A stretch of 43,180 nt of DNA from a virus, in IMG/VR virus record IMGVR_UViG_3300045591_000031; one strand, given 5' to 3'. The translations under genes were made by a program, and so were the position numbers. Shown piece by piece: positions 1-43,180 of this stretch. The notes below the pieces were generated by a model. It searched no databases, was not told where the DNA came from, and saw only the letters and a list, made by a program, of their open reading frames with translations. Within the stretch, counting starts at the first letter, position 1, and every line of letters starts with the position of its first letter.

Positions 1-127
1 TGCGGAAAATGCTTAAGCATCGGATAAATTATGGTATTGAGCAGTATCTCGGTCTTTTTCTGCAGTTTGAGCGTAAAATCATCCATTATCATGCACCTCA
101 CAGCCACTTATATTATCACACCCCCCC
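1..127. repeat. 127-bp terminal overlap, identical to 43054..43180 (circular-assembly redundancy)
   Basis: Base-by-base comparison: tgcggaaaatgcttaagc...tattatcacaccccccc occurs at both ends. It contains the 5' part of avd on the minus strand. Confidence 0.9.
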
Positions 128-139
128 TTTAAATGTAAA
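112..139 (-). promoter_or_regulatory. Sigma70-like promoter upstream of avd/DGR: -35 TTTACA, 16-nt spacer containing G7, TGt-GATAAT extended -10
   Basis: Minus strand reads TTTACA(139-134) tttaaagggggggtgt GATAAT(117-112). The -35 lies in the last codons of the tail-fibre gene. The avd SD (GAGGTG) and ATG (86-84, equal to 43139-43137) follow. Confidence 0.45.
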
Positions 140-818
140 CTGCTCCGGAACCAAAAGATCCGGAGATCAGCTTGACATCGCTTGCGGCATCGATCGTGTC
201 CACCATGATGCACTTGTAATCAGAGGAGTCGATCAGGCTCTGGATCCGGAGTTTGAAGACTGTCCTCGTGATGTCTCTGTGCAGGTGCCCGACCAGGTTA
301 AGAGTCTGTTGATTGATCTGATCGGTGGCTGCATCAATCATGCTCTGCGCAGTTGACCGGGAGATCCAGGCAGTGCCGTCCACTGTGATGTTTACCGACG
401 ATGCACTGGCGATCGCCAGCACGATATCCTCGGTGATGCTGATCGGATATTTGCCGTCATATGCAGGGATTGTCTCCCCGGAGTCCGTTGCATAGGACGC
501 GGCAAAGATGATACTGCCTTTGTCCGGATCTGCCGCATAGATCGCAGACTCTGTCCACTGATAGGCAGCAGTTGTTGCGGCTTTGTTGTCCACGTCTACC
601 GTCAGATGGACTCCGGTGTCATCCGGAAGTGCAGAGACGGACCCAAAAGTAAAAGAGTCCATCTCCTTTTTTAGCGAGGTCAGCCCTGCAATATCAGCGG
701 CTGTCAGCGTTCCGGATCCGATTTTAAAGCTGATAAGCTTAAGAGCAGTAGTGCCGGACATCACCTTTTCAAGCAGGGTTTCACCCGCGTTGGTTAGAAT
801 AAAATCTGAAAAAGCCAT
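129..818 (-). CDS. Tail fibre / tail-collar fibre-like protein (229 aa)
   Basis: The N-terminus MAFSDFILTNAGETLLEKV... resembles the N-terminal collar domain of P2 gpH-type fibres. It is the last gene of the baseplate block. Confidence 0.55.
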   Translation of the reverse strand: MAFSDFILTNAGETLLEKVMSGTTALKLISFKIGSGTLTAADIAGLTSLKKEMDSFTFGSVSALPDDTGVHLTVDVDNKAATTAAYQWTESAIYAADPDKGSIIFAASYATDSGETIPAYDGKYPISITEDIVLAIASASSVNITVDGTAWISRSTAQSMIDAATDQINQQTLNLVGHLHRDITRTVFKLRIQSLIDSSDYKCIMVDTIDAASDVKLISGSFGSGAVYI

Positions 819-1403
819 TTAGCCCTCCCTTCTGATGATCTGAGATCTGATGATCTTCGTTTGCCTGATCATCCCGAGTCCGATAAAGCGGTCTTCTCTC
901 ATGAGGTCATAGCGATACACTTTTCTGAGGTGCGATCTGCAGTTCTTTGCGTCCTCTAAAGCGGTGTCAAAGGTGCCGATGTCTGCATCCGCTGCGGACT
1001 TAGGCACCCGGATGTCAAACTCATAAGGCTTTGCCGTGGGGTCATTTAGGTCCTTATACTCAACTACTCTTGTTCCGATACCGAAGATGGTCCTGGCAAG
1101 ATCCTCTACCGTCCACTTTGTGCCAGCTCGCATGTACCAGAGCAGGCTGCTTTTGATTAACTCCCGCTTCTTCTGGGTCTCATACGTCTGGTCATAATGC
1201 TGCGTCCGAAGCTCTATAGCTAAAGCGTCCAGTACATCATCACTTGCATTGTCAATCGCAGGATAGATCAGGTCATACTGCATCAGATCCATGATCTTGT
1301 CCGTCTGGACTTTGAGTGCATACGAAAAAGCCTTGACTGCTGGTTCAGATTGTAAAGCTGGCGGGATAATGTCCGTTACCTGCAGGTCCTTTGTCTTAAC
1401 CAT
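819..1403 (-). CDS. Baseplate/tail protein, P2 gpI-like (194 aa)
   Basis: Lies directly downstream of the baseplate J gene. Size and sequence pattern (PPALQSEP...AFSYAL...) match gpI/XkdU-type proteins. Confidence 0.5.
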   Translation of the reverse strand: MVKTKDLQVTDIIPPALQSEPAVKAFSYALKVQTDKIMDLMQYDLIYPAIDNASDDVLDALAIELRTQHYDQTYETQKKRELIKSSLLWYMRAGTKWTVEDLARTIFGIGTRVVEYKDLNDPTAKPYEFDIRVPKSAADADIGTFDTALEDAKNCRSHLRKVYRYDLMREDRFIGLGMIRQTKIIRSQIIRREG

Positions 1404-2841
1404 TTACGATCCCTCCGTAGTTGACTGTGATCGAGTCTGCCACTGCCACAGCGGTCTTGTCGATCTGCGTGATTGTTGGCGACGTGACAGTGCACTGCAC
1501 AGCCCCAACATCTCTTAAGAGCGCTGTCAGCTCTGACGGATCAATTGGTCGTCCGATCTGGGAGCACTGCCATGTCTGGTACTGCTCCACCGCATCTGCT
1601 ACATCGTCTTGGATCGTCTCAGCAGCCTTTTCATCACTCTTTGCGATGTGATAAGTTAAAACAATATTGTAATTCGTGATGGCCGGATCCTTGACATAGA
1701 CCGTATCCGTCAGCGGCCTGCTGTCGTCCGCAGACAGACTGTCATAGATCTGCTGCTTGATCTCATCACTTAAGAGCTGTCCGTCCTCTCCAATTACGTA
1801 GATGTCAACCTCTCCTGGGGTAGGTGAGAGCACCTGAGCGTCCTTGACAGCGCTGGAAAAGGCCAGAGCCTTTGTCCTGTACGCGTAGGTCGGGCCAGTT
1901 GTCGTATAAGTCAAAGGCGCATCATAAATTCGCTGTCTCAGATCATCATCGTCTTCGGCATCAGCTCCGCCGCTTGAGACATCGAGGTTCATCACGTCAT
2001 CAACCCCGTCAATCTCATCAATCATCTCATTGATCTCGCTCGGCTGAAAGCCGTTTCCGATTGCTCCGGGAGTCTCACAGGTGGCTGTCACCTTTGCGAT
2101 TCTCGAAGAGTTCTGCCCGCCGATTGCGGCTGTGCTGGTGATTGCAGAGAGGTTAGGGATGGTCAGCTCAGTCTCTGTCAGAGCGTTTTCTGCCGCCCCG
2201 TTGCCAACTTCCCCGGGCTCATCGGCTGCAGTGTCAATTGATATTGAGGTCTCTCCCGCTGCCAGCGTGGACTGTGTCGTAGCCCTGAAGCTATACACCC
2301 CGTCGGCGGAGGAAAACTCTGTACCCGCAGGGATCACGATATCAGAGCCGTAAGCAGAGCTCAGCGTGATTGTGACCGTTGAACTTGCATAAGTCGCGGC
2401 TTCGATCACCGCCTCCTGATCCGTTGTAAAATAGACATCATCCTCTCCGGTGACCTCTGTGCCTACAGGGATGGTGATATCGGCTGACGGCTCTTCCTCT
2501 GCCATAAACTGCAAGGTGCAGATTGCAGGGACAGCGTCATTTCTGGAGACGCCTTTAAGCGCGCCGAGATGATCCAGATATTCTCCGTAGGCGTATTTAA
2601 GGAAATTCATTTTCGCATTCCGATCGATCAGATTGACCATCTGATCTAAGATATCGGCTGCTGACAGGATGACTGCCCGCATCGGGTCCGTCCTTGTCAA
2701 CTGGAAGTCCTTTCCGGTCAGCTCAGACATCTTCTCGCTGTAGTCAGCGATCATATCTGTCTCGATCGATTCCGCGGATATGCCATCCGTAAAATCGAGA
2801 TCCGGAATGCCTTCCAGAACTTCGTCCAACGATTTACTCAT
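1396..2841 (-). CDS. Baseplate J-like protein (P2 gpJ / Mu gp47 / XkdT family), 481 aa
   Basis: Synteny gpW-gpJ-gpI, size, and J-like N- and C-terminal regions with a Thr/Ser/Ala-rich central insertion. Confidence 0.7.
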   Translation of the reverse strand: MSKSLDEVLEGIPDLDFTDGISAESIETDMIADYSEKMSELTGKDFQLTRTDPMRAVILSAADILDQMVNLIDRNAKMNFLKYAYGEYLDHLGALKGVSRNDAVPAICTLQFMAEEEPSADITIPVGTEVTGEDDVYFTTDQEAVIEAATYASSTVTITLSSAYGSDIVIPAGTEFSSADGVYSFRATTQSTLAAGETSISIDTAADEPGEVGNGAAENALTETELTIPNLSAITSTAAIGGQNSSRIAKVTATCETPGAIGNGFQPSEINEMIDEIDGVDDVMNLDVSSGGADAEDDDDLRQRIYDAPLTYTTTGPTYAYRTKALAFSSAVKDAQVLSPTPGEVDIYVIGEDGQLLSDEIKQQIYDSLSADDSRPLTDTVYVKDPAITNYNIVLTYHIAKSDEKAAETIQDDVADAVEQYQTWQCSQIGRPIDPSELTALLRDVGAVQCTVTSPTITQIDKTAVAVADSITVNYGGIVNG

Positions 2842-3163
2842 CGCTTTCCTCCTCTATTAAATCGGTATCTGCTCCTCTTAGATAGATCGTGGGGAGGAGC
2901 TTGCCGTTGAGATCATCTCTACCCATCTCTACCCGGTCAAGCTCTACTCTTGGATCCATCGCAGGGATGACATCCTTAAGATCAGCCGCCAGCATATTGG
3001 CAGCAACAGGGGCAGGCTTGTCCAGGAAACTGAAATCAATGCCGAACTCTCTGTCTAAAGGATATGACCCCTTAGGCGTCTGCAGCAGAAACTGCAGCCC
3101 CCTGTCTATTTCTTTTAAGGTCTGCTCATCATAAGCAGAATCAATGATAAGATGCATCGTCAT
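2834..3163 (-). CDS. Baseplate wedge protein, GPW/gp25-like (109 aa)
   Basis: LQTPKGSYPLDREFGIDFSFLD matches the gp25/GpW signature region. It sits upstream of the J gene. Confidence 0.65.
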   Translation of the reverse strand: MTMHLIIDSAYDEQTLKEIDRGLQFLLQTPKGSYPLDREFGIDFSFLDKPAPVAANMLAADLKDVIPAMDPRVELDRVEMGRDDLNGKLLPTIYLRGADTDLIEEESDE

Positions 3164-3549
3164 ACCTCCTCTACACTCACAGCGGCCGTGGCGGCTATGG
3201 GCTCTCCATTTGACCAGGCTGTGTAATCCGTGTTCAGAGACGTGATCCGCACATCCTTATAAAAGACGGAGGATCCGCCAAGGATGAACTTGAGCACAGT
3301 ACCCTTTTTTGCATACGTCCTGAGTGTATGGCAGGCTTCCTTTACATCCACCCCCAGACTCGTAAAGAGCGGGAGATTAAAGGACCCTGTGGACCTCGCT
3401 GTGCCGTTGTACTGCGTGCCCGGTCTCTTATTGATGTAATTGATCTCGCTGATTCTCGGCGAGTCCGTCCGGCTGAAGCTGTTAAAGGACATCACCTTAT
3501 CCTGCGAGACCTCAAAGGGGATATCCCCCAGCTGTCCAACTACTCCCAT
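3160..3549 (-). CDS. Tail/baseplate protein with P2 GpU-like pattern (129 aa)
   Basis: The pattern F.V....F....R.......RPGTQY.G....F.L.L parallels P2 GpU. Called by position and pattern only. Confidence 0.4.
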   Translation of the reverse strand: MGVVGQLGDIPFEVSQDKVMSFNSFSRTDSPRISEINYINKRPGTQYNGTARSTGSFNLPLFTSLGVDVKEACHTLRTYAKKGTVLKFILGGSSVFYKDVRITSLNTDYTAWSNGEPIAATAAVSVEEV

Positions 3550-3551
3550 AC

Positions 3552-3893
3552 CTAAAACTCCTTCGTTCCGCTATCTGTTTTAAAGATGATGGACTTTGCC
3601 TTGATCGTAAGCTCTCTGCCATCGATCTGCCACTTATCCTTGGTCGGGAGTGTCTTCGGCTTACTACCTTGGCCGTTATAAAACTCGCCCAGGCAGTAAG
3701 CAGAGCCAATGTCGTCATCAATCAGGACAAGCACCTGAGCGCCTTTGTCTGGCATGCGGGTAGACTTAGCAAAGCCGCAGCAGACGCAGACATCATCAAG
3801 CGCTTCTTTCTCTTTTCCCGTATCATCAAAGAGCACCCTGACGGTGCCCTTCTTGTAGTTCACTTTCTTGACTGTTGCTCTTCTGATCCGCAT
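3552..3893 (-). CDS. Baseplate spike/assembly protein, gpV / Mu gp45-like (113 aa)
   Basis: Small OB-fold-like protein immediately after the hub gene (ATVKKVNYKKGTVRVLFDD...). Confidence 0.5.
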   Translation of the reverse strand: MRIRRATVKKVNYKKGTVRVLFDDTGKEKEALDDVCVCCGFAKSTRMPDKGAQVLVLIDDDIGSAYCLGEFYNGQGSKPKTLPTKDKWQIDGRELTIKAKSIIFKTDSGTKEF

Positions 3894-3894
3894 A

Positions 3895-6708
3895 TCACAC
3901 CTTCTTCAGCACCTGGAATGTTGTGTTGTTAAATCGGCCAATCTTAGACAGGCCGTGCGCTCTGGCATAAGCGGCAGAGCAGTGGACATCAATACCAAGA
4001 CCATGCCAGGTTGGGCCACCCTGTGCTTCCTCGTAATCGACAACTTTCAGGATCTTACCGTTTAGTGGATGTCGGCTGTCTGTGATCTTGATATAGCTCC
4101 CCCGCGGAACTTTAGAAAAGTTGTTACTTGCTACGCACAGACCTGTCCAGTCCTTGACGGCGGTCCGCTTGAGCCAGCTCCCGTAAGGGGTAGTGTAATA
4201 CGAAAAACTCGCCTTGAGCGTCTTCGCTATCTTGTACTCGCCCTTGGATGTGGTCAGCCTGCCGTGCTTATTAACTGATGTTATCTTCGAGCTATCCGCC
4301 TTCTTTTGCGGAGTGGACAGTGACGTGAGCTCTGCACTGCTGACCCAGCCTAAGACCTTAGTCTTTTTCTCGACCTTTTTATACTTGATCGTCAAGCTCT
4401 TAGCGTCGCCTGGCTTATAATTTTTATCCGTATGATAGATCAGGATGCCCTTTTTCCCATGCGTCCGATCGTCCACGGTGTACTGTTTCCCGTTGATCGT
4501 GACTTTGGAGCCAATCGGGAGCCAGTCACAGGCGCAGGAGTGATTTGTGAGCTTGCGGCCAGTTGAGCCATTGCCGGACTTGCTCGTGTAGCCCTGCACG
4601 CTGACCGCCTTTTTCTGCCATTTGGAGTAGGTCGGAAGGCTCTCGATCTGGTATGTGTACTTGCCTTTCTTGTCCACCTTCCGGATCTTAACCTTCATAC
4701 CGCCTTTGATCTTTGTGGCTTTTCCGCCTTTAGATGAGCTATGCACATATCCGCCCTTAAACTTGGCCTTGCTTCCCTTTTTCCGGTAAGTCTTGCCGCC
4801 GTTGGAGCTGTTGATCTTATGCATCTCAATCTCCTGCGTGTAAAATCCGGAAGAAGACGGCTGATGCGTGACTTGATCCAGAAACCACTTGCCCGCGAGC
4901 TTGCCCCAATCGGAGGACAGCTTGACGGTGTTGGCGGCCTTGACTTTCTTGTAGCCTCCGGGGATCGTCATAGTTAGCTTTTCGATTCCCTCATTGGCCT
5001 GAGCCATCTTGTACTTGGCGATCCTCTTGGCGTCGGCCTTATCGTATCCGGCCGTATCTACCGCCAGAGTCCGGGAGATGTTGTGCTTATGGACGACTCT
5101 CACTGTCTTCAGTTTAGCGTTCTTCCGGTTTTTCCCTTTGCCTTTCCCGAGGTACACGTAGCTGTATACCGTCTTGCGGAATACCCGTTTAACGGCCACC
5201 TGATTGGAGTACTCTTTGGTGGTGGTGTAGTTCTTTCCCGTTGACTTATAGACCCGGGACTTATCCACCCCGGAGTCATTTCCTCCGTCAATTCCCAGAT
5301 GGATATATCCCAGGATCCCAGATGTGCGGTGGACCTTTCGGCACATGAGCGCACCAGATGTCCCGCCCCGGGTATTCCCCTCATAGGTCTCGATGTTATG
5401 CGCACTGTGCACCTTATAGACCAGGCCCACATGCTGCACGGAGGATCCGCCAGAAAAATTAAATACTACTGCATCCCCTGGGTGAGGCGTGTGGGACCAT
5501 CTGCCGTGCTGGATCGCCCAGTTTTTCCAGTTCGGCGCATAATCCGGATTAGGCAGGCCCGCTATAGCGTGCCCATTCCCTGATTTTCGCAAGCACCACC
5601 GGACGTAGGCTCCACACCATGGCCCAGGCTGCCCGTATTTACTTCCGGACCTTGTGCCTATCTGCGATCGGCAGGTTTTAAAGAGATCCGCGAGCTTTCC
5701 CGTGGCCTTTGAGGCGCTCCGCATCCAGACCTTTTTGGTGTAAGTTTTGGTTGTGGCGATCTTGGCCCAACCATCGTCATAGAGCTTAACCACTTTCAGC
5801 CGGGCGCCCTTTTTAAAGGTGCCTGTTGACACCGCATGCCCGCTCTTACTCTTCCGGGCTTTCACCGGGCGTTTAAGCGTAGCCTGCTGGTAGTAGGTGT
5901 AGGTCGTCTTGATTTTTTTATGGCCAACACTGACCTTGACATCCTTCTTTTTCTTTTTGTCCTGATAGGTGTTGGTCGCGTAGGTATAAGCGCCCAGGAT
6001 ATCATTGGTGTACTCATATCCCGACGCCGCCACCGACCGCTTGAGGGTAACAGCAGCGGCTTTCTGCGCATACCTTGACGCACTATATACATACAGCGTC
6101 CGGTTGGTGATCTTAACCCGGAGGCCGTATCGCTCACACAGATCAATTACAAAATCGCTGTCCGTCGCCCCGTCCTGCTGGATCGTCTTAACCTTGATCG
6201 TCGGTCCGTAGTACTTGAGCGTCATTTTGTTCCGGCTTGCAATCTTTTTAATAATCGCTTTAGCCGTTGTCTTTTTATAGGTTTTGTGGTGCTCCGTCGA
6301 GGAAAAGCCAGAGTATGATGGCATGGACAGCGCCTGCACGCTGACAGCCTCCGGCTCCGGTCCTGAGATGCTCGCACTGTCTACATACATCTTGCCAGTC
6401 TTGATCGTCGTGTCTGGCTGGATCGTCCAGTCCTTGGTCTTTATTGCGAGCGTAGCCGTCGAACCCTTAGCGGGAAGCCCCTTTTTAAGATAATTAAGGT
6501 CGCTGTTATCCAGGGAAAACTCCGCACTATCGCTGGACCCGTGGGCCACATCCGTGTAGGTGGCGGAGTCGATCAGCCTGGAGGAGACGCTCCGGCCTCC
6601 GAGCGTTGCAGTAACGGAAATAGACCGAGGATTCTGCGTCGTTCCGGAACTGGTCTTCTTGGAGTTTGCTTTGACCTCCTGATTAACTTTTGCCTTGGAT
6701 GTTGTCAT
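3895..6708 (-). CDS. Baseplate hub (late control gpD / Mu gp44-like) fused to an SH3-like domain, a CHAP peptidase domain and two C-terminal 3D/RlpA-like DPBB domains (937 aa)
   Basis: gpD-like N- and C-regions (SRLIDSATYTDVAHGSSDSAEFSL..., KWFLDQVTHQPSSSGFYTQEIEMHK). CHAP motifs: GPWCGAYVRWC (Cys near 5612) and VQHVGLVY (His near 5435). 3D-like segments: GYTS..STGRKL..CACDWLPIGSKVTINGKQYTVDDR and VASNNFSKVPRGSYIKITD...ILKVVDYE...GIDVHCS. Confidence 0.75.
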   Translation of the reverse strand: MTTSKAKVNQEVKANSKKTSSGTTQNPRSISVTATLGGRSVSSRLIDSATYTDVAHGSSDSAEFSLDNSDLNYLKKGLPAKGSTATLAIKTKDWTIQPDTTIKTGKMYVDSASISGPEPEAVSVQALSMPSYSGFSSTEHHKTYKKTTAKAIIKKIASRNKMTLKYYGPTIKVKTIQQDGATDSDFVIDLCERYGLRVKITNRTLYVYSASRYAQKAAAVTLKRSVAASGYEYTNDILGAYTYATNTYQDKKKKKDVKVSVGHKKIKTTYTYYQQATLKRPVKARKSKSGHAVSTGTFKKGARLKVVKLYDDGWAKIATTKTYTKKVWMRSASKATGKLADLFKTCRSQIGTRSGSKYGQPGPWCGAYVRWCLRKSGNGHAIAGLPNPDYAPNWKNWAIQHGRWSHTPHPGDAVVFNFSGGSSVQHVGLVYKVHSAHNIETYEGNTRGGTSGALMCRKVHRTSGILGYIHLGIDGGNDSGVDKSRVYKSTGKNYTTTKEYSNQVAVKRVFRKTVYSYVYLGKGKGKNRKNAKLKTVRVVHKHNISRTLAVDTAGYDKADAKRIAKYKMAQANEGIEKLTMTIPGGYKKVKAANTVKLSSDWGKLAGKWFLDQVTHQPSSSGFYTQEIEMHKINSSNGGKTYRKKGSKAKFKGGYVHSSSKGGKATKIKGGMKVKIRKVDKKGKYTYQIESLPTYSKWQKKAVSVQGYTSKSGNGSTGRKLTNHSCACDWLPIGSKVTINGKQYTVDDRTHGKKGILIYHTDKNYKPGDAKSLTIKYKKVEKKTKVLGWVSSAELTSLSTPQKKADSSKITSVNKHGRLTTSKGEYKIAKTLKASFSYYTTPYGSWLKRTAVKDWTGLCVASNNFSKVPRGSYIKITDSRHPLNGKILKVVDYEEAQGGPTWHGLGIDVHCSAAYARAHGLSKIGRFNNTTFQVLKKV

Positions 6709-6715
6709 AACTCAC

Positions 6716-7060
6716 CTACCAGTCGATGCCGTTCCCATTGTCAGGGACAGCAGCACTATCGTAAGCATCATCCTCCGTATCGACGTTAGGATCCTCATCA
6801 TAGCTTGCGTCATCGTCGGAGTCAGCATCGTCCGGAAGATCGTCCGCGGAAGTATCCGGGAGAAGCTCATCGTCATAGGTTGAGTCTTCCTCGTCAATTA
6901 CATCTGGGATTGTGACTTCGACGCCCGCAGGAAAGACGGCAGTGTCAAGCAGCGGCAGATTGGCCTGCATCAGCTGATCCACCAGGAGATGATCGTCCAT
7001 CTGGTCATAAGCGATCTTGTCAAAAGTGTCGCCCTGAGTCGTCACATAAGTCTCCGGCAT
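6716..7060 (-). CDS. Tail protein X (P2 gpX, LysM-like) with an acidic C-terminal tail of about 60 aa (114 aa)
   Basis: TYVTTQGDTFDKIAY...LMQANLPLLD...FPAGVEVTIPDV parallels P2 gpX. The stop/start overlap with the tape measure gene is TAATG-style at 7060. Confidence 0.7.
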   Translation of the reverse strand: MPETYVTTQGDTFDKIAYDQMDDHLLVDQLMQANLPLLDTAVFPAGVEVTIPDVIDEEDSTYDDELLPDTSADDLPDDADSDDDASYDEDPNVDTEDDAYDSAAVPDNGNGIDW

Positions 7061-9213
7061 TACTCAAACACCACCCTTCTAAAGCTTCTCGACTGTTTGT
7101 CATGCTGATACTTCTTCAACATCTTTTCAAAGTCCTTCTGGCTCATCTGATCGGCCTTACGGACATCCGCTGCTGTTGCGCTGCCGTAAAGGTTATAGAC
7201 CGGAGCATAGGTCACTGTAGCACTGCTGTTAGACTGGTTACGAATCACCTGCCTGCTTAAGTCATGCGGGATCACCCGGGTCCCGGATGGCAGGTCTACA
7301 ATCTCTCCTCCGATAGCTCTCTCATTGATCACAGCAGGGCCACCCGGCCAGTTAGCCGTACCTTTCGCCAGATATGGTATGGCCGAGATGTTAAATCCCG
7401 CTCCTCTTAAAGCTGAAGGCACCCATTTTTTGTTCGGAAGATGTATATGATTAATCCCGGAAATGAAGCCATTAATAATGGAAATGACGCCATTTATCAC
7501 ACTCCGCGCGATTGACTTGATCGCACGGAAAGGATGTGCAAAGAGATTTTTTGCCCCCTGCCAGACGGCACCCCACTTTTTCAGGAATGCACCCTTAAGA
7601 TAGGACACTACCTGGTCTGCAGATGCCCGGAAGCTGTTAAATTTAGCCCTGCACTTGCTGGCCATCGCAGAGATATCGTGCGCAGCATTTTTCCGTAGTT
7701 GAGCCGTGCCCTTCCGGACGTTTGCCATAGACTTTTTAATCTTGCCCGCATTTGTTTTCCAGCCAGCTGCCCAGTGTGCGATGTGCTTTCCCATCGCATG
7801 CAAGCCCTTCTTGGTGTTCTCCCCAAGCTGCCCAAGGCCTTTCTTGACGTTTGCCCAGGACTTAGCGATCTTCTTTCTGTTTTTGTAGATCAGCACCGCC
7901 AGGAGCGCCACTGCTGCACCGATGATCAGGATCTGTGCCACGATCGGATTAGCGGCAAAGATTGCCCCGAGTTTTGTGACAAGTCCTCTGGCAGCGCCAA
8001 TTAACTTAGAGCCCTGCAGGATCGTATGGAAATCCGAGAAAACTTTGTGCACCTTGTTGATTGTTACCATCGCAGGAAGCAGCAGAGCGATCGCAGACAC
8101 GACGCCTGTGATTGCTACACGTGCGCCTTTAGGGAGTTTCTGGAAGCCGGAAGCGAATTTCTGCGCCATAACAGCAAGCTTCATTGCAATCGGAGTAAAT
8201 GCTGTCAGAAGAGGCTCTGCAAGCTCTGTTGCTGCGATCTTAAGCGAGTTCATCGCGACTTTCATCTTAGCAGAGGCTGATACGCTCTTCTTCTGCATTG
8301 CCTCATATGTTGCCCCGTGCGAGTGCTTCATTTCTTTTAAGTACTTCTCGTATTTGGTCATGCCCTTGCCTGACAGTCCTAAAGCCGCAGTCAGGCCTCG
8401 AACATTTTTAAAGTAGTCCTTTAGCCCATCTTTTCCAGCTTCTTTCTGCACCATCTTGATCGCACCGGCGAGGCCCTTCTGCTTGATCAATTCCGCTCCA
8501 GTAGTATGATTTTTGTCATAAAACTGCTGCATGGCTTTCGACGGCTTGATAAAAGCAGTCAAAAGTCCTTTGATCTGAGTGGATGCTTCCGCTGTGTTTC
8601 CGGCGAAGCTCGTAGTCGCGGTGGCCATAGTGGCAAACAGCTCCTCATAAGAAACGCCCAGGGAATGCCCCAGCGGGAACAGAGACGCCATAGAGTGCGC
8701 AAGTTCCGGGAAGGTTGTCTTACCTAATTTAACCGTCTTAAAAGCAAGGTCAGAAACCTTCTGGGCGGCGGCATTTGACGTCTTCCCATAGCCATTCATC
8801 GCTGTTGCGATCATGTCGGCGGAGTCAGATACAGACGTTCCTCCGGTCTTTGCCGCGATAGCTATGGTCTTAAAGATCTTCTGCGTTTTTCTGCCGTGAT
8901 CTCCTAAAGTGGAGATTGTCTCGTACAGACCATCTGCTGCCTTGTTTAAGCTGATCCCCGTTGCATTGGCTGTAGACTCTACTGCTTTCTGATAGCCCTT
9001 AAGATGGCTGTGATTGTCGAGCAGCGTGTCCACGTTAGCCATGTGCGTCTGGAAGGACGCAGCAGATTTGATGCCATATCCCATAACGGCCTGAGCAGCA
9101 AGAGAAGCAGCGCTAAGACCTCTCTTGATCTTTTTAGAGCTGGAGCCAAGAGCCTCATCCAGCGACTTATCAATTTTGCCTCCGATATGGAGGATCACTC
9201 TTAGATCTCTCAT
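7060..9213 (-). CDS. Tail tape measure protein (717 aa)
   Basis: Lies after the chaperone pair. Long, helical and Ala/Lys-rich, with a central hydrophobic segment (AITGVVSAIALLLPAMV..., ILIIGAAVALLAVLIY). Confidence 0.85.
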   Translation of the reverse strand: MRDLRVILHIGGKIDKSLDEALGSSSKKIKRGLSAASLAAQAVMGYGIKSAASFQTHMANVDTLLDNHSHLKGYQKAVESTANATGISLNKAADGLYETISTLGDHGRKTQKIFKTIAIAAKTGGTSVSDSADMIATAMNGYGKTSNAAAQKVSDLAFKTVKLGKTTFPELAHSMASLFPLGHSLGVSYEELFATMATATTSFAGNTAEASTQIKGLLTAFIKPSKAMQQFYDKNHTTGAELIKQKGLAGAIKMVQKEAGKDGLKDYFKNVRGLTAALGLSGKGMTKYEKYLKEMKHSHGATYEAMQKKSVSASAKMKVAMNSLKIAATELAEPLLTAFTPIAMKLAVMAQKFASGFQKLPKGARVAITGVVSAIALLLPAMVTINKVHKVFSDFHTILQGSKLIGAARGLVTKLGAIFAANPIVAQILIIGAAVALLAVLIYKNRKKIAKSWANVKKGLGQLGENTKKGLHAMGKHIAHWAAGWKTNAGKIKKSMANVRKGTAQLRKNAAHDISAMASKCRAKFNSFRASADQVVSYLKGAFLKKWGAVWQGAKNLFAHPFRAIKSIARSVINGVISIINGFISGINHIHLPNKKWVPSALRGAGFNISAIPYLAKGTANWPGGPAVINERAIGGEIVDLPSGTRVIPHDLSRQVIRNQSNSSATVTYAPVYNLYGSATAADVRKADQMSQKDFEKMLKKYQHDKQSRSFRRVVFE

Positions 9214-9781
9214 TAGCTCTCCTTTACGCTATCCAGCACGGCCTTAAGTGCGGCCTGCCACTCTGCCAGCTCCCGGATCGGCATGCTCCAGAAGGTCATA
9301 ACATCCCCGCCTCCGTGCATGCCGATCACAAGATCCACGCACGCCTGCCTGACCGTTGCGGAGGTTAGGCGGGCTAATCCTCCGCGAACATAAAACCCTC
9401 AAAGGTGTACTTAACCAAAAGCATATCCCGGAAAGGCAGACGATTGAAAAATTCCATCGGCTGGCCTGTTACCTGCATAGCCGCAGCCAGGGCATATGCT
9501 GTGCTAGTCTCTCTCATCGGGTTAGCGTTCTCTTCGAGACTTCCAAAGCGGGCCGCCATACTCTCGATCTTTCTCATGTCCTGCCCGGACAAGTCTTCGA
9601 GACCCGACATATCCAACCCCTCATAGATCTTCCCCTCGAAGGTGTATGGCTTCCTGAATTTTACAAACAGATCAGCATCTTCTGCTGTCTTAGCTTCTGC
9701 CTTAACTTCGGTTTCCTCCGTTTTAACCTCTTCAGGCTCAGAGGCCGGAGTAGCTCCGGCCTGATTGTCATAGATTGCCAT
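9213..9781 (-). CDS. Tail assembly chaperone -1 frameshift fusion product (G-T-like)
   Basis: The -1 frame is open from the slippery heptamer to a TAA at 9215-9213 that overlaps the tape measure ATG. My translation of the extension is GFYVRGGLARLTSATVRQACVDLVIGMHGGGDVMTFWSMPIRELAEWQAALKAVLDSVKES. This frame has no start codon of its own of useful length. Confidence 0.6.
9374..9781 (-). CDS. Tail assembly chaperone (G-like / XkdN-like), 135 aa
   Basis: Lies between the tube and tape measure genes. Acidic N-terminus. A slippery site sits near its 3' end. Confidence 0.7.
   Translation of the reverse strand: MAIYDNQAGATPASEPEEVKTEETEVKAEAKTAEDADLFVKFRKPYTFEGKIYEGLDMSGLEDLSGQDMRKIESMAARFGSLEENANPMRETSTAYALAAAMQVTGQPMEFFNRLPFRDMLLVKYTFEGFMFAED
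9392..9398 (-). promoter_or_regulatory. -1 programmed ribosomal frameshift slippery heptamer G GGT TTT
   Basis: Minus strand reads gaG GGT TTT atg in the zero frame (X XXY YYZ), 5 codons before the chaperone stop. Confidence 0.6.
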
Positions 9782-9791
9782 TTATGCCTCC

Positions 9792-10325
9792 TTAAATCTG
9801 CTGGGAAATGTCGGATGACAGGTCCTGCCCGCCGATCTTACACACGTTATTGAGCTTATCAATCTCAATATTTGGCTCGTCCGAATCACCGAAGGTGTAG
9901 GAGTAGTAGAGCACTTCCACCGTGATCGATGCACCCATGTTATCCGCCTTTTTAAAGGATCCCGAAGTAAGCTGCTTGAAAAGCCCCTTAATAACCGCTT
10001 TTGCTGGCTTGTTGACGATGGATGCATCAGACATGTCGAGCATCTGCACCGATCCTCTCAACGTTACATCGACCTTGCCGCTTTCCTGGATGATGTTGAT
10101 TGCTGTGTCATCCAGGACGTCAAAGTTGATCTCTACAGTCATACTCTGCGGCTGCCCCTGTACCGGAATTTCAAACTTTCCTGCTACTCCGGCAAAGTCG
10201 CCGTCTACAGTGGCCGGCTGAATATCCGGAAGCTTTACTTCATTGCCTGTCCCCATCAGCTTGTTTGTGCCATTGGAGTAGACGTTGAAGTTATTCATGA
10301 TATTCGGAAAAAGTCCGCTTGCCAT
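9792..10325 (-). CDS. Tail tube protein (XkdM-like), 177 aa
   Basis: Directly follows the sheath gene with a TAATG overlap. Size and sequence character fit contractile-tail tube proteins. Confidence 0.7.
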   Translation of the reverse strand: MASGLFPNIMNNFNVYSNGTNKLMGTGNEVKLPDIQPATVDGDFAGVAGKFEIPVQGQPQSMTVEINFDVLDDTAINIIQESGKVDVTLRGSVQMLDMSDASIVNKPAKAVIKGLFKQLTSGSFKKADNMGASITVEVLYYSYTFGDSDEPNIEIDKLNNVCKIGGQDLSSDISQQI

Positions 10326-11833
10326 TACTTATCACCTCCTGCGATATTAGCCTTAAGAATGTCAGCGCTGTACTCCAACGTATCGTAGATCTCTTTCGCC
10401 GGCGTGAAAGGCGCGACGTACTGGTAGAAACGCACCTTACCAGCCAGAATGTCAGTGATTGGATTTTCAGAGTCCCGGAACTCAATGTGGCCTCCGGCCC
10501 ACTTGCCCTGGGCTGTCAGCGCATTGCATCTGATGTTCTCGTCATTTACCAGAGCCTCGATGGCACGGTGAGAGATGTTAGAATCCAGTCTGTCCATGTA
10601 GCGGACGATAAAGACATTAGCCTGCCAGCTCATCATTCTTCTGACATTGATAAAGCGGTCCTTAACGTCTGTGACGTTAGGGTAAAGAGATGTCTCTACA
10701 CCTGCGGTCTTCCACCCCTGCTTCCAGCAAGTGGTTGTGACCCCGAGGCCGTTGACATCTGCTGCCTGATCCAGATTAAGGTTGAGCTCCGTAAAGCCCT
10801 CACTGGTGACAAAGCCCGCTCCGGTGATCCCCATGTTGATGTTAGATGGAGCATTGCTCGGGCAGTCACCGTTAGCGGCATCCTGCGCCTGCATACCAGC
10901 GCCAAATACTGCTGTAAAGTGCATGCAGATATTGTCTGATCCTGCTTTGACGTAGTAAGGCCAGAGCACAGCGGCATCTGCAGATGCGTAAGCGTTGTTG
11001 TCCTTATCCGTCTTAAGGCTTGCTACGGTCCATTTTCCGCTGTCGTTGCCCGTGTTAAGAGACAGCAGCGCAAAGGCGCGGAAGACTCCGTCGATATCCT
11101 TAGTCTCTGCGATCAGCGCTGCACCGACTGCGGCCTGATCATCAAAGCCAGGAGCAAGCAGCGTTGCCGGAATGACGTGGCATCTGGCGTACACGTCTCT
11201 TACGCAGGCGATGCCTGTAGCGACTCCGTCGCCGTCAATCCCTCCGATGATATCCTCAGCTGTAACCTTGGACGGGTCCAGCTGTTTTGCCGTAACCTTA
11301 AGTGACTTTTCCGATGCCGCTGCTCCGGAGGACATCAGGCCGATTGCAACCAGTCCCTCATCAGTAAAGGTCAGGGTATAATCTGTGTCTCTTACCAGAG
11401 CCTTATCCGCCGACGTGGTTACCTTGACGGTATCCAGCAGCACTCCTGTGTGCTTAAGCGTTGCCATGCGGTTTGCCACACTGACAGTCTCAGATGTCAG
11501 GTCCTTTGTGTGTCTCGCCGGATCCAGCACGTTGATCATAACGACCGGAGCGCACTTGGACAGTGCAAAGGATGCATAAGCAGACTCGGCAAGTGTGTAA
11601 GTAAACTTACTTACGCCGTTGGCGTCCTTCTCCGGACCCTGATAGCCGAGCTTATCGACCATATCATCCATGGACTCAATCAAAATTGGTTTATTGGTCA
11701 CAGAGGTCGGATCCTCGGCCAGATTTACCGGCGCAGTTCCGATCACCACCTGGATACCGGATGTCCCGTAAGTCGGGACCGGCATCTTTGTTGGCACCTC
11801 ATTGACATAAATACCGTGTCTGTATTTAGCCAT
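10325..11833 (-). CDS. Contractile tail sheath protein, 502 aa
   Basis: Size, position ahead of the tube gene, and a sheath-like N-terminus (MAKYRHGIYVNEVPT...GTSGIQVVIGTAP). Confidence 0.85.
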   Translation of the reverse strand: MAKYRHGIYVNEVPTKMPVPTYGTSGIQVVIGTAPVNLAEDPTSVTNKPILIESMDDMVDKLGYQGPEKDANGVSKFTYTLAESAYASFALSKCAPVVMINVLDPARHTKDLTSETVSVANRMATLKHTGVLLDTVKVTTSADKALVRDTDYTLTFTDEGLVAIGLMSSGAAASEKSLKVTAKQLDPSKVTAEDIIGGIDGDGVATGIACVRDVYARCHVIPATLLAPGFDDQAAVGAALIAETKDIDGVFRAFALLSLNTGNDSGKWTVASLKTDKDNNAYASADAAVLWPYYVKAGSDNICMHFTAVFGAGMQAQDAANGDCPSNAPSNINMGITGAGFVTSEGFTELNLNLDQAADVNGLGVTTTCWKQGWKTAGVETSLYPNVTDVKDRFINVRRMMSWQANVFIVRYMDRLDSNISHRAIEALVNDENIRCNALTAQGKWAGGHIEFRDSENPITDILAGKVRFYQYVAPFTPAKEIYDTLEYSADILKANIAGGDK

Positions 11834-11836
11834 TCT

Positions 11837-12067
11837 CTACTCCTTTTCTGCGCGCTTGTAAAAAACATAGGCCGCGCCCTTACCCTCTCTGATCTGCTTG
11901 ACTGCCTCATGCTGTTTTGCCTGGGGGACAAGCAACTCGTTGAAAAATTCACCCTTATACTTCGTTCGCGCGGCCTGTACAGCCTCACGATCCTTAAAAA
12001 CCATGCCATGCTTCAGCCGGCCCTGCGTGGGTCCGATGTAGCACAGCGGCGCAAATCGCTTAGACAT
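11837..12067 (-). CDS. Small hypothetical virion-module protein (76 aa)
   Basis: ORF is packed tightly between the connector genes and the sheath gene. No recognisable motif. Confidence 0.4.
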   Translation of the reverse strand: MSKRFAPLCYIGPTQGRLKHGMVFKDREAVQAARTKYKGEFFNELLVPQAKQHEAVKQIREGKGAAYVFYKRAEKE

Positions 12068-12521
12068 ATGGATCCTCCTCTTCCGGTGTTAATCTCATAA
12101 AGACGAGGTCCAAGGCGCCGAAAAAGTAGGGCCACATGTCCTCATCCGTGTCCGCATAATCACGCGGGAAATCGCATTTAAACTCACCATGGAGCACTGG
12201 CTTTTCGTCGTAGTGATCCAGCACTTTTCGGACGATCTCGCCGAGTACTTCAGCGCCTTTATAGTCAGTGCTGTCATCATAGACGCCAAAGATCAGGCGC
12301 ATTGTGATCGTCTCGTAAGATTCTGCGCCCTGTCTCTGCATGCTGGAGCGCCGGGCAGCGATAAAAGGAAAGTCATCTGCATCTGATGATCCATCATCGT
12401 GCCGGGGCGGTGCGTAGGAAAAGACCTTGAGCTTCTTCGGCGTCCCGTCAGGACTGTCATAGATAGCGTCCTTGAACAGTTCCTGCAGATCTTTAATCAG
12501 TTGTGTTTTGAGCTCCATCAT
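12060..12521 (-). CDS. Tail terminator/completion protein, lambda gpU-like pattern (153 aa)
   Basis: Position follows the gpZ-like gene. The DDFPFIAAR...MRLIFGVY pattern parallels gpU (DFPAVAVY...LHIEVF). Confidence 0.45.
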   Translation of the reverse strand: MMELKTQLIKDLQELFKDAIYDSPDGTPKKLKVFSYAPPRHDDGSSDADDFPFIAARRSSMQRQGAESYETITMRLIFGVYDDSTDYKGAEVLGEIVRKVLDHYDEKPVLHGEFKCDFPRDYADTDEDMWPYFFGALDLVFMRLTPEEEDPYV

Positions 12522-13141
12522 TTAGCCATCTTCCCCCAGGTTCCTCCGCTGTTAGACCGTCGAATGCGATATTGCACACGTGTCTCCAAATTATGCGCAA
12601 GCTTTTCCGCGATTACCTTTTCTGCCTTTGTATAAACGCCCTTATTTCCGGCAAGCATCACGGGCACTGACGATCCTTTTAGCTCTTTTATTGGCAAGCG
12701 GCTCTTACCTACACGCTGGAAAACACCCGTATGCCCACTGGCCATCATTGCAAAAAAGGCTTTGATATCGCCTTTTTCCAGGGGCTTAACAGATCCGCCT
12801 TTTAGCTGTGCACCTTTAGGCGCTGCTTTTTTCGGATGTGTAACGCGGAAGTTTATTAAAGGCCTTGGAGCACCTTTGATGATGAGTGCACCCATTGGTC
12901 TTCCAGCGTTGGCCTTGATCATGCCCATAGACTTTTTAACATCCTTCTGCGTGATTCTGTATCTCTGGCTCGCCGCCTTTGCTAACAGACTCTTTGCGTA
13001 GTTGAGCGTCCGGTTGGTTGCCCAAGCAGTGTCAATGGGCATATCGTGCTTGATCTCACTTAAGCGGATAGAGACTTTTTCAAGATCTCTCTGATCATAG
13101 TGCACCGTCATTTTGACAGGCTGCTCAGAAGCGAACCCCAT
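12518..13141 (-). CDS. Tail completion protein, lambda gpZ-like
   Basis: LKGGSVKPL...GVFQRVGKSRLPIKELKGSSVPVML parallels lambda gpZ (LKGGGSVL...HVMQRVGKNRYPIDVVKIPMAVPL). Start set at the ATG at 13141, preceded by AAGGTGGGAG. The ORF track extends to 13177. Confidence 0.65.
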   Translation of the reverse strand: MGFASEQPVKMTVHYDQRDLEKVSIRLSEIKHDMPIDTAWATNRTLNYAKSLLAKAASQRYRITQKDVKKSMGMIKANAGRPMGALIIKGAPRPLINFRVTHPKKAAPKGAQLKGGSVKPLEKGDIKAFFAMMASGHTGVFQRVGKSRLPIKELKGSSVPVMLAGNKGVYTKAEKVIAEKLAHNLETRVQYRIRRSNSGGTWGKMAK

Positions 13142-13463
13142 TAGACTCCCACCTTTCCACTGTGATCTGATAGACACCCATCTCGACTGTTACGCCCGAA
13201 ACCGTAAAGCGCTGCCCGTCTATCGTAATAAGAGCGCCCCGCTTAGGGACGCTCCCATACTGATCAGCTTTTACGTAGAGCGTGGTCTGCCCGCCGAAAA
13301 CCCCAAGGATCTGAGGATTGCCGGATGACGGTGACTCAAAGAGTTTGTTATCATCGATCAGCGCAATCATTGTCTTTCCGTTGATCACATGCTGATCGCA
13401 AAACTCCTCATCGTTGAAAAAGATGGCATCCACATCATTTTTAAGCTGATCCTTAAAGCTCAT
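13125..13463 (-). CDS. Head-tail joining protein, gpFII-like (112 aa)
   Basis: Gene order (capsid, FII, Z, U) and a C-terminal pattern RGALITIDGQRFTV similar to lambda FII (RGDTLTIGEENFWV). Confidence 0.55.
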   Translation of the reverse strand: MSFKDQLKNDVDAIFFNDEEFCDQHVINGKTMIALIDDNKLFESPSSGNPQILGVFGGQTTLYVKADQYGSVPKRGALITIDGQRFTVSGVTVEMGVYQITVERWESNGVRF

Positions 13464-13465
13464 GA

Positions 13466-13792
13466 CTAACCTCTCAGTTTAACTCTGACTGTAGCCGCGT
13501 CTGCCGCTGCGGACTCTACCGCGTATCCGGCATCCGTATCGGTGTCAGTCGTGGAGACGGTTCCTGCGGTCGCTGAGTAGTAGACCTCTTTACCTGCATC
13601 AATCGCGGTGGAGGCCTTCTTCGGCATCGTGAAGACGCCCTCAACCACAACAGCTCCAGTCGTCCCAGCATCGATATCACCTCCGGCTACACCAACGCGA
13701 TCACCAATTACCACGATATCGCCAGCCGCTACTGCGGTCTTGGCGGTGTAGTCCAGAGCATTTCCGTCCTGTCTAAAAACTGCCTTAGCCAT
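13466..13792 (-). CDS. DUF2190-like head decoration/cement protein (108 aa)
   Basis: A Gly/Ala/Val-rich 108-aa protein adjacent to the major capsid gene (AAGDIVVIGDRVGVAGGDIDAG...). Confidence 0.55.
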   Translation of the reverse strand: MAKAVFRQDGNALDYTAKTAVAAGDIVVIGDRVGVAGGDIDAGTTGAVVVEGVFTMPKKASTAIDAGKEVYYSATAGTVSTTDTDTDAGYAVESAAADAATVRVKLRG

Positions 13793-15255
13793 TATTTAGC
13801 ACCTCCATTCTTGTAAATTCCGCGGAAGTCCAGAGCAGTGATGCCCCAGTCCATGAAGACGTCCCAGTGGAATCCAAGCACTCCCGGCTTCTCCATTCTG
13901 CGTACCTGCGGTGTTTCCGCTCCGTTGAGATAATCAACCTCGATAGACTTGGCAGACATCGGATCAGCTACCATGAACCACGGACAGGCACCTGCGCTCG
14001 CGGCTGCGTCCAGCTGCGGAACGATGATCGGCTGAAGTGCCATGCCATACATCGGGTTAACATCGTTGTTAGCGGATCCTGTGATCTGAGCGGAATGCAG
14101 CGCAACGTAGGTGTCGAACTGGTTCTGGTTTCCGATCAGCACGTACTTCGGAATGACTCTGATCGCCTGGCCGAAGTCGTCCTTCTGGACACCCATCTGC
14201 AGCAGTGCATCCTGCAGTCCTGCCTGTCCCGGCTTTGCGCCTGTAGCAGCGAGGTTGCCGTGCTTCTTGTCAAAGAGAGCGATTCCGTCAGCATAAGCGG
14301 CATTGGACAGCAGCAGATCATAAACCTGATTGTCGATTGTGCGCTTAGCAGCCGCAGAGTACTCGGACAGAGTCTTAGACAGCAGGCCGACATCGTCATT
14401 GATGAAGGCCTCTCTGGTCAGGCTGAAGCTCTTTCCGTAGGAGTCCAGCTTTCTGGTCGGTCTCATCTTATCGGACGGTCTGTCTGCCTTGATCTCGCCG
14501 TTCTCGCCGACCTTCTCGAAGTCAGAGACTCCGCCAACTTCCCACTGATGGACATTCTCGGCCTTAAAGTCGGACAGAGATCCCTTGGTTGTCCACAGAT
14601 TAAACGTGGTCGGGACCAGCTGATAAGCATCTACAATCGTCTTATTGACAGCCGCATCCATGATGACCGGGAACGCAGCAGACGGGTTAAAGGCTCTGCT
14701 GCAAACGGTCTGGAACAGCTCATCTTTGGACATGTGTCTCAGAGACTCAGCAGAAGCGCCTTCACGCTCCATACACTCAATGGCCAGGTCCTTAAGTTCT
14801 GTACCGGCATAAGGGGATCTCTCCTTGTCGGAATCATAGCCCATGCGCTGTCTCAGTCCAAGGACAGCAACAGAGCGGAACTTATCCTCTTCATCCCCGG
14901 TAACCTCCATCCTGCGGTTTCCGATCGGTGCCCTATCCTTAGCAAGCTCAGCCAGGACAGCAGCTCTTACCTCGTCCATAGACTTTCCGGAGGCAATATA
15001 GCTTTCCGGGTCCATGCCGAAAGATCTGCACAGGGCTGTGATTCCCGCAGCTCTCTCGCGCTCTTCCTTAATCGCGATCTCTCTTGCTTCTTTCTCTTTT
15101 TCTCCGGCGTCGTCATCAGCCTTAATCTGATCGATTTCTGCCTGCAGGGCGTTAAACTGCTTCTGCTCCTCTTCGGTCAGATCTCTCCCCGCAGCTTTAG
15201 CCGCGTCGACAATCGCCTCCTGCTTCTGCAGCAGGGCTCTAAGCTTTTTGTGCAT
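13792..15255 (-). CDS. Major capsid protein, HK97-family, with N-terminal coiled-coil delta/scaffold domain (487 aa)
   Basis: The N-terminus MHKKLRALLQKQEAIVDAAKAAGRDLTEEEQKQFNALQAEIDQIK is the typical HK97-family delta domain. Follows the prohead protease gene. Confidence 0.8.
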   Translation of the reverse strand: MHKKLRALLQKQEAIVDAAKAAGRDLTEEEQKQFNALQAEIDQIKADDDAGEKEKEAREIAIKEERERAAGITALCRSFGMDPESYIASGKSMDEVRAAVLAELAKDRAPIGNRRMEVTGDEEDKFRSVAVLGLRQRMGYDSDKERSPYAGTELKDLAIECMEREGASAESLRHMSKDELFQTVCSRAFNPSAAFPVIMDAAVNKTIVDAYQLVPTTFNLWTTKGSLSDFKAENVHQWEVGGVSDFEKVGENGEIKADRPSDKMRPTRKLDSYGKSFSLTREAFINDDVGLLSKTLSEYSAAAKRTIDNQVYDLLLSNAAYADGIALFDKKHGNLAATGAKPGQAGLQDALLQMGVQKDDFGQAIRVIPKYVLIGNQNQFDTYVALHSAQITGSANNDVNPMYGMALQPIIVPQLDAAASAGACPWFMVADPMSAKSIEVDYLNGAETPQVRRMEKPGVLGFHWDVFMDWGITALDFRGIYKNGGAK

Positions 15256-15269
15256 GCAAAGCTCCTTTC

Positions 15270-15884
15270 CTAATCACTTAAATAATTTTTAGTTATAGTC
15301 ATCTGCGCCTTGGCGATTGCCAGAGCTGAGCGATGATTATCATAATTAACATCATAGTCACGGCCTACTCCTACTGTCGGATCAGCAGGGATGGACACGA
15401 TGGACACCTCCAAAGGCTCCCACGACGTTGCAACAGACACCGGTCCGTCAAAGCGTCCGTCCTTGGACTTTTCTCCCTCATCGACCACTTCGTAGCGGCT
15501 GACTATGTATCCAACGGACACACCTTTGAGCGTTCCAGACTTGACCTTCTGGTAGATCACGTCGGAGTCTTCATCTTCGTCAAAAGTGATCTGCGCAAGA
15601 CCTCTTCCGTCTTCCGTCCAGGCTTTATCAATCCTGCCCACAACCTTGTCGCGGTCGTGGTTATACAGGACAACTCCGATAGAGTTGAGCCGGTCCAGAT
15701 TGACAGCCCCGTCGCTGTGATCGAGGATCTCTGGCCCTACCCACAGCTGATCATAGGGCTCTTCACTGGAGAAACTAATCTGAAACGTCCGGTTTTCCGG
15801 ATCCTCCGACATCGCTCTGATCGCCGCCGGCATTGCTCTCGTCTGGAGAGTTCCCTCCGTCTTCTTCTGGTTTTTTCGGTTCAT
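15270..15884 (-). CDS. Prohead maturation protease, HK97 (S78) family
   Basis: Motifs VVLYNHD..KVVGRI, LKGVSVGY and EVSIVSIPADP. Start set at the ATG at 15884, preceded by GGGAGGTGAGG. The ORF track extends to 15923. Overlaps the portal 3' end by about 110 nt. Confidence 0.8.
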   Translation of the reverse strand: MNRKNQKKTEGTLQTRAMPAAIRAMSEDPENRTFQISFSSEEPYDQLWVGPEILDHSDGAVNLDRLNSIGVVLYNHDRDKVVGRIDKAWTEDGRGLAQITFDEDEDSDVIYQKVKSGTLKGVSVGYIVSRYEVVDEGEKSKDGRFDGPVSVATSWEPLEVSIVSIPADPTVGVGRDYDVNYDNHRSALAIAKAQMTITKNYLSD

Positions 15885-17424
15885 CTTCCTCACCTCCCTG
15901 CTGCGTAGTGCCTTTATCATCAACAGGCTTCACGCCCGCTGTAAGCAGTATGTCTGTTAAGTCAATGCCAAGTTTGCCCGCATACTTAAACGCCTCACTG
16001 GTCTCATCCAGCACATCCTTCCAGTTGCATCCGCTCTCTGCGCAGAGCTGCTGGAATGTCTTCTGACCGGATTTAAGTGCGGTCACGTTGGCGTTGGCTT
16101 CCTTAACCGGATCGATCCACTTTTTCGCCGGCATAATCCAGGCATGCGACAAATATTTATCTTTGTCTTCCCAGAAATCACTGATCTCCACCTTACCGGA
16201 GAGAACCAGCGAGATCACAAAGGTCTCATAGATCTCATCCAAAACAGCCTCAAGGCTCTCCTGCTCCGCGGCGAAGGTCCGCTCATCCTCAATGGCAGAC
16301 TGCCGTGCGGATGAGTAATTGGTCTCTGACATGTCCCGGCTGACAGCCTCATAAGACATGCCCTGACCAGCCGCCAGCATTTTCTGCTGGAGCTTGACAA
16401 ACTCTGCAGCATTCTGTGCCTGTCCGGATGGATTGACCGATACTGGCTCTTCGCCAGCCGGAAGCTCCTGCATCATGCCAGGAGAAAGTGTCTTACCGAG
16501 ATATCCACCGGAGTCCTCTGTCTTAACTCCTGATCTTCCAAAGCCCATGCCCGCCGTGGTCTGCGGCTTAAAAAAGACCGCAAAGCACGCCTGGATGCGT
16601 TCCTTAACTGCAACTGCTTCCAGGTACTGGTTGACGTCTCTGATCCTTGTGATCGTAGGAGACATGTCTGACATCTCTCTGATCTGAGACGGACGTGTCT
16701 TGGTAAAGTAAAAGATCACATCATCCGCAGGGATAAAGACGCTGTCCACCTCTTGCATGCCAGTGATATCGTACTGGCGGAACCAGTAGCCCTTCGGGCG
16801 GTTCCAGGAGTTATACTCAATTCCTCCGACGACCGTGTTCCCTTTGTACTTCGGCGCCATCCGTGTCTCATCCAGCTCATCTACTTCAAAAATCTGAAGT
16901 TTGAATGGGATGAATCCGTCATTTTTCGGAGTGAAACGCTTTACAATCAGGATGCCGCCATCGACTTTCTTGCGTCTGACGCACATCCGGATCATCTCGT
17001 CAAAGCTCTGCGCCCCGGTGACATCACAGTTTCTTGCTTTCTTCCACTTCTTCCAGGCGGCTTCGATCTGCTTATTCAGCTTTGTGTAATCTTTTTTCTC
17101 GCCGTCTCCAACCTTTGCCTGAAGCTCCCACCCGGGGCCGTATACGCTCCGGACAACCGCATCGATCACGGCATTCATCTGATCAGAATTCCGCTCAAGG
17201 TCTCTTGCACGTGCCCTCACGCGGTTTCTGTCCCATTTGTCTGTCTGTTCTCCAGATTCATTGACTGCTCTCCAGTAATGGTTCCGTGCCCCGCCGTCTC
17301 CGCTGTCATAATTCCAGCTCCGGCGGATCTCATCTGCCATATACCTATTAGCCATCCGCTTGACTCCCCAGCCCGGGAATGCCGCAAGGATAGCACGGTC
17401 AAGCCAGCTCCCTTTTTTGCTCAT
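15775..17424 (-). CDS. Portal protein, lambda-family (549 aa)
   Basis: Size, position after terL/gpW, and the region NHYWRAVNESGEQTDKWDRNRVRARARDLERNSDQMNAVIDAV, typical of lambda gpB-family portals. Confidence 0.85.
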   Translation of the reverse strand: MSKKGSWLDRAILAAFPGWGVKRMANRYMADEIRRSWNYDSGDGGARNHYWRAVNESGEQTDKWDRNRVRARARDLERNSDQMNAVIDAVVRSVYGPGWELQAKVGDGEKKDYTKLNKQIEAAWKKWKKARNCDVTGAQSFDEMIRMCVRRKKVDGGILIVKRFTPKNDGFIPFKLQIFEVDELDETRMAPKYKGNTVVGGIEYNSWNRPKGYWFRQYDITGMQEVDSVFIPADDVIFYFTKTRPSQIREMSDMSPTITRIRDVNQYLEAVAVKERIQACFAVFFKPQTTAGMGFGRSGVKTEDSGGYLGKTLSPGMMQELPAGEEPVSVNPSGQAQNAAEFVKLQQKMLAAGQGMSYEAVSRDMSETNYSSARQSAIEDERTFAAEQESLEAVLDEIYETFVISLVLSGKVEISDFWEDKDKYLSHAWIMPAKKWIDPVKEANANVTALKSGQKTFQQLCAESGCNWKDVLDETSEAFKYAGKLGIDLTDILLTAGVKPVDDKGTTQQGGEEDEPKKPEEDGGNSPDESNAGGDQSDVGGSGKPDVSD

Positions 17425-17427
17425 CCC

Positions 17428-17649
17428 TTACCTCCCGCTGAAAAGTGCGATGCTTGCGCCGGGAATCCCGGCATCCATTTCCGCGCTGCCCTGCTCAGTT
17501 ACAAGCTGATTTCTGAGGCTGACAAGCTCCTTCAAATCGGCACGGGTAAGTGACCTGGTGCCGATCTTATAGCTTTGTCCACCCTCCAGGATCGCGTTGA
17601 TGGCATCTTCTACCTGGCTAAGGGTCAGTCCTGTAATGCTGTCAGCCAT
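17428..17649 (-). CDS. Head-tail joining protein, lambda gpW-like
   Basis: A protein of about 73 aa between terL and portal (MADSITGLTLSQVEDAINAILEGGQSYKIGTRSLTRADLKEL). Start placed at the second ATG. Confidence 0.55.
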   Translation of the reverse strand: MADSITGLTLSQVEDAINAILEGGQSYKIGTRSLTRADLKELVSLRNQLVTEQGSAEMDAGIPGASIALFSGR

Positions 17650-17709
17650 ACTGCATCTCCTATCCAACTAAAAAGATCCAGGCGATCACAATCGCAAGGA
17701 TCCAGATTG

Positions 17710-19572
17710 TTATATCCAATTCGTATTGTTAGGCAGCCAGAGATTCATGCTCTGCTCTCTTTGCGTCTGCTGGCTCATCTGCTGCCGTTTCTTCTCTGCC
17801 TCTTCAGCCTGCTCCTCCTCCAGGTACAGGGTCCGGGCGCCCAGCATATCCGCAGCACAGGCGCTATACACCTCGCAGTCCAGATAATGGTTATCCGCAT
17901 GCGATGTCTTAGGCACCCACTGCGGAGCCGGCCGGCCTTTGACTTTGATCTTATGCTCGGCTGTCACCTGCTCCGCGTACTCCCGATCGCATCCCCTGTA
18001 GACGGTCCATGACCCCTGGATACCTGCCCGACGCCTCATCCTGGAGGCGATCAGGTCCTTATACCGGCCCGTGTCCACCAGGATCAGCCGCAGTCCGTAA
18101 GAGTCGATATTGCTCTCGACCTTGCTCACCCGGTAGTAATCCGCAATGGCAGCCCGAGCATTACCTCTGCATGGCAGCGCCCACTCTATATTTTGCAGGC
18201 AGTACTCGTAGATGTCATCTGTCGCAAAACCGGAGTCGATCAGGCAGAGCTGCACGGTCATCCGCCGGCTGCTCTCTGTCCGGTACTCCAAATTCATTGC
18301 CCTGGTGATCTCATCCAGCGAAACTGCTTGACCATGAGCGATGTTCTGGGACGTCATAAATTTGCCCCAGGCCCTGATTGTCCAGTACAGGCAATTCTGC
18401 TGCACATCGACGCCTCCGGTCAGGATCTCTGTCCACTCCGGCAGCGTGTACTTCGGCAGATCGGTCTGTCTTTCCAGCACCATATCCGCACTGGTCTTGA
18501 TCTGCGTATCTTCCCAAGGCTCCGCCAACCACGAGTTAACAAAGTTCTGCAGTTTGTCCGGATCATCTTTCGATGTCAAAAATTCAAAAGCGACGTCGCT
18601 AAATCTCACGAACGGAGAGTACAACGTGTTCATCCAGAAGCCCACAGACCGGACGTTATCGGTCTTCGTCTCAACGGCTTTCCATTTGCCCCTCCGGAGC
18701 ATGCCTGGCTTGTCCGAGTCCTTGATCAGGCATCCGCACTTCTGGCAGGCGTACACCGCAGTGTCCGCCCGATCACGGAAGGACAGTGATTTATCATCAG
18801 AATATCGCACATTGGAAAACTTAAGCTCTATCATCTCTCCGCAATGAGGACACGGCACGAAAAAATGCCTGATCTCATCGGAGGACTGCAGGCTCTTCCA
18901 GATGTGCCCCGTTTTCAGGGTCGGCGTGGATGTGATATAGATCTTACTGTTTGCGTAAGTCTTTGTTCGCTCCTTTGCCAGGGAAATTGGATCCGCTTCC
19001 TTATTGCTGGCTCCGGGGTACTTGTCGACCTCGTCCATCAGCAGGTACCGGATTGGCTTTGACGCAAGAGCACTCGGCGAGTTCGCCCAGGCAAGCGTCA
19101 GATTCATGGTGCTGAAATGCAGCTCCATGTCTGTGGACCTATACTCATCCCACTTATCCTTGATCGCGGGAGACAGCCTCAGCATCGGCTGGATCCTCTC
19201 TTCGCTGGTGGACGTGCCCAGGATCTCCGTAGGGTAAACTACCATAGCAGGGCCCGGATCCTGAGCGATCATGTAGCCGAGCATGTTCTGCATGGCTTCC
19301 GTGCCGCCAACCTGCGTAGGCTTACAAAAAGTGATCCTCTCGACTGCGTACTCGTTAAAAGCATCCATGACACCAACCAAATAAGGGGTGACCTCATTTC
19401 TCCAGTGGCCTGGGCGTGCGGAAGTCTTATCATCAAGGATCCTGTACTTCTCCGCCCATTCGGAGACTGTGAGCTTCTCCGGAGGCCGTAAAATCTCCAG
19501 GGCCTCCCTGATATAAGGTGGCACTGAGTATGGCTTGATTCTGATCTTACTTTTTCGAGCCACGCTTAGCAC
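17710..19572 (-). CDS. terL: Terminase large subunit, lambda GpA-like (620 aa; exact start uncertain, GTG)
   Basis: GpA-family features: WAEKYRILDDKTSARPGHWRNEVTPYLVGVMDAF, KPTQVGGTEA (Walker A-like), LLMDEVDKY (Walker B), and a Cys cluster CPHCG...CQKCG. Confidence 0.9.
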   Translation of the reverse strand: MLSVARKSKIRIKPYSVPPYIREALEILRPPEKLTVSEWAEKYRILDDKTSARPGHWRNEVTPYLVGVMDAFNEYAVERITFCKPTQVGGTEAMQNMLGYMIAQDPGPAMVVYPTEILGTSTSEERIQPMLRLSPAIKDKWDEYRSTDMELHFSTMNLTLAWANSPSALASKPIRYLLMDEVDKYPGASNKEADPISLAKERTKTYANSKIYITSTPTLKTGHIWKSLQSSDEIRHFFVPCPHCGEMIELKFSNVRYSDDKSLSFRDRADTAVYACQKCGCLIKDSDKPGMLRRGKWKAVETKTDNVRSVGFWMNTLYSPFVRFSDVAFEFLTSKDDPDKLQNFVNSWLAEPWEDTQIKTSADMVLERQTDLPKYTLPEWTEILTGGVDVQQNCLYWTIRAWGKFMTSQNIAHGQAVSLDEITRAMNLEYRTESSRRMTVQLCLIDSGFATDDIYEYCLQNIEWALPCRGNARAAIADYYRVSKVESNIDSYGLRLILVDTGRYKDLIASRMRRRAGIQGSWTVYRGCDREYAEQVTAEHKIKVKGRPAPQWVPKTSHADNHYLDCEVYSACAADMLGARTLYLEEEQAEEAEKKRQQMSQQTQREQSMNLWLPNNTNWI

Positions 19573-20098
19573 CTGCCTTGTCTGGAGTGTTTCCAGCGAC
19601 GACGAAGGTCTCCATCGTCCGGTTGAGCTCGTCGGAGAGGTCTTTTTCAGCCTTGCGGGCTGTCACCGGATCCGCGTAGTCAGCAAGCATACCAGCAACT
19701 CTCCCCGGAATGGCGTTGATCGTGCTCTTGAGCACCTTGAAAAACTCCACATAGTCGTCCTGGACGGTCTCAACCTCAATGATCGAGCCCTCGAAGAGCC
19801 TTGTCTTCATCTCGTGAAGCTCGCCCTGCGATTCTTTCAGCGCGATTTCCGCTTCCAGCTTCTGCTTCTTGAGCTTCGCCTCAAGGTCCTGCTGGTCTTT
19901 GCCCTTCTCGCCGCTTCGGATAAAGGCCACATATGCCTGCACGGCATCACAGAGGTTGTACTTGAGCGAGCGGTTCTTGCTGATGCTGGTCAAGATCCCG
20001 TCGCTTGTCAGGCGCTGAATCGTTCTGGTAGTCACACCAAGCAGCTGAGCCAGTGTCGCAGAATTCACTTCTTCAGTTTTTACCTGATTTTGCCTCAA
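19547..20098 (-). CDS. terS: Terminase small subunit, Nu1-like HTH (183 aa; TTG start in ORF track, start uncertain)
   Basis: N-terminal HTH (ATLAQLLGVTTRTIQRLTSDGIL) followed by a coiled coil. Overlaps terL by 26 nt. Confidence 0.65.
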   Translation of the reverse strand: MRQNQVKTEEVNSATLAQLLGVTTRTIQRLTSDGILTSISKNRSLKYNLCDAVQAYVAFIRSGEKGKDQQDLEAKLKKQKLEAEIALKESQGELHEMKTRLFEGSIIEVETVQDDYVEFFKVLKSTINAIPGRVAGMLADYADPVTARKAEKDLSDELNRTMETFVVAGNTPDKAGAKRGSKK

Positions 20099-20840
20099 AA
20101 AATGTAGCCTTCCTTCAAAGTTTTTAACTATTTATGTATATTTTCCAGAAATATCGATGCGATACCCCGGAAAAAATTTCAAATTTTTGGAGCCAAAGGA
20201 TGGGCCTTCCTCGCCCCGCTTTTCGACCCCTCCAGACAGTACCTACCACGCCCGAAAACTTTTAAGGTCCCGTTCCCCTGCGCCCTGTGTAACAAAACAG
20301 GGAAGCTTGCAGCTCTGTGTGCACACTTCCCATCTTTTTAGTCTTGTTATTTAAAAGCAGAGAGCTGATTGATTCTATCTTTGGAGGAGAATACTCGAAA
20401 TAACAGTAATTTGCTTCTATGGACTCGGCATCGCTCTCTGCTTTTATGCAATTGATAAACCTCTGCAGCTCCCAAGCAATAGCTGCAGAGGTGGTAACGA
20501 TAAGCCCTGTCAGCCTCCTCGGCTGCACGGACATGATGAAGAGGCATGCAGCGGGCTCTGGCCCGACTCTTCCCTCAATCTGTAATTGCACTCGGCGGCC
20601 ACATCTGCATGCCTCATCCAGTAAATTTATGTGACGCAGCCGCATCTTAGATATTGTGCGGGAAGCCAGGTTGCCTTTGCTCCGGCTCTCTGACATGTCA
20701 GGCAGGCCTTTCGGCCTGCCTTAATTCGAAAGGAGGTTTTAAATGAAAAACAATGACAAAAGAAAACACCGACTCACTCTTATCCTCTCGCCCCACTTTA
20801 CACTATATAGCGGAGGTACCCGGCAATGGGAGGAAAAAGT

Positions 20841-21245
20841 TCAGCCCTCCGGAAAAAGTTTCCCCATCACCTGGCTATGCCTCCATCTTGCCGTGCGCTC
20901 TCCCACATGCAGGAGCGATGCTACCTCCTCCCAGGTATAGCAGTAGATATACCTGTAGTCTAAGAGCTCCCGCTCCTCCAGTGTCAAATCGCACGAAGCG
21001 AAAAACTGGCTGGCCTGTTTCCTCATCTGGTCAAGCTCCTTCCTCTCCCCAGCCACCTCCCGCTCCAGGTCGATGATGCTGTCGGACAAAACCATCGACC
21101 GGTCAATCGCTGATGTCTGCACCCTCTCGGATGTCTGCATTGCTGGGACAGATGTGCTCTTTTGTTTTAAATACCGCAGCCGGTCCAGATGCTTGCTGAT
21201 CCTGACGGCCGCTGCAGGTATTGCTCTGATCTCTTCCTGTGTCAC
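20841..21245 (-). CDS. Late-gene transcriptional regulator, sigma-70 region-4-like / ArpU-RinA-like (134 aa)
   Basis: The C-terminus LTLEERELLDYRYIYCYTWEEVASLLHVGERTARWRHSQVMGKL has the region-4 HTH pattern. It is the last gene before the packaging module. Confidence 0.55.
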   Translation of the reverse strand: MTQEEIRAIPAAAVRISKHLDRLRYLKQKSTSVPAMQTSERVQTSAIDRSMVLSDSIIDLEREVAGERKELDQMRKQASQFFASCDLTLEERELLDYRYIYCYTWEEVASLLHVGERTARWRHSQVMGKLFPEG

Positions 21246-21283
21246 CTCATCACCTCACTTTCTCGTGCCATGACACCACTTGT

Positions 21284-21679
21284 TTAACGATCCCACTGCC
21301 TGCTCATGACCTCGATCAATCTGGCCTTCCAGAGTGCGCTGGCCTTCACATCCTCCAGCTCCTTCTCAGGCTCTTCTGTTTCCTCGGCTTCTTTCTCAGG
21401 CTCTTCTGTTTCCTCGGCTTCTTCTTCGGCATGGAGCCCGGAAAGCTCCCAGTTGATATAGACCATCGCCTTCTGGAGATCCTCGGCTCCGCCTTTTTTG
21501 TCTGCCCGGATCAGATACTTCAGGGCATTCCCCCGGCAGAATTTCCGGAAGCCTTCCGGACCCAGCACGGCCTGGACTACATCGATCGACTCTACCGGGA
21601 GCCCCGGCAAATCATAATGCGCCGGATGCTTCACATTATCCCTCATGTCTTCCTTGCTTTCTGTCTCATCTGCTTTCAT
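21284..21679 (-). CDS. DUF3310-family protein with an internally duplicated acidic segment (131 aa)
   Basis: KHPAHYDLPG...ESIDVV...FCRGNALKYLIRADKKGGAEDLQKAMVYINWEL matches the DUF3310 pattern. A 30-bp x2 repeat encodes EAEETEEPEK twice. Confidence 0.6.
   Translation of the reverse strand: MKADETESKEDMRDNVKHPAHYDLPGLPVESIDVVQAVLGPEGFRKFCRGNALKYLIRADKKGGAEDLQKAMVYINWELSGLHAEEEAEETEEPEKEAEETEEPEKELEDVKASALWKARLIEVMSRQWDR
21363..21423. repeat. Exact 30-bp tandem duplication (2.0 copies)
   Basis: ttctcaggctcttctgtttcctcggcttct occurs at 21363 and again at 21393. Confidence 0.9.
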
Positions 21680-21861
21680 AGTTGTCCTTTCTTGTGTCTT
21701 CTCATCACATCTGCAACATACTCATCATATTCGTTCCTGTGTCGCTGCCCGGCTCGGCGCTCCTCTCGCCACCGGAGATACCGCTCACAGGTATCGTGGC
21801 AGTTCGGTTCTATCCGTTTCCCCAGCCACCAGTTACAGTCGCCGCATGGCGGATATTTCAT
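21676..21861 (-). CDS. Small Cys-rich protein (61 aa), paralogue of 23427..23633
   Basis: PPCGDCNWW...C..C..YL.W.EE...R. The same spacing is seen in PPCGNCRRE...C..C..WL in the 68-aa ORF. Confidence 0.5.
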   Translation of the reverse strand: MKYPPCGDCNWWLGKRIEPNCHDTCERYLRWREERRAGQRHRNEYDEYVADVMRRHKKGQL

Positions 21862-22388
21862 TTCTTATCACCTTCCTGGTTTCGCGCTGGGAACGCCTCC
21901 GGATGGCTTCTCCGGTACTTGCAGAATGTCTCTTTACTCAGCTGCTTCGACCCGTCCAGCCTGAGTTCCTCTACGATCTTATCCTCCGACCATCCTGCCT
22001 TCCAGAGTGCACTGGCTTTTCCGGTGTCCCAGGTTACCTTTCTGCCGGCATGCGATTTCTGTTTCGCCGCTTTAGGCTCTTTGCTGTTATTTTTTTCCAC
22101 ATCTGGCATTTCTTCTCCCTTGCCGGCCACCTGACCCGGCGTTTCGCCGACTGAGGGGGTAACGTTTTGGGTGACCCCTGAAAAGGTCTCAGCCCTGTCA
22201 ACTGGCTGCAGCGCCGGGCTATCCTGCAGGGCTTCCCGGTACCAGCCTTCCAGAATCAACCCCTTAAGGTAGGCCGTCCTCTCTTCCGGCTTAAGGTCAG
22301 CGCATACCGCTTCGATCGTCATCAGTCGTTCTTTCATGCTCAGTAACTCCATGTGATCCTCCTGTTCGTTTACGCTCAGTAACTCCAT
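21858..22388 (-). CDS. Hypothetical early protein with C-terminal HTH-like GKASALWKAGWSEDKIVEEL motif
   Basis: The ORF track begins at 22436. AGGAGGatcacATG occurs twice (ATG at 22388 and 22352) because the RBS and start lie inside a 36-bp tandem duplication. Confidence 0.5.
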   Translation of the reverse strand: MELLSVNEQEDHMELLSMKERLMTIEAVCADLKPEERTAYLKGLILEGWYREALQDSPALQPVDRAETFSGVTQNVTPSVGETPGQVAGKGEEMPDVEKNNSKEPKAAKQKSHAGRKVTWDTGKASALWKAGWSEDKIVEELRLDGSKQLSKETFCKYRRSHPEAFPARNQEGDKK

Positions 22389-22608
22389 GTGATCCTCCTG
22401 TTCGTTTACGCTTAACTTTTTTCGCTTTCGCTTCACTTTTTTCGCTTACGCTTCTCAGCCATTCGTATATAAACTGGGTACGTGGTACGTGGTTATCATC
22501 ATTGTAAAAGCACTCCCCCCAAACAGGACACATATGACAATCCATCCTATCGCACAACCAATTCGCAAGCGTGCGTTCGTCCTGCGTAATCATTTCGAAG
22601 TTCGTCAT
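22297..22608 (-). CDS. Small Cys-containing hypothetical protein (103 aa); the C-terminus reads through the 36-bp duplication
   Basis: The N-terminal two thirds look like a real protein (MTNFEMITQDERTLANWLCDRMDCHMCPVWGECFYNDDNH...). The tail contains RKRTGGSHGVTE twice. Confidence 0.5.
   Translation of the reverse strand: MTNFEMITQDERTLANWLCDRMDCHMCPVWGECFYNDDNHVPRTQFIYEWLRSVSEKSEAKAKKVKRKRTGGSHGVTERKRTGGSHGVTEHERTTDDDRSGMR
22338..22412. repeat. Exact 36-bp tandem duplication (about 2.1 copies)
   Basis: gctcagtaactccatgtgatcctcctgttcgtttac occurs at 22338 and again at 22374. Confidence 0.9.
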
Positions 22609-22614
22609 TACTCT

Positions 22615-23424
22615 TCACCTCTTGTCACTAAGCCACCAGCTGAATACCTCTTCACCTGTTTTCCAGTTCGTTTCTAATCCAGCTTTATTGCGCTCTTCAA
22701 TCATTCTTTCAAATGCTCTGAAATATAACTTTTTTATTTTAGGCCATCGATTAAGTTCATTTTTTTGTCTTGTTGACATGGGACAACCAACACATCCCAG
22801 CCGTTCAAATCCTTCATCATACAGTCTGCAATAGGGAATGTTATATTCGTGTATAAATTCCCACACATCGTCCGTGCTCCAGTCTATAATCGGATTCAGT
22901 ATCCTTTGTGCTTTTGTCGGGCATATGTGTATTAGTTCCTGCGATGGGTTATCCGGGTCTAACATCTCTCTTTTGCAGGTTTTCGTGTCACCTAACTCCA
23001 ACCCACTTCGGCCTTTCCGTTTTGCTGATTCTGCTTGTCTAACGCCCGTAACAACAAATCGTCCTTTCCCATTCCCTTCTTTAAGATACTGGCAACAATA
23101 TCTTACGATTCTTGTCGGCGGCATCTTCTTCCGTGGTATTAAGTTCCACATTGTAACTACTTTTCCATCACGGTCTGTCGGATAGTCAAATATAACATCT
23201 TCAAACGTCTTCACAAACTGCACCAGCTCTGGTGGGTCAACCGATGTCACATTATAATGTGCATCATACTTGATACCGGCCATATCCATTAACGCCTTAA
23301 CCGTTACGGAATCTTTTCCGCCTGAAAAGGCTAAATAGTAACCTTCTTCCGGCTCAAACGTCTGCAACCTTTCAATCGCCTGTTGTACTCTATCTTTCCC
23401 GTAGATATTCATCTGATGCAACAT
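22615..23424 (-). CDS. PAPS reductase / PP-loop ATP-pyrophosphatase family protein (269 aa)
   Basis: PP-loop LAFSGGKDS. C-terminal Cys motif LGCVGCPM. Clearly more AT-rich than the neighbouring genes. Confidence 0.85.
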   Translation of the reverse strand: MLHQMNIYGKDRVQQAIERLQTFEPEEGYYLAFSGGKDSVTVKALMDMAGIKYDAHYNVTSVDPPELVQFVKTFEDVIFDYPTDRDGKVVTMWNLIPRKKMPPTRIVRYCCQYLKEGNGKGRFVVTGVRQAESAKRKGRSGLELGDTKTCKREMLDPDNPSQELIHICPTKAQRILNPIIDWSTDDVWEFIHEYNIPYCRLYDEGFERLGCVGCPMSTRQKNELNRWPKIKKLYFRAFERMIEERNKAGLETNWKTGEEVFSWWLSDKR

Positions 23425-23426
23425 AG

Positions 23427-23633
23427 CTAATCACGATCCTCCCGGCTTTCAATCAGCTTTTCCTTTTTGATCCGATCCCGCCGCCTTACAAACGCCTGAT
23501 ATTCAAGCGCATAATCAAGCCACTTGTTACAATCCCTGTAGCAGTCCAAATATACCCGCTCTCTTCTGCAATTTCCGCAGGGCGGAGTCGGCGGCACCAG
23601 ATTGTACTCACTGCATTTTCTTATCTCCAACAT
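23427..23633 (-). CDS. Small Cys-rich protein (68 aa), paralogue of 21676..21861
   Basis: PPCGNCRRERVYLDCYRDCNKWLDY...RRRDR. Confidence 0.5.
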   Translation of the reverse strand: MLEIRKCSEYNLVPPTPPCGNCRRERVYLDCYRDCNKWLDYALEYQAFVRRRDRIKKEKLIESREDRD

Positions 23634-23684
23634 TTTCTCCTTTCATCCTCATTAACTCGTTGCTTATCTCTCTAAAAATGTCGG

Positions 23685-25049
23685 TCAGGATGCCCTCCTT
23701 GCTTTTAAGTAATTGATCAGTGCATCTTGCTTTACATTTTTCCCCTCCAGAGCCTGCACGACTGCCTCATCCACGGTATCCTTTGCAATCATCCGATAAA
23801 TCAGGACCGGCATCTTTTGCCCCTGACGATACAGCCTCGCGTTAGCCTGCTGATATAGCTCCAGGCTCCAGGTAAGCCCGAACCACACAATGATATGCCC
23901 GCCGTCCTGAAGATTCAGGCCGTGACCGATTGACGCAGGATGCGCAATCAGAAGTTTAATCTTCCCATCGTTCCAATCTTGGATATCTTTCTGGCTGTTG
24001 ATCGTCCGTGGGCCATAGCTTTTAAACTTTTCCTTCAGTCTCGCCATGTCATGTCGGTAGCTGACGAACACCAGCACCGGATCGCCCTGTGCAGCTTCCA
24101 GAATCTCGGACAACGCCTCGATCTTTGCGTCATGCAGATGCGTGACGTTTCCGTCGTCATCATAGACAGCGCCGTTGGACAGCTGCAGAAGCTTTCCCGT
24201 GACGGTCGCCGCCTGGAAGGCTGAGATCTCGGAGCCGTCAAGTTCCAGAATCTTGTCTCGTTCCATCTGCTTATAGCTTTTCATGGCGTCGTCTGGAAGT
24301 GTGATCGGAAGATCGATCACACGCTTATCCGGAAGATCCAGATAGTCACTGGTCTTCATGCTGACGCAGATGTCGGAAAGCTTTTTCTGGATCTCTTCCG
24401 CAGCTCCCGGAAGAAGCGACCAGTCATAGACGACGTAACCGTTATGCCGTCCCGGGCGGAAGTACTGACTCCGGTAAGAGGTAATCGTCTTTCCAAGTCT
24501 CTTCCCTCGATCCAGGAGATAAACTTCAGGCCACAGATCCATATAACCATTAGGCGCGGGCGTCCCTGTCAAACCCACTACTCTTTTGATCAGAGGCCGG
24601 ACCGCTCGAAGCGCCCGGAAGCGCTTTGCTCTTGGGTTCTTGAAGCTGGAGAGCTCATCGATCACCAGCATGTCGAACGGCCAGCCCATGTGCTCATCGC
24701 TCAGGTAATGCACCAGCCAGTCGACATTTTCACGGTTGATCACGTAAATGTCCGCGTCATGCTTCAGCGCAGCCTTGCGCTCTTTCGCAGGACCAAGGAT
24801 CCGCTGAACCTTCAGGTCCTTTAAATGGTCCCATTTATCTTTTTCTCGGGTCCAGGTATCCAGGGCCACACGAAGCGGTGCCACAACCAGGACTCTGCTG
24901 ATCTCAAAGGTCTCATACATCAGCTTCTTTATGGCTGTGAGTGTGCAGACCGTTTTTCCAAGGCCCATGCCAAGCAGCAGGCCGCAGTACGGCTTTTCCA
25001 GGATAGTGTCAATCGCATACTGCTGATACGGATACGGCTTAAACTCCAT
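23685..25049 (-). CDS. SNF2-family DEAD/DEAH helicase (454 aa)
   Basis: Motif I GLLLGMGLGKT, motif II LVIDELSSFKN, motif V IAHPASIGHGLNLQ, motif VI QANARLYRQGQ. Confidence 0.9.
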   Translation of the reverse strand: MEFKPYPYQQYAIDTILEKPYCGLLLGMGLGKTVCTLTAIKKLMYETFEISRVLVVAPLRVALDTWTREKDKWDHLKDLKVQRILGPAKERKAALKHDADIYVINRENVDWLVHYLSDEHMGWPFDMLVIDELSSFKNPRAKRFRALRAVRPLIKRVVGLTGTPAPNGYMDLWPEVYLLDRGKRLGKTITSYRSQYFRPGRHNGYVVYDWSLLPGAAEEIQKKLSDICVSMKTSDYLDLPDKRVIDLPITLPDDAMKSYKQMERDKILELDGSEISAFQAATVTGKLLQLSNGAVYDDDGNVTHLHDAKIEALSEILEAAQGDPVLVFVSYRHDMARLKEKFKSYGPRTINSQKDIQDWNDGKIKLLIAHPASIGHGLNLQDGGHIIVWFGLTWSLELYQQANARLYRQGQKMPVLIYRMIAKDTVDEAVVQALEGKNVKQDALINYLKARRAS

Positions 25050-25422
25050 GACCTTCTCCTCTCAGATCCGCGGTCAGAATATTGACGAGGTTCTGAGCCC
25101 CGTCCATGCCGTAAACCACAAAGACCTTTGCTTTACATTTCTCCAGTCGGCAGCCCTGCCTGATCTGCTGGGGCGACAGCCTGCCGTGTTCATCTTTCAA
25201 TTCCACGAACCAGACTCTTCCGTCCGGAAGAACCAGAAGTCTGTCCGGCACACCCGCGTTTCCCGGTGATGTGAACTTATAATAAAGGCATCCGAGTCGT
25301 CTGACTTTATTTCCGAGCCACTGCTCAACATAACCTTCCTCTCTCAACTTAAAGCACTCCTTTCTCAGGCCTTTCTTTCCTGTGCAACCCTGAAACCAGA
25401 CACTGCTCAAAACTATATACAC
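25039..25422 (-). CDS. VRR-NUC domain nuclease (start uncertain; the GTG at 25422 in the ORF track is probably too far upstream, a TTG at 25347 is plausible)
   Basis: PD-(D/E)xK-type core GVPDRLLVLPDGRVWFVELKDEHGRLSPQQ. Confidence 0.7.
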   Translation of the reverse strand: MYIVLSSVWFQGCTGKKGLRKECFKLREEGYVEQWLGNKVRRLGCLYYKFTSPGNAGVPDRLLVLPDGRVWFVELKDEHGRLSPQQIRQGCRLEKCKAKVFVVYGMDGAQNLVNILTADLRGEGHGV

Positions 25423-25679
25423 TTTTCAGTTATGTGTTGCTTTTCTTCACATAAGGCGTTTTATGTGATGGTTATGTGTATACGCGTATATATAGTGTTT
25501 TTTATATATTTATAGGTAATTTTGGTTTCACTGGTTTCAGCACCTTTCTAATGGCTAAATTTCAACGCTTTCGACTGAAACCAGAATTGCTGTGCTCTGG
25601 TTTCGCCGGTTTCGCTGGTTTCAGATGAAACCAGATTGAAACCAGATTGAAACCTACTTTTTTATTCCGCTGGTTTCAC
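25391..25679. repeat. Origin-like region: about 11 GGTTTC/GAAACC(AG) iterons in both orientations, 4 TTATGTG repeats, an AT-rich tract and a 12-bp palindrome
   Basis: GAAACCAG-type sites are at 25391, 25524, 25533, 25577, 25598, 25607, 25616, 25626, 25637, 25648 and 25670. TTATGTG occurs at 25430, 25461 and 25472, and inverted at 25448. The palindrome tatacgcgtata is at 25479-25490. An AT-rich run spans 25479-25523. Confidence 0.55.
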
Positions 25680-28169
25680 CCTCATCCAATATTTCTGGTA
25701 TCCGTATATCGGGAATCTCCGACCCTTACCTGTATTTTTCCACTCCGGAAGTTTGGAAATTATTGACGTAAGTGCATAGCTGTCTGCTCTGGTCATACGG
25801 CTCATCGGCTGCCCGAGTGCCTCTGTCCAGATTTCCTGCATGCAAACATACCGTCTTGGCGTCGTGCCTGGCAGCACTGGATCATCAATCTGGAAGTCAT
25901 CCTCGACGCTCTTTCCCTCCTCTTTTTCAAAGGCATCCAGGATGTCATCATCCAGGTGGTCTTCGATGTACTCAAGTCTTCGGTCCAGATCATAGGTGTC
26001 CCAGTCTGTCGGAAGATCCATATCTAAGTACGCACGGATTCTTCCTTCTCTCGGGTCAAATTCAACGGAGTCTTTCTGCATCTGCACTGCCGTTTCTGCG
26101 TCATCTCCGGTCAGGATCAGTTCCTCGTCCTTTTCGAGGATCAGGACCTCCGCCCAGATCTGATCGATCTCTTCCTGAGCGATCTTGTATGGCGGGTAAT
26201 CCTGATTTCCGTAAACCCTCACCGGCCAGAATCTTCTTCCTCCGGTGATATCCCGGAGGAATCCGTCCTCGGCATTCGTTGTGCCGATGAAGATGCACTG
26301 CCTTGGATGGCTCTCCACTCGCTTTCCATAACTTGCGCGGTACTTGTCATCCGTGCGGCTTAGGAATGATTTCAGCGTTTCCACGTCCATTTTCCGCATG
26401 CCGGAAAGCTCTGGTATTTCGATAATCCATTCGCCCTGCAGCTTTTCTGCTGCTGTTTTATCCCTGGTATCCGCCAAGCTCAGGTTGTCTGTGAACCACT
26501 CGCCGCCGAGCTTGGCGGCTATAGTGCTCTTTCCGATGCCCTGCGGGCCTACCAGTACAAGCGTATAATCAAACTTGACTCCCGGGTGATATATCCTTCG
26601 CACTGCGGCGCAGAGCGTCTTCCTCGTGACAGCCCTTGTGTAGCTGCTGTCCTCTGCCCCTAAATACTTGATCAGGAGCGTCTCAACTCTCGGTACGCCA
26701 TCCCACTTTGGCAGGTGCTTCAGGTACTCCTTGACCGGATGGAATTTCTGGCTGTCCGTGCAGTCTGTAAGGGCTGTGCTGACTTTTGTGTGCGCAAACT
26801 CCGCATAGTTCTTGGCCATGTAGACCTCAAGATGCGCGTCGTCTGCGTCTCTCCAGTACTGATCGTGCTCCCAGGGTACTTCTCCGGTGATTTCGATCTG
26901 CCCCCGGAAGGCGTTGTATCGGATTGACCGGAAGATCGGGTCATTGCTCATGATGATCTTGGCATTGTTCAGCGTCGGCTGAACTCCTGCCTTGCCCTGT
27001 GAGAGCTTGCGCGTCCATGAGCGGTCCTCTTCATCTTTCTCCTTCAGCTCTTCGCTAAAGTCTTCATTGATTTCTTCCTGCCGGTCTTTGATCCTCTGCA
27101 TTTTGCATCTGTCATCGTTATAGCAGAATTCTGTCATCGCTTTAAAACTCGGAAGCTCTCTCGGATCCGTGTCGTCCAGGATGACTTTGTTTTTATCCTT
27201 GTCTCCAAAGAGATGGATCCTCACCAGATCAAAGGCGTTGCAGTCCTGCCCGCTCGCGGGGTCTGTCCCATGATTGGAGTAGGCAAACTTGTCATCGTAG
27301 ATAACCAGTCCCGCGGTAGTTGATCCGGGGATATATGTCCAGCGATCATCCTTTCCAGTTGGCGCATACACCTCGGGGAGATGGGTTTCAATTGCTTCCT
27401 GGATTGGGTAATACGCCCGGCAGAACGCTCCGACGATTCCTTTTTTAAGGAGCGGATCACTCTGCTTTTCCCCAATCTTATGCGACCGCTTTTTCGCTGT
27501 CCTCTCTGACTCCGGCCAAAAGGATTCGTCCTTCCAGTCTTCGTAGAGGACAAGTACACTGTCCGCATTAAGAAACGGAGCATCTGTGTATTCAAACGCA
27601 TAGGGCGCGTCTGCCGGATGCGAGGGCCAGTACATAAGACGATTGGTCTCATAGGTCGTATCATCAAATTCTTCGATGCCGATCTGCTCTGCTACCTTGC
27701 GGCTGATTGCCCCGTACTCATCCGGGGTGACGTCTCTGTCAAGCGGGATCAGCAGGCGGTATCTTTGATGATCCGGGCGATGGCTGTGTGTGCTGTAGAC
27801 GCACCAGGCAAAGTCACTGGTCATCCGGATATCGTCCAGGAAGGACTCTGACGGATAGTCCGCATCCAGAGTCAGAATGCTGCGCACTCCGACTCTTTCG
27901 ATCTTGCGTCTTCCGCCTTTGAGTGATCCTCCGACGAATCCGCCGATGTCCTTGGTGTTGTCTTTCTGGGCCTTATTAAAGGCACTGTACTCCGCCATGC
28001 TCTCCGGCGTTACTGTAGGAGATTCGAGCTTCTTGACCAGCTCGCTCCAGTAGACTTCCTTGTTCTTCCAGACCTTGGAGTTACAGCTCTGCCCCACTGC
28101 GATGCTGATCTTTCGGTCATGCTTTAACCGGATCCTGTGATCATCTAAGTTAACGACATTCTCATTCAA
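25662..28169 (-). CDS. DNA primase/helicase: N-terminal primase-like domain plus VirE/D5-type P-loop NTPase (835 aa)
   Basis: Walker A LVGPQGIGKST. A VirE-like region (KFDYTLVLVG..., FIGTTNAEDGFLRDITGGRRFWPV). Position next to the polymerase gene. Confidence 0.8.
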   Translation of the reverse strand: MNENVVNLDDHRIRLKHDRKISIAVGQSCNSKVWKNKEVYWSELVKKLESPTVTPESMAEYSAFNKAQKDNTKDIGGFVGGSLKGGRRKIERVGVRSILTLDADYPSESFLDDIRMTSDFAWCVYSTHSHRPDHQRYRLLIPLDRDVTPDEYGAISRKVAEQIGIEEFDDTTYETNRLMYWPSHPADAPYAFEYTDAPFLNADSVLVLYEDWKDESFWPESERTAKKRSHKIGEKQSDPLLKKGIVGAFCRAYYPIQEAIETHLPEVYAPTGKDDRWTYIPGSTTAGLVIYDDKFAYSNHGTDPASGQDCNAFDLVRIHLFGDKDKNKVILDDTDPRELPSFKAMTEFCYNDDRCKMQRIKDRQEEINEDFSEELKEKDEEDRSWTRKLSQGKAGVQPTLNNAKIIMSNDPIFRSIRYNAFRGQIEITGEVPWEHDQYWRDADDAHLEVYMAKNYAEFAHTKVSTALTDCTDSQKFHPVKEYLKHLPKWDGVPRVETLLIKYLGAEDSSYTRAVTRKTLCAAVRRIYHPGVKFDYTLVLVGPQGIGKSTIAAKLGGEWFTDNLSLADTRDKTAAEKLQGEWIIEIPELSGMRKMDVETLKSFLSRTDDKYRASYGKRVESHPRQCIFIGTTNAEDGFLRDITGGRRFWPVRVYGNQDYPPYKIAQEEIDQIWAEVLILEKDEELILTGDDAETAVQMQKDSVEFDPREGRIRAYLDMDLPTDWDTYDLDRRLEYIEDHLDDDILDAFEKEEGKSVEDDFQIDDPVLPGTTPRRYVCMQEIWTEALGQPMSRMTRADSYALTSIISKLPEWKNTGKGRRFPIYGYQKYWMRVKPAE

Positions 28170-28187
28170 GCTCTTCCCTCCTTTCCT

Positions 28188-30164
28188 TTAGTCTTTTTTG
28201 TAATAATCTGTGACATAGCCGTCTCCTTTAAGCGGCAGTCCAGGCGCCCAGGGAATTGGCTGCGCCATGATAGCATTGACCTTTCCCAGCGCGTCCTTGT
28301 CTTCTTTCGGGCAGTCAATGATCATCTCATCATGGATATGCATGACAATGTCATATCCCGCCTCCGTTACCCGCAGCATGGTGAGCCCCAGACAGTCCCG
28401 GGCAAAAGCCTGCGTGATGTTCTCTACGAGCTTTCCTCCGTAAGTTTCTAAGTCCTGCCATTTGCGTGTTGTCTGATTCTGGCCTTTGTAGATCAGGTTT
28501 CCAGCCTTGTCGCCCGGCCGTGGGTCTATGTAAAAAAGTCTGCGTCCGCTTGGCAGTTTGATGGAGAGGAAGCTGATAACATCATCCACAGTCTTGCAGT
28601 CAAAGCGAAGTGCGGACCTGCCATGCGCCAGGGGAAGCACTTGACTTCTTCCTGTCCTTACGCTCTTCAGCGCGGCGGTCTCAACGTCTTTCCAGAGTTT
28701 CAGTGTTCTCGGGCGGGACTTTCGCCAGCGGTCCAGTATGGATGGGAGCTCGTCCTCAGAGAGCCCCATCTTAAGGGCACCCATGTTGATCAGAGCACCG
28801 ACTCCCCCCTGATAGCCACATGCCAGCGTAGTAACCTTCCCTTTCTGTCTTAACTCGCCGTTGATTCCGTGCTTTACCACGGGCACTCCAAACATTTGAC
28901 TGGCCGTCGCGCAGTAGATGTCTCCGCCACTGCGGAATACATCCAGTACCCAGTCCTCTCCTGCGAGCCAGGCAAGTACGCGGGCCTCGATTGCGGAGAA
29001 GTCAGAGACCACGAAGGTCCTTCCTTCCGAAGGGATAAAGGCCGTGCGCACCAGCTGACTCATTGTGTCCGGTACGGATCCATAGAGCATATCGATCATC
29101 TCCGTGTCGCCTTCCTTGGCAAGCTGGCGGGCGACGTCCAGATCAGGGATGTGGTTCTGCGGAAGGTTCTGCAGCTGCAGCCCCCTGCCTGCCCATCGTC
29201 CGGATCTGCTTGCTCCGTAGAACTGGAAGCATCCTTTTGCCCGGTCATCAGAGCAGGCCATGTCGAGCATTTTCTGGTATTTTTTCACCGACGTCTTAGA
29301 CATCTTCTGCTTCAGCTTTAGCGCTTCCCGGATGTCAGGATCTCTGCAGGTATTCAGGTACTCTTCGATGTGCGCCTTGTCCAGGGATTCTGTTGGGAAA
29401 CCTTTTTCCGCCATCCATCCTTTAAGTTGTGGGACTGATTTCGGATTCTGCAGTCCAGTCAGGGCCTTTGCTTTCTGCAGCACCTGCTTCTGATACTCGG
29501 TGTCTTTCTCCACTATGGTCTTTGCCATCGGAAGATCCAGCCGGACTCCCCGGTCATTGATTCTCTGGTCAAGTGCCCAGAGCTTTTTTTCATCGTCCGG
29601 GATCCTGCAGTAGCTGAGTTTCTTCCGGATCGCTTGCTCTGTAACCACATCCCTTCTGTTATACTCGATGAACTCCGCCCATTTTTCAGGGTCAGTCTCT
29701 TTGGTGTTCTGCGACCTCATGCCGTTTGCTTTTGTTCTTCGGCATGGCTGGCAGAAATACCGGATCAGAGCTTTTCCTGTTTTAAGCTTCTGCTCATCTT
29801 CCGGCAGGCCGATGGCGGATCCTACCGCGTCAAGAGACCGCGGGAAGCCAAGATACAGCGCCCTGATCATAGTGTCGTCCCACTCTTCCGGCGGGCAGTA
29901 GCGCCCGAAGTATTGAGCGAGACAGGTCCTTTCGAAGTTAGCGTTATATGCAGTCTTCAGGACTCCTGGATCGTAGAGCATCTTTTCAAATTCTGAAGTA
30001 TCTGCATCGGGCTCGGTTAGATCGATGACGGAGACATCTCCGCCATCAATGCTGTAACCGATCAGGAGGATCGTAAATGCCGGATCCTCTGCATACTTAT
30101 AGACTCCGACGTCTGCGAGTTTTGCCGCGCTGAAGGTCTCGATATCGATTCCTAAAGTCGTCAT
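28188..30164 (-). CDS. Family A DNA polymerase with 3'-5' exonuclease domain (658 aa)
   Basis: ExoI GIDIETFS. Motif A VVSDFSAIEARVLAW. Motif B RQKGKVTTLACGYQGG. Motif C VMHIHDEMIID. Confidence 0.9.
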   Translation of the reverse strand: MTTLGIDIETFSAAKLADVGVYKYAEDPAFTILLIGYSIDGGDVSVIDLTEPDADTSEFEKMLYDPGVLKTAYNANFERTCLAQYFGRYCPPEEWDDTMIRALYLGFPRSLDAVGSAIGLPEDEQKLKTGKALIRYFCQPCRRTKANGMRSQNTKETDPEKWAEFIEYNRRDVVTEQAIRKKLSYCRIPDDEKKLWALDQRINDRGVRLDLPMAKTIVEKDTEYQKQVLQKAKALTGLQNPKSVPQLKGWMAEKGFPTESLDKAHIEEYLNTCRDPDIREALKLKQKMSKTSVKKYQKMLDMACSDDRAKGCFQFYGASRSGRWAGRGLQLQNLPQNHIPDLDVARQLAKEGDTEMIDMLYGSVPDTMSQLVRTAFIPSEGRTFVVSDFSAIEARVLAWLAGEDWVLDVFRSGGDIYCATASQMFGVPVVKHGINGELRQKGKVTTLACGYQGGVGALINMGALKMGLSEDELPSILDRWRKSRPRTLKLWKDVETAALKSVRTGRSQVLPLAHGRSALRFDCKTVDDVISFLSIKLPSGRRLFYIDPRPGDKAGNLIYKGQNQTTRKWQDLETYGGKLVENITQAFARDCLGLTMLRVTEAGYDIVMHIHDEMIIDCPKEDKDALGKVNAIMAQPIPWAPGLPLKGDGYVTDYYKKD

Positions 30165-30174
30165 ACCTTACTCC

Positions 30175-30750
30175 TTAAAATGGTGAGTCAATGCTGAAAT
30201 CATCGTCTTCCGAGAACTCAAAATCGTCATTGAAGTCATCCTCTGCGGAAGCGGCTGCACCGCCAAGGCGCTGATCATCTTTCAGCTTCTGGACGTTGTT
30301 CAGCCCGACCGCGACACCCTTGTTTCCGTTTACGGAGTACGGGTAGAAGTTTACGCTGACTCTTCCCCAGCATCCGGAGTACACCTCATCAGGATCCAGA
30401 ATTTCGTTGCAGTCCTTGTCCACGATGCCCGGCTTTCTGTCGCTCTTGCAGTTGAAGAAGTACATCCCCTTGTACTCTGGCGCTTCGTCTGCTCTTTCTT
30501 CGTCACCATCACGCAGAGGCATGTGCAGGTTCGAGGGCTTTTTACCGTTGAACTTTGTGCTGATTCCTTCCTCCGCAGCGGATTTCATCGCCGCCTGAAT
30601 TTTTTTCAGCGTCTTTGTGTCCTTTTTAGGAACCAGTACGCAGAGGCTGTACTTCGCGTCTGTTCCTTCTGTGAAGCTTCTCTTGCTGAAAATCTGTACA
30701 TAACTGAGTCTTACAAGTCCAGTTACTACTTTTGTTGTTGCGTCTGCCAT
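30175..30750 (-). CDS. DUF2815-family (phage SSB-like) protein (191 aa)
   Basis: The N-terminal pattern VVTGLVRLSYVQIFS...KYSLCVLVPKKD, an acidic C-terminal tail, and conserved synteny DUF2800-DUF2815-PolA. Confidence 0.6.
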   Translation of the reverse strand: MADATTKVVTGLVRLSYVQIFSKRSFTEGTDAKYSLCVLVPKKDTKTLKKIQAAMKSAAEEGISTKFNGKKPSNLHMPLRDGDEERADEAPEYKGMYFFNCKSDRKPGIVDKDCNEILDPDEVYSGCWGRVSVNFYPYSVNGNKGVAVGLNNVQKLKDDQRLGGAAASAEDDFNDDFEFSEDDDFSIDSPF

Positions 30751-30752
30751 AA

Positions 30753-31922
30753 TTAATCCTCCTTAAAATCTTCTGCTGCTTCTTTATTCTTATTAAGAGC
30801 CGGGCGCTTGTCGCTTTCCGGGACCAGCACCGGCTTCCCCTCTGGTTTATCAATGTAATTTCCGATCAGCTCCTCAAACTTTTTCTTTCCGAGGAGCTTC
30901 TGCATTGCGGTTACACCGAGGAGTTTCTTTTTATAGATCTCTTCTTCCGTGTAACCCTCCGCTGTCAGGACGTCCCTGATCTTATCCTCATCGGTATAGA
31001 CTCTGTTTGACCGGCCTTCCACCAGTTTCCATCCAGGATAGTAGACCCCATCATCCACGGCGGATTTAAGTGCATAATCTTTGACATCGCTTGCCCAGCG
31101 GACAAGCTCATCTACCTTGCCTAATACATCTGCAATCTCGTCATCCGTCAGCTGCGGCGGATCCTTAAATTCATACCGTGCGAGCTTAAGGTTTTCTTCC
31201 GCTCTTGCTCTGCAGGTCGCCTGGGCCTTACAGAAGCGGCACTGCACTTCGCCAGGATGGAATTCTCCTTTGCAGGAAAGCGCCTCTTCAGCAGCAGGCT
31301 TGACTTTTTCTTCTGCCCACTGCTTAAGCTCTCCGATTGAGAGCTCCTCCGTTGAGATGTGATCGAGTCTCGGCTGAATAATCGTCATCCGGACAGCTTT
31401 GATATCATAGAGCATGTCCCACTCGGTCACTGCTCCGATGCCGTAGAGCCTGAGCTGAGGGTTGTCTACGGCATCAATCCGGACTCCTTTTCCGTATTTA
31501 AGGTCAATGATCTGCAACACTCCGTCTGCAATGATGACCACATCGCCTGTGCCGAATCCTCCAGGCACGTACTCAGAGAAGTCGAGTCTCTGCTCAGACT
31601 CCAGAATTGCATCAGATGTATCCTTTTTAATCGCATTGAAGATCTCCCACACCTGATTTGCATAGGAGCGGATGCAGTCATCCATCTCTGTGCAGTAGTA
31701 CTGTGACTCCTTGATCGCTTTATACTTCCGGTTAAATTCAGTCTTTCGGATCGCCCCGCTGTTGTACTTGATCATGGCTTCCGCCAGGCTGTGGGCAACG
31801 GTCCCTTCCTGCGCTGCTTCTGATGATCTGTCCGGGATATCCTTTTCCAGGCTGTAACTCCCCGGACAGGCTATCCAGCGATGGGCTCCGGAAGCAGACA
31901 GTTTTGCGTGTATATCAGGCAT
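30753..31922 (-). CDS. DUF2800-family PD-(D/E)xK (Cas4-like) nuclease (389 aa)
   Basis: N-terminus KLSASGAHRWIACPGS. DVVIIADGVLQIIDLKYGKG core. Cys cluster CRFCKAQATC. Confidence 0.65.
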   Translation of the reverse strand: MPDIHAKLSASGAHRWIACPGSYSLEKDIPDRSSEAAQEGTVAHSLAEAMIKYNSGAIRKTEFNRKYKAIKESQYYCTEMDDCIRSYANQVWEIFNAIKKDTSDAILESEQRLDFSEYVPGGFGTGDVVIIADGVLQIIDLKYGKGVRIDAVDNPQLRLYGIGAVTEWDMLYDIKAVRMTIIQPRLDHISTEELSIGELKQWAEEKVKPAAEEALSCKGEFHPGEVQCRFCKAQATCRARAEENLKLARYEFKDPPQLTDDEIADVLGKVDELVRWASDVKDYALKSAVDDGVYYPGWKLVEGRSNRVYTDEDKIRDVLTAEGYTEEEIYKKKLLGVTAMQKLLGKKKFEELIGNYIDKPEGKPVLVPESDKRPALNKNKEAAEDFKED

Positions 31923-32328
31923 CGAAGACCTCCTCCGCTTTTGCGTAGAAATCAGCGTACTGCTCTTCCCTAAGATCTGTCAGGTTCTTAATTCCGAAGT
32001 CCTTGAAAAGGACCTTCATCAGATCCCTCTGCCCATCCTGCTTGGCCTTCGTCAGGCGCTTTCTGATGTCCGTGAGTTTGATCTTCTTCTCTGCCGGCTT
32101 CGCTTCAGCGATCCTGTTTTTTCTCTGCGGCGTTGAGGTAATTGCTTCTGGCACCTCTTTCAGCTCTTCCTTCTCCACTTCAACCGGCTTCTGCTTCGTT
32201 TTCACAGACTTTTCTGCTGCTTTCCGGACCTCTTCCCGGCAGGAGAAGGGATAGACAAGAGCCTGAATGAGACCCTTTGCCATTGCTTCGTCCGCCTCTG
32301 CGGCGGACATCTTGATCATTAATTCCAT
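31915..32328 (-). CDS. Hypothetical early protein (137 aa)
   Basis: Tightly packed ORF rich in Lys and Glu. No motif recognised. Confidence 0.45.
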   Translation of the reverse strand: MELMIKMSAAEADEAMAKGLIQALVYPFSCREEVRKAAEKSVKTKQKPVEVEKEELKEVPEAITSTPQRKNRIAEAKPAEKKIKLTDIRKRLTKAKQDGQRDLMKVLFKDFGIKNLTDLREEQYADFYAKAEEVFDA

Positions 32329-32339
32329 ACAATCCTCCT

Positions 32340-32615
32340 TTATGATTTTGTTTTATCGTCAAGATCAAAAGCTCTTGCGGCATTGAGCAGTTTCAGATCC
32401 TGCTCTATTGTGTTTTCGGCTCCCAGGTCCTCCAGCGTCTTCAGCTGGAAACGGATGCGGCGGAGCATTTGGTCAGAGTCCATTCCCCCGGATGTGCGGC
32501 TTATTATCCGCAGGATCAGTGCGATCTGGTCCGCAAGGGTCTCGTTGGCGCCGTCCACCGTGATTGCTGCACCAAAGCTCGGTTTCCCATAATTTTCAAA
32601 ACGTATCTTAATCAT
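32340..32615 (-). CDS. Hypothetical early protein (91 aa)
   Basis: ORF in the early operon. No motif recognised. Confidence 0.4.
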   Translation of the reverse strand: MIKIRFENYGKPSFGAAITVDGANETLADQIALILRIISRTSGGMDSDQMLRRIRFQLKTLEDLGAENTIEQDLKLLNAARAFDLDDKTKS

Positions 32616-32623
32616 TACGCCCC

Positions 32624-32884
32624 CTATCTATTGCTGATGTGTCCGTACGCATGGTGCCCGTCGATCTCCCGGACTACTTCGTGCAGAATCGCCAACAAAC
32701 TATTGCCGGTGACATTGATATGGTCCGTATGTCCACCGAAGTAATGGACCGTGACTGTTTCGATCGCCCCATACAGGTTGCTTTTTCGGTCGTATGACAG
32801 ATAATTGACATCAGCCTCCACTGCGATAACCGCCATTGTTAACGTTTTTTCAACATACTGTTTTTTCTGTTCGTAGATATCCAT
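32624..32884 (-). CDS. Hypothetical early protein (86 aa)
   Basis: ORF in the early operon. No motif recognised. Confidence 0.4.
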   Translation of the reverse strand: MDIYEQKKQYVEKTLTMAVIAVEADVNYLSYDRKSNLYGAIETVTVHYFGGHTDHINVTGNSLLAILHEVVREIDGHHAYGHISNR

Positions 32885-32988
32885 GTTTTGTCCTTTTGTG
32901 GTATACTGTGACTATCGATTCCTTTTGGCCTTATCTGGACCCTGCAATATGCAGCATGCAGCGTTCCGATAAGGCCTCTTTTACGCTC

Positions 32989-33384
32989 TCAATTGGCCTT
33001 CCTCCTTTCCTCGTCCCAGATCTTCATAATGTCGATCCCGTGCTCCCGGAGGTCTGCTTCCAGATCGGTGAGTGAGACGTATCCTTCTTCTTCGCAGCAA
33101 AGCCATTCCACAATCGCCCGGGCAATCCGTTCCTCTCGGCGAACTCCGCCAACCTCGAGCCTGTGGAAATCTTTGTAGTGGGTGATCACACAGTCCGCAG
33201 CCACGATGGATATGAGCTGCACTATGCGATATCCCGCCTCTTTGGAGATCTCCTCAACCCGTGCCATCACCTGCTTGTCCGTCTCCTCTTTGATCATTGC
33301 CTTAAGCTGGCTGACGGTCAGATTGTATGTGGCCTCTTTCTTCCTCTGCGTTTTCTCTTTCTTCTTCCTTCCTGCGATCTGCAT
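32989..33384 (-). CDS. Hypothetical early protein (131 aa)
   Basis: ORF in the early operon with a basic N-terminus. No motif recognised. Confidence 0.4.
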   Translation of the reverse strand: MQIAGRKKKEKTQRKKEATYNLTVSQLKAMIKEETDKQVMARVEEISKEAGYRIVQLISIVAADCVITHYKDFHRLEVGGVRREERIARAIVEWLCCEEEGYVSLTDLEADLREHGIDIMKIWDEERRKAN

Positions 33385-33393
33385 TTTTGCCTC

Positions 33394-33549
33394 CTACCAG
33401 GCCATCAATCCGGTGGCCCAGCCATAGACAAATGCCACGGAAAACCCGCCGAATACCAATGCCGCAAAAATCACGTAGGCGGCATCCTTTATTTTTTCGA
33501 TCCGCTCCGGCCGGATCCGGTAGCGCTTTCCACGGAACCTAAACGTCAT
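33394..33549 (-). CDS. Small membrane protein (51 aa)
   Basis: Internal ATG of the 105-aa ORF. The sequence MTFRFRGKRYRIRPERIEKIKDAAYVIFAALVFGGFSVAFVYGWATGLMAW has one clear TM helix. The upstream part of the ORF overlaps the better 86-aa gene. Confidence 0.4.
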   Translation of the reverse strand: MTFRFRGKRYRIRPERIEKIKDAAYVIFAALVFGGFSVAFVYGWATGLMAW

Positions 33550-33799
33550 GTTCACGCCTTCTTTCTGGTAGATCCTCCAAATCTCTGATCCGGAAGGCCT
33601 TATCAATAATGGCTGAAATGCTGTACCCGTAGTCTGCAATGTCCGATCTTTCGGCTTGAAAATTATGCGGGTATCCAAGCTCCAGCAGCTCGTTGAGCAG
33701 AGCCCAGGCATATACTGACTGCATGAGCGTTGGACGCTGCTTCGCTTTTTTCAGCGGTTTTTTGTACCGGTCCTTAATTCTGTCGTATCTGATTTCCAT
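33539..33799 (-). CDS. Hypothetical early protein (86 aa)
   Basis: ORF in the early operon. No motif recognised. Confidence 0.4.
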   Translation of the reverse strand: MEIRYDRIKDRYKKPLKKAKQRPTLMQSVYAWALLNELLELGYPHNFQAERSDIADYGYSISAIIDKAFRIRDLEDLPERRREHDV

Positions 33800-33803
33800 G
33801 TCC

Positions 33804-34013
33804 TCACCTCTCTACCTCCTGCATAATTCGTCCCGCGACCTCTGGCAGGTAGTATCTCTTGCCCACTCGGGACACGCCGTGCACAAGCTCTCTGATCCTG
33901 TGCGGGTCCTTAAAGCCCAGCACCTGCGCCAGTTCTTTTTGGCTGATAAACTCCGCGCCTCCGGAGGCTTTCCGGAGTGCAGCGATTAAATCCTGCTTAA
34001 GCATGGCTATCAC
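33804..34013 (-). CDS. Small HTH DNA-binding protein (possible excisionase/regulator), 69 aa
   Basis: FISQKELAQVLGFKDPHRIRELV looks like an HTH. It is the second gene of the early operon, after cro. Confidence 0.4.
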   Translation of the reverse strand: MIAMLKQDLIAALRKASGGAEFISQKELAQVLGFKDPHRIRELVHGVSRVGKRYYLPEVAGRIMQEVER

Positions 34014-34049
34014 GCTCCTTTTCCTTTGCGCTCTCCATTCTTGTTGCGT

Positions 34050-34265
34050 TTACGCATCACCGTCCACAAAAAAAATTTGTTTTGGTGAGTCAATCTCCAA
34101 AAACTCGCACGTTTTTTGTATCTCTGCGCGAGTCCACTCGCTTCTGCCGTGGACCTTTCGCGTCAAAGTGGACGGATCGATACCTATGTAATCCGCCAGT
34201 TCCCCCAGGGTCTTACCTTTCAAGGCAAGAGAAGCGAGCAATCTTTTCTTGCTGAACATCTTCAT
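34050..34265 (-). CDS. Cro-like HTH regulator (71 aa)
   Basis: GKTLGELADYIGIDPSTLTRKVHG is an HTH. Transcribed divergently from the cI-like gene. Confidence 0.65.
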   Translation of the reverse strand: MKMFSKKRLLASLALKGKTLGELADYIGIDPSTLTRKVHGRSEWTRAEIQKTCEFLEIDSPKQIFFVDGDA

Positions 34266-34451
34266 CCCTCCTTTCTTATATCTTGTTGCGTTTTGTTGCT
34301 TTCAACAGTTCATACTGTAGCATATACGCAACAAATAAGCAAGCATATTTGCAAAATATTTTTGTGCAAATTCCGATTTGTATTGTATTTTCGCCAAAAT
34401 TAGGTAAAATGTAGCCATAAGAAAATTGCGCAATATAATGGGAGAAACGAG
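34266..34451. promoter_or_regulatory. Divergent immunity (cI/cro) control region with TTGTTGCGT operator-like repeats
   Basis: TTGTTGCGT at 34283-34291 is followed by a partial copy (ttgttgc) at 34293-34299. An inverted copy ACGCAACAA lies at 34326-34334. A further copy at 34041-34049 sits at the cro 3' end and overlaps the palindrome TGCGTttACGCA (34045-34056). The region is AT-rich with -10-like hexamers on both strands. Confidence 0.55.
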
Positions 34452-34838
34452 ATGAAAACGAACGAATTGATAAAGGCTCGCAGGCAAGAATTAGGTCTTA
34501 CCATTAGAGAAGTAGCTGACAGAGTAGGCGTTGGTCCTAGCACTGTATCACGTTGGGAGTCTGGAAATATCGCAAATATGAGACGCGACAAAATATCCAA
34601 GTTAGCTAAAGTTCTTGATCTCGATCCGGATGTATTGACCGGATACGGGCATGCTTCTGATGCAGAAACGCAAAACGGATACTATAACGACAAAGATGTT
34701 GCCAGAATGGCAAACGAGCTAAAAGAACGCCCGGATCTGCGCGTTTTATTAGACGCATCAAGGGATTTAAGTAAAGATGATATGTTTGAATTGATAGATA
34801 TAATTAATAAAATAAAGGATGGCACATGGAAGGAATAG
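34452..34838 (+). CDS. CI-like repressor, XRE-family HTH (128 aa)
   Basis: LIKARRQELGLTIREVADRVGVGPSTVSRWESG is a canonical XRE HTH. First gene of the lysogeny operon. Confidence 0.85.
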   Translation: MKTNELIKARRQELGLTIREVADRVGVGPSTVSRWESGNIANMRRDKISKLAKVLDLDPDVLTGYGHASDAETQNGYYNDKDVARMANELKERPDLRVLLDASRDLSKDDMFELIDIINKIKDGTWKE

Positions 34839-35059
34839 AAGTAAGATTGATAGACTTGCCTACAAGCATTAGGGGCTTCACAGCATATTCAGAGGATGCG
34901 GAAGGAGAACCCATATTTACCATCGTTTTAAATGCCCGTATGGATAGGGCAACTCAGCTTCGCGCATACGAGCATGAGCTCATTCATATAAAGCGAATGG
35001 ATTTCAGTCGTATGATTCCCGCGGATCGCATAGAAGCTGTAAGGCACGCAGCTTTATAA
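34826..35059 (+). CDS. Minimal ImmA/IrrE-like zinc metallopeptidase (77 aa)
   Basis: HExxH motif in YEHELIHIKR. Overlaps and follows the repressor gene, the usual ImmR-ImmA arrangement. Confidence 0.55.
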   Translation: MEGIEVRLIDLPTSIRGFTAYSEDAEGEPIFTIVLNARMDRATQLRAYEHELIHIKRMDFSRMIPADRIEAVRHAAL

Positions 35060-35096
35060 ACAATATTACGTTTTTATCATGAAGGGAGAGCTTATC

Positions 35097-35789
35097 ATGA
35101 ACAACACTCAAATTAATCAGAATCAGTCTACACCATTGGATCAGAATAATCCGCCTAATCAATCGACCAAGAAAAATAAAGGCTGTGGAATTGGCTGCCT
35201 GTCCGTAATTATAGTCATCGCGGTAATAGTTGTGGCTGTCAATATCCTCGGTTCCGGTGGTAACTCAAAGGAGGACAAAATTGACAGCATCAAGGACGCT
35301 TTTAGCTGTAACAAAAAACTCGCTACCAGCATCTATAACGCTTCAGAGAAATGCGGCATGCACGCTGAGAAGCTGACCAGCGATGACGTTGAAAAGTCAG
35401 GTAAGTATCACTACATTGTTTCTGTATCCGATTATACAAATGTCATGCTTACCTATGGTAAAAATAAAGTCGATTCGATCATGACGGACGGAGGCGTCTA
35501 TGTTTATACGCCGAAGAAGCAAAAACAGCTCAAGAATTACATGGTGGACTCTGACAGCTACGTGGAAGTCGAGACAGCTGCACAGGAAGCTGTGAAGGAT
35601 CAACTTAAAGCTCCGGATACTGCCAAGTTTAAAGACCTGAAAGTCCAGAGATCCGGAAATACCTTTACTTTCACTGGTACCTTCTCGGCACAGAATTCTT
35701 TCGGAGCTCAGCTGACAGAGGCGTACTTCGGAAAAGCGAAGAAGGATGGAGATAACTACACAGTCACAGAGTGCACACTGGGCGAATAA
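35097..35789 (+). CDS. Membrane-anchored extracytoplasmic protein of the lysogeny module (possible superinfection exclusion)
   Basis: Start placed at the ATG at 35097, preceded by GAAGGGAGAG. One TM helix (CLSVIIVIAVIVVAVNILG) followed by a soluble domain of about 170 aa. AT-rich gene between the repressor and int. Confidence 0.5.
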   Translation: MNNTQINQNQSTPLDQNNPPNQSTKKNKGCGIGCLSVIIVIAVIVVAVNILGSGGNSKEDKIDSIKDAFSCNKKLATSIYNASEKCGMHAEKLTSDDVEKSGKYHYIVSVSDYTNVMLTYGKNKVDSIMTDGGVYVYTPKKQKQLKNYMVDSDSYVEVETAAQEAVKDQLKAPDTAKFKDLKVQRSGNTFTFTGTFSAQNSFGAQLTEAYFGKAKKDGDNYTVTECTLGE

Positions 35790-35831
35790 GTTAAATTTCA
35801 TTGCTTTAAAGTGAAATCTTTGCGACTAAGT

Positions 35832-35888
35832 TTAAAACTAACTTAAAACTAAACTTAAATTTGAACCACGTTGAACCATTTTGAACCA
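35832..35888 (+). repeat. Two sets of phased direct repeats upstream of int: TTAAAACTA x2 (11-bp period) and TTGAACCA x3 (exact 10-bp period)
   Basis: TTAAAACTA at 35832 and 35843. TTGAACCA at 35861, 35871 and 35881. Confidence 0.8.
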
Positions 35889-35941
35889 AACAAGCCCCAT
35901 GATCGTACACGTTAGGACACGCTATGAGAGGAGGTAAGCTT

Positions 35942-37024
35942 ATGCCGTCGAAGAAAAAGAGATACACCTTTACCTTTAATGGTAAACGCTATAGTGTTTT
36001 CGCCGCTTCGGCCAAAGAGGCAGGTCTGAGGATAGCAGAGAGGCAGAAGGAGCTGGAGACAGAGAGTAAGAGCAGGTCCGGATCGCAACTGGTAAAGGAC
36101 TGGGCACTGGAGTGCATAGACACCTATAAGACCAATCTGCGGCCTAAAGTAAGGCGTGACTATGTGGATCTCGTGCGTCACTGCATCCTGGAGCCGATCG
36201 GGGATCTGCAGCTTAAAGCGGTGCAGCCGATCGACTGCCAGCAGTGCCTTAACCGCCTCTCTGGGATGTCCAACAGCTACATCAATGCCGTCTTCCAGGC
36301 GCTCCATTTTATCTTTAAATACGCGGTGATCAACGGACGCATCAGCACGGACCCCACAGAGGGCCTGATCAAGCCTACAGGCACCCGTAAAAAGCGCCGG
36401 GCACTTACTCCCGAGGAACGGGAAAAAGTCCTTGCCACGGCTCCCCAGCGACGCACGTGGTGGGTCTACCTCTTGATGATGCTCTGCGGCTGCCGTCCGG
36501 GAGAGGCGGCGGAGTGCAAGGGCTCTGACCTGGAGACCGTCATGTCTATGTCCGGTGATCCGGTCCATATCCTGCACATCCGAGGGACCAAAACTAAGGC
36601 CGCTGACCGCAGAGTGCCTGTGCCGGATGAGCTGTATGACCTGATCAGGGGTGTGCCGGCAGAGGAGTATATCTCTGTCACACGTAGTAACAGCAAACAC
36701 GGCCAGAACTGGTCCAGACATTTCCGAGCCTTTTGCAGGCATGCTAAGATCACAGCTGATGATCTCTCGGCTTACAATCTCCGCCATGAATATGGTACGG
36801 AGTGCGCAAGACGTGGTCTGGATGTGCGTGTTACGATGCGGCTCATGGGGCACTCCAGCATCAAGATGACAGCGGAGGTTTATACCAACCTGGAAGACTC
36901 CGACGTACTGACCTCAGTGTCCACGCTCCGTCATGCCAGATCTGGTGTGCACCCTGATAACTCATCAGATCAGGACGTGCACCCGCCTGTGCACCCGAAG
37001 GCCAGAGAGGTTGGAAACGCTTGA
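35942..37024 (+). CDS. int: Tyrosine integrase (phage integrase family)
   Basis: C-terminal catalytic region YNLRHEYGTECARRG...RLMGHSSIKMTAEVYTNL. Start at the ATG at 35942, preceded by GAGAGGAGGT. The ORF track starts at 35924. Confidence 0.9.
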   Translation: MPSKKKRYTFTFNGKRYSVFAASAKEAGLRIAERQKELETESKSRSGSQLVKDWALECIDTYKTNLRPKVRRDYVDLVRHCILEPIGDLQLKAVQPIDCQQCLNRLSGMSNSYINAVFQALHFIFKYAVINGRISTDPTEGLIKPTGTRKKRRALTPEEREKVLATAPQRRTWWVYLLMMLCGCRPGEAAECKGSDLETVMSMSGDPVHILHIRGTKTKAADRRVPVPDELYDLIRGVPAEEYISVTRSNSKHGQNWSRHFRAFCRHAKITADDLSAYNLRHEYGTECARRGLDVRVTMRLMGHSSIKMTAEVYTNLEDSDVLTSVSTLRHARSGVHPDNSSDQDVHPPVHPKAREVGNA

Positions 37025-37035
37025 TTTCATCCTAT

Positions 37036-37077
37036 GTGACAACCAGAAGGTCACAAGTTCAAGTCTTGTATGGGCCA
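37036..37077 (+). other. tRNA 3'-end-like segment, the probable attP core
   Basis: ACAAG-TTCAAGT-CTTGT (T-arm, 37053-37069) is followed by ATGGGCC-A (acceptor 3' strand plus discriminator, 37070-77). No matching 5' half is present, so this is a fragment, as expected for integration into a tRNA gene. Confidence 0.65.
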
Positions 37078-37085
37078 CTTCGAAT

Positions 37086-37135
37086 GTGAGCCTGTATGCG
37101 TTGAAATTTCAATGCGTACAGGCTCACTCTTTTTA
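37086..37135 (+). terminator. Rho-independent terminator after int/attP core
   Basis: A 21-bp stem, gtgagcctgtatgcgttgaaa / tttcaatgcgtacaggctcac, with two non-complementary positions (t opposite g, i.e. G-U in RNA), followed by tcttttta. Confidence 0.7.
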
Positions 37136-37287
37136 TATTCTTCTGTTAGATGGCTTTAACAAAAAGGAGAAAATCGGGGCAAAAAGGGGTCTGATGTGTG
37201 CACCCACCTGTGCACCCGAATCCAGCAAAAACACAGGACGTCGCTCAGACAAATGAAAATAATATAAATAAATTATTCTATTTTATA

Positions 37288-37315
37288 TTGACTTTATTCA
37301 AACTCATGCTATAAT
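37288..37315 (+). promoter_or_regulatory. Near-consensus sigma70 promoter of the moron cassette (TTGACT, 16 nt, TGc-TATAAT)
   Basis: ttgact at 37288-93 and tataat at 37310-15, with TG at 37307-08. Confidence 0.65.
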
Positions 37316-37360
37316 AGAGATACAAGGTAAGGTAAGGGAAGGGAAAATAAGGAGAACACC

Positions 37361-37741
37361 ATGAAACTTACAAAAGATAACATTGTGAAGGTCATGAACG
37401 ATAATAATGGATACGAATTCTTCGGGCTTAGACATGATTCTCATGTTTATGAAATCGGTGAAGAAGTTAACCGGAGCCATCAGTGGTATCAGGACGATCC
37501 TTCCGAATGGGGAGAAGATCTTCCGTACAATGAAGAGCTGGGCCTCTGGGACGGCGGAGAGCTTGACGGAACATGTGCGGTAGAAGTGACGGAAGGCGGA
37601 GTAGAAAAAGCGATGAAGGCGGCTAACGGATACGACGGTGGCCATATCTATCTGATCGCAAGTTGTGATGCATGGGGCGGAAACGACTACATGGAAGTCA
37701 TCATGTCGGACGCAGTTGTTGTTGCAGCATTTGAAGCGTAG
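37361..37741 (+). CDS. Strongly acidic hypothetical protein (126 aa), moron gene 1
   Basis: Good SD (AAGGAGaacaccATG). By my count, 26 Asp+Glu against 7 Lys+Arg. No family recognised. Confidence 0.6.
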   Translation: MKLTKDNIVKVMNDNNGYEFFGLRHDSHVYEIGEEVNRSHQWYQDDPSEWGEDLPYNEELGLWDGGELDGTCAVEVTEGGVEKAMKAANGYDGGHIYLIASCDAWGGNDYMEVIMSDAVVVAAFEA

Positions 37742-37756
37742 AAAGGAAGGACAATT

Positions 37757-38188
37757 ATGAAGAAGGTTATTAACGGCAAGCTCTACAACAGTGAAACGGC
37801 GAAGCTGCTGGGTGAGGATAGCTACAGCCACCCTGGGGATCTCGCCTACTGGAGCGAGGAGCTCTACCAGAAGCGCACAGGAGAGTATTTCCTTTACGGC
37901 GAGGGCGGGCCGATGAGCCGCTACGCACAGACCACCGGCCAGAATGAGTGGTCCGGAGGCGAGCAGATCCAGCCGCTGACAGTAGAAAACGCTCGCCAGT
38001 GGGCGGAGCAGCATCTGTCCGCAGATGAGTATGGGTCAATTTTCGGCGAGATCGCTGAAGACGACAGCAAGAAGAACGTGACTTTTAGCATTGCTCAGGA
38101 TGCCATTGAACTGCTGGCCCGCATGGCAGCGGAGACCGGAAAAACCAGATCGGAGCTGGTCGAGGAGATGATCAGAAACTGCAAATAA
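37757..38188 (+). CDS. Hypothetical protein with C-terminal ribbon-helix-helix-like domain (143 aa), moron gene 2
   Basis: SD GAAAGGAAGG. The C-terminus KKNVTFSIAQDAIELLARMAAETGKTRSELVEEMIRN fits a CopG/Arc beta-alpha-alpha pattern. Confidence 0.6.
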   Translation: MKKVINGKLYNSETAKLLGEDSYSHPGDLAYWSEELYQKRTGEYFLYGEGGPMSRYAQTTGQNEWSGGEQIQPLTVENARQWAEQHLSADEYGSIFGEIAEDDSKKNVTFSIAQDAIELLARMAAETGKTRSELVEEMIRNCK

Positions 38189-38192
38189 AAAA

Positions 38193-38217
38193 GAGCCGGA
38201 GCGAATCGCCCCGGCTC
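38193..38217. terminator. Bidirectional terminator between the moron cassette and the endolysin gene
   Basis: gagccgg-a-gcga-a-tcgc-c-ccggctc hairpin, flanked by A6 upstream and a T-rich run downstream. The two genes converge on it. Confidence 0.7.
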
Positions 38218-38220
38218 GTA

Positions 38221-38751
38221 TTAATTTTTGAGATAATCAAGGATCCCCTTGGCCATCTGCACGCCGATGGTCTTAGCCTTTTTGTGCATCAGAGCATTAT
38301 CGGCCTTGATCGATCCAACCTCAAAAATGCACGCCGGACACAGCGTCGCGTTGAGCTCATACAGATCAGTGCGCTTGCACACACCCCTCGTTTTCGTGCC
38401 CCTGATCCGGAGCACCCTTCTGTTCATGGCTGCGGCCAATTTCCGGCCATCGGTGGACGTGTACAACGGGAGAGTGCCGGAGGGTGCCTTATCATAGTCG
38501 CAGTGGACCGATACGTAGAGCTCCGCCCTTGCCGAGTTGGCCCACGTGACATCTGCAACCATGTTGCGATTATTACCGTGATCGGCATCACTGAGCACCT
38601 TAACCCCGTGCTTACGCAGATAGGCAACGCATGCCTTTGTAATCGGCAGCATCATCTCCGCCTCAGTGTCTCCCTTATAGGTACAGCCACTATCCCACAC
38701 GCCATTAGTCATGGTGCCGTGGCCGCAGTTAATCGCTACCTTGTGTGCCAT
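38221..38751 (-). CDS. Endolysin: N-acetylmuramoyl-L-alanine amidase (Amidase_3-like), 176 aa
   Basis: VAINCGHG...AELYVSVHCD...TRGV pattern. Follows the holin gene with a 1-nt overlap. Confidence 0.8.
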   Translation of the reverse strand: MAHKVAINCGHGTMTNGVWDSGCTYKGDTEAEMMLPITKACVAYLRKHGVKVLSDADHGNNRNMVADVTWANSARAELYVSVHCDYDKAPSGTLPLYTSTDGRKLAAAMNRRVLRIRGTKTRGVCKRTDLYELNATLCPACIFEVGSIKADNALMHKKAKTIGVQMAKGILDYLKN

Positions 38752-39050
38752 TACTCCTCACCTCCCTTGCTCGTTGACTCAATGATGTCCTCGTCTGTCA
38801 CGCTCTCATCCTTGCGCTCGATGTCATCTCTTGAGGCATCCGCCTCTGCATATGCCGCAGCATCCAGCTCAGGCAGTCCGGCGATGCTGGTAAGCAGGCT
38901 CAAAATTGCCGCCAGCACAGATGCCGACAGCACCATCCGCCAGTCTACGGATTCGAGTGCCGCCGCCGTTCCGATTGTGGCTACTGCAGTCTGCGCCAGC
39001 GTTTTGATCGCCCTAATTCCTGCCGCTTCAATCCATCTCTTTTCTTTCAA
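38751..39050 (-). CDS. Holin (99 aa)
   Basis: IRAIKTLAQTAVATIG plus a second hydrophobic segment (VLSASVLAAILSLLTSIAG), and a charged C-terminal tail. Lies immediately upstream of the endolysin gene. Confidence 0.6.
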   Translation of the reverse strand: MKEKRWIEAAGIRAIKTLAQTAVATIGTAAALESVDWRMVLSASVLAAILSLLTSIAGLPELDAAAYAEADASRDDIERKDESVTDEDIIESTSKGGEE

Positions 39051-39064
39051 ATCCTATTCCCTCC

Positions 39065-39418
39065 CTAATTGCATCTAATTGATCGCCAGTACTCCGTGTC
39101 CCGGCGTTCCGCTTCCGTTTCGCTGATCAGCTCCAGATTTTTAACATCTTTCCAGATTTTCTCACCGGTGCCGTTTCCTCCCATGCTGAGGTACGGTACA
39201 GCAAAGCGCTCCAGGTTATCCAGCTCTGATTTTGTGATCCCTTTTCTCCTGAGATACTGCCCGCCGAGATACCATATTCTGTCGTGGGCGATGCCAAGGA
39301 TCAGCTTCTGCTCGTCGGACAGCTTTTTCCTGTGCCTTCCAATTTCAAATTTTAAGAGTTCCCACAGCCCCGACCCACCTAATACGGCGCACAGGAGCTG
39401 CCAAAAATTATCACTCAT
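39065..39418 (-). CDS. Membrane-anchored hypothetical protein of the lysis region (117 aa)
   Basis: N-terminal TM helix (FWQLLCAVLGGSGLWELL). Position upstream of the holin gene. Confidence 0.45.
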   Translation of the reverse strand: MSDNFWQLLCAVLGGSGLWELLKFEIGRHRKKLSDEQKLILGIAHDRIWYLGGQYLRRKGITKSELDNLERFAVPYLSMGGNGTGEKIWKDVKNLELISETEAERRDTEYWRSIRCN

Positions 39419-39429
39419 AAATCCCTTCT

Positions 39430-39460
39430 TTAAAATACAAGAGCGGGGCTTTTGTCCCGC
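39430..39460 (-). terminator. Rho-independent terminator after the DGR-target operon
   Basis: Minus strand reads gcgggac-aaaa-gccccgc (39460-39443) followed by tcttgtatttt. Confidence 0.55.
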
Positions 39461-39466
39461 AAGTTG

Positions 39467-39646
39467 TTAAGCTGTAGCTTCAGTGTCCTTTTTGACTGCG
39501 TAGCCGTCTGCTCCGATCTCATAGCCGTCTGCTGTCAGCACGGCATCAACGTCATCTTTAAAGGCTTTGGCGTATCTTGGAATTTTGAAAAATGCGTTGT
39601 AGTTGAGTCTCCGCGCTTCGACCTGCATGCAAATATAAAGTACCAT
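39467..39646 (-). CDS. Small hypothetical protein (59 aa; below the ORF-track cutoff)
   Basis: Hand translation: MVLYICMQVEARRLNYNAFFKIPRYAKAFKDDVDAVLTADGYEIGADGYAVKKDTEATA. Preceded by GGAAAGGAG. Confidence 0.4.
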   Translation of the reverse strand: MVLYICMQVEARRLNYNAFFKIPRYAKAFKDDVDAVLTADGYEIGADGYAVKKDTEATA

Positions 39647-39664
39647 AATGGCTCCTTTCCGGCG

Positions 39665-39826
39665 CTACTGCGCCTTAGCGTCTGTAGTAGTAGTGGATGT
39701 ATCGTCAACAGCGGAAGTGTCCGCTGAGGACATCAGAATGTAATTGATTGCGTCCTGCGTAGCCTGCAGCTGTTCCTGCAGGTCCTGGATCGCTGAGCTT
39801 TCTTTCGGTTTAAATTCCTGGCGCAT
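39665..39826 (-). CDS. Small hypothetical protein (53 aa; below the ORF-track cutoff)
   Basis: Hand translation: MRQEFKPKESSAIQDLQEQLQATQDAINYILMSSADTSAVDDTSTTTTDAKAQ. Its ATG overlaps the target stop (TAATG). Confidence 0.4.
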   Translation of the reverse strand: MRQEFKPKESSAIQDLQEQLQATQDAINYILMSSADTSAVDDTSTTTTDAKAQ

Positions 39827-41436
39827 TAAATCACCCCCAGACTAATTGCGCTGATACTGATCTCTCCTGTGGCCTTGCCTGCAGTGATTCTGATCTTGAC
39901 TGCAGCGGACCACTTGTCGGCTGTCTTGGAGTTGTTGTTAAAAGTGTGAATGGAGTCAGGTGTGTAAGACTCCCATGCTGGAGAGGCATCCTCAGCATTG
40001 TTGCAAACCCACATCTCCGCAGTCGCCTTGCTGTCAATGCTATCCTGAAGGAAGACGCTGATGCTGGTCGGCTGGCTATCGAGGTCATATGGCAGAGTCT
40101 GCACCTCCAGGACGTTCCCGATCTTGATCCTGATAGCCGGTGAGTAGGATGGTGTCAGAGATCCTGCGTCTGTAGAAACTGCCCTCACATAGACCTCTGT
40201 CCCCAGGGTCTGTCCGGTGACTTTGATCCGGATGCGCTTTCCAGCATCATCATTGGTGACCGTCTCTGCGCTTTTCCAGGTGTTTGTCGAGGTGTCATAA
40301 ACCTCTGCTCCCGTGTACTCTTTGACGGAGGCAAAGTCCGAAGAGGCTGAGACCTGCACCTTGAGCGTCTGTGCATCCTTTTCTGCGTCAGTGCCGGTGA
40401 CTATTTCTGTGTAAAATTCTGCAGGCTGCCTGAGTCCTGTCACCAGATTGCTGATGGTAGGCGCTGCAGCAGATGAGTTGGTCTTGTTAAAGGTATACGT
40501 GGCCGTAGTTGCTGCAGCGTTGCTGTCAGTCACTACGACCTTAATGGTATGACTGGCGAGTGACAAGGAGGCCCAGTACTTGCTAAGATCAATCGTGTGT
40601 GACGCGTTCGCGGTGCCGGAAAAGGTCTCAATCTGCGAGTTATCAAGCAGGATGCTTCCGGTCATACTGTCGCCATCGCTGTCAGTCGCTGTTACCGCAA
40701 TTTTAAATGCAGCCTTACAATCGCCGTAATCCTTACTTTGTGGCGAAACCACAGGGGCAGTGTTCAGGATTCGGAGGGCGGGCCGCCACCCGTAGTAATA
40801 GTTGTAACCGTAGTGGTAATTGCTACCCCAGTAGCGCGCGCCGATGTAGCCACGGAGCGGCCTATAGTCAGAACCGTTTGAAGTTTCCGTCTCACTGCAC
40901 CAACTGTAACATCCAGCCCAGTGCCAAAGTGCCCCATTCGCAGAAGTATAGTCGGCAGACGCTAAGTTAGTATCCAGATCTGCGGAGTTTGGCTTTGGCA
41001 GTCCGCTGATATTACCGAGACCTCCGATATAGCGATCCCACTGATTGGATGTATCCGAAGAGGACGTACCTCCCGTCAACATAAAGAGCTCATACTTTGC
41101 GCCGTCAATGGTGATGGTCTTTCCGCTGCCTTTTTTACCGCAGTATCCTAAAGCGTTGAGTCGGTCCCATGTAATATTTACAACCAAATTACGGTCGCAG
41201 ATCAGGAGCCTGTCTGATCCGTCATTGACCTCGACCCATCTAAGCTTATATGCATCAGAGCTATCTGTGTTTCCAATCGTAATTGCAGTGCTGGTGCTGT
41301 TATTGTTATTGTAGATATTACCCGCGGAAGACTGTCCATCAGGGGTACTGTCAGGTCTCCACGGCTTAGTTGGATAAGGCTGCTTGCTTCCACCGCAGTA
41401 GAGCGTTCCAAGTTTGATGATATCGCCTGTAGCCAT
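39826..41436 (-). CDS. DGR target (variable) protein: N-terminal C-type-lectin/FGE-like fold ending in the VR (aa about 193-220), followed by about 316 aa of Ig-like/beta-rich domains (536 aa)
   Basis: Contains the VR. The sequence ...WHWAGCYSWCSE...RPLRGYIGARYWGSNYHYGYNYYYGWRPAL is typical of CLec-fold DGR targets. SD GGAAAGGAG lies 30 nt after the RT stop. Confidence 0.9.
   Translation of the reverse strand: MATGDIIKLGTLYCGGSKQPYPTKPWRPDSTPDGQSSAGNIYNNNNSTSTAITIGNTDSSDAYKLRWVEVNDGSDRLLICDRNLVVNITWDRLNALGYCGKKGSGKTITIDGAKYELFMLTGGTSSSDTSNQWDRYIGGLGNISGLPKPNSADLDTNLASADYTSANGALWHWAGCYSWCSETETSNGSDYRPLRGYIGARYWGSNYHYGYNYYYGWRPALRILNTAPVVSPQSKDYGDCKAAFKIAVTATDSDGDSMTGSILLDNSQIETFSGTANASHTIDLSKYWASLSLASHTIKVVVTDSNAAATTATYTFNKTNSSAAAPTISNLVTGLRQPAEFYTEIVTGTDAEKDAQTLKVQVSASSDFASVKEYTGAEVYDTSTNTWKSAETVTNDDAGKRIRIKVTGQTLGTEVYVRAVSTDAGSLTPSYSPAIRIKIGNVLEVQTLPYDLDSQPTSISVFLQDSIDSKATAEMWVCNNAEDASPAWESYTPDSIHTFNNNSKTADKWSAAVKIRITAGKATGEISISAISLGVI
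40778..40861 (-). repeat. DGR variable repeat (VR), 84 bp
   Basis: 73/84 identical to the TR. All 11 differences are at TR adenines (coding strand). Encodes ...R YWGSNYHYGYNYYY GWRPA. Confidence 0.95.
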
Positions 41437-41466
41437 GCTTTCTCCTTTCCACTAAAAAAGACACTC

Positions 41467-42525
41467 CTAAGAGTGCCTCTTTCCAAATTTCCAATTTTTA
41501 TCCTCTACCTTGACGTAGGGGTACTTAGCAAAAATTTTATTTGCAAGGTTGTAACTGTTGCTGTGCCTTGCGTGTCCGAGCCAGCTATTCACAGACTGTT
41601 GGACTGCCTTCTCATCGATTAAGCCTTCTTTGAGCTTTCTGTCCATTGCCTTGATCCGGCGCTTCATGGCGCGCTTGCTCTGATCTCGGACTAATTTATG
41701 GTCCGTGTAGATTTTAAAGCCTAAAGTGTTGATCCCCTGCCGGATCGGATAAATCTGTGTCTTCTGGTTAAACTTCAGATGCAGGCGATCCTGGACAAAC
41801 TTCCTCATCTTAGCAAGGATTGCCTTGGCTGTCTGCTTGTCCCTGACGACGATTGTGATATCGTCCATATACCGGACGTACCATTTAAGCCCCAGATATC
41901 TCTTGCAGTATTGATCGACCTCGTTGAGATAGATGTTGGCAAAGTCCTGAGAGGTGACGTTTCCAAGCGGGATGCCCCGATCACCCTCCGGACTGCTGTC
42001 TACGATCATATCTAAGAGCCATAGAAAGTCAGCTTCCTGCTTCGGTATCTTTTTCCGGTAAATCCGTTTTAAGACATCCCGGTCGATCGAGTAGAAAAAT
42101 TTCTTCACATCGGCCTTGATGATATAAGGATCATCGTACATATAAGCAGCTGTCCGCATCATGTGCTGGATCCGGTCTACTGCCTTATGCGTGCCTTTAC
42201 CCTCAAGGCATGCGTAAGAGTCCTTGATAAAGACAGGCCTGTAAATTTCCTGCAGCACTAGATGCGTGGAAAACTGCACCAGCTTGTCTATGGTGTGAGG
42301 TGCATGCACCAGACGCGCTTTCGGCTCGTAAACGTAAAACTCGATGTATCGTCCAGGTCGCCACTTCTTTTCCTTAAGGGCTTTCCACAGCTTCGCCAGC
42401 CAGTACTCTTTTGCGCTGGCCAGACGGAAGGACCCAGTCTTATACTTTCTGGATCCCAGCTGAGTCTGCTTATAGGCTCTTTTTAAGTTGTCATAGTCAT
42501 AAACCTGTTCATAAAATGTCGGCAT
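41467..42525 (-). CDS. DGR reverse transcriptase (352 aa)
   Basis: IPLGNVTSQ matches the DGR-specific [I/L]GxxxSQ motif. VRYMDDITIV is the YxDD catalytic box. The protein is compact, with no maturase/endonuclease or retron-type extensions. Confidence 0.95.
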   Translation of the reverse strand: MPTFYEQVYDYDNLKRAYKQTQLGSRKYKTGSFRLASAKEYWLAKLWKALKEKKWRPGRYIEFYVYEPKARLVHAPHTIDKLVQFSTHLVLQEIYRPVFIKDSYACLEGKGTHKAVDRIQHMMRTAAYMYDDPYIIKADVKKFFYSIDRDVLKRIYRKKIPKQEADFLWLLDMIVDSSPEGDRGIPLGNVTSQDFANIYLNEVDQYCKRYLGLKWYVRYMDDITIVVRDKQTAKAILAKMRKFVQDRLHLKFNQKTQIYPIRQGINTLGFKIYTDHKLVRDQSKRAMKRRIKAMDRKLKEGLIDEKAVQQSVNSWLGHARHSNSYNLANKIFAKYPYVKVEDKNWKFGKRHS

Positions 42526-42679
42526 AAAGGCATACTCTCCAGTCTTGGCTTTATGTCATTACTCTTGTGTTTACGCATTGCGAAGGATTACCGCTCCCCT
42601 ATCTGACTTTTATCAGTCTGCCAGGCAAGCCGTAGCCGGCCTGGTCAATCGTGCTTATCACTCTGATACTCTCGATAGC

Positions 42680-42763
42680 GCGGGCCGCCACCCGTTGTTA
42701 TTGTTGTAATTGTTGTGGTTATTGTTATTCCAGTTGCGCGCGCCGATGTAGCCACGGAGCGGC
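42680..42763 (-). repeat. DGR template repeat (TR), 84 bp
   Basis: Non-coding, between avd and RT. The coding-sense strand carries 11 AAY codons (N W N N N N H N N Y N N N N) and 26 adenines. Confidence 0.95.
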
Positions 42764-42791
42764 AGGCAAAACAGCAGTAACCCTATAGGTC

Positions 42792-43139
42792 CTATCTTAA
42801 GGACCGCATCAGCCCTCCGCAGATTCTTCCAAGCTCAGCAAGGCAGGACTGCAGATACCAGGCCTTTTTCTCTGTGATGTATTTCTGGTCTCGCGCCACA
42901 TTGAAAAGTACCTTGAGATACTGGATCTCTGCGTCTATCCGTCTTAAGTACAGCATCTTCTCTTTCTGCATCGCTGTCTTATACAGCGCGCAGTTCCTCA
43001 GGATTCGGTAGTGGGCCTGTTTGATCTCCTGACACAGCGCAAATTTTTCTGCCTGCGGAAAATGCTTAAGCATCGGATAAATTATGGTATTGAGCAGTAT
43101 CTCGGTCTTTTTCTGCAGTTTGAGCGTAAAATCATCCAT
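42792..43139 (-). CDS. avd: Accessory variability determinant (Avd-like four-helix-bundle protein), 115 aa
   Basis: KHFPQAEKFALCQEIKQAHYRILRN matches the FPK.EK..L..Q..RA..S signature of the Avd / S23-IVS four-helix-bundle family. Basic and helical. Start at the ATG at 43139, preceded by GAGGTG (the ORF track begins at a GTG at 43160). Confidence 0.75.
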   Translation of the reverse strand: MDDFTLKLQKKTEILLNTIIYPMLKHFPQAEKFALCQEIKQAHYRILRNCALYKTAMQKEKMLYLRRIDAEIQYLKVLFNVARDQKYITEKKAWYLQSCLAELGRICGGLMRSLR

Positions 43140-43180
43140 TATCATGCACCTCACAGCCACTTATATTATCACACCCCCCC
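43054..43180. repeat. Second copy of the 127-bp terminal overlap
   Basis: Identical to 1..127. Confidence 0.9.

Follow-up and report, generated by a model that had tools for sequence, protein, structure and literature searches.

The virus genome analyzed here carries a genuine, complete diversity-generating retroelement (DGR), an unremarkable representative of a system that is well known. As the earlier note had proposed, avd, the template repeat (TR), a spacer, the reverse transcriptase (RT) and a target gene with the variable repeat (VR) are all present; the TR and VR differ at adenines only. The VR turns over among otherwise identical orthologues of the target. The window, that is, the whole stretch of 43,180 nucleotides that was analyzed, represents the circular 43,053-bp genome of a temperate myophage. 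Sequence comparison shows that its first 127 bp are identical to the last 127 bp, so that the element, in which the 5' end of avd falls inside this terminal duplication, spans the junction of the circular assembly. The phage encodes a tyrosine integrase, its host is Clostridia/Eubacterium-like, and no nucleotide-level similarity to phage records was detected. With a probability of about 0.92, this is a temperate P2/Mu-like myophage of human-gut Clostridia that bears a functional DGR. The order on the minus strand is avd, TR, RT, target:

42792-43139, minus strand: avd (accessory variability determinant), 115 aa, matching Pfam bAvd PF22296
42680-42763, minus strand: TR, 84 nt, with 26 adenines and 11 AAY codons
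41467-42525, minus strand: DGR RT, 352 aa, matching Pfam RVT_1, PHROG 1423 and bRT
41454-41483, minus strand: probable intrinsic terminator, consisting of a 13-bp hairpin, whose loop contains the RT stop codon, and a U-run after it
39826-41436, minus strand: target gene, 536 aa, characterized by an AF2 model, fold matches and PHROG
40778-40861, minus strand: VR, 84 nt, target residues 192-220, ending in the invariant GWRP motif

The open reading frames previously assigned to avd (43139->42792, with an ATG start and GAGGTG 7 nt upstream), the RT (42525->41467, with IPLGNVTSQ and YMDD) and the target (41436->39826) proved correct. The hairpin at the end of the RT gene (dG -17 kcal/mol, z -4.3) probably separates the avd-TR-RT unit from the target gene as an intrinsic terminator; it is still present in the deletion variant L007. 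On the circular genome, the element follows genes of the baseplate/fibre module:

1396-2841, minus strand: baseplate-J gene (PHROG), in the same module before the 229-aa fibre-like gene
819-1403, minus strand: P2 gpI-like gene (PHROG), preceding the 229-aa fibre-like gene
129-818, minus strand: tail-fibre N-terminal-like protein, 229 aa (PHROG matches), directly upstream of avd

The synteny of baseplate J, the gpI-like gene, the 229-aa gene and the DGR is identical in relatives.

The gap-free alignment of the TR (42763->42680) with the VR (40861->40778) has a constant offset of 1902 nt and 73 identities in 84 positions. All 11 mismatches fall where the earlier note placed them, each at a coding-strand adenine of the TR (six A>T and five A>G), and the translations agree with those given there, with 9 of the 11 AAY codons changed. 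Changes thus affect 11 of the 26 adenines and none of the 58 other positions (Fisher p=4.2e-7), which excludes chance as the source of the adenine-only pattern. Non-adenine mismatches, which would have spoken against a DGR, are absent from this pair, and across six related elements 72 of 73 TR/VR mismatches are at adenines (p about 1e-41). Non-A variants specific to the TR of a lineage reappear in the cognate VR (alignment positions 10, 13, 16, 30, 38, 47, 58, 65 and 68), that is, TR and VR evolve in concert across the related elements. There is no third TR-like copy within the window. The repertoire of 15^11 peptides estimated earlier holds as a minimum but not as the total: four further A-containing TR codons (TAC, ATC, CAC and TAC) raise it to about 2.2e15. 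One of these, ATC, stands where five sister TRs carry AAC, so that one diversifiable codon has been lost.

The 3' ends of the TR and VR share a G/C-rich, IMH-like 14-mer, GGGTGGCGGCCCGC:

42680-42693, minus strand: G/C-rich block of the TR, its last 14 nt, GGGUGGCGGCCCGC, also in the VR
40778-40791, minus strand: G/C-rich block of the VR, its 3' 14 nt, also in the TR

The homology extends 3 nt more (87 nt) past a single position, 42679/40777, at which all relatives likewise have G in the TR and C in the VR; the similarity stops there, marking the 3' boundary. No conserved BPP-1-type hairpin or cruciform was found downstream of the VR; the only stem in the sequence searched after the VR, TGTGG/CCACA, is not kept in the relatives L007, L008, L017 and L019. 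To our knowledge, such a structure is not universal among DGRs, so its absence is no bar to membership.

The spacer between TR and RT is 154 nt long, as reported before. A cmscan search identifies in it the Rfam family RF03080 (RT-9) with a score of 52 bits (gathering score 46.1, full model 1-92), and RT-9 occupies the equivalent position in six relatives (53-85 bits). The RNA elements around the TR are as follows:

42773-42784, minus strand: 5' strand of a long-range duplex, AGGGUUACUGCU, pairing with 42584-42595 and bracketing the TR
42674-42678, minus strand: TR 3' flank CUAUC, candidate template strand of a template:primer mini-duplex (covariation)
42557-42646, minus strand: structured spacer RNA, RF03080 (cmscan, covariation), which contains the next five elements
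42621-42644, minus strand: UACG-loop hairpin of 10 bp, immediately 3' of the TR
42599-42603, minus strand: GAUAG, candidate primer-side strand, pairing with CUAUC
42584-42595, minus strand: 3' strand of the long-range duplex, pairing with 42773-42784
42574-42582, minus strand: short stem-loop
42562-42573, minus strand: A-rich tail, GUAAACACA

Covariation supports these elements. Among the 30 pairs of the four helices, 20 show compensatory changes and 86% pairing is retained, compared to at most 46% in slid controls; none of 500 shuffles matched the observed pairing. In the 12-bp long-range duplex, compensatory changes support 6 of the 12 pairs, and 92% of the cells are paired (12 relatives). 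The 5-bp CUAUC/GAUAG helix (87% paired) becomes UUG/CAA in the Bacillus and Brevibacillus relatives; by analogy with BPP-1, it may have a priming role. The upstream:spacer duplex, the stem-loop with adenosines, the hairpin after the TR and the TR:spacer helix all agree with the architecture published for the BPP-1 RNP, which is conserved across 207 DGRs (bioRxiv 10.1101/2023.10.23.563531). Weinberg et al. 2017 described RT-9 as an orphan family located "near RT genes"; in that study, RT-10 alone was linked to a DGR, and it was speculated that others would follow. In contrast to that description, the conserved stretch of RT-9 considered "single-stranded" is paired here with a segment beyond the TR.

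The VR lies in frame at residues 192-220 of the 536-residue target, at the end of the N-terminal domain and ahead of three Ig-like domains. The AF2 model has a pLDDT of 93.7 for the full target and 95.7 (pTM 0.92) for the N-terminal domain:

41436->40753, minus strand: N-terminal domain of the target, residues 1-228, alpha/beta, predicted to be FGE/C-type-lectin-like
Target residues 229-536: three Ig-like beta-sandwich domains

The N-terminal domain has no sequence matches in Pfam, NCBIfam or PDB. Comparison of the model with PDB points to an FGE/C-type-lectin-like fold through matches that are all weak (PvdO, FGE, TvpA, EgtB and PorK; best E 3.7e-3, TM 0.3-0.4); jumbo-phage "virion structural proteins" match its structure better (TM about 0.5, E 3e-9). 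The target also matches PHROG 36643, and Big_9/Big_13 domains are present in its homologues. Gene position and fold are best compatible with a virion receptor- or ligand-binding protein at the baseplate or fibre, most likely the role of the target. A Hoc-like decoration of the capsid or tail that binds non-host ligands (e.g., mucin glycans), in place of a host-receptor fibre, is the strongest competing interpretation, a serious although rather unlikely one, under which the DGR would tune environmental adherence and not host range. It draws on the three C-terminal Ig-like domains, on the similarity of residues 225-422 to the PHROG "Hoc-like head decoration" (3e-21), and on the homologue in the Faecalibacterium phage FP_Mushu, which was annotated and discussed as Hoc-like (PMC5883640) and is reported to be expressed in lysogens. 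However, the "Hoc-like" label stems only from generic Ig domains, and Roux et al. 2021 reinterpret such targets as Ig-like tail fibres beside an uncharacterised VR domain. Moreover, in all relatives the target gene is the last one of the baseplate/fibre module, directly ahead of lysis, and the genome encodes no other long fibre, the 229-aa protein being the sole other candidate.

Evidence that the VR is being rewritten comes from public assemblies, in which the expected TR-templated variation is seen among 21 orthologues of the target that are 85-95% identical. Variation is confined to codons with TR adenines; the variable VR columns are exactly the A-bearing codons, and the entropy is 1.26 bits in the VR versus 0.18 elsewhere. 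In four pairs of orthologues without a single difference in the 509 flanking residues, 8-12 of 27 VR residues differ, which implies recent diversification in the phage species; a fifth pair, with 1/509 flanking differences, has 12 differences in the VR. VR difference and flank divergence are uncorrelated among the orthologues (r=0.09). By contrast, five contigs from four samples that encode an identical RT have the same VR in all (consensus assemblies), and one of these contigs carries 32 substitutions in the baseplate-J gene. The assertion that the element is or recently was active therefore holds for the phage species, given this turnover, but not for the exact clone, given the identical VR in four samples.

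The element could be complete but quiescent or decaying in this clone, the VR being a frozen record of past homing that selection for effective binding maintains or that has just not been re-diversified yet. Four samples share one VR, which is present even in a recombinant whose baseplate segment diverges by 1.3%; this fits the explanation, and so does the ATC codon in place of AAC, with one diversifiable codon gone; the relative L007, which has lost avd-TR-RT and yet retains a diversified VR, demonstrates that loss does occur. Nevertheless, we consider quiescence improbable: all three ORFs, the catalytic residues, the RNA helices and the G/C-rich boundary are intact, and sister lineages with identical flanks carry different VRs. 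Furthermore, minor alleles are hidden in consensus assemblies, stable prophage copies are expected in lysogens, and one and the same strain may be present in the four samples.

The protein components are those of a DGR. Avd is similar to Pfam bAvd PF22296 (E 5.6e-20, 72 bits, cutoff 40) and to PHROG 3206, "Avd protein of DGR" (8e-22), and scores 75 bits against NCBIfam DivGenRetAVD, slightly below the cutoff of 80. The RT matches Pfam RVT_1 (5e-19) and PHROG 1423 (5e-120), and its best relative in PDB is the Bordetella bRT (8ub7_A, E 3.3e-48, 168 bits, residues 5-330), followed by a group-II-like RT with 77 bits. Residues D138, F66, R74, Q187, D215 and D216 of bRT are kept, as is the (I/L)GxxxSQ motif, whereas I181 is replaced by L and I76 by V (numbering checked against bioRxiv 10.1101/2023.10.23.563531). 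Judging from its sequence, the RT belongs to the DGR clade and has an intact active site; match scores and the adjoining Avd place it with the DGR prototype bRT and not with the RTs of group II introns or retrons. The top NCBIfam match by name is indeed the group II intron maturase TIGR04416 (120 bits, cutoff 300; retron St85 scores 64 bits, cutoff 235), because no DGR-RT family came up for this protein in that library. An ordinary duplication whose copies diverged by point mutation or gene conversion, beside an unrelated RT of the group II intron or retron type can be dismissed, given the adenine-only pattern (p=4e-7 for the pair, about 1e-41 for the family), the lead of bRT by 90 bits, the presence of Avd, and an adjoining RNA that is RT-9 with DGR-type helices and not an intron RNA or msr/msd (an Rfam scan of 39000-43180 finds no intron or retron RNA families).

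The proposed mechanism of the DGR follows BPP-1, from which cis-priming, the homing chemistry and the function of Avd are transferred by homology. The avd-TR-spacer-RT region would be transcribed as one unit, and the RNA would fold such that the spacer is joined by the 12-bp duplex to the sequence immediately 5' of the TR; the short stem-loop and the adenosine-rich tail would come after this duplex, and the 10-bp UACG hairpin would lie just 3' of the TR. Through the 5-bp helix that the spacer forms with the TR 3' flank, a spacer nucleotide would be placed as the cDNA primer for RT-Avd, which would copy the TR faithfully except opposite adenines. The cDNA would then take the place of the VR up to the shared G/C-rich 14-mer, its 3' limit; given that TR and VR differ past the 14-mer, the transfer would be one-way. 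As the outcome, 15 codons (11 AAY and four others) would be re-randomised at the end of the lectin-like domain of the target.

The by-products of this analysis are small but concrete and leave the general understanding of DGRs unchanged. A closed, complete genome with a Mushu-type DGR is added from an uncultured gut Clostridia phage, and public data already show VR rewriting in this phage species. The orphan Rfam RT-9 is linked to DGR spacer RNA, and the motif is extended by a long-range helix across the TR, consistent with the BPP-1 cryo-EM architecture. In addition, the analysis yields a high-confidence model of a VR domain that escapes recognition by sequence databases. If the lectin-like domain on its Ig stalk does bind mucus or other non-host ligands, the phage would carry an antibody-like adherence system. 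According to the rule in PMC8144416, the VR lies at the protein C-terminus, whereas here it lies mid-protein. Being located in the N-terminal third, this VR would require the 3' homing signals to sit in conserved coding sequence (GWRP-ALR(I/V)LN). Tentatively, the present phage group and the Mushu-like phages might form a DGR subclass that combines a VR in the N-terminal third with RT-9 as the cis-priming/"cPRT Stop" RNA, a possible but doubtful grouping. Homing signals in coding sequence would contradict the rationale for C-terminal VRs, namely that cis elements must be non-coding, and an actively diversifying family with an internal VR qualifies that usual explanation.

Among known systems, Bordetella phage BPP-1 (mtd-avd-TR-brt) shares with the present element full-length RT homology with conserved active-site and fingertip residues, Avd, adenine-specific TR->VR mismatches and the G/C-rich 3' 14-mer. 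The RNA is alike in the upstream:spacer duplex, stem-loop, adenosines, post-TR hairpin and short TR:spacer helix, and the 12-bp duplex is the counterpart of the avd:Sp "cPRT Stop" duplex in BPP-1. The differences are that the target is downstream of the RT here but upstream of avd in BPP-1; that the VR is internal and not C-terminal, so that the sequence 3' of it is coding; that the post-VR hairpin/cruciform of BPP-1 has no conserved counterpart; and that the spacer is RT-9 and not RT-10. The FGE-type TvpA of Treponema denticola (PDB 2y3c) resembles the target in the G-aromatic-R-P end of the VR at the domain end, but matches to TvpA-type variable proteins are weak (TM 0.3-0.4, E above 1e-3), and the VR domain here precedes Ig-like domains of about 310 residues. 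The closest characterised relative is the DGR of FP_Mushu (Mushuvirus mushu, NC_047913). Unlike the present phage with its tyrosine integrase, FP_Mushu is a transposable Mu-like phage; its TR sequence differs, and its host is Faecalibacterium. Nevertheless, both phages have, in the same order, baseplate J, a P2 gpI-like gene, small ORFs or a short fibre, avd, TR, RT and target, and the targets are homologues that share 36% identity across 98% of the length. In FP_Mushu, too, the VR lies inside the target, at about residues 149-180 of 574; Ig-like repeats come after it, and its end reads G(F/W)RP. All 11 TR/VR mismatches of FP_Mushu are at adenines, as here. For FP_Mushu, read-level hypervariation of the VR after induction has been reported (PMC5883640), and a comparison of ancient with modern genomes is reported to show divergence centred on the VR (PMC10805732).

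The minus-strand element of the window is a complete diversity-generating retroelement (DGR) of the Mushu-type layout and is almost certainly competent; both the pattern described in the earlier note and its reading as a DGR are upheld. The coordinates were tested by re-reading the minus strand between 39700 and 43180 and listing the ORFs, and every ORF, both repeats and the 154-nt spacer proved to be placed correctly. The features are as follows.

43139->42792, minus: Avd (accessory variability determinant), Pfam bAvd with 72 bits (cutoff 40), PHROG 'Avd protein of DGR'
42784->42773, minus: AGGGUUACUGCU, immediately 5' of the template repeat, 5' strand of helix 1 (12-bp duplex)
42763->42680, minus: template repeat (TR)
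directly 3' of the TR, minus: helix 3, a 10-bp hairpin with a UACG loop
TR 3' flank CUAUC with spacer GAUAG, minus: helix 2 (5 bp)
42595->42584, minus: AGCGGUAAUCCU in the spacer, 3' strand of helix 1
directly 3' of this duplex, minus: helix 4, a short stem-loop, then GUAAACACA
42525->41467, minus: reverse transcriptase (RT), RVT_1, PHROG 1423 (5e-120)
41436->39826, minus: target, 536 aa
40861->40778, minus: variable repeat (VR)

Positions 1-127 of the window are identical to 43054-43180, so that the assembly is circularly closed and represents a complete phage genome of 43,053 bp; the circular junction lies inside avd, which is directly preceded by the ORF 818->129. The tail and baseplate genes encode a tape measure protein, a tail lysin, gpU/gpW-like proteins, baseplate J, a P2 gpI-like protein and a 229-aa fibre N-terminal-like protein, and are followed by the DGR, three small ORFs, a holin and an amidase; a tyrosine integrase and HTH/RHH regulators are encoded on the opposite strand. 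The phage is a temperate myophage. The 937-aa tail protein encoded at 3895-6708 (minus strand) contains an internal endolysin-like (CHAP/lysozyme) region and is a probable tail-associated lysin. Relatives were found in MAGs of human-gut Clostridia and Eubacterium as well as within a bacterial contig of 180 kb.

A script comparison of TR and VR recovers 84 ungapped positions at an offset of 1902 with 73 identities, and the 11 mismatches reported earlier are reproduced position by position: all are at adenines of the TR coding strand (6 A>T and 5 A>G). Of the 11 AAY codons in the TR, nine are changed in the VR; altogether, 11 of the 26 TR adenines but none of the 58 other positions are changed (Fisher's exact p = 4.2e-7). 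The similarity runs 3 nt beyond the 84-mer, past one position that is G in the TR and C in the VR; this difference is seen in all relatives and marks the repeat boundary; the VR 3' flank starts with CCTCCGAATCCTGAAC. A search of the whole genome found no third TR-like copy and no second, remote VR. The repertoire of 15^11 proposed in the earlier note holds for the AAY codons but omits four more A-bearing codons, with which the full peptide space is ~2.2e15. At window position 42746, the TR carries ATC (residue 198) in place of the AAC found in five sister TRs, and T is likewise present in the VR; the window TR has thus lost one diversifiable codon. Either the TR may have mutated first, with the VR then copied from it, or the VR sequence may have been transferred back to the TR.

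The Avd protein scores 75 bits against the NCBIfam model DivGenRetAVD (cutoff 80). The RT contains the IPLGNVTSQ and YMDD motifs, and its best match among solved structures is 8ub7_A (E 3.3e-48, 168 bits, full length), followed by group-II-like or retron-type RTs at 77 bits. The entry 8ub7_A is the Bordetella phage BPP-1 RT (bRT), given that the residue numbers D138, I181, G182, Q187, D215, D216, F66, R74 and I76 coincide with those published for bRT (bioRxiv 10.1101/2023.10.23.563531). The window RT keeps D138, G182, Q187, D215, D216, F66 and R74 and departs only in I181->L and I76->V. Assignment of this RT to group II introns or retrons is rejected, the respective NCBIfam models scoring far under their cutoffs. 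At 41454-41483 (minus strand) there is a 13-bp hairpin between an A-tract and a U-run, the loop of which contains the RT stop codon TAG (dG -17, z -4.3); it is not listed by a consensus terminator scan and was shown by folding instead. This hairpin is probably the terminator of the avd-TR-RT transcript, located between RT and target.

Within the TR-RT spacer, 42646->42557 matches the Rfam motif RF03080 (RT-9) with 52 bits (gathering score 46.1), and RT-9 occurs at the equivalent position in six relatives (53-85 bits). The region from the avd stop to the RT start was aligned from 12 relatives, and the four helices listed here, deduced from the sequences, were tested on it. Across these helices, 86% of the cells are paired, compared with at most 46% when the partners are slid, the former value being slightly undercounted because the Kurthia-type relatives L013 and L025 are shifted by two columns within the 3' strand of the duplex in this alignment (A2). 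Both sides change in 20 of 30 pairs, and the observed values were reached by none of 500 shuffles. The layout is the same as that reported for the BPP-1 RNA, where an avd:Sp 'cPRT Stop' duplex is followed by a stem-loop and A-minor adenosines, a TR:Sp template:primer duplex lies two nucleotides upstream, and the TR is followed by stem-loops; these features are stated to recur in 207 DGRs (bioRxiv 10.1101/2023.10.23.563531). Among the motifs RT-1 to RT-19 found near RT genes, Weinberg et al. 2017 tied RT-10 alone to a DGR and speculated that further ones would prove DGR-linked. RT-9 is such a motif; a literature search found no paper linking it with DGRs.

The claim that the element is or recently was active has different outcomes for the exact clone and for the phage species. 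Contigs with an identical RT come from four samples, and three of them are 100% identical over 6-9 kb; all have identical TR and VR, and no VR difference was found among them at the consensus level. Thus, they represent a clone without turnover at that level, and the evidence of activity was accordingly taken from the 90%-identity cluster of the target (78 members), from which 21 orthologues were analysed. In these, entropy per column is 1.26 bits in the VR and 0.18 elsewhere; the columns that vary coincide exactly with the A-bearing codons, whereas G196, G199, A200, R201, W203 and GWRP are invariant. In four orthologue pairs, none of the 509 flanking residues differ, yet 8-12 of the 27 VR residues do, and a fifth pair shows 1 flanking and 12 VR differences; VR and flank distances are uncorrelated (r=0.09). 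Such a pattern requires recent, repeated rewriting of the VR, so that the claim stands for the phage species but not for the exact clone.

Six related elements (window, L008, L009, L017, L018 and L019) have RTs that are 79-100% identical, as measured for L008 (93%) and L009 (79%) and inferred from near-identical TRs and flanks for the others. Pooled, they have 73 TR/VR mismatches, 72 of them located at adenines (p ~1e-41), and they evolve in concert, with non-A variants of the TR reappearing in the cognate VR; more distant relatives from Bacillus, Brevibacillus, Kurthia and viral contigs behave in the same way. The pooled replacements show a bias, A>G (32) and A>T (28) outnumbering A>C (12), and the window itself has no change to C. 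Tyr, Gly, Ser and Asp codons are abundant in the pooled VRs, as these residues are in antibody binding loops, presumably due to selection acting in addition to the RT error spectrum. When the window is compared with L001/L005, one contig of the identical-RT set, derived from another sample, matches it perfectly across the 2546 bp of the DGR and carries 32 substitutions, all within ~400 bp (2020-2410) of the baseplate-J gene; this stretch resembles a patch of recombination.

A 2.3-kb metagenome contig, L007 (OCTW010586045.1), derives from a phage 90-94% identical to that of the window. Within its positions 540-680, window position 128 is joined to 41508, the tail-fibre stop codon being fused to the last ~14 RT codons; the terminator hairpin and the target gene are kept, and the deletion removes avd, the TR and the greater part of the RT. 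The VR is diversified at A sites despite the loss of the core and is thus an orphan, frozen VR. There is no long repeat at the junction suggestive of mis-assembly; in a check of how common the deletion is, three other short contigs proved to retain the RT. In L015, a contig of a Lachnospiraceae MAG (4964-5815) whose RT is only distantly related (34% identity), the VR lies upstream of the TR, so that both gene orders are within reach of this RT family.

Sequence searches of Pfam, NCBIfam and PDB, with the single target sequence or a 57-sequence profile, give nothing significant; thus, the VR domain is recognised by none of these libraries. An AlphaFold model of the target from the 57-sequence alignment (pLDDT 93.7) consists of an alpha/beta domain (residues 1-228), with the VR on its last strands, and three beta-sandwich domains; homologues contain Big_9/Big_13 domains. 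A Foldseek search with the full-length model retrieves only generic Ig/FN3 arrays, and the N-terminal domain was therefore modelled separately (pLDDT 95.7, pTM 0.92). Its PDB matches are weak but all belong to the FGE/C-type-lectin fold family (PvdO, FGE, Treponema TvpA, EgtB, PorK), and the better BFVD matches (E 3e-9, TM ~0.5) are 'virion structural proteins' of phiKZ-like jumbo phages, proteins that are not known to be DGR targets. These best structural relatives of residues 1-228 (40753-41436) are paralogous, from PhiPA3 (gp082), PS119XW, 201phi2-1, EL and Erwinia jumbo phages; PHROG 16120, 'virion structural protein', matches residues 75-247. The model suggests that the VR domain probably adopts a divergent lectin-like fold. 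The VR is internal, in contrast to the usual rule, with its rationale, of a C-terminal location, and rare tail fibres combine Ig-like domains with an uncharacterised VR domain (Roux et al. 2021, PMC8144416). A BPP-1-like hairpin 3' of the VR was looked for, and none is conserved.

A megablast search of GenBank phages with the DGR cassette gives no match. Among isolated phages, Faecalibacterium phage FP_Mushu comes closest in protein searches; its target shows 36% identity over 98% of the length, and its record lists, in order, baseplate J, P2 I-like, small ORFs, 'Avd protein of DGR', RT and 'Hoc-like head decoration protein'. The last of these names derives only from the Ig domains. Judging from the position of its gene and the lack of another long fibre, the target is probably a binding protein attached to the baseplate or a fibre, and a decoration or mucus-binding role is less likely. 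The FP_Mushu TR is located between avd and RT, the VR at about residues 149-180 of 574, and all 11 of their mismatches are at adenines. Mushu virions from one induction gave hypervariable VR reads (Cornuault et al. 2018, PMC5883640), and in a 2024 study Mushu divergence was concentrated in the VR-bearing target-homologue gene (PMC10805732). Thus, both the architecture and the activity of Mushu-type DGRs were already known, and to these the present analysis makes modest additions: assignment of the spacer to RT-9 together with its long-range helix, the internal location of the VR, the VR-domain model and a relative without the avd-TR-RT core.

Follow-up and report, generated by a model that had tools for sequence, protein, structure and literature searches.

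The window analysed here (the whole stretch of 43,180 nt of viral DNA, IMG/VR record IMGVR_UViG_3300045591_000031) carries a DGR whose variable repeat (VR) lies inside its target gene. The locus raises the question of what kind of protein is being diversified, and where its variable part would be displayed.

Cassette layout and variable codons

The phage genome is complete and circular and carries a tyrosine integrase. The direct repeat at the two ends of the window (Table 1) indicates a circular or terminally redundant contig, and closing the genome through this repeat brings the avd start just past the gene for the 229-aa fibre. From the fibre stop codon (129-131) it is 42 nt to the avd ATG at 43139, which corresponds to position 86, and 36 nt to an alternative ATG at 43145; no terminator-like site was found between the two genes. 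On the minus strand the cassette reads avd, template repeat (TR), RT, target, with Pfam matches to bAvd and RVT_1 supporting the assignments. The tail module lies upstream, where the short fibre gene comes after P2-I-like and Baseplate_J genes, and the lysis genes lie downstream. The terminal repeat and the gene layout thus bear out the first-pass annotation, which had placed the cassette 42 nt after the fibre gene across the circular junction and ahead of the lysis genes. The RT contains the motifs LGNVTSQ and YMDD and is 46% identical to the RT of phage Mushu, and the target ATG is preceded by a Shine-Dalgarno sequence (AGGAG) 6 nt upstream. A Pfam search of the 229-aa fibre and the small downstream ORFs gave no matches, and a megablast search with the cassette found nothing among 50,697 phage records, a set that does not include the phage itself.

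Table 1. Coordinates of the DGR cassette, neighbouring features and predicted target domains in the window
Feature	Coordinates	Strand	Basis or remark
DGR target gene, tentaclin type	39826..41436	-	ORF, 536 aa; phrog_36643 E 4.5e-81
N-terminal head, residues about 1-226, C-lectin/FGE-like (predicted), no Pfam family	40759..41436	-	AlphaFold2 (AF2) and Foldseek
VR, codons about 193-221	40775..40861	-	87-nt repeat pair with TR
Codons 202-215, where VR departs from TR	40792..40833	-	TR/VR comparison; strand-loop-strand in model
Ig-like domain 1 (predicted), residues about 229-320	40477..40752	-	AF2 secondary structure; weak PKD-domain match 6aem
Ig/FN3-like domain 2 (predicted), residues about 321-440	40117..40476	-	AF2; Foldseek tandem Ig/FN3
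C-terminal Ig-like 'anchor' domain (predicted), residues about 441-536	39829..40116	-	motif NN..D..P.WE...N..K.A
53-aa ORF	39665..39826	-	start overlaps target stop codon (TAATG)
DGR reverse transcriptase (RT), 352 aa	41467..42525	-	RVT_1 E 5e-19; phrog_1423 E 5e-120
TR, in the avd-RT interval	42677..42763	-	87-nt repeat pair with VR
Avd accessory protein	42792..43145	-	Pfam bAvd E 6e-20; phrog_3206
Short tail fibre, 229 aa	129..818	-	phrog_7037 tail fibre, residues 1-171 vs profile positions 3-174 of 480
Terminal direct repeat, 127 nt	1..127	.	identical to 43054-43180

TR and VR differ at 12 of their 87 positions, and 11 of these mismatches fall at TR adenines. The adenine mismatches alter nine codons, all within codons 202-215, which is where the first-pass annotation had put the variable residues. 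The twelfth mismatch, G>C, falls in codon 220 at the 3' edge; this single G/C difference comes directly after a GC-rich 3' end common to both repeats, GGGTGGCGGCCCGC. When the window was searched with an A->N version of the TR, only the TR and VR sites matched (0 expected by chance), and no second VR was found. With a DGR-clade RT, an Avd protein and a repeat pair differing at TR adenines, the sequence indicates a complete DGR (Avd, TR, RT) with this gene as its single target. A search downstream of the VR for a homing hairpin gave nothing significant (z = -0.99).

The TR adenines make up to 15 codons diversifiable (197, 198, 202 and 204-215), from which we calculated about 10^15 possible protein variants. 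Across 15 natural variants, identity is 44% within residues 197-215, compared to 94% elsewhere in the protein; up to nine different residues occur at one VR site, and the sites without a TR adenine (199-201 and 203) are invariant. Judged by this difference among relatives inside and outside residues 197-215, the DGR is active in nature. One relative, a MAG with 90% identity, differs by 2.1 kb between the fibre and avd genes. We considered a second target there and rejected it, as the 2.1 kb difference is an IS-type transposase instead.

Architecture of the target protein and its relatives

[quoted passage not shown] Foldseek matched the whole model to tandem Ig/FN3 proteins, and these generic matches swamped the search, so the head was modelled on its own (residues 1-230; pLDDT 95.1, pTM 0.92). 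The best 50 matches of the head in the PDB were all FGE, PvdO, EgtB/SenA, PorK, CarF or TvpA (2y3c), with weak scores (E 0.01-1, TM 0.3-0.37); TvpA itself was matched with a Foldseek probability of 0.84, E 0.03 and a TM of about 0.37. In BFVD the head matched jumbo-phage virion structural proteins with E down to 3e-9, and in Pfam it had no match even at E<=10. We assign the head as a predicted N-terminal C-type-lectin-fold domain, for which the statistical support is modest. The variable codons form a beta-hairpin in both models (DSSP: strand 203-207, loop, strand 215-217). Further along the protein, searching the PDB with a sequence profile yielded only a weak match to a PKD domain (E 0.008). 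The first Ig domain aligned to nd4_tgt1 with an hhalign probability of 99.6, and homologues have Big_9 or Big_13 matches in this region. No signal peptide or transmembrane segment was evident in the target sequence. Structure prediction of both parts, which had been proposed as a check, thus bears out the earlier description of a lectin-type head followed by Ig/FN3-like segments, with the head matches being weak.

On homology grounds the target is a further member of the tentaclins, a published family whose types are nd4_tgt1 and nd12_tgt1 and whose architecture was already described in 2023 (Baykov et al. 2023, Int J Mol Sci 24:17324, PMC10743442). The features shared with the family are the C-lectin-type head, the VR-encoded beta-hairpin, the Ig-like domains and a C-terminal Ig domain with nine shared invariant residues, and the homology to nd4 and nd12 covers the first Ig domain and the C-terminal domain. 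The invariant residues are N479, N480, D483, P486, W488, E489, N501, K504 and A506 in an alignment of the target protein, Mushu gp52, nd4_tgt1, Emery gp25 and 12 metagenomic relatives; the tentaclin motif logo, as displayed in Fig. 5A of PMC10743442, has seven positions. For the C-terminal domain, tblastn gave E-values of 8e-12 (nd4), 1e-4 (nd12) and 4e-6 (Mushu), and in the relatives listed the domain stops a few residues from the protein end.

The C-terminal module also occurs behind other N-termini, either lectin heads (DUF6273 or the target type) or extra Ig domains, and among these proteins no fibre N-terminal domain was recognisable. In P0116 the module (48% identity) is joined to a different head, DUF6273. 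In Brevibacillus phage Emery it closes gp25, a 649-aa protein in fibre position whose C-terminal 300 aa are homologous to the tentaclin module. We considered gp25 as a fusion of the short fibre to a tentaclin module and rejected this, as its N-terminal part is unlike the 229-aa fibre. A family-profile search recovered 5,111 representative clusters (E<=0.001).

About 30 Clostridia prophage loci have the order Avd-TR-RT-target and an internal VR followed by 301-404 residues; TR/VR pairs were identified at 25 loci. A longer conserved run, in which baseplate J and P2-I are followed by the short fibre, Avd, RT, target, small ORFs and lysis genes, was found in Mushu, an Anaerovorax prophage, L003 and nd4, and its Avd-RT-target portion in about 30 genome loci. 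In our target the GWRPAL motif occupies residues 216-221, which leaves 315 residues after it, close to the extension of about 316 aa given in the first-pass annotation; the survey of related phages that it had called for finds the extension kept in about 30 prophages. The internal VR and the avd-TR-RT-target order were both correctly read, the latter with support from Pfam. Their presentation as departures from the classic targets and the textbook gene order does not hold, as both are the rule in tentaclins; they are family traits, not anomalies.

Display of the variable head and rival readings

We consider it probable that the target is a tentaclin which shows its DGR-varied head outward, docks on the virion by its C-terminus (probably at the tail or baseplate) and binds a surface ligand. 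In the proposed mechanism, the RT would make errors specifically at adenines while copying the TR RNA into cDNA, which would then replace the VR and recode up to 15 codons of the beta-hairpin on the N-terminal head. Two Ig/FN3-like spacer domains would carry the head, and the strongly conserved terminal Ig-like domain would most likely dock the protein onto the virion. Given C-terminal docking and Ig spacers, the head would face outward, a ligand-binding 'tentacle' that is flexible and probably monomeric. In the late operon the gene comes after the baseplate and stub-fibre genes and before those for lysis, and we infer from this position that docking most likely takes place at the tail or baseplate. 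A tail-specific site is not assured, since tentaclins have also been reported (PMC10743442) from phage groups that share less than 10% similarity, among them the Faecalibacterium phage genera Brigit and Toutatis. The ligand would most likely be a variable glycan or protein of the bacterial surface, for which the DGR would maintain a standing pool of adsorption specificities.

Published labels for these proteins disagree, from 'Hoc-like head decoration' (PMC5883640) to 'receptor-binding/adhesin' (PMC10743442) and to a lysogen-expressed protein in vesicle fractions (bioRxiv 10.64898/2026.05.08.723808). The first-pass annotation took the target for the distal receptor-binding protein, with the DGR switching tropism, and this is plausible. 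The stricter form of that proposal, in which the protein forms a trimeric distal tip on the tail fibre and is the primary receptor-binding protein, with Mtd-like tropism switching, we regard as unlikely. The gene position directly past the baseplate and fibre genes and ahead of lysis agrees with it, and so does the sole fibre gene, a 229-aa stub of which only the N-terminal ~170 aa match longer fibre families, and then just the N-terminal third of those fibres. Mushu, too, has no annotated fibre between its P2-I-like gene and Avd, leaving the tentaclin as the only obvious ligand-binding candidate. Moreover, Clostridium phage phi8074-B1 has a homologous head at the N-terminus of an 892-aa protein inside its tail module, and Roux et al. 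re-read Ig-linked DGR targets as tail fibres. However, profile similarity to Mtd is absent (hhalign probability 0.1), no fibre N-terminal or collar domain was detected, and neither was a trimerisation element of the coiled-coil, beta-helix or beta-prism kind; the AF2 monomer, modelled with confidence, is a beads-on-a-string array of Ig domains. The polarity, with the variable binding head N-terminal and the most conserved part C-terminal, is the reverse of characterised fibres and argues against a classical fibre tip; Emery gp25 has an N-terminal part unlike the short fibre, which removes a fusion-based link between fibre and tentaclin.

A capsid-projecting, Hoc-like protein whose variable lectin head sticks virions to mucus or gut glycans ('bacteriophage adherence to mucus') is a reading put forward in PMC5883640 and PMC11792537, and one that we find quite improbable here. 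The topology is alike, with domains facing outward on Ig spacers and attachment through a C-terminal domain, and phrog_10993 ('Hoc-like head decoration') covers residues 225-422. The family profile nevertheless aligned to T4 Hoc with an hhalign probability of 1%, leaving the Hoc capsid-binding domain unmatched. Both phrog_10993 and phrog_36643 cover the N-terminal heads of the scanned tentaclin relatives, whether these are of DUF6273 type or of the target type, and T4 Hoc has no such head, so the label probably echoes the published 'Hoc-like' annotation of Mushu and Brigit. For the family it has no homology support. At every locus examined the gene occupies the tail-to-lysis interval, not the head genes, and Baykov et al. 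(PMC10743442) point to an anchoring domain unlike the one in Hoc. We judge it very improbable that the protein is primarily a product of lysogenic conversion, that is, a diversified lectin expressed from the prophage and exported for the bacterium's own carbohydrate interactions with host or microbes. The preprint describes the Mushu homologue as transcribed, translated and vesicle-associated in lysogens, with the DGR active in lysogeny and no visible phage particles in the extracellular-vesicle fraction holding it, and RNA-seq data are noted in PMC10805732. Presence in vesicle fractions could stem from spontaneous induction, though, and an exported protein fits poorly with a sequence in which no signal peptide or transmembrane segment is evident and with a gene inside the late structural and lysis operon, unseparated from the fibre gene by a terminator-like site. 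The invariant terminal domain, present across phages of many hosts, better fits a phage structural partner.

A more specific version of the docked tentaclin is possible, although we hold it as doubtful. In myophages with a stub fibre, the tentaclin would be the sole host-recognition protein, docked C-terminally on the 229-aa stub or the baseplate to give a two-piece inverted fibre, and its head would represent a distinct C-lectin subfamily. If so, this subfamily would be common to tail proteins without a DGR (phi8074-B1 gp17) and would have fold-level kin in jumbo-phage virion proteins, and the internal VR would require the cis elements for retrohoming to sit within coding sequence.

Comparison with known diversified proteins

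Among solved structures, the head is matched best by the Treponema denticola protein TvpA (2y3c), likewise a DGR target, and by the formylglycine-generating enzymes, with weak scores. TvpA reportedly has a C-terminal VR and is said to be a bacterial lipoprotein. T4 Hoc shares with the target the tandem Ig-like domains and a C-terminal attachment domain, but it lacks a lectin head and its gene lies among head genes; we rejected it as a homologue, the likeness being that of a generic Ig-like fold. The BPP-1 locus of Mtd resembles ours in its Avd, TR and RT, its adenine-specific VR changes, the C-lectin-type variable surface and the adjoining tail-fibre gene. Mtd forms trimers and has a beta-prism at its N-terminus (as cited in PMC10743442). 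Its C-lectin domain is C-terminal and has the VR at the very end, with 5 nt between VR and stop codon, whereas in the target 315 residues lie beyond the VR motif. The BPP-1 order is mtd-avd-TR-brt, compared to avd-TR-RT-target here, and Mtd was likewise rejected as a homologue.

The nd4 and nd12 tentaclins are much closer: like the target, they have an N-terminal C-lectin head with a VR-encoded beta-hairpin, three Ig-like domains and a conserved C-terminal Ig domain (hhalign probability 99.6), and they too are carried by small gut myoviruses. In nd4, as here, the RT lies directly upstream of the target gene. The target head differs from that of nd4 in not being DUF6273, and hhalign gives no alignment between the two heads; nd4 and nd12 also have a second, Mtd-like target, whereas our phage has one. 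The closest protein from a phage with a cultured host is gp52 of Faecalibacterium phage FP_Mushu (YP_009797350; labelled 'Hoc-like head decoration protein'). It is about 36% identical to the target across 98% of the length and shares its head type, the Avd-TR-RT-target order and the site after a P2-I-like tail gene. Mushu gp52 has four Ig-like domains and 394 residues past the VR, compared to three and 315 in the target, and Mushu is a transposable Mu-like phage, whereas ours has a tyrosine integrase and the 229-aa fibre gene. The Mushu DGR has been shown to be active (PMC5883640), and Mushu-like phages have been called among the most prevalent human gut phages in a preprint. Tentaclin-type DGR targets are common in phages of gut Clostridia, and the present locus leaves the overall picture unchanged. 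What the window contributes is a usable comparative case: a complete genome with an integrase, whose single DGR target is a non-DUF6273 tentaclin with three Ig domains and abundant natural VR variants.

Architecture and diversification of the target

We compared the template repeat (TR) with the variable repeat (VR) inside the 536-aa target and found an 87-nt repeat with 12 differences, 11 of them at TR adenines. These alter nine codons, all within codons 202-215, and convert the TR-encoded N-W-NNNN-H-NN-Y-NNNN to Y-W-GSNY-H-YG-Y-NYYY in the VR; the twelfth difference, a G>C change, lies at the 3' edge in codon 220. The A-masked TR pattern matched the window only at the TR and the VR (0 matches expected by chance), and the DGR therefore has a single target. 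The reverse transcriptase (RT) sequence contains LGNVTSQ and YMDD, which we take to be characteristic of DGR RTs. The exact window protein is one of 78 sequences that cluster at 90% identity. Among 15 cluster members, identity was 44% within residues 197-215 vs 94% outside; the variable sites held up to nine different residues each, and positions 199-201 and W203, whose TR codons lack adenine, were invariant. Judged from these natural sequences, the DGR is active in nature. Adenine occurs in 15 codons of the TR (AAY in eleven cases, TAC in two, ATC and CAC in one each), and the product ~15^11 x 4^4 puts the number of possible protein variants at about 2 x 10^15. Cluster relatives carry G, S, Y, N or D at position 198 and Y at position 208, residues that adenine changes to the window TR codons (ATC, CAC) do not reach, and the TRs of these relatives probably differ from the window TR at both codons.

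The GWRPAL motif occupies residues 216-221 and is followed by 315 residues, in agreement with the first-pass annotation of an internal VR with a C-terminal extension of about 316 aa. An AlphaFold2 model of the whole target, built on a 46-sequence alignment (pLDDT 93.6), consists of a mixed alpha/beta head (residues ~1-226) and three beta-sandwich domains (~229-320, ~321-440 and ~441-536), with the variable codons mapping to a strand-loop-strand (strands 203-207 and 215-217). Foldseek matched the whole model to tandem Ig/FN3 proteins only (SGBP-B, RPTP-sigma, alpha-2-macroglobulins, RbmA and CbhA Fn3 modules), bearing out the Ig/FN3-like character proposed for the segments after the head. Residues 1-230 were modelled separately (pLDDT 95.1, pTM 0.92), and the top 50 PDB matches all belonged to the FGE/C-lectin superfamily: PvdO, FGE, EgtB/SenA, PorK, CarF and TvpA (2y3c, a DGR target, probability 0.84). 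The scores were weak (E 0.01-1, TM 0.3-0.37), and the matches do not refute the CLec/FGE-type fold predicted earlier for the head; they are consistent with it rather than strong support. Far better matches (E to 3e-9, TM ~0.5) were found in the viral structure library among 'virion structural proteins' of phiKZ-like jumbo phages. The jumbo-phage matches are paralogous and come from PhiPA3, 201phi2-1, EL, Noxifer and Erwinia RisingSun; phrog_16120 'virion structural protein' also matches target residues 75-247. In Pfam the head had no match up to E<=10, and it showed no profile similarity to Mtd, the BPP-1 DGR target.

Membership in the tentaclins and domain shuffling

The first-pass observation was accurate and its structural inference sound, and the architecture and gene order have already been described for a named family, the tentaclins. 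The closest isolate protein is gp52 of Faecalibacterium phage FP_Mushu (~36% identity over 98% of the length), annotated as a 'Hoc-like head decoration protein' and encoded, as in the window, in an Avd-RT-target order after a P2-I-like tail gene. [quoted passage not shown] 2023, PMC10743442). By tblastn, the last 100 residues of the target matched the type-tentaclin phages nd4 (E 8e-12) and nd12 (1e-4) as well as Mushu (4e-6), and hhalign aligned the family profile with nd4_tgt1 over the first Ig-like domain (Ig1) and the C-terminal domain (probability 99.6). Nine residues (N479, N480, D483, P486, W488, E489, N501, K504 and A506) were invariant across the window protein, Mushu gp52, nd4_tgt1, Brevibacillus phage Emery gp25 and 12 metagenomic relatives. 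The target has the C-lectin-type head, VR hairpin, Ig domains and a C-terminal domain with the nine shared residues, and is a tentaclin.

Sequence comparison of relatives indicates that tentaclin domains are shuffled. One relative (P0116) joins a DUF6273 head to the target-type C-terminal module (48% identity) in the same synteny as the window. The head type of the target also lies C-terminally in other proteins (e.g. P0204 and P0261), and forms the N-terminus of the 892-aa gp17 of Clostridium phage phi8074-B1 (8986-11664 of its locus, 39% identity). This gp17 is encoded in a siphovirus tail module, its head includes an RGY..AR...GWRP motif, and the same arrangement occurs in about 30 Clostridium sporogenes CS phages. 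The organism names that led the RT matches in the phage collection did not include the phi8074-B1 group; that group therefore probably lacks a DGR RT, suggesting that the lectin-type scaffold may also be used without diversification. The C-terminal module reached to within a few residues of the protein end in all proteins examined; its other N-terminal partners were lectin heads or extra Ig domains and never, among those examined, a recognisable fibre N-terminus.

Genome layout and the function of the target

All genes relevant to the DGR cassette and its surroundings lie on the minus strand, and the presence of a tyrosine integrase indicates a temperate phage. Both ends of the window carry the same 127-nt direct repeat without mismatch (1-127 = 43054-43180), implying a closed/circular or terminally redundant genome of ~43.05 kb, and once the genome is closed the fibre gene is followed immediately by the DGR cassette. 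Between the fibre stop and the avd ATG (MDDFTL...) lie 42 nt, as first annotated, or 36 nt if an alternative in-frame upstream ATG is used, and no terminator-like site was found between the two genes. In the 90%-identical relative from Clostridia MAG HGM13489 (L008), the same gap holds a 569-aa ORF (3395-5104) that looks IS-type transposase-like by sequence appearance.

Features of the window around the DGR cassette
Feature	Coordinates	Strand	Remarks
937-aa protein	3895-6708	-	weak Phage_GPD match, SH3_3 and CHAP domains
Baseplate_J	1396-2841	-
Tail_P2_I-like	819-1403	-
Tail-fibre-like gene	129-818	-	229 aa
Avd	43145 or 43139 to 42792	-	Pfam bAvd match
TR	42677-42763	-	between Avd and RT
Reverse transcriptase	42525-41467	-	RVT_1, phrog_1423 matches
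Target	41436-39826	-	536 aa
VR	40775-40861	-	inside target
Small ORFs	between target and holin	-
53-aa ORF	39665-39826	-	begins within target stop codon (TAATG)
59-aa ORF	39467-39646	-
Weaker terminator-like hairpin	39443-39460	-	between 59-aa ORF and phrog_4105 gene
Holin	39050-38751	-
Amidase_3 endolysin	38751-38221	-
Strong terminator-like hairpin	38193-38217	-	3' of endolysin gene; 11-bp stem, 9 GC pairs, T-run
Tyrosine integrase	35924-37024	+

The TAATG overlap suggests translational coupling of the 53-aa ORF to the target. In Mushu (gp53), nd4 and an Anaerovorax prophage, too, small ORFs adjoin or overlap the end of the tentaclin gene; similarity of the 53-aa ORF to them was undetectable by tblastn, L008 excepted, and its product could be an assembly factor. 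The 937-aa protein resembles a fusion of baseplate hub and cell-wall hydrolase.

Three readings of tentaclin function have been published: a Hoc-like head decoration (PMC5883640, PMC11792537), a flexibly stalked adhesin or receptor-binding protein (PMC10743442), and a lysogen-expressed, vesicle-associated lectin (bioRxiv 10.64898/2026.05.08.723808; see also PMC10805732). Despite the label carried by Mushu gp52, head decoration finds no homology support in our profile comparisons: the family profile aligned with T4 Hoc at a probability of 1% (hhalign), and the two PHROG families bearing or neighbouring the label (phrog_10993 and phrog_36643) also match lectin-head regions of the tentaclin relatives scanned, and thus have the look of tentaclin families in their own right. 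The tentaclin gene lay between baseplate/fibre genes and lysis in every locus examined, a position that points to a tail role. The sole fibre gene is a stub whose match to longer fibre families covers no more than their N-terminal ~170 residues, so that the tentaclin is the obvious candidate for ligand binding. The target does not have the build of a classical fibre tip: its head is N-terminal and its most conserved domain C-terminal, it has no evident trimerisation element, and the confident model predicts a string of independent domains. Considering the unsupported Hoc label, the tail-side gene position, the stub fibre and the unfibre-like build, we favour a virion-attached adhesin or receptor-binding 'tentacle'. 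Its C-terminal domain would do the docking, most probably to the tail, while the DGR would keep up a pool of binding specificities. The tentaclin may also be the primary determinant of host range, as Mtd is. The tropism switching first proposed is a reasonable hypothesis, although the polarity argument counts against its simple 'fibre tip' version.

Internal VR and gene order across the family

A survey of bacterial genomes and MAGs yielded 36 loci, mostly of Clostridia (hosts include Oscillospiraceae, Ruminococcus, Eubacterium, Flavonifractor, Anaerovorax and Lutispora); the closest comes from a Clostridia MAG (90% identity). An RT homologue on the same strand ended just upstream of the target in ~30 of the 36, with Avd usually ~1.5 kb further upstream of the RT. 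Where a TR/VR pair was detectable (25 loci), the mismatches were nearly all at TR adenines and 301-404 residues followed the VR. The internal VR and the RT-then-target order recur across loci and are therefore family traits. An exhaustive profile search returned 5,111 clusters (50% identity) at E<=0.001; 604 remained at E<=1e-30.

Roux et al. attributed the C-terminal position of VRs to retrohoming cis elements, which can then be intergenic (PMC8144416). In the window and all tentaclins, anything 3' of the VR necessarily falls within codons for the head-to-Ig1 linker. The TR and VR share a GC-rich 3' end, GGGTGGCGGCCCGC, followed by a single G/C difference, and no significant hairpin was found 3' of the VR (z = -0.99).

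The VR position and gene order had been singled out as unusual; both are present here, are common to tentaclin loci and set the window apart from BPP-1. In BPP-1 the order is mtd-avd-TR-brt and the VR stops 5 nt short of the stop codon, and the window differs in both respects.
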